64,000 nt of DNA from Zancudomyces culisetae HAW-14-8 (taxonomy: Eukaryota > Fungi > Kickxellomycota). The stretch covers positions 1,116,001 through 1,180,000 of the forward strand of contig JBNJNM010000013.1 in the NCBI GenBank assembly GCA_052426225.1, read 5' to 3'. Both the position numbers and the translations under genes were made by a program. Positions 1 through 64,000 of the stretch are shown here, piece by piece; within the stretch, counting starts at the first letter, position 1; each line of letters starts with the position of its first letter. Under the pieces are notes generated by a model, which was given only the letters and a program-made list of their open reading frames with translations, was not told the DNA's origin and did not search any database.

Positions 1-2
1 CA

Positions 3-2732
3 AAGCTATTTTCTAGTAAGATTAAGGAGGTTGAGCAGGAAAGTAACAAGGTGGCCGCCACATATATCAAAAAGATCCAGGACCAGCAGGATGAGATTTC
101 TTTGAAGAACACCATGATAAGTCGGCTTGAAGGTCAAAGCAAATTGGATATAGTGTGTATAGAACGAAAAAATAAAATAATTAGTGATCATGAACAAAAG
201 GCTGAAACAGATGCCAAGCGTACTATAGAGTATGTGAACAAAATAACAGAGCTTGAAGCTGTATATAGGCGTGTATTGTGTCTTGTACAGAGTAAAGTTG
301 ATCATTTAGATTATAAGCTTCTCAGCTTGGATGACAAATGGGCAATGGCCGAAAAAAAGATTTGTAATAGTAGCCAGATTATACAAGAGTTGAAGATGGA
401 AAACAAGCGTTTGTGTTCAGATATCGCGTTGAAAAATGTTAAGATATGCGAACTTGATGCTCTGAATTTGTCGCTGGTGAATGATAATGAAAAACTAGTA
501 ACAATACATACCAGTGTGCTAGAAGAACTGAATAGACAAAAAGAACTAATTGCAACAATTGAGCATGAGCATCAAGCTAAGACTGTCGAGCTTAGCAACG
601 AGCTACTGAATGTAAGGGATGAAAAAGACAACAAAGTAGCCGAGCTTGAACAGAAATTAGCCGATACCTATAAGGCGCATAAACATGACATATCAGAGTT
701 AGTCAAAAGACATGCAATTCAAGAACAGAGTGGTGTAGAGAAAGCTAGCGAACTTGAAACGCAAAACAAAACCCACTTGGACCTCATTAGTACTTTGCAA
801 GCAGAACTAGAAAAATATAACCAGGAGAAAGAGAGGAGAATAGAGGAGAAAAACAGTGAATTGGCTAATGACCGAGTAAAATTTGAAGCTGAAATATCTG
901 AACTATGTACCATCAACGAAAAGTTGAAAAGTGAGAGAGACGAACAAATGGAAAGGGTAAAAGAACTACAGCGCGAAATTATCGATCATCACAACATAAG
1001 TGAGAGCGAAGTCGTCAACCTAAAAAGTGCCAACGAGACGTTGAGGGAAAAAAATAGTGAATTGATTCAGGAGATGAAAATAAAAGCTCAAGAAGAGGAT
1101 AGCAAGCTTAAAGAGATGGAGGCACAGCTTCAAACTAGAATTCAGGACTATGACTCTAAACTTGCCGAGCTGAGAAATACCAATGAAAGTCTGATCTCGG
1201 CGAAGAATGCAAAAATAGAGGAAATCGAAAAGACAAAACAGAGTCATCTTTCCAGAGTGGAGCAGCTGAATCTTGAGATAGACACTGGTAAGAAACTTTT
1301 GCAAAAGCTTGAGGAAGATTTGACATGCACCAAAGCCTCGCTTGATGGTGCAGTTCTGGAAGCAAAAGAGTTGGCGGGCAAAGTAAATGTGCTGCAAAAA
1401 ACTTTGGATGACAGAGACTCGATCGTTCTTGACATGGACAAAAAAATCAAAGAGTACCAAAGAAACGATGTTGAGGTTAAACAAATCGTAGAAACAGCCA
1501 AAAAGCAAATGGAGGACTTGGTAGATCTTAAAAATCAAGAGCTAAAAGAGTTACAGGTGGCCTTTAGCAGTGTACAATCAGAAAAAGACAACGAGCTCGC
1601 TTGCTTACACGCTAATATCGCTGATTTGAAAAAAGAGCTGGAGCAAGCACATACAGAAGTAATGAGGCTCCAGGGGGAAATAAGCAAAGTACACAATAAT
1701 ATGGAGCAAAAGTTATTCGAGGCATCGCAACTACATCAAAATGAGATGGATTCGCTGCGTCAACCGAGCAAAGATCACCACACTGCCAATGCTGATGAAC
1801 ACAATCGGGTAATTGAGTTATATTCTTTGGATCTGTTTGACGCTCATTCTAAGCTGAAAAATGCTTATCGGCAAGCAGAAATAAACGCTAAACTGTCCAC
1901 CTCTTCAAACCAGAATGACCACAAGCTGCAAAAACTCTATTCGCTTGCTGAGCCTGGGTCTGATTTTCTACATTCCTTGCAAAGTTTGACCAACACAATT
2001 AATCACAAATTTTCTAGTATACTTGTCTCCATTAACAAATATGGCAGTAAGAATTCTCAAATACTGAGTGAGATACATCTTCCAAAAAAACTTGCCAGGA
2101 CATCGAACAGCGAATCGTTTGATCTTTGTGCGCCAGTGGATGTTTTAGACGAACTTGTTCCTGCTCTAAACTCGTTCCTCGAAACCATTTCTGCAAATTT
2201 AGACATTCTTCAAAAACTAGCTGCTGAATTGAAAAACACAAAGACGCAAGCATTACAGCAATACCAAATTGGTTCGCAAAAAGAGGCTTTGTCCAACATT
2301 CAGCTCAACCCTGAAAACGCCTCCTCCACCCCAATACCAAGTATGCCTTCTGAGCATCACTCCTCACGAAGCACGATCGATGGTGTGCCGGCACCTGACG
2401 CCACTACCCGTCCTAGCCCCGGTACTTGTGGTAGACGTAAGCGAGCACACGCATCTCTATCCACTATTCTTGGCGGTAGCACTATAACAAAGGTCCCAAT
2501 GATTACAACGGTCAAATCACCGCTTAGTACCCCACCGATACTCATTTCCAAATCTTTTGTAAGCGCTGCAAACTTCAACGATGTCGTTGCTCTCACCCTT
2601 ATTAATGATAAAGACTCTGCACCAGTTGTAGATACTTCATCAACCTCAGTAGAAGTGTCTCCGAATAAAGCCAAAAGGTTAAGAGCATTGGATAAACACA
2701 GCTCTCATTCTTTTTCCAGTCTTCATGAATAG
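3..2732 (+). CDS. Long coiled-coil protein of unknown family, 5'-truncated by the window edge, with an S/T/P-rich disordered C-terminus
   Basis: The frame is open from position 3 (KLFSSKIKEVEQESNKVAAT...), so the GTG at 51 is not a true start. About 600 aa of E/K/L/Q heptad-rich sequence; stop TAG at 2730-2732. Confidence 0.8.
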   Translation, partial: KLFSSKIKEVEQESNKVAATYIKKIQDQQDEISLKNTMISRLEGQSKLDIVCIERKNKIISDHEQKAETDAKRTIEYVNKITELEAVYRRVLCLVQSKVDHLDYKLLSLDDKWAMAEKKICNSSQIIQELKMENKRLCSDIALKNVKICELDALNLSLVNDNEKLVTIHTSVLEELNRQKELIATIEHEHQAKTVELSNELLNVRDEKDNKVAELEQKLADTYKAHKHDISELVKRHAIQEQSGVEKASELETQNKTHLDLISTLQAELEKYNQEKERRIEEKNSELANDRVKFEAEISELCTINEKLKSERDEQMERVKELQREIIDHHNISESEVVNLKSANETLREKNSELIQEMKIKAQEEDSKLKEMEAQLQTRIQDYDSKLAELRNTNESLISAKNAKIEEIEKTKQSHLSRVEQLNLEIDTGKKLLQKLEEDLTCTKASLDGAVLEAKELAGKVNVLQKTLDDRDSIVLDMDKKIKEYQRNDVEVKQIVETAKKQMEDLVDLKNQELKELQVAFSSVQSEKDNELACLHANIADLKKELEQAHTEVMRLQGEISKVHNNMEQKLFEASQLHQNEMDSLRQPSKDHHTANADEHNRVIELYSLDLFDAHSKLKNAYRQAEINAKLSTSSNQNDHKLQKLYSLAEPGSDFLHSLQSLTNTINHKFSSILVSINKYGSKNSQILSEIHLPKKLARTSNSESFDLCAPVDVLDELVPALNSFLETISANLDILQKLAAELKNTKTQALQQYQIGSQKEALSNIQLNPENASSTPIPSMPSEHHSSRSTIDGVPAPDATTRPSPGTCGRRKRAHASLSTILGGSTITKVPMITTVKSPLSTPPILISKSFVSAANFNDVVALTLINDKDSAPVVDTSSTSVEVSPNKAKRLRALDKHSSHSFSSLHE

Positions 2733-3135
2733 GACCATCTATTTTGGTTTACACGTATAACCCTACTTTTTACATCTTTATATCACCGATTTTATCTTTG
2801 TTTTTTCTCTTCCTCACCCTTTGTATTTGTCTGAATGATATAGGAAGGAATACAACATTCCCCTCCCTCTACAAATGCCACATGACAATTTTGTAGATAA
2901 AAGTAATTTCTTTGACTCTGTTTATTATATAAGCGTAACCTCGCTTTTAATACATTGTCAACTCTATAAATCCTCAAGAGACAGGGTTATTGTCCATGTT
3001 TCGACTTTAGTTTATTAACGTGGCGCGAAAATCTAAATAAAAAGTGAATACAAAACCAGTAAAACTAACAAAACAGCATTGGTAACTTTGTCTAAGCATA
3101 TCCCATGAACGCTACCCACCTCAATGTCCCTTTCT

Positions 3136-4476
3136 TCAGTTTCTTTCATAGTGATAACCCAATCTCAACATTTGTGCTTCAAATATGTTCTCACAGAACA
3201 TGTAATCAACACCCAACTCGAAAAAGTGGTACAACTCCTCGCGTTTATTGCTTGGACAAAATGAATCGCGGTCTGTGTCCCTGGCAAAGTTAATGCCTCT
3301 TTTAATCTTTTCAAACATGGTGCTTCTTTTCTGTACAGCAACGCTCGAGCTTTTACCTTTATCTTGCTGACAAATTAGCCCATTCGCTTGCTTTGAATCA
3401 TAGTGTGTGTATGTTGAAACTGCAATACCGTTGGCGTGACAGGCGCTGACTATTCCCTTTGGTGTTAGAAATCCTCCCATAGCTTTGATCTCATCTTCAT
3501 TATATTTATTTCCCTTTGATTTGAAGTACTTCTCTGGTCCAGATACGAGGAAATTCTTGTTGAATCCAAAGACATCTACAACACCTGCAAGCTGTTGAAT
3601 TCCCTTTGGTGTGTATAAATGAGGTGTATCCTGGTCAAGATATAATAGGGGGATGCTGGTGACTCCTTTTAGGTAGGTAATGGTATCGAGATCAAAAGAC
3701 TGGATTCCTGCTACCTTATTTTCATTTCTGAATTTTGGTTCTATATTGACAGCATAATCAAGAAGGTTCTTTCCATCAAAATTATCAAAAACATTTGGTG
3801 CTTTAAAACCTTCAGGTTGTTTTGTAACGTTATATCCATGCTTTTCGAATAGTCCCAACACTATTTTCTCAAAGTGTCTATCCACCTTTCCTGTTTTGTT
3901 TGCAATAATTTCGTTGAAAATCTCTGGTGATTTAAGCTCAGGAACCACCCCAAAGGACTTGTTATTGTGTATCATCTTTAGTCTTTCAATATCGACCAAG
4001 TATTCCTCAAAAGTTGGAATATGAAATACGTTGTTTAAATAATCAGTACATTGTTTACATGTTTTCTCTCTGACGTTGTAGAGCTGTTTTAGCTCTGCGT
4101 AGTCAAAGTCAAAAACATACCAGTCAGTCTCATTGAAGCTAGTATATTTCCCATCGTATACAAAGTGTCTCTTACGATCTGCAAACTGGGGTAGATCCTG
4201 GATGTTTGTGTTTCGGCCCAGGCCCAGATCGTGTACTATCACAACCACACCATCTCTGGTCATCACTAGATCTGGTTCAATATATTCTGCCCCCTCAAAA
4301 GCTGCCAATTCATAGCTGCCAAGTGTGTGTTCAGGCATGTAAGCCTTCTCTCCCCTGTGCCCCAGGATTATGCTTGGCTTTCCATCAAGTGTGTTCCACT
4401 GGCATCCAGAGTGACTTTTACCACTAACTGCCTGTAGGCTGTACAGGGCTGCTAACACTCCCAAATTTAGATACAT
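3136..4476 (-). CDS. Glycerophosphodiester phosphodiesterase (GDPD/GlpQ-like), probably secreted
   Basis: Motifs ILGHRGEKAYMPEHTLGSY, EYIEPDLVMTRDG..VHD, PTFEEY, PELKSP, IQSFD and GVDYMF; hydrophobic N-terminal signal peptide MYLNLGVLAALYSLQAVSG. Confidence 0.92.
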   Translation of the reverse strand: MYLNLGVLAALYSLQAVSGKSHSGCQWNTLDGKPSIILGHRGEKAYMPEHTLGSYELAAFEGAEYIEPDLVMTRDGVVVIVHDLGLGRNTNIQDLPQFADRKRHFVYDGKYTSFNETDWYVFDFDYAELKQLYNVREKTCKQCTDYLNNVFHIPTFEEYLVDIERLKMIHNNKSFGVVPELKSPEIFNEIIANKTGKVDRHFEKIVLGLFEKHGYNVTKQPEGFKAPNVFDNFDGKNLLDYAVNIEPKFRNENKVAGIQSFDLDTITYLKGVTSIPLLYLDQDTPHLYTPKGIQQLAGVVDVFGFNKNFLVSGPEKYFKSKGNKYNEDEIKAMGGFLTPKGIVSACHANGIAVSTYTHYDSKQANGLICQQDKGKSSSVAVQKRSTMFEKIKRGINFARDTDRDSFCPSNKREELYHFFELGVDYMFCENIFEAQMLRLGYHYERN

Positions 4477-6557
4477 TTCCGTTTGCTTTGCTGATCTGTT
4501 TAGCTGTTATGTTATTCCTCTTAATAAGCTGCGACTGTGAAAGGAATTTATGAACTATAATAATTCTTGCGTTCTTTGTGTTTCCTTTTATAAGCATTCG
4601 GGGTTTCCGTCGTCTTTTCAATACACTACAACGTTTTTTTTTTTCCACTTCTTTCCTTTTCTTTCTTTATTTGATCTTTCAGATGTGTGTTTCATCAGGG
4701 GTTGTTTATTCCGGAAGACCCACAATTATCCGCTTCAAGAAAAAGCTTGAGTACATGAATAGCTCTTTGGTCCACTCTCTTTGGTTCACTCTCTTTGGTT
4801 AATACTCAAAGTAACTTTCCCATATGATGTGTTGATAGATCTCTTTTTTTTTTGTTAGATAGATGTGATACATGAGAGTTTTCTGTTACGTCTACTAAAT
4901 GTAATTTGAAGGATAAATCGTCGTAGTTTATTTTCGCACCAATAGCTCGTGGCTTTTTTTTTTCACTACCGCAATTTCACGTTCAGAGATTTTCATTTCA
5001 CTACGACCAGACAAATCAGTAGCAGTACCACAACAATAAGAGGCTGTAAATGTTCAGCTAAACGACCACGTTGCGAATTACTCGGAGATGTACTCTATTT
5101 CTCCAATTAGATAGCAAGTTGAGCGGAAAGAAGCACAGCAGTCAAGTTTACTAGTGTAATGTGTTCTGTGTTGTAAGATTAGACCTTAGGTATTATCTAT
5201 TTAAATATTTGTCACAGCTTTCTTCTCTACGCACCAAATCAGTTGTAAAGTAAAGCCATTGAAAAAATAATTTAAAGTTCGCCACTTTTGTTTTTGTGGA
5301 ATGAACTGCATTTGTAAGAGGTACACGAAACCACACCAAATCAAATCACATCATATCAAAACAAAAAAAGCTAGCTGTGAGTGCACGTGTGAATAGTTAA
5401 CCCAACCATCTTACCCATTGTCAATCTTTCTATTCCCCGCCTGGAACCATCTATTGAGGTTTATTTTAAAATGAATAGGCGTGCCTATACTTTTGTATCG
5501 CGTTTTTCTGACACATTTGTTATCTACTACAACCATCTGGAATCAGTATTATCAGGTACAACCTCTCATTTGGTTGTACACAACTGAAAGTATATCTTAG
5601 CCAATGAATCATCAAGGGTAAAGTCACAATTCTTTAAATTTTTAATCAATCTTCTGTTAGTTCTTATTCATGTTTTCCAGTATTAAAAAACACGATATAT
5701 TGGGTATACTTAATTATATGAGCGTCTTCATACCCTTCCCAAACTGTAAGGCTAGCGCCGCGCCATTTTTAATCTATTTCTTGATTTTACACCACAATAC
5801 TAACTTTTCAGGTTTTACCTGTATCTGTGTAAAGACTACAATATTCTCACCCTACTCACCCTACTCACCCTTCTTATCTTAAAAAAATCATTACCTGAGT
5901 ATTACCTTTGTAAATAAAATCAAGGCAAACTCACTATTTGGAACCAGTACTTTTACACAACTTAATATTTCTCGCTTTTTTTTTAATATATGCCTTATTT
6001 ATTGATTTTGTTAATTTGATTTTCTCTACCTAGGGGTAATACTGAGGTTGGGCCTTTGGGGCAAAATAAGAACTCGTATGTAATCAGGCGGGGAACTTTT
6101 CTCTATTTAGAAGGTTTCGTATTTACATCTCCCTCATATACCTGTTTAGTAAATTATCCTATGAAGAAAAGTTGAATCAACTAATTTTAATCTATACTTT
6201 TGGGACATTTGCACAGCATTGGGTTAAAAATAAAGCGTGAAAGGCCGAATTTGTCTCTTCAGTACTATGCTTAACTTTATAATACTGGTTCTATATTATA
6301 GCAATAACGCACAATGCTGTAAACCAAATTAATGCAAAGTTAATGAAGCTAAAAAAAAAGAGATGCGACTATTTAAGACGACCCTTGGAGACATCTTTTC
6401 TAGTTTCTCCTCTTTCTTTTTTCCCTTTACGCTTCATTTTTATCTCCTATTGATTCACATATTTCACAACCCCCAGACATAAAAAATCGAGCTACATTCA
6501 ATATATTCGAATTAAATAAATATAAGGGTACCATAATTATAACATTCATAGTATAAA

Positions 6558-8051
6558 ATGAACAAGGCAAAAATTATAAATTTTTTAAAAACACTATACG
6601 TGAGAAAATCGATTGAAGATGTGCTTGCGGAATGTGACAAGTCCAAGCTTAGCAAAAACTTAGGAATGTTGGATCTCATATGCATTGGAATCGGTGCTAC
6701 TATTGGAGCAGGAATATTTGTCCTTACAGGTATGGTTTCAGCGGACGTAACAGGACCAGCATCGTGTATATCATTTATCATAGCTGCAATCGCATCAATG
6801 TTAACAGCATTCTCGTATGCAGAAATGGCCTCCATGATTCCTTCATCAGGGTCGGCATATGCGTATACGCTCTCATCTCTAGGCGAGTTTACTGCATGGA
6901 TAGTATTTTGGAATATACTGTTGGAATTTATTGTTGGTTCGGCAACAATAGCATCCAGTTGGTCAACATATTTAAATGAAACTTTGCATAGCATATTCAA
7001 TGTGAGCATCCCAAGCACTATATCACAAGCACCGATATATTTTGAAACAGGATCAGGCTCATTTCATGTAGGAGAGGCATATTTAAATATACCAGGGATT
7101 GTTATATCCTTGCTTATAACGGCTATTTTAGTCATTGGTATAAGCGAATCGAAAACCGCAAACAATATTATTGTAGCCATAAAACTCATAACTATATGTA
7201 TATTCATATTCGGTGGAATAAAATACATCAACCATGACAATTATATCCCGTTTGTGCCTGAAAGAAAAAACGGCAAGTATGGAGCAGTTGGCGTAATAAC
7301 AGGTGCACAGAGACTCTTCATGGCGTACATAGGCTTCGATGCTGTTTCTACCGCAGCACAAGAAGCGAAAAATCCCAAAAGAGACGTTCCTATTGGAATA
7401 ATCGTTTCTTTATTGGTGTGTCTGATTGTCTACGTCTCACTATCCGTAGTACTTACAGGTATAGCTAAATATAACACATTAAGTGGTATTGCAATATCTC
7501 ATATCTTTTCTGAACTTCCTGGAGGAAAGTGGCTTCAAATAAGCGTATCTCTGGGTGCATTAGCAGGTTTAACATCCGCTTGTCTTGTATGTATAATGGC
7601 TGCATCAAGGCTTTTTATGTGTGTTGCAAACGATGGATTACTGCCAGGCTTTTTCATGCGAGTACATCACAGATTCAAAACACCATACATATCAACTCTT
7701 GTGGTGGGGATAATGGTAGCTATTTTTTCTGGATTTCTCCCAATATCCGTACTTTCAGATATGACATCATCGGGAGCACTGGTAGTATTCTGTTTTGTCA
7801 ATATTGGTGTTATGGTGTTAGGGAAAGTGTCCCCAGAGGCAGAAAGGCCGTACAAAGTCCCATTTGGTTCTTACATTCTACCCGGAGTAGGAGCAGTTAT
7901 CACATTTAGTTTGCTTTTGATGGCCGAAAATTTAACCAGGATACAAATGAGCATTTGGTTCGCGCTGGGTTGTATCGTTTATTTTATCTCCTCCCGGAGG
8001 GGTTCGCGGTTGCTCCATTGTACAAAACATGACTCAGCCACCAGTGAATAG
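6558..8051 (+). CDS. APC-superfamily amino-acid permease, cationic amino-acid transporter (CAT)/YfnA-like
   Basis: TM1 motif GIGATIGAGIFVLTG, GPA..SFIIA, SYAEMASMIPSSGSAYAY, AYIGFDAVSTAAQEAKNPKRDVPIGI; about 12 hydrophobic segments; intronless, 497 aa. Confidence 0.93.
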   Translation: MNKAKIINFLKTLYVRKSIEDVLAECDKSKLSKNLGMLDLICIGIGATIGAGIFVLTGMVSADVTGPASCISFIIAAIASMLTAFSYAEMASMIPSSGSAYAYTLSSLGEFTAWIVFWNILLEFIVGSATIASSWSTYLNETLHSIFNVSIPSTISQAPIYFETGSGSFHVGEAYLNIPGIVISLLITAILVIGISESKTANNIIVAIKLITICIFIFGGIKYINHDNYIPFVPERKNGKYGAVGVITGAQRLFMAYIGFDAVSTAAQEAKNPKRDVPIGIIVSLLVCLIVYVSLSVVLTGIAKYNTLSGIAISHIFSELPGGKWLQISVSLGALAGLTSACLVCIMAASRLFMCVANDGLLPGFFMRVHHRFKTPYISTLVVGIMVAIFSGFLPISVLSDMTSSGALVVFCFVNIGVMVLGKVSPEAERPYKVPFGSYILPGVGAVITFSLLLMAENLTRIQMSIWFALGCIVYFISSRRGSRLLHCTKHDSATSE

Positions 8052-10590
8052 TTATTTATTAGTCACGTATTATCGTATTAGTTATGCTTGTACAAACAGA
8101 TGCCACCAGCTAATTTGAAACAATGTTTTATTTTTGAGCGCGGTACGCCCAGTTTAGATAAAGATATTCTTTTGTGGCTGATACAAAATGGAAACAGGTA
8201 CTGATAACTTGCGAGTGTTGTTTGGTGGTACTTATTTCAAGACTAATAAGAGAACTTTAGAAGTGCAAATGGTACAGTGGCGAATGTTTTATCTGCACAA
8301 AAAAAAACGGTAATGCTGTTGCACATATAATTTTTCGTTTTGTGAAATCTGCTAATTCAAAATTTCTTGAAACCAACTCTGATATTTTAATTTATTTTCT
8401 TTTTTCTCTGTTGGTACATGCTTCAAGAACCTCGCAACTAATACTGGCTTGAATTGGCATGTAATATTGTCTTAATTAATCAATTATATCCAACAATTAG
8501 TCATGTTTCGGTATATTTTAGACCACTAGCAAGTAATTAACAGTTGTAAAAATAGGCGTACATCTTTTCCACCTATAGTTTTTTTTATTTTCATCCATAA
8601 ATCTGTGTTAGTTCTATTTTTTCATTTAGATAATTCTATTTAAATTGAAAACATCTTTATAAAATTAATACTCTAAACTATTTCGGAATTATAAATGATT
8701 ATAAAGGGAGGAAATTGCTTTGAATATAGCCTTTCTTGGATGACTTTAAATGTATTTATAACCCAACGGGTATTTAGAGTTTGTAGTTTAGATGATATAC
8801 AGAGGTTAATGTATATTATGCTTATCACCGGCATTTTCTAAACAGAGATGCACACATACAAAAAAACAAAAAGCTCCAATCTACTCCAATGGAAATGCAA
8901 CAAACACATATTTATGACTTGTATCAGTTTGTAATTTTGTTGTTTTCCGACTTTTTTGTATCATCGCTTATTATTAACCTTTACTAAATAAGTAACTAGC
9001 TAACTAGCTCTCAACTTTCTCACCTTCCATTTGCTAAATTGTTATAATAAAGGGAGTACTCCTTTTCTCATTTATCCTTATCTTTGTCTTCTGACAATTT
9101 ATCCAAGTAGTGTTGATTATAATCATGGCGAGTAACTATTATCGGCTACAAAAACTTGTTTTTTTTTGCACATCACTCATGGAATGATAGCCTCCATCCT
9201 TGTACACAGATTTGAATTTTTTTTAAAGCATATTGAACATAAAAATGTAGAAAACTGGTAAAATATGATCGTAAAGATCAAGAAAAAGGTATGTTAACTG
9301 TGCGAAAATATCCTAAGTTTTGAATCAGAACATAAAAAAAACTTGCACTAAAATTTAGGGTAAATAAGCCGAGTCTTATCTGTAAACCATTTCGACGTGT
9401 AAACAATGCCCTGTCCACATCCAAGGGGTTTATTTACATATGTAGCACTACGTACCAAAGCTTGAGTCAGTGAAAAAATACCAGCTAGATACCCAAGAAT
9501 GCGAATAGGTGTATGCATAACACCAATTGCTCTTTATTTAAATAATTGGGGTTGTGAACTTCCCATGGGTTAATTAATTACCACTTTTTTAAAAAAAAAG
9601 AATCTCATAAATTATACCAAAGCTGTTATTTTTTTGTTTTCTAGTATAAAAGCTTTCAGCTTATGTATAAGCCCAACTTTGTGAACATAAAAGGAAATTT
9701 TTGTTTGTTTCTAGAAGCTTAAATAAAGAGCACCATTTAGCTTTTTGTTAGTAGCGAATAACTCGCTTATAAATTGAAGCTAATTTACCTGATGTGAATT
9801 ATATAAGCATTAATATCTAAAAATAGCAAAATTTAAAATTTTATAAACTCGGCACAACAAAAGGCACAAGTATAGAGCAGAGGTTGGAAGCTAAAATTAC
9901 CATAACAAAAAAAAAGTATTATGTAAGGGTTATGTAATGAAAAGAACAAATATTGATACTGTATTCGCCAGTTCTGAATATGAACATGGTAGCTTTCAAA
10001 TGGTTATGCCAAAATTTTTGCTAAAATTTCCGAACATTTACCTGAGGGATTGATACGAAAACCGAAATGTACAGTTCTGAAATTACTTAAGCAAAAAATC
10101 TTGTTTTATCTTTCCTCCCATGTTCAATACTAAGATCAATCAGCAATAAGCGTAAAAATGGATATATCAAAGTAAATAATAGTTACTATCGCTTAAAGGC
10201 AAGTTATCGAGATATCAAAAATGCGAAATAGGGAAAATGAACTAAAACGAAGCCATAGCAAAAATTGTGCATTGCCCAACGATTTTATAATAAAAACAAA
10301 AGGTAAATAAAACCTCTAAAATAACGAAAGTTTTACACGACTGACCGTACCCTACAAAAGAAAGGGTAGTCATAAGGTCATACGTGGCATCATTACTGTA
10401 CCCACAATGCAAAAAACACGCTCCTCATTCCTCTCTTCATTTCCGGCGTGGATAAGTTTGCTTTCGGTCTTTTGATAGGCATACGAAAACAACTAATATT
10501 CTCCTAACTTCTTTTTATCCTTAAAATGTTTTGTAAATAGATATAAACGTTGTAAATAAAAACGGAGTATCTAGAAATGCTGAGTATTCC

Positions 10591-13500
10591 ATGGATTCTG
10601 TGAGCGGATATAACACCAGCACCTCGATATCGTCATACAATTTTTCGAGTGACGATTCTGAGAACGGATCTTTAATCTTTTATAGCAGGAGCTTCGAATT
10701 TGAACAAGAAAACCGAAAGAGTAAAATAGGAGTTCGAAGTAAGAATTTTTCATTAAAGACTACAAGAGAATGTAACAGTGATAATAGCATAAAAAGTGAT
10801 AAAAAAATAGAGGCAAATGCACACAATGCAAGAAACTTAGAAACCATCGAAAAAGGAAATGAAATAAAGCAATCTGAAAACCCTAGCGGTTTTGATGGCT
10901 ATTCAAACACCCCAGAGTATATACTCGAAACAAGTTCACTCAGCGCTAATTTTACATCAATTTTTAGCGAACAAGAGGCTTCTCAAAAAAACGATTATAG
11001 CATCAATTCTATAGCTTATAGTGAACAAGAAAAAAGCAAGATAAACAAGGAAAACGACTGTGATATTTTGGATAGGAGCTCTGATATGAGTATAGATCTA
11101 TCTCAAATTCGTGCAGGTGCACAGTACTCTTTTCACGAAAACAGCATTTCTCGCAAAGAGGAGGACGGAACTGTATTAATACCATTGTACATTGAGCCCA
11201 CCAACTCACAAAAAATAGCCACTGATTATGTAAAAACGGGGATGGATAGGAATTTTTTCGCTAAAGAGAATGAGATGGAAGGTATTATAAGAGACTCAAA
11301 CGTAAACTCTCAAAATAATCCAAGTAATTCTTCTAAAACGGAGATAGGAGGGTATAAGGCCACGAACCAATACGTTTTCAATGATTCAACCAACTCCTTT
11401 GAATCTGAGACGGATATATACATGATTTCACCTGCACACTTAAAAGTGAATGGGTACGGATCAAAAAATAACGGATATATTAAATCAGAGGAGGAAAAAG
11501 ATAAATTTTCATCTGTTATAATACACCTGGATCACAACGATGAGGAAGGTAACATTAAAAAGCCATTAAATACCTCATCTAAAGTAAAAAATAAGCGTCC
11601 TATTACCATCTTACATGAGCTTTCAGGTCCCGGTACATCACATGAAATTCAGAACCGTAAAGATGAATATAATAATGCGCGGAAACAAACGAAAAGCAAA
11701 AAACGCTCCAAGACAAATACGGGAGTGGAGTTTGAAAAAAAAAATTCCAAACATGGTAGTGAAGCTCCTCCTTATCGCAAAAAAATAGATAATAAAACAG
11801 ATGTAGTTAACAAGAAGAAATTTTTAGGAATTTTTGAGGACCAATCTTCCAAATCAGATTTTTCTTATGGGAAAGCCGGTCTTCAAGCAATATTTCCAGG
11901 AAATCAAGAATTTGTGAATGGAATAAATGAAGCTGGGAATAGAAAAAATTCCCTTAAAAACAATGTGCGTGATAATAGCATGGCAAGAATCAAAGAAATA
12001 AGGGAGTCAGGTATCAAACCAACAAAGAAAAGGTACGAAAGTGTCGGTGGAGGAGATAGAAACAGTGTTTCTTTAAACACAAAGATAGATACTAAGTCAC
12101 AAGAGATACATGCTAGAGACGTTGTTTCAATTGCAAGCCGAGAGTATAGGGCGGAGCATCAGGATAGTTCGTTGAATACACGCAAAGGCGCCAAAATAAA
12201 GAAAAGATCCTCAAAGACAAAAACCATCGCAAGCTTGATGTTTTCTACAATATCGAACATTTTCAAAGAGAAAACTGTAGATGCGGTAATAGATGAGCGG
12301 TTTGAATATATAGGGGATGGATCAAAGGGTGCAATAGTAAAGTTGACGGGAATATCATCTTCAAGAGTAAAATCAAAAGTTAATAGGCGAACGTCGCTAG
12401 ATACAATCAGTAGTTCGAGTTCTGCAAGCTATTCAGGTTCTGACAACAATTCTAATGAAAACCATGATGAAATGTCAGGGTTTAGGGTTGAAGATGTCAA
12501 TGACACCGAATCGCTGGATAGAAAAAATAACGTTAGAACTAGGGATGTGCTTTCTCTAGTATTGGATGAAGAGGACATGCAAGATAATACTTTTAAATGG
12601 TACGATGATAGCGACGATGATGGTTATGCTATAAATAGCAGTCAAGATGACAATATATGCTTAAGTGTTCTGGCAAATAGAAATAAGGAAAGAAGCAAAC
12701 CACAGGGACAAAGCACCAGTGATTTATCCGGCATAAGGAGTGAAGCTTCGCTTGAAGGTCGAATTGAAGAGAATGAGCATGATCGGCAGGTATTTGAGAG
12801 AAAGTTAAATACTACTGGTGATTCAGAACAAGGCCCCGCACAAAAAACCCCGCAACAGCCCAAGCCCAAATCTGATTCAGAGCCACAACTAGAACATGAT
12901 CCCGGGTTTGTGCTCCAGAAGGAACAGTTCCATCAATACGAACGGACAGTCGAACATATAGCTGATAGCAAAAGGTTAATATCCCAAGCATCAAGAAAAA
13001 ATATTGGAACCGAGGTTTCGAACGCACACTTGGATGATCATTCTATTTCGAATGCACCAAATAAATCACAAGAAAAACAAAGCGCTGATATCTCCCAAAA
13101 TATGGCGGTTAAGTCGGAACGAATTAGCTTGGCAGAGTTTTCAAATGAAAGCTTTAAAAGCATTGATGAAGAATCGGCATACAAAAGCTGGCGAACGCCA
13201 TCATTAATCAACGATAGAATGTACACTTCAGAAAGCGACAAAAAGAATGTCACAGAAAAGCCTGAAGGTAACCCTGATGAAGATTTGGATCAAAACTCTC
13301 AAACGGGTAGTCTGTTGGTAACACAGAGTGAAAAATACAAACCAGAATCTACACCTAGTACAACAGGTGAGATAGAAAACAAAAATTTGGAGTTTATGGC
13401 GCCTATTAAGATTGATGAATCCAGACAAAGGGGGTTTCGTAGGATCTACTCACTCGATAACAATGTGCAGAAAGTGGGGTTTTTTGGGGGGAGAGCCGAT

Positions 13501-16500
13501 TCTGATGGAAATGATTTGAATTTTAGGTTCCATTCTGTTCAAAGCTTAGGGAAAGAGCTTTCAATACCGAAATATCTGTTTAATGGTATATTATTTATGA
13601 ATTCGGATAAGACAGGGTCAAAATACATTAGAAAATATTCGCTATTATACAAGGGTACCACAGCAGCTTCCTCTAAGAGAGTGTCCTTTGAAACAAAAGC
13701 AATAAAAAAACAAAGGCTAAAGGTCGGCGGTGAAAGGGAAATGAGTGAAGATGACGAAAACTCATCCTCAATTCCGTCACTGACCACAAAGTTCCATCCA
13801 GCAAGCTTAAGTATAGAGGGTAAAACCCATTTGTTATCGGTGCTGAACAAAATTGACCAGAGAAATAGAGAAAACAATGCAGACTACATTGCGATGGATA
13901 TGGCACGAGATTTGCTTTTGGCTGAGCCAAGTCTAGGCAAAGTAGTAGGTAGCAGTAGCCCCAAAGACTCCCCCCTCAGAAATTCAAGTATTAACATAAT
14001 TTCAGAGTACACAAATGTATATGGCTTTAGCCCGCAAGGAAATAACAGTATTAATATCGAAAAAAGCGTAGAAAGTAAATCATGTGTGTCTGTGATAGAA
14101 AACAAGGATTGTATTACACCTGAAACTAACGAGACACAGCTTCTAATGGGATCCCCACCAGGATTTGATCTAGAAAAGGATTCTTGGCGTAGCCCACATG
14201 GCAGATCCCCCAAAAGTACAACAGCTTTACGAAATGATGTCTATCCCATGATGAACTCCATAGCTGTAGTATTATCAAAGGGGGCTTTTGGACTGCGATC
14301 TTTTCAGGATGTGGCACAAGTTAATGCGCTGAATGGCATGGAGCAGGAGCTTGAGCAAAAACTGTACATTTTATTAGCCGCACATACAAAAAAAATCTAC
14401 CAGAGGAGCATTGAGATGTATTCACAACTTAATTTGCAAACTAATGGTTACAAGCAAGAGATAAACGATGATAAATATCACAATTATATCGAAAATGCAA
14501 AGAAAGCTGGAGCGGGAACTGAGGTAAATATGGGAGCGGCAACGGGGATTCGAACGGAGAGGAGAAAAAAAAAGGGAAAACAGGGAAATGAGAAAAGGCT
14601 ACACAAGCTTCCACAGGGTGGAGATTTTGAGAATCCACAGGATGGACTATCAAAGATAGATTTTGCGTCAGATACACTTAACAGTTTGAGTTTGCCCGTA
14701 GGCCCCACCCAAACAACCCAGACCCTGGTTTCTAGTAGCGAAAACGTGAATTACTGTGAAAATGGGCATATAAATAGGCAAGTTCTTCTCTACAGCTTTT
14801 CAGCTGCAAAACAGATTCTTATGGAGAGGATTGAAACTGAAGCGGAAAATAGTGATAGTGTGAACATTGGTGTGTTTCTAAACAGATTTTTTTCCAAGGA
14901 AGCAGCTATTTTAAATTTACCCGTAGATATGTATAATGATATGTACTCATTTTTGGATACAAGTATTGAGAATAGGGGACGAAGAAGAATTTCAAGTGAC
15001 TACTTTCTTGGAAGAAGTTATCGGAAAGAATATAACAGGGATTCAGCGGGTGAGGTTCCATGTCATGAACGTAAAAGATCACAATCCACAGGAAATTTGA
15101 CAAAATTTTCAGCAAAATCCAATAACCATCAGCAAGAAAACGCGGACGATGTAAGCTCGATATACACCGCTGAATCCAGGGGTAAAAGGCCCTCGATAAG
15201 AATATTAAGTCCTAACCGTGAGCAAAACCTTATTCGGATGAGTTCGATATATCCACAGATAAGGAGCCAGGAAAATAGAATCTCTCGAATTGAGCTTTTC
15301 GATGTTGGCCTTGAGGATTTTAGTAAAAGCAACAGTTTGACAGGAATAAAGATAAGAAATTCTATACTAACTCACGAAAAATCAAGAAAAAACAGTTCCG
15401 ACTCTAACAAGCGTAGTAGAAATGCTGCAGATCCACATTTCTCTAAACTGCGAATAAATACAAACCAGTTGATAACTAACGGTCAGAGTTCGTGTGTATC
15501 GCAATATTTCTATGAAAACAAACACAGTGCAGCTTTACATCCACATTCTGGCTATTCTGTAGCTCCTTGTAATATACCTGCCAGCACCGAACGTCCAGTT
15601 GCCGTTAATGACTTGGTTTCATCTTACTTTATAAAGAATTCTGAAAAAAATGACATGTGTTCTAAACAAAAATACATCACTCGTGAGAAAACAGGACCAG
15701 GTCCCGACAGACAGGTTAGGTTTAACGACGAGGATCTAATCACTGTTTATATATATAGCGATTACTCTGATGAATCGCCGAGTTCGGCATCAACAACATA
15801 TTCAGAGTCAAACGTAGATTTATATTCACCGCTTCTTTTTACCTCAACATCGCCACGAGGGACACGCTTTTTGCAGCAACACCTTTCACAAAATACACTT
15901 AAGCACCAGTACCAGCCGATTGTCCCCACTACTTCAAATTTGGTTGATTCACCAGATATTAACAGCGGCGAGGATGGATCCACGCTGGATGATACACGCT
16001 CTTTCAATAGAAACTCTTCACTTGGTGAATTTAGCCCTCGAGAGATATCCGCGGATAGAGCAGTACCCCAAAACATCGACAATTCCCTATCTTTGGCACA
16101 TGTATCTAAAAATATCGTTTATGCCGAAGCTCTACCCTTTCAAGGAGGTGTAGAGGACCTAACCCTCAAAACAAAATACAATTTGGAAGATGATTATTAC
16201 GAAAAATCCTCTGATTATTCTGATATAGATTCTGACATAGATTCTGACGAGAGCACAACGGCTCATAACAAAACACATGAAATATCCTCCTTTTCAACCT
16301 CAGTCTTCCAGAAACATACATTCTCCCCTTTCCTTGAGTTTAACGTCGCGAATAATTCCAATGAAATGGATGATATTATAGATGAAGAGTATAATTACAA
16401 TAATAACCAACCAGTGCTGAATAACCTGAATGGCTACACCTCCTCACCCAACATGGATACTGCAAAAACTACAAGCGATGAGGATATACAGCCAGGAATT

Positions 16501-16590
16501 GAAATTGTAGCACCTCACCAAGTCGAGGATTCTACAGAAAGTGAGGAATATACTGATTTTAGCGATGATGAAGATGATGATGAGATGTGA
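10591..16590 (+). CDS. 1999-aa S/N/K/E/D-rich, largely disordered protein of unknown function with candidate PP1-docking RVxF motifs
   Basis: 6-kb uninterrupted ORF; no recognisable folded domain; KRVSF (13675-13689) and RQVRF (15709-15723); acidic C-terminus. Confidence 0.8.
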   Translation: MDSVSGYNTSTSISSYNFSSDDSENGSLIFYSRSFEFEQENRKSKIGVRSKNFSLKTTRECNSDNSIKSDKKIEANAHNARNLETIEKGNEIKQSENPSGFDGYSNTPEYILETSSLSANFTSIFSEQEASQKNDYSINSIAYSEQEKSKINKENDCDILDRSSDMSIDLSQIRAGAQYSFHENSISRKEEDGTVLIPLYIEPTNSQKIATDYVKTGMDRNFFAKENEMEGIIRDSNVNSQNNPSNSSKTEIGGYKATNQYVFNDSTNSFESETDIYMISPAHLKVNGYGSKNNGYIKSEEEKDKFSSVIIHLDHNDEEGNIKKPLNTSSKVKNKRPITILHELSGPGTSHEIQNRKDEYNNARKQTKSKKRSKTNTGVEFEKKNSKHGSEAPPYRKKIDNKTDVVNKKKFLGIFEDQSSKSDFSYGKAGLQAIFPGNQEFVNGINEAGNRKNSLKNNVRDNSMARIKEIRESGIKPTKKRYESVGGGDRNSVSLNTKIDTKSQEIHARDVVSIASREYRAEHQDSSLNTRKGAKIKKRSSKTKTIASLMFSTISNIFKEKTVDAVIDERFEYIGDGSKGAIVKLTGISSSRVKSKVNRRTSLDTISSSSSASYSGSDNNSNENHDEMSGFRVEDVNDTESLDRKNNVRTRDVLSLVLDEEDMQDNTFKWYDDSDDDGYAINSSQDDNICLSVLANRNKERSKPQGQSTSDLSGIRSEASLEGRIEENEHDRQVFERKLNTTGDSEQGPAQKTPQQPKPKSDSEPQLEHDPGFVLQKEQFHQYERTVEHIADSKRLISQASRKNIGTEVSNAHLDDHSISNAPNKSQEKQSADISQNMAVKSERISLAEFSNESFKSIDEESAYKSWRTPSLINDRMYTSESDKKNVTEKPEGNPDEDLDQNSQTGSLLVTQSEKYKPESTPSTTGEIENKNLEFMAPIKIDESRQRGFRRIYSLDNNVQKVGFFGGRADSDGNDLNFRFHSVQSLGKELSIPKYLFNGILFMNSDKTGSKYIRKYSLLYKGTTAASSKRVSFETKAIKKQRLKVGGEREMSEDDENSSSIPSLTTKFHPASLSIEGKTHLLSVLNKIDQRNRENNADYIAMDMARDLLLAEPSLGKVVGSSSPKDSPLRNSSINIISEYTNVYGFSPQGNNSINIEKSVESKSCVSVIENKDCITPETNETQLLMGSPPGFDLEKDSWRSPHGRSPKSTTALRNDVYPMMNSIAVVLSKGAFGLRSFQDVAQVNALNGMEQELEQKLYILLAAHTKKIYQRSIEMYSQLNLQTNGYKQEINDDKYHNYIENAKKAGAGTEVNMGAATGIRTERRKKKGKQGNEKRLHKLPQGGDFENPQDGLSKIDFASDTLNSLSLPVGPTQTTQTLVSSSENVNYCENGHINRQVLLYSFSAAKQILMERIETEAENSDSVNIGVFLNRFFSKEAAILNLPVDMYNDMYSFLDTSIENRGRRRISSDYFLGRSYRKEYNRDSAGEVPCHERKRSQSTGNLTKFSAKSNNHQQENADDVSSIYTAESRGKRPSIRILSPNREQNLIRMSSIYPQIRSQENRISRIELFDVGLEDFSKSNSLTGIKIRNSILTHEKSRKNSSDSNKRSRNAADPHFSKLRINTNQLITNGQSSCVSQYFYENKHSAALHPHSGYSVAPCNIPASTERPVAVNDLVSSYFIKNSEKNDMCSKQKYITREKTGPGPDRQVRFNDEDLITVYIYSDYSDESPSSASTTYSESNVDLYSPLLFTSTSPRGTRFLQQHLSQNTLKHQYQPIVPTTSNLVDSPDINSGEDGSTLDDTRSFNRNSSLGEFSPREISADRAVPQNIDNSLSLAHVSKNIVYAEALPFQGGVEDLTLKTKYNLEDDYYEKSSDYSDIDSDIDSDESTTAHNKTHEISSFSTSVFQKHTFSPFLEFNVANNSNEMDDIIDEEYNYNNNQPVLNNLNGYTSSPNMDTAKTTSDEDIQPGIEIVAPHQVEDSTESEEYTDFSDDEDDDEM

Positions 16591-16863
16591 TGTTAAGTGT
16601 ATAATATACCACTGGGTTACTTCATAATTTAAATCATGCGTACATCTTTCTATTTGAATTAGCGATTCACCTACTTTCATTTTCTCCTATTTTTACATGT
16701 ACTTTTTTTTTTGCAAGGAGATTATTATTACCACCATGATAAGATATATATATAAACAAAAACTGCTGATTCTACAAGGCGATGTGTATTAAAAAAATGA
16801 AAACTGGTCATTGTGAAGCAAATGTAAAGATTAAATATGTATAAAAAAGTAGCATAAAAAAAA

Positions 16864-17932
16864 TTATTTAGGGGTTGTGGTGGGAAGAGTCTGGTCAAAT
16901 AACAGTTTGTATCCACCACCCTTAAAATTGGTTATAATATAAACTGCATTATATACTGTAAGTATACCACAGATTAGAGATATTTTTTGCATTGTATGTT
17001 CTGGAAGTTCATTAAAGACAAAGGAATTTAAGATGATTGTATTTCCAGAATACAGAACAAAGTATAGTGTGAATAGAAAATCGACACGTCGTACACCTAA
17101 AGCCACAAGCATCCCGAGCATCTTTAGAGTAAAAAGAATAATGACTAGCAGTACCAGGATGTAAACGAAGGGGTTCTTGAAAAATACTGAGCTTTCGCTG
17201 ACTTTGAATACGCTGTATATTATTTTGACTGGTATTATTGTAAATGCTCCAAGAATAGAGCTCGAGATAACTCCATAGATGTGAAGATAGTTTTTTAAAT
17301 CCAGAGACAAAAGGATAAGGGTAATGAATAGAATAAACATATACAGACCAACCACTGTTGTTAACTTTGGATCCGTTACATGTGTAATAAGCAGAACCAG
17401 ATCGACTACTTTTGCAGAATCTAATGAATTTACTACAACTATGATAAGCCCAATTACGCAGATATTAATGCCATATTTTCCTATTGTGTTGACTTTTTCT
17501 TTACATGCAAAAGACGAAAGAAGGTTTCTATTTAATAACCAATTGTTACCATTTAGATTAAAATTAGTGTGCTTGATTCATGTTAAGAGTTAGATAATAT
17601 AAGACGGTATTGTTTTATACAGATATCATAGATACAAATATACAAGTGAAGTAGTGCAAGTACCCAGATATAATTCCGATGGCATAGAGGGTTGATGCAA
17701 GGCTTATTGGTAAAAAATAGTAGCTGATTATGAACAAAAACTCTCCTAAAAGCAACGAGCCAATTCCAAATTTACACAACCGACTTTTAGTGTATTCAAG
17801 ACCGTAGTTTTCGTTGTTGTTATCTTCTGAGCATAAATGCTCTTGGAAGTGTTTTTTAAACAAAACAGAGCTCAGGCCGATAAAAACTCCCGAAACTATG
17901 CATATTAATATTCCTATTATTTTATCACTCAT
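16864..17932 (-). CDS. Divergent NIPA-family (Mg2+ transporter-like) membrane protein, 2 exons (17932-17664, 17527-16864), about 310 aa
   Basis: MSDKIIGILICIVSGVFIGLSSVLFKK matches the NIPA N-terminus. Removing the GTACTT..AATAG intron (17528-17663) joins ...AIGIISG-NLLSSFACKEKVNTIGKYGINICVIG, the NIPA 'LSSxxLKEKL..GKxGC' region, in frame with the 16864-17355 ORF. Confidence 0.75.
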
Positions 17933-19405
17933 TTTTCCAACTTGGTTGCCAAATTATTCTGGCGCATCCCCTGTTGATATCGCTTTATATACTTCCTATA
18001 ATTGAAAAGGGTCGCTGATAACATTAAACTTAAGCTATTTCTATAACTTGATGTCCTTTGTCTCACAGGATGTATTTTTTTTCGAAGTATGACCCCGATT
18101 AAAATGTTGAAGTGCTTGGTGCCAGTGAAAAGTTGTATATCTTCTTATGTATTGTAAAGTAGCCTGAAACAAAAAATAATAATAGATGCTAAACCTGAAA
18201 GATATCAATGCTTTATATTAGAAAAGTGATACACTAATTATCAAAAAAGTTTATATTATTTCTAACTCCGAAACCCACTTTATATTGATATAATGGAAGG
18301 GATGTTATATAACTAAGTTCTTCGCACTCACTAAATCTAGTCCAGTTGAATTTAAGAATACAAAGATCGCTGGCCATTTTGCTTAGTTTTTACACAAAAG
18401 CATTGGGTTCTTTTTACTGCGAGTTTGTTTTCTCGTCGGCTCTAGACACATTTTAATAAAAGTCAGTTGCCAATATTTGAAAATGGCTAGTAACAATGAT
18501 AATCCGAAACTAGTTGAAAATAGTCAACCCGGATATCACTCGCACTTTGTAGAATAGAAATCTGCTACAGGATGGCAGCCTGCTTCACACATTTCCTACG
18601 CATATATATTTTCTTTATCTTTCTCTTATTTTTTTTTTTGCAGAGCGCAAATGTCATTTGGCGACTTTAATATTTTATATGTTATTTCCAGCTTTGCAAT
18701 ACAATATAATCTGCAAATTGCTTCAGAGGGGTGAGAAAAAAACAGCAGTAATCCAATCCTTCATAAAGAAAAAAAAAACTAGGTTCATATTCACTATTGG
18801 TATTTTTTGGGTCTTACTTTAAGAGCATTGGGTACAATCCAAATGATTAATGTAGGGCACACCTTAACTGAGCAAAATTTCAACTGAATGATACAAGCCC
18901 CATACAATAAAAATGAAAGCACCAAAATACTCTACGCTCTGTTAGCTTAGGCTTAAGCCACTGCAGAGGTTAGTAAAGTCAAAACCAAAACCAAAACCAA
19001 AACCGTACCGAATCTTATAGTGCTTGACAAGTATTAGTGCTAATGACCTCAACAGTCCCAAACGATGATACAGCTGCTATCACCTCAAACACAAAGCTGA
19101 TGGGATGGTTCAAACGCTCAGGTTTTTGGACTGTTCTCTGTGCTTTATTTCGGCATCACATTATATAACATTGGGTCTAGATGGTTAGGGAACCTAGCTT
19201 CCTTTAATTATATCCCCCCAAACAAAACGGATATTATTACCCAATTAAATTGTCTTGTTTTTTTTCCATAGAGCTTTTCATTTATTTGCATTTTTATTCT
19301 CAGTCATTGGCCAGCTAGCTTTTTGGCGAAAAAAAATTTTTTTTACATCAAAACAAGCAGAAGGGGATAGGGATGGTAAGGCATGCATTTGGTACTTTTT
19401 TTTTG

Positions 19406-19431
19406 TGAAAATTTTTTTTTTAGCTATAAAA
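19406..19431 (+). promoter_or_regulatory. RRPE-like TGAAAATTTTT (19406-19416) and TATA-like TATAAAA (19425-19431) upstream of the MRP RNA; a second A8T8 tract at 19329-19344
   Basis: Direct motif match. Function is inferred only, and chance occurrence in AT-rich DNA is plausible. Confidence 0.35.
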
Positions 19432-19466
19432 GCAAAATAAAAAGAAAATAATCAGGTTTCTAAATA

Positions 19467-19854
19467 AGAGACAACACGAAGATTCGCTTTATACATCGGG
19501 GTTTTACTTATGGGGTCATCCTGCCTATGGTGGGGTGTCTCTGTATCGACCCTGGGGAAAGTCCCCGGACAAGTTTGGCAGAAAGTGCCAGCCGTAAAGG
19601 TAAACATGCAGGTCTACTTCGATTTCAACCGACAATTCGTTCTCTTTTGGCGTAGAAGTGTGGATGCTTCTGTTTCTGAAAATGGAATTTGAGTGTGTTT
19701 GCACCGAGCCTGGTTCGTTTTGGTTAAGGTTGGGATGTTGTGGAATGCCAATTGTCATAGCAAAGTTATGCGAAATTAGTGCTTTGATAGATAGAGAGTT
19801 TCTCTCTGTTTCTCACGCTCTAACCTCAACGGGGCTTACTCTTGTGTTGTTTCT
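19467..19854 (+). ncRNA. NME1: RNase MRP RNA
   Basis: CR-I GGGGAAAGTCCCCGG (19554-19568) and CR-V CAACGGGGCTTA (19827-19838) form the P4 pseudoknot. MRP-diagnostic P8 hairpin TGGCA-GAAAG-TGCCA (19576-19590, GARAR loop). P1 AGAGACAACACGAAGA (19467-19482) pairs with TCTTGTGTTGTTTCT (19840-19854). P2 TTCGC/GCGAA follows CR-IV-like AAAGTTA. Confidence 0.93.
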
Positions 19855-19990
19855 ACAAACCTAACATACTTTTGGATTTTCAGAAGAGAGGATTATCTTT
19901 CTGTTTGACAGAAAGAACCAATTCTAAGAAAAGTCAGTAAACTGTAAGTACCTATTATCTTTATTTGAGCTTTTATTTTTTTTAAAAATT

Positions 19991-20066
19991 TGCGATATGA
20001 TGTCAGAATTTCTTCACCCGAATTTAATGTGGAACATTTTTCTTGAGCTTTTTAACCCTGATCGCA
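19991..20066 (+). ncRNA. snR47: Intronic box C/D snoRNA, snR47/U36 (SNORD36) orthologue, double guide
   Basis: Terminal stem TGCGA/TCGCA; C ATGATGT 19997, D' CCGA 20018, C' ATGTGGA 20027, D CTGA 20058. Guide GAATTTCTTCAC is antisense to LSU GUGAAGAAAUUC (yeast Am2220); guide GAGCTTTTTAAC is antisense to SSU GUUAAAAAGCUC (yeast Am619). Both D+5 positions pair with A. Confidence 0.9.
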
Positions 20067-20245
20067 TGCCATTTTTATTTATTGTTTTATAATTTTATGA
20101 ATCATCTTGGTTCTTGTTCACATAGCTAACGTTTGAATTTCAACTACTATTTAGTGTGCGTTTGACAAACCTTAAGGCTCTGGCTTTCTTGGAGAATCTT
20201 TTCTGGAAATTCTTTTCTTTTCACTGTAAGGTGTTATAAGAAGCG

Positions 20246-20328
20246 GATAGAATGATGAAGATAAATCAAAGGCTTAATATATGAAACCGTAGATTTGGCA
20301 TTTGCCATGTCTCGTTACTGAAAATATC
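20246..20328 (+). ncRNA. Intronic box C/D snoRNA, family unassigned
   Basis: Perfect C box ATGATGA (20252-20258), D' ATGA (20281), D CTGA (20318-20321) and short GATA/TATC stem, within intron 20226-20389. Candidate guides CAAAGGCTTAAT and GTCTCGTTA. Confidence 0.72.
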
Positions 20329-20558
20329 TCTTGATTTGTTGCTGACTTTTCGCTTTTGTACTTGAAATTTGGTGTTTCAACTATTCCAGAGCTACTGGCT
20401 TACGGTTGGTAAACATCGAATGTTAAGCTACAGCAGTGTATTTCTTATTTTTTTGTATAATAAATCTGACTTTGTGGACTTGCAATTTCCAACTATCAGC
20501 TTTTTGGAGGTAATTATATGCTACTTTATGTACCATTTATTCAATAGGCATTTTTTGC

Positions 20559-20658
20559 TGTATTATTGATGACAACATTTGTTTTCCAGGATAGCAAGAT
20601 AGCTCTCTATCCGATGAGTGAAGCAAATACCTTCTAAGAAGCCCTGAACTTTTATACA
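20559..20658 (+). ncRNA. Intronic box C/D snoRNA, U61/SNORD61-like
   Basis: C TTGATGA (20566-20572), internal hairpin GGATAG/CTATCC, D CTGA (20644-20647), TGTAT/ATACA stem. Guide CCTTCTAAGAAG is antisense to SSU CUUCUUAGAGGG (one G-U); D+5 pairs with U (human Um1442 region). Confidence 0.8.
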
Positions 20659-20804
20659 TGTTTATTATTGACGGTTCTCTTTTTTAAAGAAAAGATTTAC
20701 TAATCTTTCTTTCTTTCTATACAGGGTAGATGACGCAAGGCTCTAGTAGTCGTTGGCTTCAAGCAAAGTAACAAGGTAATTACAATTCACATTATTTGTT
20801 AACC

Positions 20805-20909
20805 TGCCACTAGATGATGTTTTTTAGTTTAATATCTGTCAATCCACTGAAGACATCTGTTGTCTATCATGTTGATTCGTTTTTATACGACCTGTTCTGA
20901 ATTATAGCA
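20805..20909 (+). ncRNA. Intronic box C/D snoRNA, snoR14/SNORD110-like
   Basis: C ATGATGT (20814), D' CTGA (20847), C' ATGTTGA (20869), D CTGA (20897). D' guide ATCTGTCAATCC is a 12-nt antisense match to SSU GGAUUGACAGAU, with D'+5 pairing U. D guide GACCTGTT is antisense to SSU AACAGGUC. Confidence 0.82.
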
Positions 20910-21438
20910 CCATTGTTTACTTAATGAGTTTATATTTCAACGCTTTTCTAATCTAAATTCATTATTTTTTCCATGTAGGTATTTCTCGCTTCCCTTTTAT
21001 TATAAAAATATTGACATTTATATGAAAAATCTTAGTGTTAAATAAACAAAATATCAGCCATACTTTCTTTTCATGCCCTTCGTTTTTTTTTGACAATTAT
21101 AAGCTCACTAAATTTTGATTAGTTTTGCTAATTCACCTGAAACGGCCGAAAGTTAGCCTAAAGCTAGGAAAAAAAAGGCTGGTGACTCATCATCGGCTTC
21201 GATGGCTTTTTCCCAGAAAATCATAATGGCTATGCCACATATATGAGGCTCGTTGTGACACAGAGCAGTCAACTCATAACTAATTTACTGGTCTGTGAAT
21301 GTGTTTTTTACATCATATCTATTTATGCGGTTTTACAAGAAAAAGAAAAGGTAGTAGAAAAAAAATGAGTGATAGTAAGTGTGGTGTACCACACTACAAC
21401 AATGCCATATTTTCATCTGTCAGCTTAGACAGAGCTGT

Positions 21439-22143
21439 TTACTCCAATTCCAACCATTCTACAAGTTCCTTTTTCAAGTATGAGTTCCATTGGGTTTCGT
21501 AAATGGCATATTCGTAACTATCTATGTAGTGATTGTCCATAACGAGCACCTCTGACAATACATACTCAAGAGGAACCTTTGCAACCTTCTCCAGCCATTT
21601 TCGCATTGGTATGTTATCTTTAGTAGTTTTAAACACAACTTTATGAAGCTTCAATACATCAAAGCTCGTCTGTAGACAGTGGTAGATTGCCTCGCTCCCA
21701 TATCCACCCTTCCACATTCTATGATCTAAAATTATCCCAACTTCAGCATTTGCCGATCTTAGGTCGATATCTTTGAGGCCACAATGTCCGATTATTACAA
21801 AATCCTCGTCAATACCATTTGTCCCGGCTTTTAGTATCTCTTCTTTGCTGAATTTGTCTACAAGGCTACCTAGATTCTTCACGGTAATTGCAATTGCAAA
21901 AGACAAATCTTCACCAAGTGCGTTTAGTCTTTCTCTATTTTTTCGTCTTTCTACGACTTCCTCGTGTGACCAACCTTCTGGTGCCTTAGCCATAAACATT
22001 AAATACTTCATTGTTTCAGGACAACTTAGTATCCGCTGTACTGATGCATCTGTTGTCTCGTTGAACGGCACGAGCGCTAACCTCTTTCCGTGAATTGTGT
22101 ATGAGGTTGGCACAGTTATTTCGTCGTTGGGATAGTTTATCAT
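21439..22143 (-). CDS. GNAT N-acetyltransferase, RimJ/RimL (Acetyltransf_3) type
   Basis: IIGHCGLKDIDLRSANAEVGIILDHRMWKGGYGSEA (acetyl-CoA motif A), LKLHKVVF..DNIPMRKWLEK, YIDSYEYAI..TQW. Confidence 0.88.
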   Translation of the reverse strand: MINYPNDEITVPTSYTIHGKRLALVPFNETTDASVQRILSCPETMKYLMFMAKAPEGWSHEEVVERRKNRERLNALGEDLSFAIAITVKNLGSLVDKFSKEEILKAGTNGIDEDFVIIGHCGLKDIDLRSANAEVGIILDHRMWKGGYGSEAIYHCLQTSFDVLKLHKVVFKTTKDNIPMRKWLEKVAKVPLEYVLSEVLVMDNHYIDSYEYAIYETQWNSYLKKELVEWLELE

Positions 22144-24986
22144 TGTTTGGGTAATTTTTCGTGTGTAAATCTTTGCCTAAAATTAAAGTATATTAAAAAT
22201 AATATTATTTCTTTAAGAATCAGTGCTGTTCTGGTTAAATAGAATATTTCTTTGACATATGTATGTGATATAAGTATTAAATCCTATTTTATCCTGAAAA
22301 CAAAAAAAAATTTAAAATTTTTTTTTTATTATTAGTAAAAATCCTCGGAATCGATCAATAAAAACAAACCGAGTTTCATATTTTGGATTTGGGGAAAGGT
22401 CACTATGCCCCTATTTCATATTAGTGGTGGAATTACAAAATGAAGGCCAATAATGTCGGGATTTTTTTTTTGTAGTTGGATGAGGAAACAATTTGATGTT
22501 AAAGTCAAATGCATTGATATATTAAAAAGTAAAATTAAAAATCAAAAAATGGTGAGAATAAATGGTCAAGATCTGGTAACGATCATATATAAATATCACT
22601 ATCGTCTGTTGATCTAGGCAGGGATATTCAAAAGTATTAATATTTATATTTTATAGTCTAACCCAGTGACTGTGTCTAGTGTCTCACTTCTACCCTCATT
22701 TATGTTGCAGCTCGATAAATAGAAAAAGAGTTAGGTATGAAGACCGGATTAATGATGATTTTAATAAAATGTGTTTAATGTGATTTTTAGATGTTTGTTT
22801 TTTATAGCTATTGCCTTTTCAATCTTTTATTGCTCCATAATATATACAGATGTTGTGTATGGAGTATCCCACTATTTCGATGTCAGAATATACAACTAGT
22901 CACTAAGTACAAACAAGGTAGTAATAAGGCATGCTATATCAACCGTTTTTCAGTATTTCTTTTTTCTTTTTCCTTTTTTCTCTTTTATCTCAAACGCTGT
23001 TGAGATTATCATAGTAGATAACGATTTTTTCTGGAATATGAAATAAAACCAAATGATATTTACAATTTGGAATATAGAGTGTGGTGAAATGGCTCGATAG
23101 GCATATACACAACGAGTTAACTAAGTATTATTATAGTTACATGTTATATAATTCATCATGTGAAAATTTGTATGCTACTAAACTATCTTTGTAGGTTTGG
23201 TAAAAGAACAAATAATATATTATGTTTACTATGATGGAATATTAGCAAACATCAACCTTCTGTCATATTCACATACTTGAAACTAAACTATATCTGTATT
23301 ATTGTTTTAAAAAATGAAGGTAGGTGCGTATACGTGTAATAAAAGTGTGCTTCTTTTTTTAGATTTAACACAGGCATATAACAGGTAAAGATAAGAAATA
23401 AAATAAAAATGATGTGATTTTTAATGTTTCAACTTGTGTGTAACAAAGTGAAGTGAACAAAAATTTTACAGGTTACACGCCACAGAAAAAAATGTGCAAA
23501 GGGACATGGAGAGGGGTCAAGTGAAGTGGAGTGGAGTGAATTGGAGTGGGGATTATTTATTGAAAAGGTGTGGAAAGCTGGGATTGTGCTATCTGTATAG
23601 ATTTAGTTAAACATATATAATGTTTATTTTTTATTTTTTTTAATTTATATAATTTTTGTTATCTGTTGGCATTAATTAAAGTGAACTAGAACAATTTACT
23701 TTAGCAAATACGCTATTTTAGGAAAGAAAAACGAAAAGAAAAAGGTAGATAGGAGGAAAAGTATAATGGATATCGAGATACTATTATAAACTTTTTTTTT
23801 TGATAAAAAGGATGTTGCAATCTGGGTTGTAAACAATTATACACGTTACATTGAGGGCTGCGCGTAGAGTAATAAAGGAGGAAGGAGAAAGGTAAAAACT
23901 ATGGATGAGATGAACAAGATGTGTTTGATATTAAATGATATTTGGAAAGTGTATATTAGCACGGATTTGTAATCTTTTGTAGCGCTTATTCAGGTATTTC
24001 TAATGGTTCTGTTAATCTGACCACAATATTGGCTATCAAAGTTCTACTGGTGTTAGGTAGCAGTATGTGATTGATTAATGCCAGATTATAAATTTGCGAA
24101 AAACAGAGGCTAGTGCAGTAATATACATTATCCAGTATTACAATATATATTTATAAAGTCTGATATTCATTTCAAGAATTTGTAATTTAGCATCAATATA
24201 CCATGTAATATGTGTTCCATATTACAAATGAAACAAAAAAAAATAAAGTAAGAAGAGGCCGAAAAATACCAAAATAATAATTTCATGCTAACAGCACAAT
24301 CATCGCTGATTCGATTTTGTGTGGTTTAGCTTTCTAATCCCTCACGTTTTTCTTGATAACTGATTTACCCTTTGGCGATGTAAATATTCACTTCAAAATA
24401 AATCATAAAACAATCTCGTAAAGTGTGAATGTGCAAGCAAATAGACGCGGACAACTGTCACTTCATTTTAGATTTTGATGGTTTCATCAAATTTCCCTGT
24501 TGGTAAGAAATAAAAAGGTTAGCGTTTACATAAACCCACAGTAATAAAAAAAAAAGTGATTCAAATAATCGGTGGAAATTAGCTTAGGAACGAATAAAAA
24601 TCAATTTGCTAATTAAATTGGGATCAAATGGTGGTTATGTTCTTCAATGGCAAAGATGGATTGTTCAACAAATTAACACTGATCCCTTTTTTTACAATGT
24701 AACAATTGAACCCGGTTCTTGTAGTTGATACAAAGTGTGTATTTTTTTTTACTTTAACTAGATGAAAAAATAATAGCAAAATCTAATAAATTAAAGCACA
24801 AGTACCAGAAACAAACTACCATGGCCTGATACTGAATATTTCCGCAGCCAAAAAAGGCAAAAAAAACTAGTAAAACTCTTATAATAAAATTTTTTTTAGT
24901 AGGAAGGTTGATGGGCCAGTGTCAACTTATAAAGGCCGAGATAAGAGAAAGAAAAAACAAGACAGGTTACTTTGAGCTAAAGTGGA

Positions 24987-25703
24987 ATGGAAAAACTAGT
25001 CAACTACCCAAATTCGTCGGTAAAGATACCAACTGATCTGTCCTTGGTTGGAAAAACGGTTGTATTGGTTCCAATGGACGAAACTACAGACCAGGGTACG
25101 TTTAGGGTTCTAAATTGCCCCAAGACACTAACATTCTTGAAATACATGCAAAATAGTCCATACGGCTGGACGATGGAGCAGATAGTTGAACGTCGGAAAG
25201 TAAAGAACGAAATGCAGGAAAGGAATGAAACAATATATTTTGGTCTGGGTGTGCTCATTAACGGAAGGGCAAAGATTAGAGAAATGGTTGACGAAAATGA
25301 TATACTGATAAAGAACATAAACGGAATAGAGTGCGAATATTCAATAGTAGGAAACTGTGGAGTTCACCATATGGATTTGAAAAACGGGAATTGCGAGCTG
25401 GGAGTAGTGTTAGAACGGAAATTTTGGCGAAAAAAATTGGGAACCGAAACATGTTATCTGGTATTACAGTACATGTTTGAGAAAGTGGGTGTTCATCGGG
25501 TTTCGTTTTATACAATAGAAAAGAATACAAATATGCGTGGATGGTTGGAAATGCTGTGCTGTAAAAAAGTAGAAGCTATAGTTAAGGATCATACATATAC
25601 GGATGGAGAATACGTGGATTCATACGTATACTCGGTTTTTGATCGTGATTGGTACTCGTATCTGCGTGATAAGTTGTGTAAAGTAGTCAATGATGCTTTA
25701 TAA
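24987..25703 (+). CDS. GNAT N-acetyltransferase, RimJ/RimL type, paralogue of 21439-22143
   Basis: IVGNCGVHHMDLKNGNCELGVVLERKFWRKKLGTE, GVHRVSF..KNTNMRGWLE, YVDSYVYSVFDRDW; shares the NYPN..PT..ETTD..L.CP.T N-terminus with the paralogue. Confidence 0.88.
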   Translation: MEKLVNYPNSSVKIPTDLSLVGKTVVLVPMDETTDQGTFRVLNCPKTLTFLKYMQNSPYGWTMEQIVERRKVKNEMQERNETIYFGLGVLINGRAKIREMVDENDILIKNINGIECEYSIVGNCGVHHMDLKNGNCELGVVLERKFWRKKLGTETCYLVLQYMFEKVGVHRVSFYTIEKNTNMRGWLEMLCCKKVEAIVKDHTYTDGEYVDSYVYSVFDRDWYSYLRDKLCKVVNDAL

Positions 25704-26702
25704 CAGCTTGGTTTTGGTTTTGGTTTTGCTTTTACCAGTCTGGAAAATACCTAGAAACAAAAGAAGAAAGAAAAAAATTTTTTTTTTGCAAACCTCAATG
25801 GTTTTTCAAAGTTTGATGACTTTGGAGGACGGGATAGAGAGAGAGAGAGAGAGAGAGAAAGTGGGGATGAGAGAGGAATGAAGGAAGAAAGGAAGAGAGC
25901 AAGTGGTATCTGTGAGTTTAAAGCATTTGGGTGATGCAGATTACAAGAGTATATATTTACTATATAGACTCATGTTAAATTAAATTTTGAATTATATCTA
26001 GTGCTTTTTGTTAAAATAGACAACCAGGTAGAGTAGATGTGGTGGTGTGGTGGTGTGGGGGGGGGGGTGAAGGGGGTGAAGGGAGAGACTAGAAAATAAT
26101 AATGTTTACTTGATATGTATTTATATTCAACATAATAATCATAATAATAAAAAACAAATGAGCAAATGAATTTGTTGTACAGTCAACCAAGCAGCCAGCC
26201 AGCCAGCCAGCCGCTTTACAAATTTTTGTTAGGTATATTTTCATGAATTGATGGAATTTTGATCCAGTTTGAAATCAGAAAAAAAAATTTTTTTTTTCCA
26301 GCTAACTATATTTTTGTTAATTGCCTAAAACGAATAAAAGTCTGGTAAAATTATATCGGAAGTTGGCGGTGGTGGTGGGGGGGTGGAGAGTAGTGGGAAG
26401 GGAGAGGGAGAGGGAGTAGTTACGACTATTTTAATTTTAATCATTGTAGGTAAATTTGTGGTAACATAAATGGGAAAAGTAAAAAAAAAAAATTTTTTTT
26501 TTTTTTGCAAAGTTCAAATGTTAAATCGAAAATAAATGAAAAATGAAATAATATACAAAAGTAATAACACTAGGCCACAATAAATCTAGTAAATATAGAA
26601 TCGAGACAAGTCAAAACAAAACAATATAATTCAGAAAAAAAATACAAGAAAATAAAATCAAAATAAAATAAAAGCGAGTAAATAGTGTGTATGCTTGTAA
26701 AT

Positions 26703-29700
26703 ATGGTACACGAATTGAAAACAGAAATAAGGAATATAAAGAACCAAATAACTTTGGCACAGACAAATGTTAAGAAAAGAGCAGAAGTGCTGATAGCCGT
26801 TGAGGAGTCGATAAGAGAGCAACAGAGAAATGCAGGCGAAAGTATAGAAGGAGAAATAAACGCTTCAAGCTATGTAGCAGCATTATTGGCACTGTTGGAT
26901 CAGCAGCAAAAAAACGACATAGAAATACAGGAAGGCAATGTTGAAGCAAACGAGGTGAAAGAGGCAATAGTGTATCTGATTGGAAGGGTAATACAGTATG
27001 TGCCAGAAAAGGTGTTACGCAGCCAATATTTTAGGATTATGGGTATTTTGAGTAATTCAGTAGATTTGAGCAGTGCTACTGAGACTGAATTGGTATCAAT
27101 AATCTCGAGCATGGAAGCTTTGTTAAAGGGTCTGGACAGAAATGGGTGGCAACAGAGTTTCTCGTATAAAGGGTTGCAGGCAATTTTAATAATGTGCTTG
27201 GATTCAAGAGAAGAAGTACACAAAAGAGGAATAGAAGCGGTAAAAGTAATTATGCAGGAGGGATCAAAAGCAAAAGGCAAAAACACAAGTCAATCAAAAT
27301 TGCAAAGTCAACACCCTATGGCAGTTGATAGTATAACTTTTGCAATGGAGATGCTAGAGAATGGACTTCAACAGCAAGATGGAGCGGGTGGTGTTGATAT
27401 AAGACAAGTCAAGTTAGTTTCAGCACTTTGTAGTGCTGTTCCAAAAGAAAAACTGGCATATATGGTATGGAGATTGATGGAGATAGCGACAATCAAAAAT
27501 AAAGAACAACAGCAACAACAACAAAAGAAGCAAAGAGTTGGTGAAAATGGTGTTCATAATGGAGATGCAAGTATTGAAGATGATGAAAATGAAGAGTTGG
27601 AAGAATTGGAAAAGATAGTAGAAGGGCTTATTGAAGGAATCCATCAATTGTTTAAGGCAGCAGTAGAACTAAAAGAAATAAACAAAGTAAAAGAACTTGT
27701 AGAGCAGTTGAGAAAGCAAAAGCCAGGAGCTAATAACAGCAGTGGTGGAGGAAATAGTAATGAAGGGGTGGGAGCGGGTGTAGGCAAGGCGATAGATGCA
27801 GAGATATGGATACGAGTGATGGAGGTGGTGGTTGGAGTAGAATACATCGAGGGTGTAGAGAGTATGGAGTATTTGGGATCAGAGACGGCTGTTTCAGTGT
27901 TAGATGGAGCGCAAGTGTTGAATATATTTAGGGATATGAAGGGGTATTTAGAAACAGGTACTCAACGAACCAAAAAGGCAGCTGCAAAGGGGATGAGGAG
28001 AATAATTCGAGAAAAGATAGTTACCAACTATAGCGGCAATAGCAGCACGAATTTGCAAGCCATGATGACAATGGAACAGGAGATTGGAAAAGAACTGGAA
28101 GAAGCGATGGGATACCAATATAGAAACGAATGGAAGGAAGTGTTCAAGCTAATTAGAGAATACATGTATGTAGGACAGCCATTGTTGCCACAGACAGAGC
28201 CACAAGGGGTTAGTAATGAAGAAGTTAAATCACAAAAGAAAGGATTAAAGATGGTCAAGCTTAGTGAACAAAAGCAAAAAATAATTGAACATGTGGCAGC
28301 GATGCGCGGAGATCTAAACCAGCCGTTTAATGTTCAAAGCGAAGTTGATAACATGTTGACAGCGAGTGTTAGAGCACTGGGACCACGGCAGTTCTTGCAG
28401 GTTCTTCCGTTGAATCTCGAGGCAATATTGACAAAGGATTACAGCACTAGTCGAACATGGGAGTTGCCATTGATGAAGGGAGGTATACAAGGAGCGGAAA
28501 TTGGACACTTTATAAATGAAATGATACCAAGAGCAGACATGATGGGGCAGCAGAGCCGGGAGTTGTTGGTGTTGTCGTTATCGAGTGGACAGGATTCGGG
28601 TAATAACAGCAATGGTAAAGCAATACAGGCAAAAGTGCTCAAAACAATAGAAATGCAGATTTGGGATTTGTTTGTGGAATATACTAGTAACAACCCAGTG
28701 GATGTAGAACAGAGTGTTACTAATGAGTTTATGCAGGAAATGATTAGACGTATTGTAGCAACACCTCAATCTATTGACAACAACAACAACAACAACAACA
28801 TTATTAATGGTAGTGACAATCAATCCATAGCTATGGCTGACGAGGAAACACGTATCAAAGAAATGATTGTTAGTGGATTGAGAGGGCTGGCCAAGTATAC
28901 AAAGACACTGATGCAGTCACAATCCGACAATCTGGGTACTACCAGTAACTGTGTAAATGTGGTGGTACAGACAGCTCCTCAATTGATTTCAATTCTGTTT
29001 AATGAGTTGAATAGCAATGATTCCAATAATAATAATAATAATAATAGTGGTATAAACACCAGAACAATAAATGCAGAGTTGATTAAGGAGACGGCTCGTG
29101 AGTATTTGGGACTTTGTAGCGAGCAGCAAGTTGTAGAATTGTACGGACAGTTGGATTCCATGGTTAACAACAGCGTTTCCAGTATAACCAACGGTGATAA
29201 AGATAGCAACGTTGATCAGGTATTGGTGATACTTGAGGTGTTGATTATTATAGCACCGTATTTCAATTCGGAAATTGCTCAACAAATATTGAACAAGTAC
29301 CTGGTTCTACTAAGTAACTCTGATAGTAGTAGCAGCAGCAATGATTTGTTTGATAATCAAGAGTTAAAAAGAAAGGTTTACAAACTAATAACCGAAGTTA
29401 TTGGCAAGCTGGAAAACCAACCTTTAGTCATCCATGAGGTTTTGAAATCAGTTGTTATTTCCAAAAGTAATGATGCAAGCAATAATGCCTCCAGGAGTGG
29501 AGGGGAAGTATCCTTGGGGTTATCTGTGAATATCAAGGATCGTATAAAGCTGATTACAAAGTTGATTGAAATGCAAATCCATGCTTATTCATCATTCCAG
29601 AATTTGGAGATTAGTACTCAAATGAATAGTGAAGCGGAAACTGTAACCAAACTGCTTATTGGAGAAACAGTTGTATACACCAAAAACATTAACGAAAAAA

Positions 29701-30962
29701 TCCGGGTTTCAAGTCTTAAACTCTTGGAAAATATTGCTAAATTTACTATTCTTCGATTCAATATTGTAAATGGTAGTGGTAATGGAGGACTAAAATGGGT
29801 AATTGATGTAGTGGCTGCAGGTTTAGCTTCTCAATCTGCTGTAATGATATCCGCTACAATCAATAGCATTACACACTTGTTGTTACATTATTACAACGCC
29901 GAAACCAGCGAAAATAACAATAGTGTTGAAGGACTGGCGTATATCAACGAAATCTTTGATACAGTCATCTTGTTCATTACAAAAGATGTTTCTTCAAACA
30001 AGAAAAAGGACGGTAGTGGAAATGTCAAGAATAAAAAGAATGGAAATAAATCCGTTGGCAATGGTAATGGTAATGGTAATTTTGATGCTAAGAACTCGCA
30101 TGAAATCATAAATAAATCAATCCTCAACTTTTTCAAGACTTACTCATCACTTATCAAGACTCAAATTGAAAAGAACCGGCTGATGGTAATGTTGGAATTT
30201 ATAAAAACTCATAATTATGGTAAAGGTAACAAGTACCTGTTGGTAAAATTTATCAAGATCTTTGGTAACGACTACATTTCACCACTCTTTATCGCCCAAA
30301 ATCAGAACCAACCAGGTTCAAATACCCAGGAACTGTTGTCTCACTATAGACGGTTTTATAATAGTGTGGTCAGATTGATGAATCCAAACACCAACAAGGA
30401 TGCCGATACTCTTGAACTCGATAACCTTACTGGTGGTAATAAAAATGGCAAAAAAGAAAAAAGAGATAAAAGAAGAAATGCTCAACAAAACAAACAAATG
30501 CTTCTTGACGACTATATCTCAAATAACACCAATTCCAACACCAACAATGATAATGGTATTGATGATGATGGTGATGGTGGTATGGCTATGGACTTCCTTT
30601 CCAAATCTGCCTTTTCTCGTTTTACAACCTTTAAAAATAACTCAAATAAAGGTTTGTTTGGCAATGACGATGATGGAATCAACATTGATTTTAAAAATGG
30701 CAAACTTGTCGTTCCTAATGAACAACCACCAACAGATAACAATACCGGAAACCAAAATGACACCAAAAAACCATTTTCCATGTCAATGTCAACGTCAATG
30801 TCACATTCAACAAATAAACAACAAAAAGGTGTTGCTAATAGAATAAAAGATGCAAAGAAAAAGAAAAGCGATACACTAAAGAAAAATGCACGGTTCCAAC
30901 CATATGCATACATTCCGCTCTCTGGAAAACCAAACAAAAACAGAAAACTAGTCAAAAACTAG
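26703..30962 (+). CDS. RRP12: Ribosomal RNA-processing protein 12 (HEAT/NUC173)
   Basis: LIAVEESIREQ..SYVAALLALL N-terminus; NUC173-like GPRQFLQVLPLNL..SRTWELPLMK..AEIGHF..EMIP..QIWDLF; VAAGLASQSAVMISATI; C-terminal QPYAYIPL. Start ATG at 26703 (or 26691); many poly-N/Q insertions. Confidence 0.88.
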   Translation: MVHELKTEIRNIKNQITLAQTNVKKRAEVLIAVEESIREQQRNAGESIEGEINASSYVAALLALLDQQQKNDIEIQEGNVEANEVKEAIVYLIGRVIQYVPEKVLRSQYFRIMGILSNSVDLSSATETELVSIISSMEALLKGLDRNGWQQSFSYKGLQAILIMCLDSREEVHKRGIEAVKVIMQEGSKAKGKNTSQSKLQSQHPMAVDSITFAMEMLENGLQQQDGAGGVDIRQVKLVSALCSAVPKEKLAYMVWRLMEIATIKNKEQQQQQQKKQRVGENGVHNGDASIEDDENEELEELEKIVEGLIEGIHQLFKAAVELKEINKVKELVEQLRKQKPGANNSSGGGNSNEGVGAGVGKAIDAEIWIRVMEVVVGVEYIEGVESMEYLGSETAVSVLDGAQVLNIFRDMKGYLETGTQRTKKAAAKGMRRIIREKIVTNYSGNSSTNLQAMMTMEQEIGKELEEAMGYQYRNEWKEVFKLIREYMYVGQPLLPQTEPQGVSNEEVKSQKKGLKMVKLSEQKQKIIEHVAAMRGDLNQPFNVQSEVDNMLTASVRALGPRQFLQVLPLNLEAILTKDYSTSRTWELPLMKGGIQGAEIGHFINEMIPRADMMGQQSRELLVLSLSSGQDSGNNSNGKAIQAKVLKTIEMQIWDLFVEYTSNNPVDVEQSVTNEFMQEMIRRIVATPQSIDNNNNNNNIINGSDNQSIAMADEETRIKEMIVSGLRGLAKYTKTLMQSQSDNLGTTSNCVNVVVQTAPQLISILFNELNSNDSNNNNNNNSGINTRTINAELIKETAREYLGLCSEQQVVELYGQLDSMVNNSVSSITNGDKDSNVDQVLVILEVLIIIAPYFNSEIAQQILNKYLVLLSNSDSSSSSNDLFDNQELKRKVYKLITEVIGKLENQPLVIHEVLKSVVISKSNDASNNASRSGGEVSLGLSVNIKDRIKLITKLIEMQIHAYSSFQNLEISTQMNSEAETVTKLLIGETVVYTKNINEKIRVSSLKLLENIAKFTILRFNIVNGSGNGGLKWVIDVVAAGLASQSAVMISATINSITHLLLHYYNAETSENNNSVEGLAYINEIFDTVILFITKDVSSNKKKDGSGNVKNKKNGNKSVGNGNGNGNFDAKNSHEIINKSILNFFKTYSSLIKTQIEKNRLMVMLEFIKTHNYGKGNKYLLVKFIKIFGNDYISPLFIAQNQNQPGSNTQELLSHYRRFYNSVVRLMNPNTNKDADTLELDNLTGGNKNGKKEKRDKRRNAQQNKQMLLDDYISNNTNSNTNNDNGIDDDGDGGMAMDFLSKSAFSRFTTFKNNSNKGLFGNDDDGINIDFKNGKLVVPNEQPPTDNNTGNQNDTKKPFSMSMSTSMSHSTNKQQKGVANRIKDAKKKKSDTLKKNARFQPYAYIPLSGKPNKNRKLVKN

Positions 30963-30967
30963 ATCAT

Positions 30968-32260
30968 TTAGATGCTGTTGGCAAATCCTACCTGATGGTT
31001 GTCCATATCATAAACAGTATAGTACCTTCTCAGGAAACTGTCACCAATGATCCAGATTGGCCCAAGAGGTGGAGGAATATCCAAACCCATAAATGAACTG
31101 ATACATGTTCCTTGTACATTCATGACATAATCTTTTCCTTCCAACACGAATTCTTTGCCTCCAAATGTCATTGCAAATGGTGGCAATTCTGGCACTTTTG
31201 CGCAGTCAACAACATACTGGCCAGCAAAGTTCTTTTCGGCACCAATTTCCTTGTTGATTAGTTCAGCCAAATCCGAAGGAATGGCAATCAATGATGTACC
31301 TGTATCAATAGCTGCGCCCGTGTTCTCCAACTGAATCTTCTCCTTTCCAAACCGGATGTATTCCAAATCAACTTCCCAGTATCCCTTACGGCGGATTGGA
31401 GCATAGTGGATGTCTCCGGTGTATTTCTTCTCGTTAATTGCACCAAACAACAATTCTCCAACTTCTCCCTCTCCACTCTTCTCAGTATCTGTTAAATATA
31501 CTGAGAACAAGTTGCGTTTCAACATCTTGTTGTTCATCATGGTATAGAATGGTGGAACAACCTTGTTGACCGAAATGGTGTCATACCCAAGCCCCAAAAT
31601 TCCATCAAACTTACCAAAAATGAACGCAAGGCCTGGCTCCTTCAACGCCTCTGCAAAGTCTTGGCGCTCCAGTTGGATTTGGCCTATCTTGACTGCGTCA
31701 TTGCTGACTATTCCCTCAATGCTTCCGCTACCATAGTGGATTTCAAACTTGGTTCCATTTGCCCGATACGTGCTACTCTTTTCACTGTCGTATTTTTTGT
31801 GGAAGAAACATGCAATGCTGCTACACTTCTTGCTGGGAACCCACAAGTTGCTTGATCCTGTATCAAATACCACATTGAATTTTTGTCCTGGTGTTCCTAT
31901 CTCGATTTCTCCATAGTACTGTGCGTTCATAAAGTTGCTTAGTGGTACACCATATTCACCCTCTCCTGCCACCAGCGTTTGCTCTCCTGCTTCTACCTCT
32001 GTTCCTATTTCCTCACTCTCTCTTGCTGCGATATCTGATAGCACTCTTTGTCCTCCGCTCTTGTAGAATCCTAGGTACTTGTGCCTCAAATTCCTCCCGG
32101 TATCCGCATATCTCTGCATCCTCTCTCCTATTGTCTCGGTGATTCTCTTGATTGGAACCTTCAACGTTCCTGCTACGTCCTCGCTTCTGCCCTCTACCTT
32201 CGCCCCCATCATCATGGCTGCTGCCACTGACACAATCAGCCCTTTTTTTGTCATTACCAT
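30968..32260 (-). CDS. PEP4: Vacuolar aspartic protease (proteinase A/saccharopepsin)
   Basis: Signal and propeptide, VPLSNFMNAQYYGEIEIGTP, catalytic FDTGSSNLWVPS and IDTGTS, PGLAFIFGKFDGILGLGY, WIIGDSFLRRYY. Confidence 0.96.
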   Translation of the reverse strand: MVMTKKGLIVSVAAAMMMGAKVEGRSEDVAGTLKVPIKRITETIGERMQRYADTGRNLRHKYLGFYKSGGQRVLSDIAARESEEIGTEVEAGEQTLVAGEGEYGVPLSNFMNAQYYGEIEIGTPGQKFNVVFDTGSSNLWVPSKKCSSIACFFHKKYDSEKSSTYRANGTKFEIHYGSGSIEGIVSNDAVKIGQIQLERQDFAEALKEPGLAFIFGKFDGILGLGYDTISVNKVVPPFYTMMNNKMLKRNLFSVYLTDTEKSGEGEVGELLFGAINEKKYTGDIHYAPIRRKGYWEVDLEYIRFGKEKIQLENTGAAIDTGTSLIAIPSDLAELINKEIGAEKNFAGQYVVDCAKVPELPPFAMTFGGKEFVLEGKDYVMNVQGTCISSFMGLDIPPPLGPIWIIGDSFLRRYYTVYDMDNHQVGFANSI

Positions 32261-34442
32261 CTTTAGTTTCTTTTCTCTTCTCTTCTCTTTTAATCTTGCG
32301 TTATTTGTACTTGCGTTTATATTTATTTATTTATTTAATCGTTTTTTATTATTATTCCTTATTTTTATTTAATACACTACAACTTGATTTCTTAAAATAT
32401 TTAATGTTAAACCTGGTTTTATATTACTTTTTTATATTTTATTTTGTTTTTCCGTCATTCTTGTGTTTACTATTTGAAACATAATCATGAAAATAAAATA
32501 AAGTACAACAAAAAATAAACCGTTATTTCCTCTCTTTTTTTTTTGTTTTTCTTTTTTCCCTATACTGTTTTTACCAATAGGATGAAATTAAATCCCAAGA
32601 CATTAGTGTTAATTTTTGGCACCTATTACGCAACACTTTTTTTATTATTTTTTTTATTATTTTTTATTATTTTTTTTTATCGCTTGTTTTCAAATCCCTT
32701 TTTACTCATTTTCCCTCCTCATTTCTCTCCTTTGCTTTCCTTTGCTTTCCTTAACTTTTCGTTACTTTTTTTTTTTTGGTCTGCATATCTTGTTATTGTC
32801 CTTTTTATTACAATTTCATTTTTCCTACTTGGCAATCCCTCAAACCCTGCCCTCAATTTTCTCATTCTCACAGAAAATACATCTCTCCCCTTCCATCTCT
32901 CTATTTACCTTCCTCTTCAGTTACAGCTGCAGCATTTATAGATAGATGCTTCTTTTTTTCTTTCACTTGGTATATCATTTATTTGGTAAAGCTCAGCTTT
33001 TACCATCTCTGCCTCTTTTTTTTTCATTGTAAAACGTCAATGGCTGAAACTAAATTGATTTTATGATATGGTTCACATGACCTCCCATCATCATTTTGAA
33101 TAACAATCTACGGAAACACACGTAATCTGGTGAAATAAAAAGAGAGAAACATCCTATATTATAGCTCATAGCCATCTAATTATTTAGTGATTGCAACTAC
33201 AAACAAACACCTAGTGTGGATAATGATAAAGGTTCATTTCCGTATTTGTATCTCACCCTCTCCTTCACCCTCTCCCTTTCCGCCCCTCCCTCTCTAATCC
33301 TTTTACTTTTACTTTTACTTTTTGATAAAATAGAGACATAAAGTAGAAATGTATGAATAGTTAATATTTTGTAAATCCTGCCCAACAAAGACGTCCCACC
33401 AGGTGTATTACCAAGAACTAGTAATGTGACCAGCTCTTGTTTAACCGATACCATAGGTTGTTATTCGTGTTATTCATGTTTTTGTTTTTAATAGATATTT
33501 TGGTAGGTTTGGAATTAATACATGTTCTTTGCAAAGAAAAAATGAATGCTCAACAATACATTATCTTCCCCACTTTTTATTTTTATTTTTATCTATTTAT
33601 TTTATTTTTACGCTTTCATTTCTTTACATTCTACTTGAATTATTTGTTGGTACATTTTCTTTCCCCGCCCCCCGCCCTCCTTCTTATCCTTCAACTTCTC
33701 CTGCTTATTAAAGATTGTGTTTGTACTCGTTGCACTACATCATCATTTATAAATAGGCGGATGTACGAATGTATTAATACATGAATATCCAGAATGTAAA
33801 CCATAGCCAGCTTATGGATGTTGATGTAAATACCTTGCCTGGTGTTTACAAAGTGAAAGAAAGTCAAGGATATCAACAGACAAAAATATCTTTGTAAATA
33901 TCCAAATCAAAACACTCTTTTCATCATCTTTTTTTGTTTTCTACATGTATGTTTATACTTGATCCTTGACTTATCCAGAGTTGTATATCAACTTCAACAA
34001 CAATATTCACTAAAACTTTAATCTTAAATTACCTAAACTAAATTGCCCAGTTAAAGTAGAGAAAAAAAAATTTTTTTTTCTTCCTCCTCATTAACTTCCC
34101 CTCCCCAGCCCCCCCGAAAAAATTAAAACAAAGTCTCCAGATCTATTAGGTTTTTAATACAATTTTGATTATTTTTTGATTTGCGATTATTATCAAAAAA
34201 TAATGAAAAATTAAAAAATTAACAACAGAAATATTATAGTTTGAATTATATTACATTACATTACAATACATGCCAGAATCCATATACTTCAATATACCTT
34301 GATCAAAAAAAAATAAATCCATCGATTCGAATTTACGATATACGGTATACGATATACGATATATAGTCTTTGGTATTCAGAGAGAGAGGAAAAGAGAGAA
34401 AATATAGATAACAAAGCAGTTTAGCAATATATATAATACAAA

Positions 34443-35019
34443 ATGAGTTTTATCACTCCATTTCTAAAAGCAACTGCTGCTTCGAAAATCACCTACATTG
34501 CACCCCAATTCTACTCTCTAAATGTTGCAATTAGAAGGTTTACATCCAATACCTGTAAGTTTTCTTTTTCTTCCCCCCCCCCCCTTCTTTTCTTTCTCTC
34601 ATCCTTACCTCTATAAATTTCCAAAATCTATAATAGCTAAAAAAAAAATCTAAAAACAAAAAATAAAACAAAAAGTGATTCTCATTTAATCAAAAAAATA
34701 TCAACATTAATTAGCCTCAAACACAAGTTCTAATGTAAATCCAACCGAACCCCCACGCGAAAAGTCTTATATTCTAAAAGGGATGCCTCTAAAGGGTCTC
34801 AACTACTCCTCAAAGGGCGAAGAACTGATAGCGTTAGACGATTCAGAGTATCCCGAATGGCTGTGGACTCTGTTACAATCCAAAAAGGCCTCGGAAATGA
34901 CAGCAAACGATATAAGCGAAAGCGATAGCTCCGACCCTCGTACTGCTAGACTACTGCTAAAGGCACAAAATAAGGCCGGTATTAAAAAGGCCAACTTTTT
35001 GAAGAAGAAAAAGAAATAA
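34443..35019 (+). CDS. MRPL37: Mitochondrial large-subunit ribosomal protein mL54 (YmL37), 2 exons (34443-34554, 34715-35019), 138 aa
   Basis: G.PLKGLNY...IALDDSEYPEWLWTLL signature. The GTAAGT..TTAG intron 34555-34714 joins an R/S/T-rich presequence (MSFITPFLKATAASK...IRRFTS) in frame. Confidence 0.88.
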
Positions 35020-35150
35020 ACAGCACGACCCCTTCTCTCCTCTCTTCTCTCCCCAACCCCTTTTTTCCTTTCTTTTTATATCATTTATTACATATTTATT
35101 TGGTATCAAATCTATTCTAGTATGTTTCTATTTTGTTTAGTATATCTGAA

Positions 35151-36645
35151 TTAAGTTTTCTTTTTTGGTCTAGTTCCGAAACCAATATCATCACCACCCG
35201 CGCCTCTAGAGATATTGTTATTATTACCGCCATTATTATGCTTTAGTACCAACATGGGATTTTCACCCAAATCTAAAAGTTGTTGGAATATTAACAAGGG
35301 TTTGTCCTGGCTCTTAAGCACGATTTCTCGCTGTTTCCGCTGTTTGCTACCAGAAGAATTATCGTGTTTGCTGGATTCACCCGGAATTAACAACCGTAGC
35401 TTATCCTTGTCACCGTGTGGAGCTGCAAGCGCGTGTTCAAGCAAAGATGCAGGTGTACCACTGGTGATGGTCGTGCTATTTACTGGCATCATGGTTGTTG
35501 GTGTTGTTGATGTTGGTATTGCTGCTGTTGGAGACGAAGGTGATAACCCGTTGGTGACAATTACTAGCTCGTAATCCCTCCAATCGCCCTTTATGTTGTA
35601 TTTTTTGAGCGCATGTGGTAAAACTTTGTAGCATGGATCTTCAAGTCCTATTCGGACAGATTTGAAAGGATTCGCGTCTGATATTTCTAAAGTTGGTTTG
35701 GGTTTTTCTTTATGTTGTCTTGCTTCTTCTGTCTCAACGTCTCGCGCTTTAGCTTTTGCATTCGCATTTGCATTTGCCTTGTCTTTTCCTCCTTCACCTT
35801 CATTCTCTTGTTCCTGGGTTACCCTTTCATGACTTTTTTCAAATATATTGTTAGCATTACCCACACGATTTTCAAAAGTTCTGGCTGATGTGAAATACCT
35901 ACTACTCGTCGGACTAACATCTGTATCTCCACCAACATTCAAATTCTTTTTGTTTCGCTGCTCTGTTCCTACACTGGTATCACCTATCCCGCCAACTTTT
36001 CTTAGTTCCTCATCCCGCCTTTTCCTCAGTGTTGGGCTAGTAAGACTACCAGTACTATTGGCGCTGTTGCAGTTGGGACTGTTTCCTCGTTCCAAATCCT
36101 CAATCTTTCTTTGCAATGTATTTACCTTTTCAATCAACATATCAATAGTTTTCTCCTGTCTTGCGACTCTATCTCGCAACTTGGACATTTCTAGATTGCT
36201 CTGTACCTGCTCCAAAAGCGGAATATATGTGTCTATTGTTTCTTGAATATTGAATTTCCGTTTGAGATGGTAAATTTCTTTGAGTATTGACATTCGAATG
36301 CCTAGCCTTTTAACTCCGATTTCCAACAATCCGGAATTATCCAGTCCTACTAGAACCTGTCCATCAATTTCGTGTTCTACTTATTTGAAACATTTGGATA
36401 TTTTTTAGCTTTGTTTATTATCATATTATTGGGTTGGACAGGTACAAAAAGTACATTTAGTTAGCCGTCAAATGTGTTTGTAAAAAAAAAAATACAATAA
36501 TAATAAACAAAGAAAAGAGGAGTTGCTTACCAAGTAGATTGTGTGAAATATCTGTAAATCCCTTTGCTTCAAACCACTTGATTACTTGCTCAACAGTCCA
36601 AGACTCTACATTAGTCGATTCTAACGTGTAGATTTCATTATCCAT
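35151..36645 (-). CDS. STE50: STE50-like MAPK adaptor (SAM + coiled coil + Ras-association domain), 2 exons (36645-36531, 36376-35151)
   Basis: SAM domain VESWTVEQVIKWF..-EHEIDGQVLVGLDNSGLLEIGVKRLGIRMSILK spans the GTAAGC..GTAG intron 36377-36530. RA domain FKSVRIGLEDPCYKVLPHALKKYNI..DWRDYELVI...DKPLLIFQQL..GENPMLVLK. Confidence 0.87.
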
Positions 36646-39297
36646 TCTATACTCCAATTGATTCTCAGAATATGCAGACAAGTGGTTATATTTGTATTTC
36701 TATTTCTATTTCTATTTAAACCTGTGTGAGTCTTTTCTTTTGTGTCTATTAAACCAAGTTTGAAAGATTGTTTTTTAGAGTATTAATGTTTACAACAATA
36801 AAGAATGGAAATAATTTTCAAGCCAAGTTGTTTATTCCAGTATTGAAAAAAAAATGTTAAGCCGCTAAAAAAAATGCTAGCTTTGTCGACTGTACCAAAA
36901 TATCGGAATTCTCTTGTTTTCCTATTTGCTCACTTTGTATTGTGTTGTGTTGTGTTGTATTGTGTTGTGATAAGTGAGTGTGTATTTTTTTTTTTTACAT
37001 GTCTTGGTTAAACAAAATGTTTTATTATAAAAGAACAGTTAAGGTAGTTTGGAGCTTTAGTGTCGAAAATATCAAAAAGGAAGAAAAAAAAAAGCTTTAT
37101 AAACAGCAAAGAGGGGTTTATCAAAAACTTTTGGGACCCTTAGTATGTTGCTGTTATATACTTTTTGCGTCAATAAAAGAGCCTTTTTGTTTTTTTTTAC
37201 AAGTTTCTAATTTAGTAAATTAACAGTCTTTACAAAGTATAATGTAAAATAGTATCAGAAATTCGTTTATTGGGATTTGAAGTAGAAAAAAAGATAGCTA
37301 GATAGAGAAAGAGAAACGAAAAGAGTAGGGAAAGAAGAAAGAAGAAAGAGGAAGCAAGGATGAAGAAAATGGAAGAGAGTGTTGTTTGTGTAGGAGAATT
37401 GGGGGTGGAGAGAGAGAAAGTTGCTAAAATATTTGACTTTGAAACATTTGATTTGCGATCCAAAGTATGTTGTAAAGATTGTGGATATCAGCAAAACACT
37501 ACCTAATAATAGAAAAAAACATCAAGAACCACATTTTATCAACCCACATCGACACACACACACGCCCCTCCCTTTCACCTTTCACCTTTCACCTTTCATC
37601 TAAATGTTTACATTATCTTATGGCTACTTTTTGAATAATAAACAGCCTATAAAGAAGCTTTAAAAATAAAAGGTACAAGATATATTAAAAGCGATTCCTT
37701 TTTCATAAGCCTTATTGTTGCTATATTTAGTAGTGTTGAGATAAAAATAAAAATAAAAATAAACATTAATGAGAACCAGAACCAGAACCAGAACCAGAAT
37801 AAATTAATACTAAAAATAAATATAAAAAACAAATATAGTAAGGGAAAATTAGCCCGCCTTTTTCAAACTGTTTAATATTTTTTTCTTTAAATACAACCAT
37901 TAAATTATTAGTCAAAAATAAAATAATTGTATAATGGGTGGTGGGATAGGTAGTACAGATTTTAGTTGGTGTTACGAAGGGGAGGGGGGTATGAAGTATG
38001 AAAAAAAAAAACAAACAAAAAAAAAAGTGCAAGTAAAAGTAAAAGAGTGGGGGGAGGGGGATACTTGAATATTTTTATTTAATTTATTTTTAGCAAAGTA
38101 GAAATAAGGAGAGTTATCATGATTACGATATAAGAGCAAGTTTATTTGGTATTAATTAAAAATAAATCTAGGTTAATTAATTACAAGGGAGTTTTGACAA
38201 GCTGGTAAAATAAATAAGAAAAAAACAAGGTAAAAATAGGTAAAAGAAATTGAAAGAGTGAGGTTGAGAGAGTGAGGACTAGGATGAGGATGAGAATGAG
38301 AATGAGGGAGAGAGTGATGTGTGTATTGAGTGTATAAGAAAGCTAAAAGCATATTGATTGGTGTGATTGTGAAAAAAATCAAACGACGATGAAAAAAATA
38401 ACGAGTTTTATCAAAGCCATATGTTTCATGGAACAATAGATAATAAAAATAAAAATAATAGTAATAGCAAGAAGGAAAAAAAAAATGAAAAGCAAAATAG
38501 AGGAGGAAATACAAAAGTAAACCAGCTTTCCAAGAAATAAATTTATCTGCATGGCTCAATAAAAATTCGGTTTTGTGGGCTGAACATGATAAATGAAGTT
38601 TCTTACAAACAAAACACTCTAGAAAAAAAAAAGAAAAAAATAAGGTTGTGAATATAGATTTGGTTTTATTTTGGTATGAAAAGATCAAGTGATAATTTCA
38701 AATTTGATGAAATCTCAACACCACCTCAATTTTCCTTCACTTGTTCTTTTAGTTCCCACAACCTCTCTAACTAACTAACTAACTAACTCAACGTCCAACA
38801 TTCAACATGATCATCACTATCATTATCATTATCACTATCACTATTGTCTGCAACCTACTTTTTAAAAAGGAATTAATTACAAAAAAAAATATTATACTTC
38901 AGAAATTTACCCAATATTTTACAAGCAAATAGAATAAAACGAAATAATAAAGTACAGGTAAAAAAAAAATAAACTAAATCTCACGCCAAAAAAAAATAAA
39001 AGCATCAAAAATTCAACAACATTTTACCAATCTGCTCTTATCTAATTTGCTTGAAATTGTGTTTTTCGTTTAGTTTTTATTAAATTACATTATAATACAT
39101 TCCATTATATTATACTACATTATATTACACCATATGTTTTTCTGTATACATTATTTTTATTGCTCTTGCTAAAAGATAAAAAAATAAAGAGTAATACATA
39201 GGTAACAAATAACAACATTTTCCTATAATAAATGATAAAAGAAAAAGATTAAAAATAAAAACTAGAATATAAATTTTAAAAATAACTAGAAAGAAAA

Positions 39298-41924
39298 ATG
39301 AGTTCAAGCCAAGCGGCGCGAAGTAGACAGGCAAAGAAGGATGAGGTAAATAGATTAAATCTGAAGAGGAATAATGTTAAATAAAAAAAAATAAAAACAA
39401 AAATATAAAGGGCGTTTATAGAGATATAGAATTTAGAGATAAATAATAAATAAATGAATAAACAAATAAATAGGCAATTAGAAAAAAAGCAGAAATGGGG
39501 CTAATAAAAAAGCAGACACAAGCGAAAAAGAGTTCAGTGGTAGGAGGATATCAAGATGGGGGAAGTAGCGGTAGTGTATTGTATGGACAAACAGGGTCGA
39601 TGGTTGGAGGAACAGAGGTTTCTGGAACAGTAAATAGCATGGTCAGGGGTATAGGAGATGCAGGTAGTATTGGGTATGCAGGAGAGTCGGATTTGGGCGT
39701 GGAGGATAGTAGAGGGGGCCGGAAAAAAAAGATCAATGCAGGAACAGTGGCAGCACTGAAGCCACATGTGGCATTTACAGTGCGAGAAACGATATCGGTA
39801 GTGGAGGCAGCACAGTTGATGACAGCGAAGCGAGCCGATTCGGTATTGGTGATTGATGAGGAGGAGCGATTGGCAGGAATATTTACGGCGAAGGATATAG
39901 CGTTCCGTGCAGTGGCAGAGAGAAGAAATCTACACAACACGATGGTTCGAGAGATAGCAACACGAGATCCATTTTGTGTAACAGTAGATGCGTCGGCAAT
40001 AGATGCATTGAATACAATGGTGGATAGAGGATTTAGACACTTGCCGATATGTAATGAGGAAGGCGATATAGTAGGGTTGCTGGATGTGATCAAGTGTATG
40101 TATGATGCACTGGAGAAGATGGATCGAGCATATCAGAGCACACGGGCGTTGTATGATGCGTTGGAAGGGGTGGAGAAGGAATGGAGTGTGCAATCGACAC
40201 AGCTGGTGAATTTTGTGGAGCAGTTGCGGGACAAAATGACGTGTCCAGATGTTGAATCGATTCTGGGAGACATTGAGCCAGTGTTGGTGACGCCGAGGAC
40301 GACAGTGTATGAAACGGCACACTTGATGCGGGCAAACAACACGACGGCGGCGATGGTGATAGATGAGGAGCAAGGGTTGTTGTCGGGGATATTTACGACA
40401 AAGGATATAGTGCTTCGAGTGATTGCGGCAGGGTTGGATCCAGTGAATTGCAGCGTGGTACGGGTGATGACGCCGCACCCCGATACAGTTTCGCCAGAGA
40501 CATCGATATTGGATGCATTGAAGCAGATGTATGAGAGAGGATATTTGAACTTGCCAATTATTCGGGAGAACGGAGAGATTTTGGGGGTTGCAGATGTGTT
40601 GGGATTGTGTTATGCGACATTGGAGCAAATGAAGTTTATTCAGAATGGATTGATGGGAGAAGGAGGAGATCAAGCAGGATTAGGAATGGCGATGGGAATG
40701 GGGATGGGAGGTATGGGAGGAATGGGGATGGGAGGAATGAGTATGGGAATGGAAGGACCAGTTTGGTCACATTTCTTTAATGAAAATTTTGCAACAGATT
40801 TTGATAATCAATCAAGCAATGTATTTTCAGCAAACAATAATAATAACAACAACAAAAATATCAACAATAACAACAACAACAACAACAACAATAATAATAA
40901 TAATAGCAATAATAATAATAAAGCCAATAGTATAAGCAATAGCAAAATGATGGAACGTCGTATGGTATCCAGTGGTATAGTTCCACCACCATCATTTGTC
41001 AATGGTACACTACATTTGGCTGGAGATATATTCCCAAATGAATCAGCATCGATGATAGATGATATTCAATCAGCAGTTAATTCCAAAGTTGGAGAATATC
41101 AAGACCAACAACAAAATTTACAACCAATGGAACCAATGGACCAAACACAAATTCCAGTAGATATTAACTCGAGCTATTTAAATGAGAATGATAGAGGAAT
41201 AACAATGGCAACAGGAGGAGGAGGAATGATATCTAGTATGGGAGGTGCTAGCAAGACAGTCTCTAACATTGCGTTATCATATTCTGGGAACAGTACAATT
41301 GGATCGGTGGAAGTGTATTCATTTAAATTCCGGTCACCAAACGCACGGATTCATCGATTCAATTCGCCAGTTAACGACTATGAAGCACTACACACAGCGA
41401 TAGTCGACCGATTGATAGCAGAAGGAATCCAAGATGCCGAAACGTTGGTGTTGGAAATTGGATTGGTATATGTTGACAGCGAAGGAGACTTTGTGCAGTT
41501 GAGTAATGGGATGGATTTGGTAGATGCGGTTGAGCAATCTAAACGGCAATCTAACCAAGAGCAACGTGTGTTGGTGCAATTGAATGCGACTGCTGAGGAT
41601 TTGCAGAAACGTGTTGAGGATAAGAGGAAAATGATGGAACAAATGGATGTTTCTGCACCTGTTATGGTTTCTTCAAACTCAAACTCAAATTTAAATTCAA
41701 GTTTAAATTCAAACTCAAACTTAAATGCTAATGTTGCGGATAATTTGGTCAAGCAAAGAAAGAAATGGCAGGATTTATCTTTTACTAATCATGAAAATGT
41801 ACGGGAAGTTGTAAAGGGTCCATTTGGAGTATCGGGATCGTTGATTACTCCAATCTCCATCTTTACTGGATTAATAGTTGCAGGTTCTTTTATATATTTG
41901 GCGAATTCAATTGGGAAACGTTAG
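39298..41924 (+). CDS. CBS x4 + PB1 domain protein with C-terminal TM anchor (S. pombe Mug70/plant CBSCBSPB-like), 2 exons (39298-39345, 39474-41924)
   Basis: Exon 1 MSSSQAARSRQAKKDE splices via GTAAAT..ATAG to AIRKKAE, restoring the family's RxRQxKxDEAIRxK motif. CBS repeats (AGIFTAKD, GFRHLP, SGIFTTKD, GYLNLP); PB1 (YSFKFRSP..HRF..YVDSEGDFV); terminal hydrophobic helix. Confidence 0.9.
40833..40919 (+). repeat. Coding (AAC/AAT)n microsatellite encoding a poly-Asn tract
   Basis: Nearly continuous AAC/AAT triplets inside the CBS/PB1 ORF. Confidence 0.9.
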
Positions 41925-41990
41925 TATTTTATTTATTTATTTATTTAGTTATTAATTTTATAATAATAATAATAATAATATTAATATTAA

Positions 41991-44168
41991 TTAAGAAGTG
42001 TGAGAAAATACAAGAGCAGTTCTGTTTGGTAAATAAATCAAAATATAATTATCACGACCACAATAACCACCACCTTTATTATTGTCATCATTATCGTTAT
42101 CGTTATCGTTCTTATTTTTACCATTAAAAGAAAAGAATTGGGTCGAGTTGTCAATTCGATTATGACCCATAAACTGATCATCATCTGAGTTCAAAACTAT
42201 TTGGTATTTTCCAGCCCAAGCTGTAGGAATACGGTAATCACTAAACGACTTGGTAGGATGGAAATTAAACACCCACAACAAATTGCCTCGTTCAAACACC
42301 AAAACCTTGTCTTCCTCATGTTTATACGATACATATGTATCGTTTGAAGGTCTGTTACATCCATTCAACAACCATTTATGCTCACTCTCCAATTTGTTCA
42401 TCGCACAATCAAACCGGTACAAATACTTATACCGCAATAACTCGTCCTCAATCAAATTGAACTGTCGTCTCGCATATTGAAACGATGAATTGTTCCCCTC
42501 CCGTGGGAAATCCAACCACTCAGGATGCCCAAACTCATTTCCCTCAAATGTCAAATACCCCTCTCCTCCCAACCCAAACGTAACCAACCTAATCATCTTG
42601 TGCAACGCAATCCCCCGGTCAATCACATTTGTCCTTGGTGAAAGCTCCGACATGTTTGTATACATTTCGCTGTCCATCAACCAAAACGCAATTGTCTTGT
42701 CCCCTACCAATGCCTGGTCATGTGACTCGCAGTACGTTATCGTCCGTTCCAAGTGTCGTCGGTTGGTCAGTTGAAATGCTATATGTCCAATATTCCATTC
42801 CTCATCGCTTTTTTCCTTGAGGTACTTGATCCACATATCTGGTATCGACATCCCTAATCGATAATCAAACCCGACTCCTCCTTCCCAAGTCGGTCGACAC
42901 AGTGCTGGCATTCCACTGACATCTTCTGCTATTGTAACACACCCCGGGTATACTGTATGCGCCATATGGTTGGCCAGCATCAAATACACCACTGCATCTT
43001 CGTCAGTTGCTCCGTTTGCAAAATACTCATCATAGTTTCCGCTAAATCCTACTCCAATTCCGTGGTGCTGATACATCATCGATGTTACTCCATCAAACCT
43101 AAACCCATCAAATCCAAATTCCTCCATATAATACCGCAGATTCGATAACAAATACCGTATCACTTCGTATTTCCCATAATCAAATAATCGACTCCCCCAC
43201 AACTCATGTCTCCCTTTAAACCCTGCATGGAAATAACAATCATCGCTACCATCAAACTTATTCAATCCATCCTCAATATTATCACTCGCATGTGAATGCA
43301 CCACATCCAAAAGCACCGATATCCCTTGCTTGTGCGCCTCGTCTACCAATTCCTTCAAGTCCTCCAATGTTCCATACCGCGACGATGCTGCAAAAAACGC
43401 CGTTACTTGATACCCAAATGATGCATAATACGCATGCTCCATAATCGCCATCAACTGAATCGTATTGTATCCAAGTTCCTTAATTCGTGGTATTGCTGTC
43501 CTTGTAAATTCCTTGTATGTTCCTACTCTTGGCTCCGGTGTTGATATTCCTACGTGTGCCTCGTAGATACGTAAATCCTCCTCGGGCTTTACCCGTGCTT
43601 GTTTCATCGTGTACTTTTCCTCCTCACTTGGGTTATAGAACACTCCTTCATATAATGGACTGACATTCAAATCCTGAACTACATATTTACTCCATGCTGG
43701 TATCCTATATATCCTTTCTTCCTCTCCTTCTCCTCCTTGGTTCTTTTTGATCAAAAAACTAACTTTAACCTTTGACATGTGTTGGATCGCTGGAACTTTT
43801 TTTTCTTTTCCATCCTTGCTTTTACTTGTCACATGTGGAATCTCCACCTCCCAAACACCATATTCATCAACAACCATTTTGTGGCTCTCCACATTCCACT
43901 CATTAAACTCTCCGACCAAACTTGCTCCTATCGCATTTGGTGCCCATTCTCTATACACCACTTTGTCCTCCTTTATCAAAAACCCAAACTTTTCATACCC
44001 TCGTGAAAAACTCTCTATTCCTTTTCCATCTGTACAGTTTTCATTGCGATCGATATCACCTAGCCATTCGTTGAATCTGGCATACCGATTCTTGAAATAT
44101 CCTTCATATGGCTTTAGATATGGATCATCATTCAACACCTGCGTACCATCACTTGGTTTTGTTTCCAT
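41991..44168 (-). CDS. GLC3: 1,4-alpha-glucan branching enzyme (GH13_8)
   Basis: [36 protein letters not shown], catalytic [16 protein letters not shown] and ESHDQ. First ATG at 44168 (44204 is TTG). Confidence 0.97.
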
Positions 44169-45150
44169 TTTCTTTATTATATTTTCTTGTGTTGTATGTT
44201 TCAAATATTTATGCTATAATTTAATATACTACTTTGTTATTTAAAATAAAAAACACCGAAAAGTTGTTGCTGTTGGTTTGCAATCCCCTTTTTTATTTTA
44301 TACTGTTTTTTTTTTGTTTTTTTTTGTATTTTTTTTGTAATAGTTTTAGTTTTCATTATATCACACTACACTACATTTGGAAAAATTCGGAGTTTAAAGG
44401 TCAAATATAAAATGTATATTAATTAATTTACCTATAATTTTAGTCTTGCAATTCCAATTCGCTGAAAATTATTAGCTTTATATATGTGTGTATATATAAT
44501 TTTATTATTATTGTGTATTCGAGAATTAACAACCATCGATAAAGATAAATATTCACCCAACTTTTTCTTTTTTTCTTCTTTATGTTCCCAAACCAAGAAC
44601 TGAAAATCGTCAAGAAATATATATATATGTATATATACGTGCCAAATTAATAATACAGTCCCAAAAAAACTCATAGTGAATATTAATACAAATCAATAGT
44701 TATTAAATGAACTTTATATTAATTTAAGACCATTAAAACGAATAAACCAGACCCTAAAACCAAACATTGATTTGAAATCCTTTATTTCTTTTGTTACTCT
44801 GCATTTACGATTAATACTTTGTTTATTTTACTTTTTTAAAAGGTATTCTGTACTGAAATGGGATTTTTGGTTGCTAGTTTCAAGAAAACATCCATGTACA
44901 TGGTACATTTATACATACATATATATATATATATGAATTTTAGAGTTGTAAATACGCTAACAACCTAGTAAATATACTATAAAAAAACAAGTGGGTATAG
45001 TAAAGGCAGCTTAATTGAATAAATCTCAACAAAAAAAAAAGCCATACAGACTCGTATAAAAATACAAAGTTCCATTTGGTTTCTAGTGATATTTTCCAGC
45101 TTAGTTCATTTAGCTTTGTCAATTCTTGATACCATTATATCAATATACTA

Positions 45151-45220
45151 CATACTTATATACTTACATACTTATATACTTATATACTTACATACTTATA
45201 TACTTATATACTTACATACT
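45151..45220. repeat. Tandem 8-bp repeat (C/T)ATACTTA, about 8.7 copies, in the GBE/RINT1 divergent intergenic region
   Basis: catactta tatactta catactta tatactta tatactta catactta tatactta tatactta catact. Confidence 0.9.
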
Positions 45221-45466
45221 ACCACATACCACATACTATATACTTTATACGTATTTGTTGGTCCCCAATCTTTTCATTATTTTACTGAATGGTTAATTTT
45301 AAGTCTTCACTTTTTATATTTATAGGTTTTTGAATTGTTAACAATAGCGTTACAACCATTTAATTAAATTAGAAATTATTCGACTATAAGAATAATACCA
45401 AAATAAAATAATAAGAGAAAAGGTTTACAAAACAAAATCAAAAATCTTGTAAAAAAAATAAAAAAA

Positions 45467-48400
45467 ATGGATGCATTGGATAGTTTTGGATTTATCAATG
45501 AGTTTTTAGACAACCATTTGAATTCATTAGAATCACTGACAGTCTTGAATGATTATCTGCAAGCCGAAAAACAAGCATTCAAACTCAACGAAAGCAAGGT
45601 AAATATATATTACTAGTTGCTACAATTTAACGTTCTTTAGAGTATAAATAAAAGTAAAAGTAGAAAATAAAAATAAAAGTAAAAAATAAAAAAAGTAGAA
45701 GGGGGGGGGGAGAAAATTTTGCCTTGTAGATAATTGATAATATCTAAATACTAATAGTTTAAACAAACATCACATCAACTGGACTTGGTTACCCAAGAGA
45801 TTGAGAGTGAAACCAAGAATGCAAAAGTAGAGCTCGGTGAACTGCGGAAAATCAATCTCGATGTACTTCGGGAAAACGAAACCAGTGGGTTTAGTGTTGT
45901 TGGCGAAGGACGTTCAAGCTCGTCCAAATGGCTCGAGACTGTTGAACGAGAAATTGGAAAAATTAGGGTATTAGAAACCACTAGCTTAATCCTGACACAG
46001 CTCTACAATGTACTGGAAACCGGCAAGGTTATTGAAGAAAAAATACCCGAGGATATAGAAAAGAGTTTTCTAATATTCAGCAAGTTGGAATCCAGCATAG
46101 AAAAATGTGAAAAGCTGCTCAAGGAAAAAAGTAAAGGAGAATATCAAGAACCCAATTCATTAAAGTACGCTTATGAGCAGCTTGGGGATATCTGGAGCCG
46201 TATGATACACAAGGCAATAAAATGTGAGGAGGAAGGGTTGCAGCGGATAGGCTGGCCCGATAAAATACGAGTAGACAATATTAAAGATTTGGAATTGTTC
46301 TACAAAAGTGTCAAGGCATTACGACAGCTTGAACAATTGTTTTCGGCACTTTCTAGTAAAGTACAAAGTAAAATAGGCGATTGGGACAGTTCCAAGCTTA
46401 GCCAAAGATGGAATATTGAGTTGCCAATAGCAATTTTGATACAAGAGGTATCACGACGGTTCCAATACCATTTTAGTGGAGATAAACCGACCAATCGAAT
46501 GGATAGGCCAGAACTGTGTTTAGGTTATTTATTAAAAGATATTGCACAAGTAGTGGTGTTTATTGAAAATGTAGTACAAAAACTTGTATGGCCTGAACAA
46601 ACCAACAACAATTCTGAAAAGCAGCAGCAGCAGCAGCAGCAAGCGCGTGATCAGTATATTTTTGGACTTGTACAAGTTTTGACAGAAAAGTTAGATAATG
46701 AAAAACAACAGTGGATTGAACAATGCGCACTAATTCCGATGCTAATAGCAGAAATGGGTAACTTTGATGAAACATTGCAAGAAATATATTTGTTTGGAGT
46801 TGAAAAAGTTAATGGAGAAAAATGGAACGGAAGCTCGAGTTATTGGCTTGGAAAGAACAAGGAAATCTTGCAGAGCTGGAGAGATTATGAAATGCAGAAT
46901 AGTAAAGAGGAATATATATTTGAGATAAAGGATCCAAAGGCACTAGAACTTTTGGGAAGGCGGATGGATGCGGGGATTGGCGTAGGTAGTGGAGAAATAG
47001 ATGGGTTTGGAGTGGATGGGTGTGTAGATGGAGCGGTATGGGCATCAAAGTCATCGCTACAGATCCAAAGTATGGTTGATAGTCTTGTAGAACGTATTTC
47101 GCCACTTAGAGAGGAATCGTGGAAACTGAATTTTATTGAAACAGTATGTTTTGAGATATTCAAGGTGTATATTCAAGATATAGAGGCCGAAGTTGAGGAT
47201 TTTAGCCGGGTTGGGATTGCGTTTTTACAAGATAAATTGGGAACAAGTACCTTGCCAATTGCTCAAAGAGCTGGTAGAGTGTCTACTTCATCATCATTGA
47301 AATCACAGTTTCAGCAAAAAGCTGAATTGGGTGCTAGTCTTGCGAGTAATAAGCTGGCGGTTCGGCTGGAACAAAGAGGATTGAGTAGTTTTGTAGCCCG
47401 GCTCAAAAAAGTATCGGGACTGTTGTATTCTGCGCATCATATTACAGTGGCAATGAAGGAATGGGCAGATTCGGAGTTTTGGTTGGAATTGTGGGAATGG
47501 AAGTGTACACAACGTTATGAAAAATCAGTAGCAAGTAAAGATAACGAAAACGAAAATGAAAATGAAAACGAAGTGGAAATGGAAATGCAAATGGAAAAAG
47601 ATGATGAGTACATGCCAGAGTTGCCAGTACATATTACCAGTGTGGCACAACTCAAGAGAATCGTTTATGACCAAGATTTGTTTACCAAATTTATGGCCAA
47701 ATACAATTTCTGTATTCAAAAATGTATGGATTTGTATGTACAAATGTTGGAAAAACAGCTAATCCACACAAACTTCAAGTCGTTTGCAAAATCACAACCG
47801 AAGAGTTCAACTTTTTCATCTCCATTTTCGGATTCTGACAATAATACTTTTGAAACAAAATCTGTGGCCAATACCCAAACCAACACTAACCAAGAATCTG
47901 GTGAGTTTAATAATGATTTATCTACCAGTCCGTCAGAATCGCTATTTGAGACCATGAGAACTGTCAATACTGTTCTTCCTTATATCCAACTATCTCTGCT
48001 AAACCGTTCGCATTTCAGATCTGTTTTGTCCAGGTTTCTAAAGTCTTTAGATACTTGGATTCTTGAAAATGTAATCCTGGTCTCCAATACCAAGTGGAAT
48101 CCTGATATGGCACGGCAATTGGCTATTGACTTGCAGTATATTTCCTTTTCTATCAGCCATGCTTTAGACGCCACCAGGTTTGGAACTGGTTCTGCATCAT
48201 TGAAACATAATGTTGAAGGTGAGGATAATAGTGATTATACCAAACTACCTCTTTCAAAAGCTTGTGCCTATTTGCTAAATTTACCACTAACTCTTTCTCA
48301 ACTCTCTAAATTCCAAAATCAAGCAAAACCACTAAAAACCAAAGAGAATATAAGTTCCCAATCTTGGCTAAGGGGTGTTAAAGGATACCCTCATTATATT

Positions 48401-48634
48401 TCACCTCTACAGCTGGGTAACTTGGTTCTTTCATATTATGAGGAACGTAATAGTAAATTTCCAACCAAAAAAGTTAATGACAATGATTTTAATGCAAATG
48501 TTGATGAAAACCAGCTATTTGAAGAAATTAAACATCAAGTGTTTACTGAGTATCCGACTATTGTTAGTCAATTAACCCCGTATCAGATATACCAAGTGTT
48601 CAGTTCTAGGTCGGACAAGAAAGCGTTTTACTAG
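45467..48634 (+). CDS. TIP20: RINT1/TIP20 family ER-Golgi tethering subunit, 2 exons (45467-45598, 45758-48634)
   Basis: Signature RFQYHFSGDKPTNRMDRPE; L..IGWP; C-terminal ARQLAIDL. Exon 1 (MDALDSFGFINEFLDNHLNSLESL..) joins in frame via the phase-0 GTAAAT..CTAATAG intron 45599-45757. Confidence 0.87.
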
Positions 48635-49798
48635 ATTGCTCATTCTTTTTCTCTCGTTTTATGTTTCTCATTAATACACTCCGTATTTCATTTGATTCTA
48701 TTTTATTATTCTTGTAATATAACAGTGATGTTACGCCGGGATTATGACCTGATCAAAATAACGAATAAGAGAGAACGGAAAAATGTGAGATGGGAAATTA
48801 AAACGTGTTACCAAGTTTGTATTCACATGCAATGTTTATCTTTTAACCATCTTTTTCTCTTTTTCTAGAAAAAAAAAATAGTGATTATTGATTAATCTAT
48901 ATTGATTAGTAATGAAATGATGAGTAATGTGATTTGTGAGCTAGAAAAAGGTAGGTGGAAAAGGGAATGGAGGAGGAGGAGGAGGAGGAGGAAGAGGAAG
49001 AAGAGATGGTATTAGTTTAAAGAATTTTAAAGATGATCAAGAGAATGGCAATAGAACTCGGAAAAAAGGAGGATGGGATGAAAGAATAAGTTGAAATTGG
49101 CGATTCTAGTTTTAATTTGAGTTTTAATATGATAAATAGGCTGGAATGATCACTTGAAGAATAAATCACACACTAAACATTAAATCACATTTTTTTCCTC
49201 TAAAGTATATATTTCAACCATTTTTATAGTCTTCATATAGCAAAAAAAAAATAATTTAAAAAAAATATGTACGCAATATATATATTATATTTGTTCATTT
49301 GTTATGCATGGGATATATCGGGATATTCAGTATTATTTTTCACTGATTACTAATCGGCTTTATGTTTCCTTTTATAGAAAAAAAATTTTTTTTAATATTT
49401 ATTTGCTAGTTCAATGCGTCAGATACAAATAATTACACAAATCTTATTTTTACATTTTAAAAAAAAAAATTTAGTAGAATAAAAAAAAAACATATAAAAA
49501 AAAAAAACAAATGATATTATTTGGTGTAAAAATTCGTCATTTTTAATGAACTTGCTCCATAAACTAGACAAAACTAAATAATAAAAAAAAACTAATTTAA
49601 TTCAACTCAATATTCATATTAAATAACGAAAAAAATATCGTTAATTTACTTTTATATATATACCCTTTAAACTTTTAATTTTTTAAAAAAAATTTGAGGT
49701 TGAAGGTGGCAAGAAAAGTGATAGAGTTCTTGCAACTTAGTAGAGAATAACTATAGAAAATAAGCAACGAAAGAAAAAAAAAAAAGACATAGGGAATA

Positions 49799-51805
49799 AT
49801 GGGTCTTTTGTCACTTGGAACTCCACTGGACTGGCAAGAAGCCAAAAAACACGCAGAGTTTATTCGCAAAAACGGAATTGAACAATTTCTTCATGTATAC
49901 AACCAAATTAAGGATAAGAATAGGGATAATTTGCTGTGGGGGGATGAAATCGAATACTTGGTAGTGGAACTTGATCCGGAAGCCAAAAAGGCTCGATTGT
50001 TAAATGAAAACTATAAAATCATTGAAAGGTTGCAGCAGGACGAGATTGATTATCTTGAAAACGCCGAAAAGGGAATCAAGTCTTCGCCACCATTGGCCTT
50101 GTGGAGACCTGAGTATGGTGATTTCATGATTGAGGGCACGCCAGGAGAGCCATATGGATCAAATCTGAAGGATCTGTTGACAGTAGAGAAAAGTATGCAG
50201 TACAGACGAAACCGGGCAAATAGCGAGTTAAAAAAGAACCAAGCGGCGCTTTCAATTACAGCATATCCAAAGATGGGGCAAGGTGATTGGATTTCACCAC
50301 ACTATGAGGCAGGAGGAAAGTATGCACAGAGTTTGTTTATTCCAGACGAAGTAATCAATCCACATCCACGGTTCAAAACATTAAGTGCGAACATTAGAGA
50401 AAGAAGGCAGGCCAAAGTGGAAATCAACGTACCAATATTTAGAGATACCAATACACCATGGCCATTTATAGATCCAACTATTCCATGGGATAGGCAAAAA
50501 TATCCGGGGGACAGTGAAGCCAAAAATGGAGCAGCCAAGGAAAACCACGTATATATGGATGCGATGGCGTTTGGAATGGGATGTTGTTGTCTCCAAGTAA
50601 CATTCCAAGCCAGCAACGTCAACGAAGCACGACGACTCAACGACCAACTGGCACCAGTCGGGGCGATTATGATGGCATTGTCGGCGGCAAGTCCATGTTA
50701 TCGCGGGTTTGTTACAGATATTGACTGTCGGTGGAACGTTATCAGTGCAGCGGTAGATGACCGGACGCCATATGAACGTGGGGTTTCGGACATACGGCAA
50801 GGAAACGAACGGCGGATTACCAAGTCACGATACGCCACAATTGATTCGTATTTGGGTTCGAACGATGGGTTTTTCCAGCCAGAATACAATGATGTCGATT
50901 TGGAATACGACCACGAGATATACAAACACTTGCGAGAGGCTGGCGGCGTTGATGAGCATCTTGCACGCCATATTGCGCATCTATTTATTCGCGACCCGTT
51001 GGTTATTTTTGAGGAAAAACTGGAGCTGGACAATACAGCAACTACTGACCACTTTGAGAATTTGCAGTCAACCAACTGGCAAAATATGCGGTTTAAACTG
51101 CCACCAGGGCCGGGATCGAAGATTGGATGGCGGGTAGAGTTCCGACCTATTGAGGCCCAGTTTACTGATTTCGAAAATGCAGCATTTGCCATTTTTGTTG
51201 TTTTGCTTACCCGGGCTATTCTTTCATTTGATTTAGACTTTTATCTGAAAGTTACTAAAATGGATGAAAATATGCAACGTGCTCATCGTCGTGATGCTGT
51301 CAACCAATGCAAGTTTTGGTTTAGAAAAAATGTATTTCCTCGCAGACCAGTCATTGGTGGTGGTGGCGGTGACCTCACCAAAGACTCTGAACCTACCAAA
51401 AATAACGACAATATTCTTACAAATGGAAAACCCGTCGATACGAATGATGAAATAGAGCAACACAACGACCAAGAAATGACTCTTGATGAGATCATCAATG
51501 GTCAACAAGAACAACAATCCAGCTCACTCTCTTCATCCTCTCACTTCCCTGGCCTAGCTCCCATAGTCGAATCATATCTCGATTCCTCAAATATCGATAT
51601 AATAACTCGCTGTCAGCTACAGAAATATATCGACTTGATTCGCAAGCGTGCTACTGGAGAGTCCAAAACCAATGCTCTGTGGATTCGTGAATTTATCGCT
51701 TCTCACCCAGATTATAAACATGACTCGTTTATTCCTGACTCTACTAACTACGATTTGTTATCCACCATTAATGACATTTCTGCAAAAAACACTTTCCCAT
51801 TTTAA
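49799..51805 (+). CDS. GSH1: Glutamate-cysteine ligase catalytic subunit
   Basis: MGLLSLGTPLDW, LLWGDEIEY, WRPEYG..MIEGTPG, YMDAMAFGMGCCCLQVTFQ, HFENLQSTNWQ, IGWRVEFRP. Confidence 0.98.
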   Translation: MGLLSLGTPLDWQEAKKHAEFIRKNGIEQFLHVYNQIKDKNRDNLLWGDEIEYLVVELDPEAKKARLLNENYKIIERLQQDEIDYLENAEKGIKSSPPLALWRPEYGDFMIEGTPGEPYGSNLKDLLTVEKSMQYRRNRANSELKKNQAALSITAYPKMGQGDWISPHYEAGGKYAQSLFIPDEVINPHPRFKTLSANIRERRQAKVEINVPIFRDTNTPWPFIDPTIPWDRQKYPGDSEAKNGAAKENHVYMDAMAFGMGCCCLQVTFQASNVNEARRLNDQLAPVGAIMMALSAASPCYRGFVTDIDCRWNVISAAVDDRTPYERGVSDIRQGNERRITKSRYATIDSYLGSNDGFFQPEYNDVDLEYDHEIYKHLREAGGVDEHLARHIAHLFIRDPLVIFEEKLELDNTATTDHFENLQSTNWQNMRFKLPPGPGSKIGWRVEFRPIEAQFTDFENAAFAIFVVLLTRAILSFDLDFYLKVTKMDENMQRAHRRDAVNQCKFWFRKNVFPRRPVIGGGGGDLTKDSEPTKNNDNILTNGKPVDTNDEIEQHNDQEMTLDEIINGQQEQQSSSLSSSSHFPGLAPIVESYLDSSNIDIITRCQLQKYIDLIRKRATGESKTNALWIREFIASHPDYKHDSFIPDSTNYDLLSTINDISAKNTFPF

Positions 51806-51892
51806 ATCTCCCTTTATTTATTTATTTATTCCATTAAAAATTATATATATAAACGTTAATTTTACATTTTTATTTTTTCTGATATTATTTTC

Positions 51893-54800
51893 TTAACCAC
51901 TATCAACAAAACTTCCACTAGACGTCCCATTCCTTAGTCCTTGCAACTTGTTTTCTGACATTGATAACCGTTTTTTCTTTGTAAAAAATCCACTGTTATT
52001 TGCATTAGCTCTTTTTACCCCCTCCAACTGTAACTGCGCCTCTTGTTGTAATCGTGGTTGTGGTTGTGTTTGTGGTTGTGTTTGTGTTTGAGATAAAAAA
52101 GTTGGTCCGATTACCTCTGAATCACTACTATAATGAACTGGAAGTGCATTGTTTCCTGCCCTATTTTTTAGTATTCCCTTTTTCGGAACTGCTGAAAAAT
52201 TGGGTGTGTTGTGAATATTATGCCCACTTGAAAATCCAGAACTAGCATTAGGATTCGAGCTACTATGTCCCTCAGCGTTTGTCCCAAAATCAAACGTTAT
52301 CCCCGCTTTTCCCCTTCTACCACCTACCTCACTATTCCCACTACCACCACTAGCACTACTAGCACTATTACCACTACTAACACCCGCATTAATATTTGAA
52401 TTTGATGTATTTACATTGGTTTTTCGCCCCATAGAATAACCACCACTTCCAACCACCGATGACCTTCGAGCCGCTCGCATTGCTCGGGGCCCTGGTCGGC
52501 TAGTTACTGTTGACCCACCAGAATTGCTAGGTGTAGGATTGTCGCTAACCCCAGCTCCAAATTTACCTATTTTGGCTCGGTTGTTTGATGCAAGACTATC
52601 TTCATCAAACGATTCGGTTCTTTTTCGCTTTTGAATAGAGTCAGTTACATTTATTCCATTTGTAGTTGTAGTTGTGTTCGTAGTTGTATTTGTGTTTCCA
52701 TGTGTAGTTGTGCTTTGCAAAACTGTACCAGGCAAACTGTATCTTGCTCGTCGAGCTCTGAGTGGTGCTTTCTGTCCAACGACACTACTAGTTGGTGCTG
52801 TATTGGTTGATACTACTGATCCAGATCCCGACCCTGGAGTTGGTACAGGAGGTAAAGACATTGTCGATAAGGCTCCTGAACGTACAGTTCGAAGTGATGA
52901 TGATGTAACCATTCGAGTTTTTTGAGAATTATTGTTGTTAACACTACTACTACTACTGTTGCTGTTGGGATTACTGTTACTATAACTGTTGCTACTGCTA
53001 CTAGAATTCAAAGATACAGTCGAAAGTGGTGGTCGTCTTTCAATATACTCTACACTGCTACTGTCATCTAAGTATTCGAACGCAACCGTCGAATCAACCT
53101 TTGATGGCCCACCTCCTCTTTGTAATGCGGCTATAGTATATTCCTTACTATCCACATACCTATTTAACACTGCCGATGTATCTTGTACAGCCATTTTTAA
53201 CATTTGCTGTACAAATGTAGTTACCTCATAAACATCAAGTCCATCACCAACAATCTTGTCCAACATCGCAATACAATGCTTTGCCACCCCAAAACTTGTC
53301 GCATTTGCTCCCAAAGCTGCTCTAACCACCCGTGCTTGTGCTTCGCTCAGCTTGGTAAATAATTCACACTGTCGCTGACTAGCTCGCTTTTCGCTACTCA
53401 CTTGCAATATCTTGTACTCTTGCTCCACTTTATACTTGTGTTCAGCATTCATTCCCTTTGTGCTGCCCATACATCGTCGCGCCTCATACATCCCACGCTG
53501 TAGCGACCCTCCCGAATGGTTTGCAAGCCTACTGGCTAGCCGAATTTGCTCTGTTAACATACCCAAACTTTCGCTTATATGATCCATTATCTTGTCTTTT
53601 TCATCTGTTTCATAGTTTCGCATTTTAAATTCCATACAAACAGCTCCATATTTTTCTTTTATTTCTTTAAAGCTTTGTTGTCCCTCCATAAACGCCTGGA
53701 TAAATATTGCTGCTGAACTCTTTTCATATTGCGCCCCTGAAACATTTCTAAATGCCTCTCCCAACCGGTTCCTTATATCCACCACTGACTGCTCCGCAAT
53801 TGCCTTTCGCCGCCTATCTGTTGCTGCATCGCCTCCATACCCTCCATACCCTCCATACCCTCCATACCCTCTACCACTACTGCTGCTAACCGGTCCCCTC
53901 TTTTTGAGTTCTGCAACTTCTTGTTGTAACCGTCTAATCTCCTCGCTCTGTTCTTGAATCTTTTTTGTATATTGCGCAATATGCACTTTGCTGCTTGTAA
54001 GATTTTTATTAACTGTGGTTTTGATGTTCTTTGCCCGACTAGCATACTTTAACGTATTATGTGTCTCTTCATAATACGTCGACGATGGTGATACACATGT
54101 TATCATTACTGTTTTGCAATTCCCTCCAAGTGAAAACTTCAACAATCTTGTAAGCTTGGAATCACGGTACGGCACATGTCGAACCTTTTTGGGGTCACAC
54201 AACGCGTTTATACAATTCGCCAACGCCAACAATGACCTATTTATGTTGGCCCCTTCCCTCATCCGCTCTCCAACATTGTTTGACACTGTTGCGCGTTCAC
54301 TGCCCGCCAGATCTATAATACTAAGTGTCGCCGATGTAATATCTGTCTTCATTCCACCACTTTTAGGCTTTTGCATAATCTTTATTTGTAGGACCGCATG
54401 GCTTCGCGACGATGTTTCGTTTGCTGCTGTAGGTGACATTGTACGATTCTCATTTCCTTGTACCACCAACTTCATTACCTCTTCTACTGTCTTTGGTTTA
54501 TGCTCGCTTAACCCAGATACTATCACTCCCTGTTTTACATCTTCCCGAAGATCCAATCCCTTTGCCGATCCACCTTCGCTTACCAACAAGTCTCTAATTG
54601 CCTCGTTGTAAACTTCCAGATACGATACAGATAAACTTACCTCTTGAGTTTCATTTTCCAATTCTACTCGTTTGAATAATTCCTCCATTGTCAAAAATAT
54701 AATCCCTGGATTCTCCTTAGTCCCACTAATTGTATATGTCTTTCCACAGCCTGTAGCTCCATATGCAAATATAGTTGCATTGTATCCCTCCAGTACTGTT

Positions 54801-55324
54801 TGTATCATCCCATATGCGGTTCCCTCAAATACCTGTTGCTGTGTACTTTCTTCATTAAACACCTGGTCAAACACAAACCGGATATCTTTATGTTTTTTGT
54901 TATTTGCTGCTATCCCATTATTGCTTCGCATACCTCGAAAGGCTCTGCCTCTAATTCCCAACTCTTTCTTGTCCGTAAGCGGTGCTGTTTGGCCAATTTC
55001 ACTGCCTCCAAACCCATCGTCTTCGTCTGGTGGGTCAAAGACCAGCACTCGTTCGTCTATTGCATGTACTGCCTTCCATACTGGTTTATTGCCCCACTCC
55101 CCCATCCTGAGCTTTGCCAAGTTGTCAATCACATCGTCTGGAACCTCGTACCCATACTTTTCTAACGTCGAAGGAAGCATCATTCCAACTTCTTTTTTGT
55201 TAAACGGTCTTATTCTAACCGCCACCGTTATGGCTGCCTTATCGTTGTCATTTTTGCTTCCATTTTTATCGTGCGTCTTATCAATCGTACCCCCCACTGC
55301 CACATTGTTTAAATCAACACCCAT
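51893..55324 (-). CDS. KIP3: Kinesin-8 motor (Kip3/KIF18/Klp5-6)
   Basis: VAVRIRP, VLVFDP (kinesin-8), P-loop FAYGATGCGKT, switch I NETSSRSH, switch II DLAGSERA, EGANINRSLLAL, HVPYRDSKLTRLLKFSLGGNC; low-complexity tail. Confidence 0.95.
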   Translation of the reverse strand: MGVDLNNVAVGGTIDKTHDKNGSKNDNDKAAITVAVRIRPFNKKEVGMMLPSTLEKYGYEVPDDVIDNLAKLRMGEWGNKPVWKAVHAIDERVLVFDPPDEDDGFGGSEIGQTAPLTDKKELGIRGRAFRGMRSNNGIAANNKKHKDIRFVFDQVFNEESTQQQVFEGTAYGMIQTVLEGYNATIFAYGATGCGKTYTISGTKENPGIIFLTMEELFKRVELENETQEVSLSVSYLEVYNEAIRDLLVSEGGSAKGLDLREDVKQGVIVSGLSEHKPKTVEEVMKLVVQGNENRTMSPTAANETSSRSHAVLQIKIMQKPKSGGMKTDITSATLSIIDLAGSERATVSNNVGERMREGANINRSLLALANCINALCDPKKVRHVPYRDSKLTRLLKFSLGGNCKTVMITCVSPSSTYYEETHNTLKYASRAKNIKTTVNKNLTSSKVHIAQYTKKIQEQSEEIRRLQQEVAELKKRGPVSSSSGRGYGGYGGYGGYGGDAATDRRRKAIAEQSVVDIRNRLGEAFRNVSGAQYEKSSAAIFIQAFMEGQQSFKEIKEKYGAVCMEFKMRNYETDEKDKIMDHISESLGMLTEQIRLASRLANHSGGSLQRGMYEARRCMGSTKGMNAEHKYKVEQEYKILQVSSEKRASQRQCELFTKLSEAQARVVRAALGANATSFGVAKHCIAMLDKIVGDGLDVYEVTTFVQQMLKMAVQDTSAVLNRYVDSKEYTIAALQRGGGPSKVDSTVAFEYLDDSSSVEYIERRPPLSTVSLNSSSSSNSYSNSNPNSNSSSSSVNNNNSQKTRMVTSSSLRTVRSGALSTMSLPPVPTPGSGSGSVVSTNTAPTSSVVGQKAPLRARRARYSLPGTVLQSTTTHGNTNTTTNTTTTTNGINVTDSIQKRKRTESFDEDSLASNNRAKIGKFGAGVSDNPTPSNSGGSTVTSRPGPRAMRAARRSSVVGSGGYSMGRKTNVNTSNSNINAGVSSGNSASSASGGSGNSEVGGRRGKAGITFDFGTNAEGHSSSNPNASSGFSSGHNIHNTPNFSAVPKKGILKNRAGNNALPVHYSSDSEVIGPTFLSQTQTQPQTQPQPRLQQEAQLQLEGVKRANANNSGFFTKKKRLSMSENKLQGLRNGTSSGSFVDSG

Positions 55325-56392
55325 TTCATTTATTTATGTTTCCTCCTTATTTTCAATATTTTCATTTATATCACTTTGTTTGTTGCTCGTAGTTTCGTTG
55401 CTGATTCCCTACCTCTACTTAATTCTCTTTATATGCTCACTCTTAATAAGTATTAAAGTTATTTTTTTACTTGTACCGTGTATTGATTATGATACTCGCC
55501 CAAAATATTATGGCACAACTATAACTTAGGTTCTTGTGTATTTGAGAGACTTCCACACCCCTTGTATATATTCTATCTCTATAAATGTGTGAGGAAGGAA
55601 TTTCTTTTGTACACAAGTAAAGCGTCGCAGATCTGTTTTTCCCTAATCCACTCGATAAATTTATTTATTCAGCTAACACCACGACTTTATTGTAAACACT
55701 GGATTTTTAAACAACAAAATAGTGTTTTTTATTCAACTGCCTTACTGCCTCAAAATTTTTGATATTTTAAAACTAGTCTTATTATACAAGCAACACTTCT
55801 ATTTTTTTTTTCACCCTTGCTTTTTTTTTTTTTTTTTTGCTCTTGTTTAATATTGTTCTTTACATCTGTTGTTTTCCTAATATGGGCTTTATAGTCCTTT
55901 TTTTATTTATTTTGAATATCGTTTAATTTTCCCGTTTATTCAATTAAAAACAACCTAATCTTATTGTAAATAAAAATTACTGCCAATTAGACCCACTTTG
56001 TAGTATCCTTTTATTTTTTTGTTTACATTTTCCATTTTATAAAATTACCCTTATTTTGATTGACTGCGTTTATTTACAATTTTCTAATTTAACATGGCTT
56101 CAATCACAGAGTAAATTACATGTAAAACCAATAAATAAAACTATTAACCTCTACCTTGCAATGTATGTTATAGATTTCCGCTTAATATGTATTAAAAACT
56201 AGTTAGTAAACCAATGCCACAGTATGATATATCTAATGCATTATTGTTTTATTTTTATGATACTTTTAAGGTTCTAAATGGGAAGCACTTTACATATTTT
56301 TACAAAACGCTAGAAAACTTGGTTTATCATGATAAAAAACCTAAAACGCAGTGCAATATCTACACCTTTGTTATAACGCAAGCTTTTCAAGA

Positions 56393-57442
56393 CTATGCCA
56401 CTTTTGTTTTCGTTTTGTGTGCTTCATCTAAAGATTGCGATATTGGATTTTTCGCCACATGTTTTGTTTGTGTGTACTCTTTTTTCTTTTCAACTCTCTT
56501 CATCACCACTTCAAAGATAATTGCACCGAATACAGTAGCAATAGAAATCCACTGTCCGCTTGTAAGCACTTTTCCATATAGAAATACCGATAGGAGCATT
56601 GTAAACAATTTTCTAGTCACTGTTACAGTTACCAAAGTCAATGAGCCATAGTTTGCCAGCATATTGAATATAAAGCACTGTCCAATTGCTCCACAAAACG
56701 AAAACAAAAGGATGTCAAATATGGCCGCATGATTCCTGGCTAGAAAATTGAGTGCTCCTGTAAGCTCTACGCCGTATGGGTTCAGTAAATACAATAAAAG
56801 CAATCCTGCACTGCAGAGATTCATGTATATCATCATACTTCGCCCGTTTATCTTTTTGTCTATCTTCATTATTTCGTCTTGTGTCGAGTTTAGAGCACCG
56901 TCGAGTCCAAGGTTGATAAACACCAAAAGAAGTCCAAAAATACTGTCCAAGTTTAGACCTGGAGACGTTTGTTTGGTCTTGAATTTCGAGCTATCTGATG
57001 AAAAATACATAAACCCAACTACTCCTGTAGTTATACAGCCAACAACAGCGTACTTGTAGAGAGGAAACGTCCGATTGTATAGCAGCTTATGCATTACCAT
57101 AACTGGTATTAGCTTACTCGATTTTGCCAGTATCATAGTCAAATAGTCGATGTATTTCAGCGATGCATATCCAAATGGTGATGCCAGGCAGGATATCAGT
57201 GATACTTTCATGAAACTAATTGCTCTGGTTCGTGTCATTTTCAGACTAGCATCTTTTTTGATATATTTACTATAGCAGTACCCAACCACTGACGCGATAG
57301 CTGCCTGCACCATGTTCATGAAAATAAAATACTTGAATTTCTCCCCATCTCCGTACACTGTTGACGAGACCCGCTCTTGGGTATAACCCCAAGTTAAAAA
57401 GCAAATATATACACCAGCAATATTAAATGCTAACTTCAACAT
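56393..57442 (-). CDS. HUT1: UDP-galactose transporter homologue 1 (SLC35B1/UAA family); probable 5'-UTR intron at 57445-57568
   Basis: GVYICFLTWGYTQER, ASPFGYASLKYIDY..ILAKSSKLIPVM, DGALNSTQD, GAIGQCFIF..GSLTLVTVTVTRK; C-terminal KxKxx ER-retrieval signal (KTKVA). Confidence 0.93.
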   Translation of the reverse strand: MLKLAFNIAGVYICFLTWGYTQERVSSTVYGDGEKFKYFIFMNMVQAAIASVVGYCYSKYIKKDASLKMTRTRAISFMKVSLISCLASPFGYASLKYIDYLTMILAKSSKLIPVMVMHKLLYNRTFPLYKYAVVGCITTGVVGFMYFSSDSSKFKTKQTSPGLNLDSIFGLLLVFINLGLDGALNSTQDEIMKIDKKINGRSMMIYMNLCSAGLLLLYLLNPYGVELTGALNFLARNHAAIFDILLFSFCGAIGQCFIFNMLANYGSLTLVTVTVTRKLFTMLLSVFLYGKVLTSGQWISIATVFGAIIFEVVMKRVEKKKEYTQTKHVAKNPISQSLDEAHKTKTKVA

Positions 57443-58699
57443 GCCTATACGAATAAAAAAATACCGAATATTTCTGTTAATTCACGCAACTTCAGCACGC
57501 TACAAGACTTGGACTTGTGTAGAAAATACGTGTGCACATTTATACATATATATTTAGCTATTGCTTACTTTTTACTGAGTATTCGCTTTCGTAAATGTTA
57601 TAAAGTAATGGGTTTTTTCCTCTAAATGAAATGTAGAGAGAAGTAGGGAGATTATGTTAGGTGAGCTTAAATAGTTTTCTACTGCTAAGCTCTTTGCTGT
57701 ATGTTGTTATGATACTTGTGTTATTATTTTATTTTTTTTGGTTAATTATTTGGAAAACAATATAGTAAGAACAACGGCAATTTTCTAATTTTATAAAAGC
57801 ATTGGAAATAGTTACAAATATCGCTAATTGGAGTGGCGGAGAGGGTTTCTTTTACAAGAAAAATGGAAATATGCTATTGGCTACCTCGGTTATAAATGGT
57901 TGGAGAAAAGTGGACACCATGTAAAACAGCAAATTTGCAGATGGCAGAAAATAGTGGGGAGATTAGACAGATGAGGCAGGTGAGTGAAAAGTCGGTGCTT
58001 AGCTTCATTAGATAAAAAAACTTCTTCCCCTCCCCATCCACTAGCTATTTTCGCGAGATGGATTTATTTTTTATTGTGGAGTTTCATCAAACCTAAATGT
58101 GAATATATAGCTGTTTCCAGCTATTACAACTATAGCAACAAGACAACGAAACGTTGTTTAGCCCATTGGGACACGGTTACCGGCGCTGTGTGATAAATCT
58201 ATTTGGATTCAGGAATACAAAATCCCGAACACTATCTACAGCCCTCGAAGCAATACGCATATTTGTTCACACTAGGTGTATTAAATAAAGACAATAACAC
58301 ATGTTTAATGTTATTTTAGAGGTATAGACGTGATAGATATTATACGGATAGGTGGTAGCTGTGATAGGAGATATGTCTTAGGTAAATCAATATGTATCTA
58401 TACGTCCTGATGGTTTATGATTTATACTTCATCAGTTCTAGAATTGATAAATCATGTGACATCAGTATTATTGTTTCTATCCACCCATGCTGAAAATTAC
58501 AAAAAAATTTATAGTGCTGACAAAAGTAGTTGTAGCAAAATAAAAGAAAAAAATATTTGTCGTAAAGCCGAGAAATTTAAGCCATCTGGTGAATCCCAAA
58601 CACCTATAAACTGATGAAAAACTGATGAAAATTTGTATACCTTGAGGCTGGAGGGATCATCTAGACCACTTGTAAAAATTTAAGAATAGAATATATAAA

Positions 58700-60072
58700 A
58701 TGGTGGACATTTCCGGACTACTGAATGATGCTGTTTCAGGTAAACAAGAAATAATTGAATAATTAAAACATTCGCTTTAAAAATATGACAGCTGATCAAG
58801 TAAAACTAATCCTAATTGTTGTTACGAAATAGTTCTCGAAAATATACCCTCCGAGATTAAAGAATTGTTTGGCGAAATAAAGGAATTGGACGAAAAGCTA
58901 TATTGTAAGTTTCACAACAAATGATCTCAAAGCCTTAAATATTCAAAATTGTAGTATTTACTTGATGAAAACAAATAGCGCTTGAGAACAGTATTGAGCG
59001 ACAAGAAAAGAAACTGCAGGCATTCCTTAGCCAAGATGGCAACAAGGAGAAAAGAACGGAGGAAGAAACAAAAATAGTGAAATACCTACTCAAAGATTAC
59101 AACGATGCAGAAAATATAGCAGAGAAAAAAATATTTTTGGCGAGCAAGGCGCTAGTTATGGTGGAAAAGCACATGCGAAAAATCGATCTTGAGGTGCGGA
59201 GGCTGGACAAGGAAGAGGGCCTTTCCATCGGAAGCAGTGGAACGGCGAGTGGGTATGGATTGAGTGACGGATTAGGAGTAATGAGCTTTGGGAGTGGAAC
59301 AAGTAGTGGAAGTGGGCTTGGAGGGCTAGGCCTGACCAAGAGCAACGAGCTTGGAATAGATCCAAACTTTCTATTTAACCCTTCTGGTTCGCTGTCACTA
59401 AAAACCTCAGGCTCAGATTTACTATCATCAAATAAAGAACTTGACGGGATACTCAACGCAGGCATACTTGGACATAGTGGATCTGGTTCACTGAAGGAAC
59501 CGAAAGAAAGTAAGTTTTTGATGAAATACAAGGGAGAAGGTGGAAGATGGAAAAATGAAGCGAAGATTGTGGTTACTTCTGAGATTCAACGGTAAACTAA
59601 CAAGTTTTATTTTGTGATTATAGGCCGAAAAAGTTCGTTGCCCTCGCAACAAGGTGGTAGAAAACATAGAAAGTAAGTCTGGTTTAGTATATCTAAACTA
59701 TTTCAGTTAATTTTTTTTTCAAGTTACGCGTTATTTTTATTTTATTTTCTCTTGAACTTCGTTTGGTATACCCAATCATCAATGTTCTTATACAAAAACA
59801 TCATTCTATTATCTAGGACTAATGTATCTGAAAAGGTTGAAACTAAAGGACAAAAAGAGAAGGATAAAGAAGAGAGTGGGAACGAAGAATCTGACGACCA
59901 GCTTTACTGTTTCTGTCGGCAAGTGTCCTTTGGCGATATGGTTGCTTGTGATAGTGACAACTGCCCCTATGAATGGTTCCATTATGAATGTGTGGGGCTG
60001 ACAGCACCACCCGTCGGATCTTGGTATTGCAGTTACTGCAGGGCTCAGAAACTTCAAAAAGAGAATAAATAA
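58700..60072 (+). CDS. ING-family chromatin protein (Yng2/Pho23-like, PHD finger), 5 exons (58700-58739, 58833-58904, 58979-59509, 59624-59672, 59817-60072), 315 aa
   Basis: ING N-terminus [37 protein letters not shown]; [46 protein letters not shown]. All four GT-AG introns keep the frame. Confidence 0.9.
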
Positions 60073-60278
60073 ATATATAGATAGTGTGCTTTTAGTCTAC
60101 CTTTGTATTTTTCCTTTGTAATTGGTTTTTTCGGTTTTTGATAGAGTTGTTTACATTATTTATTATTTGAACTTTTCTCTGTAAGCAAAAACGATGAAGA
60201 AAAAAGTAAAACAAAAATTAATAGGCGATAACGACGAAAACCCCTAGAGCTCAATATGTTGTCAACGCCCATATACCT

Positions 60279-62282
60279 CTAAACCAAATGTGCCCCAACA
60301 AATGCTGCGATAGGGGCTCCTGTGATCTTTGGAAGTGCAAGACCACTTGATCCCAATTCCTCAGCGTTTCCAGCAATGTCCAAATGCATGTAGCTGATTC
60401 TATCTTCTGGTTTGGCGCTTGAATCGTGTTTGTCGAGACCAGAGGCCCTGATCATGATGGCGGCTGGGTATACATGACCTCTAGGTGTTACAGATGATGG
60501 TCTTGTGTTGGACTGGTAGATATCTTCGACTTCACTGCATGATGCAATCAGAGAATAGTCGTCGCGTCTAAGTACAGAGTTTTCAAAGTTTTCACCGTAC
60601 TTCATACCTGCTTCGCTCAGATGCTTATCAAGTCTGTTGTTTCTTGCGGGTCCATTTGCTACAGTGGCGCCATATCCTCCATATGCAATTATAACGTGTC
60701 CAGTCAGTGTTGCTACTGTGTACACTACAGCTGGTGTATTGTCTCCCTTCTTTCTGGCATCTACTATTCTCTCCTTCACTTCAGCCAATGGATCTGTCAT
60801 TACCATTCTGCCTTCAGCATCCGTGTTGACAACTGTCACTCTTACACCTGCTCTACTTACCAATACTTCATCAGGAAGCAGCGAATCTGGTCCGACCGAG
60901 TTTCTTTCCCAGGATAGGATAGCTGTGATGTTGGCCTTTGTGCTTTGCATACTTGCTGCTGCAAGCACAAATCCTGCAACTGTACATGCTCCCAACTTGT
61001 CCCGTGACATTCCTCGCATACCTTCGCCAGATTTTACATTGATACCACCTGTATCAAATGTAACACCCTTTCCTACAAGATACACATGCTCCTTAACCTG
61101 TGATTGGTCTGGTGACTTGTAGTTCAACTCAACCAGACATGGTCCAGTATGCTCAGCTTGCAATGATGCTCTTGCCGAGTGATACAACAGTGGGTATTGT
61201 TCTTTGATGACATTTACGTCCTTGGTGAGCTTGTATGAAACGCCTGGAACATTTTTAAACACTTTTTCAAGATGCTCTGCAGCCCTGTATGGTGTGAAGC
61301 GTTCCGCATCGCCATAACCCATATCTATATAGATACATTAAGCATATAAATGTCTAAGTAAATACAATCAAATTTATCTTTGTCTGTTGATTCAGACATA
61401 GTTGGTTATCTACTGATTTGCGATTTGTGTTTTGTGTTTTGTAACCTACCTTTAGATAGTCTTTTTCCCATTTCAATAGCAACGACACGTTTTACCAATT
61501 CTGAAAGTTGCTCATCTGATATAGCGTTTTTCTCTGATACAATAATACTAAGCTTGTCCAGCTTATCATTGTGTGTTTCATCTTTTCCTTGCTTCTTGTA
61601 CCACTCACGTGCAACCAGTGTAACATAACTTGCCTCAAGAGCACCCAAAATGGCTACCTCAATCCAGCTAGAAAAGTCGGCATCAATGTTTTCGGTGGAG
61701 TATTCTATGTTTGACAAATACAAAACTGGTGATCGTGATCCCGCGCTTATTGCTTTTGAGACGGCCTGGAAAGCAGCATCTATACGTACAAGTTAATTAG
61801 TTTGCTTATTACCACCTCGTAGTTGAAGTTTTATAATGTGCAGAGAATGCCACGTATTTTCTTGGTATGTTTTATTGTTCTGTATATAACTTTGAATTCT
61901 TATATATAGCTATGTTGTTTTCCAGTTGTATTTGGTTGTTTTATCGAAAATAGCAGTAGTGGTATTAAAAAAAGTAAAAATAGTAATAAAAGTAGCATTG
62001 GTTCTCACCTCGTACTTTGCGTACATCATCGATTTGCTCGTTGAGACTGCCAGTAGGAGCCAGCACCACTCTACCGCCATTTACTCCACGTAAAGCAACA
62101 ATGTTTGTTGACTTGAAGATACCAACATCAATTGCAGTAAGACTTTCCATACACTCAACCACATCCCTTTGACTAATTTCTTGCAGCAAGGCCTTTTCAC
62201 AAGAGTACAAGGCAACAGTGCAGTCTGCACGTTCTACGGAGGTGGTGATGCTTCCTTTAATTACTGAAACATCTGGAATCAT
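60279..62282 (-). CDS. M17 leucyl aminopeptidase family protein (C. elegans W07G4.4-like subgroup), 3 exons (62282-62009, 61779-61450, 61324-60279), 549 aa
   Basis: Metal-binding motifs VGKGVTFDTGG, MSRDKLGA, NTDAEGR, ATLTG and HLDIAG; subgroup-type LAPTGSLN..DDVR and KDMGYGDAER. Introns 61780-62008 and 61325-61449 keep the frame. Confidence 0.9.
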
Positions 62283-64000
62283 GGTTTTAAACTTTTCAAA
62301 AAATAACGCTAGTTTTAGAATATCAAGTTGTAAAGAAAGTGAAAAAAGATAAAGTGGAAGAGGAAGAGGAGATTAAATTATGGGTGGTGGGTTTTATACT
62401 CTTTTCCTACATTTTTTTGACCTTTTATTATAAAATTTTTGGTTCAGTTATGTAGAACTTCATATTCACGCACGCCTCATAAAATCTGTATACATTAACT
62501 TTTTTGAATTGGGTTTAACTATCACTAAAATATATTTTTTAAATTTAAATGATCTTTATTTACCAAAATTAACAAAATCTCAAAATATTTCTTTTAGTAC
62601 ACTCAAAGTAGTAAATAGGTATAGTAAAATGAAACCCAATATTTAATCGACTCATTATTTGTCGCCTGGATCAAAAAAAAGTCGGAAACATTTGACCTTT
62701 AGCCCTTTTCGTTTAAATCTGTTCAGTGTTTGGTTTTTGTAATCCCAATTGATCTTTTCACAAAGTAAGCCTTCGAAGCAGTTAAACAATGAGTATTCGG
62801 TGCATGTAATATTAATATTTCACAATGAATATGTGTACCTTATATCTTGCAGGATTATTCCTTCATATTTATTTAGTATTCCATAAATACCCTTGAACTC
62901 AGTGCTGTTTTGTCTTTTATATTTACATGATCATTTTAACAGATTTACTTAAACTAAATACAAGTTTAGTACATCATTTCTTTTATTTCTAAAAAAAATA
63001 ACTAATTAAAATAGTACTAAAGTTTAAAACAATGTTTACTATCAGTTATTAAAGTTATATATATTAAACTATAAGTACATACTTTAGTTTCATTAGCAAG
63101 TACGCGTATAGATGTAAGTAAGAAAGCCAATATAATGTTTTATCTCTAGAGAAACGAGATAATTTTTTTTATTCATATTAAAGTTTAAAATATTAAGCCT
63201 TTGGAAAATAAACTTTACCTGTACTAGTATCTTGACATTTACTACATAAATTATTTAAAAAAATGTCATTATGGGTAAGACCAAAATAACAATTCATATT
63301 AGTCAAGTGAGGTGTTAATTTATTACAATCATTGGATTTATACTTTATATAAATCTCATATAGTGATTAGGATGCAATTTTAGATAAATCTTTGCACCTT
63401 GAAAGCTATATAGGATATAGGATTATACTGTTTAGGAAATGTTAGCTATAAAATAATTTGTTCCACAAAATTTTATTAAATAAAGCATAACTATACTGAG
63501 TAATTATTAGTACTGAGTTTAGATCCTGAAGCATCCTTTGCTCGATGGCAATTTCATATTATACCTCATGCGGAGTCTCAAAGATCAGATTACTAACACC
63601 TGTGCACAACGTACTAACAAGCATATCAACAAACTCATGTCGCTATTACCAATATTGCCTTACACCAAAGTATCAAGAGCAGGAGCACTTGGATTTACAG
63701 TACTACTTCGGCGGGAGCAACATACGATAGTATTATTTTTTAAAGATTCTGGGCAAGTAAACGCATTTATGATACTAGTTATCAGTTATCACACAGAGCT
63801 CGTGAAAACGAACTCGGTTTATCTTTAGCTTTGAAGCTACATAATTTTATCCGGATAAGTGAAGCATAATAATATTTATAGTTGAATAAAATAAAAGCTT
63901 TTACTATTATGCGAACGTCCAAATACAATTAAGTGTATCAATCTTTATTATAGATCAAAGATTCTTTATTAGCTACTCTCTTTTTAAATAATAGTTTATT

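Follow-up and report, generated by a model that had tools for sequence, protein, structure and literature searches.

A single non-coding Pol II transcript probably spans the RNase MRP RNA and all four box C/D snoRNAs of a locus in Zancudomyces culisetae, as judged from the promoter, terminator and splice motifs in its DNA, and, with somewhat less confidence, the mature MRP RNA probably derives from this same snoRNA-making transcript. Our best explanation, a tentative one, is that exon 1 of this host begins with the MRP RNA, which would carry the cap, and that the snoRNAs follow in predicted introns. Z. culisetae is a fungus of the order Harpellales that lives in the gut of insect larvae. The locus lies on the + strand of the window, a stretch of 64,000 nucleotides (strain HAW-14-8, contig JBNJNM010000013.1, positions 1,116,001 to 1,180,000), and coordinates below refer to this window.

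The RNase MRP RNA is about 390 nt long (19467-19855, +). The Rfam covariance model RF00030 matched at 19469-19851 (+) with 92.1 bits against a gathering cut-off of 50 (E = 2.6e-24), and the model was covered completely (positions 1-266). According to the Rfam alignment and the fold, CR-I and CR-V form P4, and GAAAG (the GARAR motif) lies in the P8 loop. P1 is closed, 19467-19478 pairing with 19843-19854 in the fold, and the fold has a z-score of −3.6. The original prediction of a full MRP RNA with these three elements is thus confirmed. Searching the genome with RF00030 gave this single copy above the cut-off. A gene for POP1, a shared protein partner of MRP, is present in the genome; RMP1, an MRP-specific protein, gave zero matches there with a model that had no positive control.

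Four C/D snoRNAs follow on the same strand, as had been predicted. C and D boxes and a terminal stem are found in all four, the C box reads AUGAUGU in two of them, and pairing against Z. culisetae's own rDNA revealed box-adjoining rRNA antisense elements of 11-13 bp (at least 10 bp being required) in three of the four. The U36/snR47-type RNA (19991-20066, +; Rfam SNORD36 at 19992-20066, 60.3 bits) is a double guide, its D guide being directed to SSU A621 and its D' guide to an LSU adenosine (13 and 11-12 bp), positions that we take to be the equivalents of yeast Am619 and Am2220. The U61-type RNA (20561-20651, +) has a D guide to SSU U1455 of 13 bp with one G-U, adjoining the D box; this target is presumably the equivalent of human Um1442. 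In the snoR14/HBII-55-type RNA (20809-20904, +), the D' guide pairs with SSU U1289 through 12 perfect bp adjoining the D' box. The Rfam assignments that had been proposed hold above gathering for RNase MRP and SNORD36, but those of the latter two RNAs fall below it (snoU61, 22.4 bits, E = 0.044; snoR14 at 20809-20880, 24.7 bits, E = 0.035), though each has its box-adjoining guide to the fungus's rRNA. CD44 of Neurospora crassa guides the 18S site that matches SSU U1289 (PMC2780460). The double-guide form of snR47 is said to be confined to Saccharomycotina among fungi (PMC5824354), whereas the U36-type RNA of Z. culisetae has both guides. Models for U3 and U18 gave no match in the Z. culisetae genome.

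In the remaining RNA (20245-20329, +), the fourth of the set, the C box is perfect and is accompanied by a D box and a terminal stem, and an Rfam search returned no convincing family for it. It forms 12 perfect plus 5 more pairs with the 3'-terminal 30 nt of 25S rRNA (−19.5 kcal/mol, shuffle P = 0.018), and comparison with U2 and U6 gave no long match. As the 25S match stops 2 nt short of an ATGA D'-like box, it may be a chaperone element for the 25S 3' end rather than a methylation guide; the D guide comprises just 8 bp. Either way, the 25S rRNA 3' end is the candidate target of this RNA, be it as chaperone or as guide.

By motif, each of the four snoRNAs lies between a GTAA donor and a branch/YAG acceptor, in agreement with the original prediction. 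The predicted snoRNA-bearing introns (all +) are 19944-20154 (GTAAGT, GCTAAC, TTTAG; U36 type), 20226-20389 (GTAAGG, GCTGAC, CCAG; fourth RNA), 20510-20724 (GTAATT, ACTAAT, ACAG; U61 type) and 20776-20978 (GTAATT, TCTAAT, GTAG; snoR14 type). The segment 20390-20509 (+) comprises a 19-nt exon, an empty 91-nt intron (20409-20499; GTAAAC, TCTGAC, TCAG) and a 10-nt exon. Non-coding exons of 71 nt (20155-20225, +) and 51 nt (20725-20775, +) separate the other introns, and the predicted last exon (20979-21060, +, end approximate) contains an AATAAA at 21041-21046. Ahead of the first snoRNA intron is a 60-nt spacer (19884-19943, +), which would be the end of exon 1 or, if MRP were intronic, exon 2. 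With internal lengths of 60, 71, 19, 10 and 51 nt and a longest ORF of 19 codons, the exons are as short (10-71 nt) and as devoid of a meaningful ORF as had been claimed.

The geometry of these introns is regular: in all four, the snoRNA starts 26-56 nt past the donor and ends 68-93 nt short of the acceptor. A CTRAY branch lies 19-44 nt 5' of the AG at all six predicted junctions, and the predicted branch signals are compatible with the genome's U2. GTAA plus branch/YAG flanks occur at 4.0% of random spots in 213 kb of the genome's own non-coding DNA, giving a chance of about 2.5e-6 that four snoRNAs would all be so flanked, for a pattern chosen after the locus was seen. The succession of four snoRNAs in motif-defined introns is far beyond chance. 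When an EM procedure was used to learn splice signals, it settled on noise in the 264 kb supplied, and its output was set aside; a coding-score intron search gave just nine rough introns, mostly with GTA donors.

A probable Pol II promoter (19170-19431, +) lies directly upstream of the MRP RNA. It carries CCAAT/ATTGG at 19170, 19241 and 19306, RRPE-like A/T tracts at 19332 and 19407-19416, and TATAAAA at 19425-19431; relative to the TATA, the CCAAT/ATTGG elements are at −255, −184 and −119 and the tracts at −93 and −17. The TATAAAA is 42-44 nt 5' of MRP, and in the same genome the U2 TATA is at −39 and that of U6 at about −38; a TATA near −40 does not tell Pol II from Pol III. The layout resembles those of two other loci of this genome that likewise carry one snoRNA per intron, a snR107-like/U14/U49 host and a snR77-76-U27-73 host. 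CCAAT, RRPE-like tracts and TATAAAA come in the same order and with the same spacing in the promoters of the U14 and snR76 hosts (CCAAT at −225/−186/−138 with tracts from −215 to −11 in one, CCAAT at −368/−251 with tracts from −120 to −38 in the other), and in both the first donor is 3' of the TATA. Of random positions in non-coding DNA, 0.2% have both a TATA and a tract. The tract+TATA pattern, which was defined after the locus was seen, shows no genome-wide enrichment (22 matches versus 27 in the reversed control), and it is found 150-190 nt 5' of an ATG in three of six other loci examined.

The snoRNA introns appear to share this promoter. The first snoRNA donor is 89 nt from the MRP end, and no TATA, RRPE-like tract or CCAAT is present between the two. 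Since there is no TATAWAW on the + strand between 19432 and 21000, the snoRNA introns are probably without a promoter of their own. Nor is a T5 run found within the MRP RNA; the first run of T5 or longer 3' of it is a T8 at 19976, 120 nt off and inside the U36 intron, whereas the U6 gene and two tRNA genes, serving as controls, have such a run no more than 10 nt downstream. Because neither a promoter between MRP and the snoRNAs nor a terminator after MRP was found, the snoRNA-making Pol II transcript would have to pass through MRP.

The promoter layout shared with the other hosts, together with the TATA spacing, favours transcription beginning where the MRP RNA begins. What speaks against an exonic MRP is that the RNA is flanked by GTAAGG on one side and by CCTAAC..TTTCAG on the other, leaving an acceptor without a donor. 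This branch-like CCTAAC and its TTTTCAG acceptor (19860-19883, +) lie directly 3' of MRP, and their partner donor is uncertain. Such an acceptor signal has a background of about 2.6% under strict and 12% under loose rules. It could be there by chance (3-12%), be a relic, or have a partner, either in transcripts from a minor start upstream or in a GTAAAC within the MRP RNA at 19600.

The original prediction placed MRP inside an intron of the one host transcript; the single transcript stands, with neither a promoter nor a T5 run in between, but the intronic position is unlikely given the promoter directly upstream. In that arrangement, the host would start further upstream, e.g., behind a TATA at 19162, and its intron 1 (19376-19883) would yield MRP, with trimming at both ends as in the intronic RNase P RNA of insects. 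A strong donor, branch and acceptor do flank the RNA, with a joint chance for splice-type flanks on both sides of 0.1% (strict) to 4% (loose), and there are precedents in intronic RNase P RNA (PMC6797745, PMC4287351) and in the intronic MRP RNA of Cyanidioschyzon merolae (bioRxiv 10.1101/2025.12.01.691491). However, the proposed first donor, GTAAGG at 19376-19381 (+), could be used by a transcript from further upstream only; it has an RRPE-like tract on either side and the TATA 49 nt 3' of it, so that it and the proposed exon 1 fall inside a promoter matching those of other snoRNA hosts. Part of that exon is overlapped by 19333-19362, a 77% copy of the tract+TATA unit at 19408-19437, and donor-like hexamers also occur within the U14-host and U2 promoters. 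Moreover, an intronic MRP would make the TATA and tract ahead of it a coincidence at that 0.2% level, the branch would be just about 9 nt from the P1 end, and the full promoter is at odds with the expectation that an intronic P/MRP RNA has none of its own. Of the six junctions listed originally, all of which fall on GT..AG with a CTRAY branch, 19375^19884 is hence doubtful.

It is improbable to a similar degree that MRP comes from a short transcript of its own, made either by Pol III ending at the T8 run or by Pol II with early termination, the snoRNAs then being products of read-through, or of a host that starts upstream and loses MRP with an intron. The missing internal T5 run, the T8 run downstream, the similar position of the U6 TATA and the fact that animal MRP is a Pol III product (PMC4287351) are all compatible with this. 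For Pol III in particular, however, CCAAT and RRPE-like tracts are elements of the Pol II type, no B box was found at MRP, no T-run follows the mature end as directly as in the controls, and the T8 run belongs to the U36 intron, a setting in which T-runs are nothing unusual. We give still less credence to the use of two starts, in which capped MRP and the snoRNAs would come from the proximal TATA, and the form with MRP in an intron from a start further upstream. The promoter and the splice signals are each unlikely by chance, and cluster V of N. crassa is co-transcribed though each of its genes has its own promoter (PMC2780460); yet two mechanisms would be required, and no sign of an upstream start was seen here. 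A decayed or misassembled relic is very improbable, even with two snoRNAs below Rfam gathering, as the MRP copy is the only one in the genome and an independent older assembly (GCA_001969505.1) is 99.2% identical over 3.7 kb, the 20 differences within 19200-21200, too few for a selection test, leaving every box, guide, GT/AG and branch motif unchanged.

If MRP is indeed the 5' part of exon 1, its production could proceed as follows: Pol II would start at about 19455-19467 from a promoter of the ribosome-biogenesis type, and the MRP RNA would be capped within exon 1; transcription would run on through five introns, four of which would be spliced out, debranched and trimmed to C/D snoRNAs; and the MRP 3' end would be formed when the host RNA is cleaved, or trimmed by an exonuclease, as far as the P1 helix, which proteins would protect. 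The MRP RNA would be bound by Pop1. Genes for DBR1 and for the RNase III family are present in the genome. Release of the 3' end might begin with an RNase III cut in a stem formed across the first spliced junction. The spacer 19884-19943 folds on itself with −13.0 kcal/mol (P = 0.01, uncorrected, mononucleotide shuffles), and its predicted duplex with 20155-20225 reaches −27.8 kcal/mol (P = 0.026, likewise uncorrected and from mononucleotide shuffles, for one of 21 pairs, exon against exon). After multiple testing, such a cross-junction stem is a weak lead. As for the first exons of other hosts, that of the snR76 host was considered as a structured parallel and rejected, since its structure is not unusual (z = +0.93).

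A snoRNA host as such is ordinary, both for the Z. culisetae genome and for fungi (PMC2780460, PMC5033589). N. crassa clusters I-V, the Candida clusters and hosts like UHG/GAS5 also hold a single C/D snoRNA in each intron, with exons that are short and non-coding and no ORF. What sets the Z. culisetae host apart from them is that it carries the RNase MRP RNA, and its set of U36/snR47, fourth RNA, U61 and snoR14 is not among the fungal clusters described in the accessible text of the same two papers. For MRP itself, the RNA of C. merolae has been reported to be intron-encoded and is likewise tied to a spliced Pol II transcript, but the preprint mentions no snoRNA sharing its host, and the MRP of Z. 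culisetae may be exonic. The RNase P RNA of insects and crustaceans is intronic and is trimmed out of a Pol II precursor while proteins protect it (PMC4287351, PMC6797745); there, however, the RNA is RNase P, the host codes for protein and holds no snoRNAs, and MRP stays with Pol III. A mixed host in Schizosaccharomyces pombe has exonic and intronic ncRNAs and a junction-spanning Pac1 site (PMC12508059), but its exonic RNA is a downstream snoRNA, in contrast to the upstream MRP here, with its weakly supported candidate stem at the first junction. The 3' end of Saccharomyces cerevisiae NME1 is trimmed by the exonuclease Rex3 (PMC12129344); NME1 stands alone as a gene, and its mature end is immediately followed by a T tract, whereas such a tract is absent at the MRP of Z. 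culisetae.

The components of a non-coding host with MRP plus intronic snoRNAs thus all have precedent, and the combination was not found in the literature searched, subscription papers being mostly outside the reach of that search. Within that search, the original claim that the arrangement is undescribed holds for the shared host; it does not for snoRNA hosts, which are routine, or for intronic MRP, which has been reported. If correct, the arrangement would be a third way to make RNase MRP RNA, besides the stand-alone gene and the lone intron, and one promoter would tie the dose of the RNA of the ITS1-cleaving enzyme to that of the rRNA methylation guides. The locus also offers a testable case of how the ends of P/MRP-family RNAs are formed from a long Pol II precursor. 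The weight of this proposal is that of DNA from one species, a non-model fungus, and of mechanisms that each have precedent.

A more far-reaching version, in which MRP and the four snoRNAs, one of them undescribed and pairing with the 25S 3' end, come from one spliced Pol II precursor, MRP is released in step with the splicing of the first snoRNA intron and other Harpellales share the layout, is doubtful. MRP and U36 patterns gave no match in a search of genome contigs for relatives, and 18 metagenomic MRP loci, many of them short and from taxa not known, had no snoRNA neighbour by Rfam or guide scan. Used as synteny probes, the GNAT gene, a NIPA piece and RRP12 matched in Zancudomyces only, plus one distant Mortierella RRP12, whose 23-kb locus contained no Rfam RNA. 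In Z. culisetae, the neighbours of the locus are a NIPA-family gene in divergent and a GNAT gene in convergent orientation, the latter encoding a protein identical to one of GCA_001969505.1, with RRP12 nearby.

The entire RNase MRP RNA is predicted to form a single exon of 284-286 nt in seven GC-rich metagenomic contigs, three of which are near-identical. The exon lies at L021:2649-2927, L022:238-518, L024:683-962, L027:451-731, L028:101-381 and L034:1288-1568, with one of the same type at L018:3769-4050. On its 5' side, a CTGAC branch located 70-100 nt upstream and a pyrimidine tract precede a CAG acceptor at the MRP 5' end, and a donor (GTATGT, GTGCGT or GTGCGC) is found 8 nt past the 3' end. 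Joining of this donor to the acceptor of its own exon is predicted to leave P1, the helix closing the RNA ends, closed by a short capped hairpin in 7/7 contigs. A circular, back-spliced RNase MRP RNA is a candidate reading of these sequences; a literature search on such an RNA returned no matching report. At another MRP locus, L020, a spliceosomal intron apparently splits the gene within the 5' strand (L020:500-600; signals GTAAGT, TACTAAC and TAG), and the P1 partner of the MRP 3' end comes from the exon upstream of this apparent intron.

The candidate nuclear RNase P RNA of about 1.2 kb (L011:1505-2730, minus strand) is present in two copies (C19, C21; loci L011 and L012). As it contains several internal T5-T7 runs, it is unlikely to be a Pol III product.

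Within the MRP-snoRNA host, the motif TYCAACTA stands directly before three consecutive acceptors (window 20140-20148, 20375-20383 and 20489-20496), against a background expectation of 0.1. The recurrence might reflect a duplication of introns or mark the site of a factor. Downstream of the host, at a distance of 6 kb and in the same orientation, is the ribosome-export factor gene RRP12 (window 26685-30962); conservation of this linkage was not seen at the one distant RRP12 locus compared, that of Mortierella. Divergent from the host is a split and diverged NIPA magnesium-transporter gene (window 16864-17932), for which the older annotation has no call and whose larger piece retrieved zero relatives at E 0.001.

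Other hosts in the genome carry snoRNAs in introns as well. In one (L064:740-2560, minus strand), a 290-nt first exon, folding no better than shuffles, precedes intronic snR77, snR76, U27/snR74 and snR73. The second non-coding host (L055:900-1950) is predicted to hold its snR107-like, U14 and U49/U65-like snoRNAs in a separate intron each.

Follow-up and report, generated by a model that had tools for sequence, protein, structure and literature searches.

An RNase MRP RNA predicted to head a non-coding snoRNA host gene in the early-diverging fungus Zancudomyces culisetae

The RNase MRP RNA of Zancudomyces culisetae, an insect-gut zoopagomycete fungus from an early-diverging lineage, appears to form the head of a non-coding host gene with four intronic C/D snoRNAs. 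The predicted gene lies on the forward strand of the window, the 64,000-nucleotide stretch of contig JBNJNM010000013.1 (assembly GCA_052426225.1) in which positions are given here. A putative host promoter stands just upstream of the MRP RNA, and the RNA is also framed by intron signals that exceed chance. In the explanation that we favour, on balance neither more nor less probable than not, RNA polymerase II would start at the MRP 5′ end and the MRP RNA would be exon 1 of a polycistron, an order seen in the yeast pair NME1-snR66.

Results

An RNase MRP RNA with one match in the genome

Rfam and folding place the RNase MRP RNA at positions 19467–19854, 388 nt from P1 to P1. The family RF00030 matches 19469–19851 over its full model (1–266) with 92.1 bits, against a cut-off of 50, and in a scan of the whole genome (27.1 Mb, 25 contigs) this locus gave its only match above the cut-off. 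Folding pairs 19467 with 19854 in helix P1 (z −3.5), and the P1 closing helix, the P4 strands and the P8 GARAR loop are all present in the Rfam alignment. A first-pass annotation made from the sequence had stated that no T5 run lies inside the RNA; this is correct, but there are three T4 runs, at 19502, 19645 and 19718. The earliest run of five or more T on the 3′ side is a T8 at 19976, ahead of the first snoRNA. An older annotation carries a 77-aa gene antisense to the MRP RNA (minus strand, 19525–19758; L009 12383–12616), which is probably spurious.

A predicted host of four C/D snoRNAs

Four candidate introns follow on the same strand, each with a single snoRNA. The first of them (19944–20154; donor GTAAGT, branch A 20129; motif scan) hosts snR47/SNORD36 (19992–20066; Rfam 60.3 bits), whose guides of 12–13 nt match LSU A2626 and SSU A621 of the organism's own rRNA. 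The next (20226–20389; donor GTAAGG), with its acceptor at 20389 or, given a later branch point, at 20499, hosts a C/D-like snoRNA without a clear family (20248–20328; C box 20252, D box 20318; weak Rfam matches only), in which 20267–20278 are a 12-nt complement to LSU 3792–3803, at the very 3′ end of this 3817-nt rRNA. A U61-like C/D snoRNA (20561–20651; Rfam 22.4 bits, under the cut-off) sits in the intron at 20510–20724 (donor GTAATT, branch A 20703; motif scan), and its D guide pairs over 13 nt, with one G-U, with the organism's own SSU U1455. Finally, the intron at 20776–20978 (donor GTAATT, branch A 20951; motif scan) hosts a snoR14-like C/D snoRNA (20809–20903; Rfam 24.7 bits, also under the cut-off), with a perfect 12-nt D′ guide for SSU U1289 of the same rRNA. 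Perfect 12-nt guides occur at four of the 552 box-like sites of the window, and three of these four are within the host snoRNAs. Guides are thus confirmed on the organism's own rRNA for three of the four snoRNAs, and the fourth is uncertain. The RNAs, the guides, the motifs and the rarity of those motifs are what we observe directly at this locus.

Because the snoRNAs are each framed by splice signals and the longest ATG frame of the host exon model is 19 aa, the locus is best described as a non-coding host with one snoRNA per intron. A coding host starting at the ATG at 19373 was considered and rejected, as it yields 19 aa only. Between the acceptor-like signal downstream of the MRP RNA and the first snoRNA intron lies a 60-nt non-coding segment (19884–19943), which would be exon 2 if the MRP RNA is intronic and the tail of exon 1 if transcription starts at the promoter.

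Some details of the host leave room for variants. In 20390–20509, the acceptors at 20389 and 20499 together with a GTAAAC at 20409 permit micro-exons and an intron without an RNA. At 20976–20984, a donor-like GTATTT directly follows the last acceptor and is a possible recursive splice site. Further downstream, folding of 21170–21330 gives hairpins that match nothing in Rfam.

Splice signals around the MRP RNA

The first-pass annotation had proposed that the MRP RNA is encoded within an intron, and motif scans, Rfam and folding find the donor, the TATA box, the RNA, the branch point and the acceptor all where it had placed them. Its intron start, ATG|GTAAGG (19376–19381), lies between the two A/T tracts of the putative promoter, at TATA −49, and its predicted pairing with U1 (−8.5 kcal/mol) is the strongest at this locus. 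Past the RNA, the branch-point motif CTAAC (19861–19865) puts the branch A at 19864, which is 10 nt beyond the end of P1, as that annotation had also said. The first AG thereafter belongs to the acceptor-like TTTTCAG (19877–19883) and ends at 19883, 19 nt on, giving a candidate intron (19376–19883) of 508 nt.

Chance rates were taken from about 113 kb of the non-coding DNA of Z. culisetae itself. By the strict consensus, a donor 20–150 nt upstream is found for 0.038 of positions, CTAAC with a YAG no more than 30 nt downstream for 0.0045, and the two jointly for 0.0002; by a loose consensus, the rates are 0.28 for the donor, 0.024 for the branch point and acceptor, and 0.006 for both. No branch point/acceptor-type signal was found past the 3′ end of any of five snRNA/U3 genes of this genome, and no donor-like word within 150 nt before the TATA at any of six reference promoters. 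No signal at the MRP RNA is an assembly error, because the donor, TATA, tracts, branch point and acceptor are all unchanged in an older assembly that is about 99.3% identical here (about 0.7% of sites differ).

The geometry of the candidate intron is unusual. In the intronic snoRNAs of the same genome, the distance to the branch A is mostly 51–86 nt, with one case of 24, compared with 10 nt for the MRP RNA. Additionally, folding predicts an extra 6-bp stem between 19454–19459 and 19857–19862 (pair probabilities 0.79–0.94). This stem could form only in transcripts started upstream and would mask the 5′ bases of the branch motif. For the U2 snRNP to load, some 20–25 nt of RNA ahead of the branch site must be free, and a folded MRP RNA would therefore be expected to hinder splicing; the intron route would demand that the MRP RNA fold after splicing.

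A putative host-type promoter upstream of the MRP RNA

We defined a host promoter pattern, TATAWAW with A4+T4+ tracts within 150 nt upstream, on the U14 host and U3, and then found the host-like gene L035 by this pattern. Two or more tracts with TATAWAW are present at the U14 host, L035, the snR61 host and the snR77-76-74-73 host, and one tract with TATAWAW at EFB1 (the U18 host) and U3. Three loci found by Rfam afterwards, the snR61 host, the snR77-76-74-73 host and EFB1, provide independent tests, and all three carry the pattern. Among 451 background non-coding TATAs, the two-tract form occurs at one, which is L035 itself.

Upstream of the MRP RNA, a TATA box (TATAAAA, 19425–19431) lies 42 nt before P1 and is preceded by two RRPE-like A-tract/T-tract elements, at 19327–19344 (TATA −96) and 19407–19421 (TATA −17). 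The TATA of the organism's own U1, U2, U3 and U6 lies 37–39 nt ahead of the 5′ end (U5 has no strict match), and this spacing predicts a start at 19462–19466, TATA +37 to +41. A TATA at MRP-like spacing would, taken alone, have a chance of 0.017 in the roughly 113 kb of non-coding DNA. In the simplest reading, the TATA at 19425 would be the host promoter and transcription would begin at about 19462–19466, 1–5 bases before P1. As the promoter seems to start right at the MRP RNA, a first exon is the more likely role for this RNA than an intron.

In the 250 nt that precede the donor at 19376, the only TATAWAW is at 19162 and has no tracts; we rejected it as the host promoter, given the absence of tracts and its chance-level occurrence. 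None of nine intronic snoRNAs of this genome has a TATA within 60 nt before its C box. The MRP locus lacks both a B box and the CCCATAA element that stands 69–89 nt upstream of the 5′ ends of the organism's own U1, U2, U3, U5 and U6. The occurrence of CCCATAA at these five genes (L012, L014, L016, L017 and L018) is an observation in its own right, a shared upstream element that resembles the animal PSE, in a fungus. U2 and U3 also have in common a short motif just ahead of +1.

Neighbourhood and other RNA loci

The cluster is adjoined by a gene for a GNAT protein (21439–22143), and an identical protein is present in assembly GCA_001969505.1. Searching with this protein for the locus in a related species returned a paralogue in the same species only. 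The pre-rRNA processing gene RRP12 (26685–30962) follows the cluster at a distance of about 6 kb; a search with it led to distant fungi, among which Martensiomyces shows no synteny at its locus and no match to MRP there. One NIPA exon, used for the same purpose, found no match, and searches of this genome with four snoRNA families and SNORD33 were likewise negative.

Several other RNA loci came to light. The U14 host (L013 1040–1960) has three snoRNA introns, with a snR107/snR190-like RNA, U14 and a SNORD49-like RNA. As in yeast, U24 and U18 are both intronic (L039 and L042), the former within a WD-repeat gene and the latter within an EF1-beta-like one. From the look of their sequences, we take the U24 host to resemble ASC1/RACK1 and the U18 host to resemble EF1-beta. 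RNase P RNA gave two Rfam matches about 0.9 kb apart, which suggests an RNA near 1.2 kb (L006 2719–1501, minus strand); there are two copies, at about 137–138 kb of contig C19 and about 2466 kb of contig C21, with a TATA-like word some 40 nt before the 5′ match.

Discussion

MRP RNA as a proposed first exon

The explanation that we favour can be spelled out as follows. A Pol II promoter, made up of the two A/T tracts and the TATA at 19425, would initiate at about 19462–19466, and since transcription would thus start at the 5′ end of P1, the MRP RNA would be the first exon. The transcript would continue across the four introns, each freeing one C/D snoRNA via splicing and debranching, and the MRP 3′ end would arise when the exon tail is cut or trimmed back to the protein-protected P1. 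The donor at 19376, inside the promoter, would be transcribed rarely or never, and the branch point and acceptor past the MRP RNA would be a product of chance, a relic of a former intronic state or a signal in minor use. For the host of the MRP RNA, we infer the start site, the polymerase, the splicing and the 3′ trimming alike.

In favour of a first exon, the four introns with snoRNAs require a promoter, and the TATA at 19425 provides the only match to the pattern. On the other side, this explanation accounts neither for the branch point and acceptor (chance 0.0045–0.024) nor for the donor (0.04–0.28), and it draws on a promoter pattern from few loci, with host start sites inferred throughout. 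A non-coding RNA in exon 1 found no support at either of the two other hosts checked. At one of these, the snR77-76-74-73 host (L041 2275–2565, minus strand), the first exon is about 290 nt long, rather G+C-rich and includes a P8-like hairpin; it folds no better than shuffled sequences and has no Rfam match.

Rival readings

The weights that we place on the readings are estimates from the chance rates combined with judgement on priors. The promoter and the splice signals are each far beyond chance on their own, and because these two rare patterns overlap, we keep in consideration, as possible if unlikely, that both are used: most transcripts would start at the TATA, with the MRP RNA as exon 1, and some would start upstream of 19376, with the MRP RNA trimmed from the lariat of a spliced 508-nt intron; each set of signals would then persist because its route is in use. 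The strength of the U1 pairing at 19376 and the predicted stem that is restricted to upstream-started RNA both fit such dual use, which would however have to maintain two arrangements for which we found no published MRP example, and the promoter pattern is absent upstream of the donor. Clearly less probable is that the intron is the sole source, with a TATA-less promoter upstream of 19376, a short exon 1, and all MRP RNA left by exonucleases that trim the debranched intron at its 5′ and 3′ ends. The close framing of the RNA by donor, branch point and acceptor (joint chance 0.0002–0.006), the placement of the other four host RNAs one per intron, and precedents in insect RNase P RNA (PMC4287351, PMC6797745) and the MRP RNA of the red alga Cyanidioschyzon merolae are in its favour. 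It would nevertheless make the TATA incidental and the promoter pattern at −42 a matter of chance (one of 451 TATAs; 0.017 for a TATA alone at that place), deprive the host of the promoter found at the other four hosts, and leave only 10 nt from P1 to the branch A where intronic snoRNAs of this genome mostly have 51–86 (24 in one). Of the intron claim in the first-pass annotation, therefore, the signals above chance and the host with one snoRNA per intron stand, and against it are the promoter inside the candidate intron and the want of one upstream of the donor; the alternative that it mentioned, a transcript driven from 19425, is better supported than the intron alone by calibration within this genome. 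Taken together, it is a tentative proposition, somewhat short of even, that a non-coding snoRNA host releases at least part of the MRP RNA from one of its introns after splicing, possibly with an intron-internal promoter, such that the RNA is made both ways, in a state between the two modes.

Two further readings are very improbable. The MRP gene could be a stand-alone Pol III or separately terminated unit, with the snoRNA introns transcribed from elsewhere. Its lack of internal T5 and the T8 at 19976, which could terminate before snR47, would suit this, as would the MRP genes of animals and Ostreococcus, which are read as Pol III genes. The first-pass annotation had left Pol III open on the strength of the T runs, but the sequence makes it unlikely: the CCCATAA of the organism's own U1, U2, U3, U5 and U6 and the B box are both missing, the promoter pattern is common to the protein gene EFB1, and no promoter would remain for the snoRNA introns. 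We also give very little credence to use of the acceptor at 19883 with another donor in RNA started at the TATA, either AAG|GTAAAC at 19600 or AG|GTTTCT at 19456. Such a donor would account for promoter and acceptor jointly, and both sites pair with the organism's own U1 about as strongly as donors 4 and 5 do (−6.8, −6.9 kcal/mol). Sites this weak are common, however, and 19456, which has no G at +5, precedes the predicted start. Were 19600, inside the MRP RNA, to be used, unassembled MRP RNA would be destroyed, and use of 19456 would make the first exon tiny.

Comparison with known systems

Non-coding polycistronic snoRNA hosts are well known in fungi, and the part of PMC5033589 covered here describes clusters I–V of Candida, which the present locus resembles as a non-coding transcript with short exons and one C/D snoRNA per intron. 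According to the same part of that work, many Candida host transcripts combine exonic and intronic RNAs. In contrast to the clusters described there, the Z. culisetae host would be headed by MRP RNA, and snR47, the U61-like and snoR14-like RNAs and the unassigned RNA are outside the clusters that it names. In Candida, snR66 follows MRP by about 150–170 nt and both are scored as non-genic exon (PMC5033589 S1 Table). NME1 and snR66 are neighbours in Saccharomyces cerevisiae as well, where NME1 is transcribed by Pol II (PMC7277114) and its 3′ end is trimmed by Rex3 (PMC12129344). As in the NME1-snR66 pair of Saccharomyces and Candida, the MRP RNA of Z. culisetae is followed directly, on its own strand, by a C/D snoRNA; unlike that pair, where MRP and its partner snR66 are each exonic, four other snoRNAs here lie in introns and splice signals frame the MRP RNA.

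An intron-hosted MRP RNA is not new as such, because a 2025 preprint reports one in C. merolae (bioRxiv 10.1101/2025.12.01.691491). The first-pass annotation had cited the intronic RNase P RNA of insects as precedent, which holds, and the algal report adds a precedent for MRP RNA itself. There, as in the candidate intron, the MRP RNA has a 5′ splice site on one side and a branch point on the other, and long reads show it as one of 23 stable RNAs that lie in annotated introns; in Z. culisetae, by contrast, the host would be non-coding, the intron is a candidate and a putative promoter lies inside it. The RNase P RNA of insects and crustaceans is intronic and offers the model for release, by splicing, debranching and trimming by Rat1/Xrn2 and the exosome (PMC4287351, PMC6797745). 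It has no promoter signals of its own, whereas the MRP gene of Z. culisetae has them, and insect MRP remains a Pol III gene although insect RNase P RNA is intronic. Neither a fungal intronic MRP RNA nor an MRP-headed cluster of intronic snoRNAs was found in a literature search with most subscription journals outside its coverage, and an intron-released fungal MRP RNA, if real, would be the first fungal case in the literature searched.

Meaning

Neither the first-exon nor the intron reading amounts to a new kind of system. In any Pol II reading, the RNA of a pre-rRNA endonuclease and four guides of rRNA methylation would share one promoter, and rRNA cleavage would therefore be tied to rRNA modification. 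If the MRP RNA is indeed exon 1, the yeast order of MRP followed by snoRNA extends to an early-diverging fungus, and the question arises of how the MRP 3′ end is freed from the spliced host RNA. Should the intron be in use, a fungal case would join C. merolae, and Z. culisetae, which can be cultured, would allow a direct test of a switch between promoter and intron as the source of P/MRP RNA.
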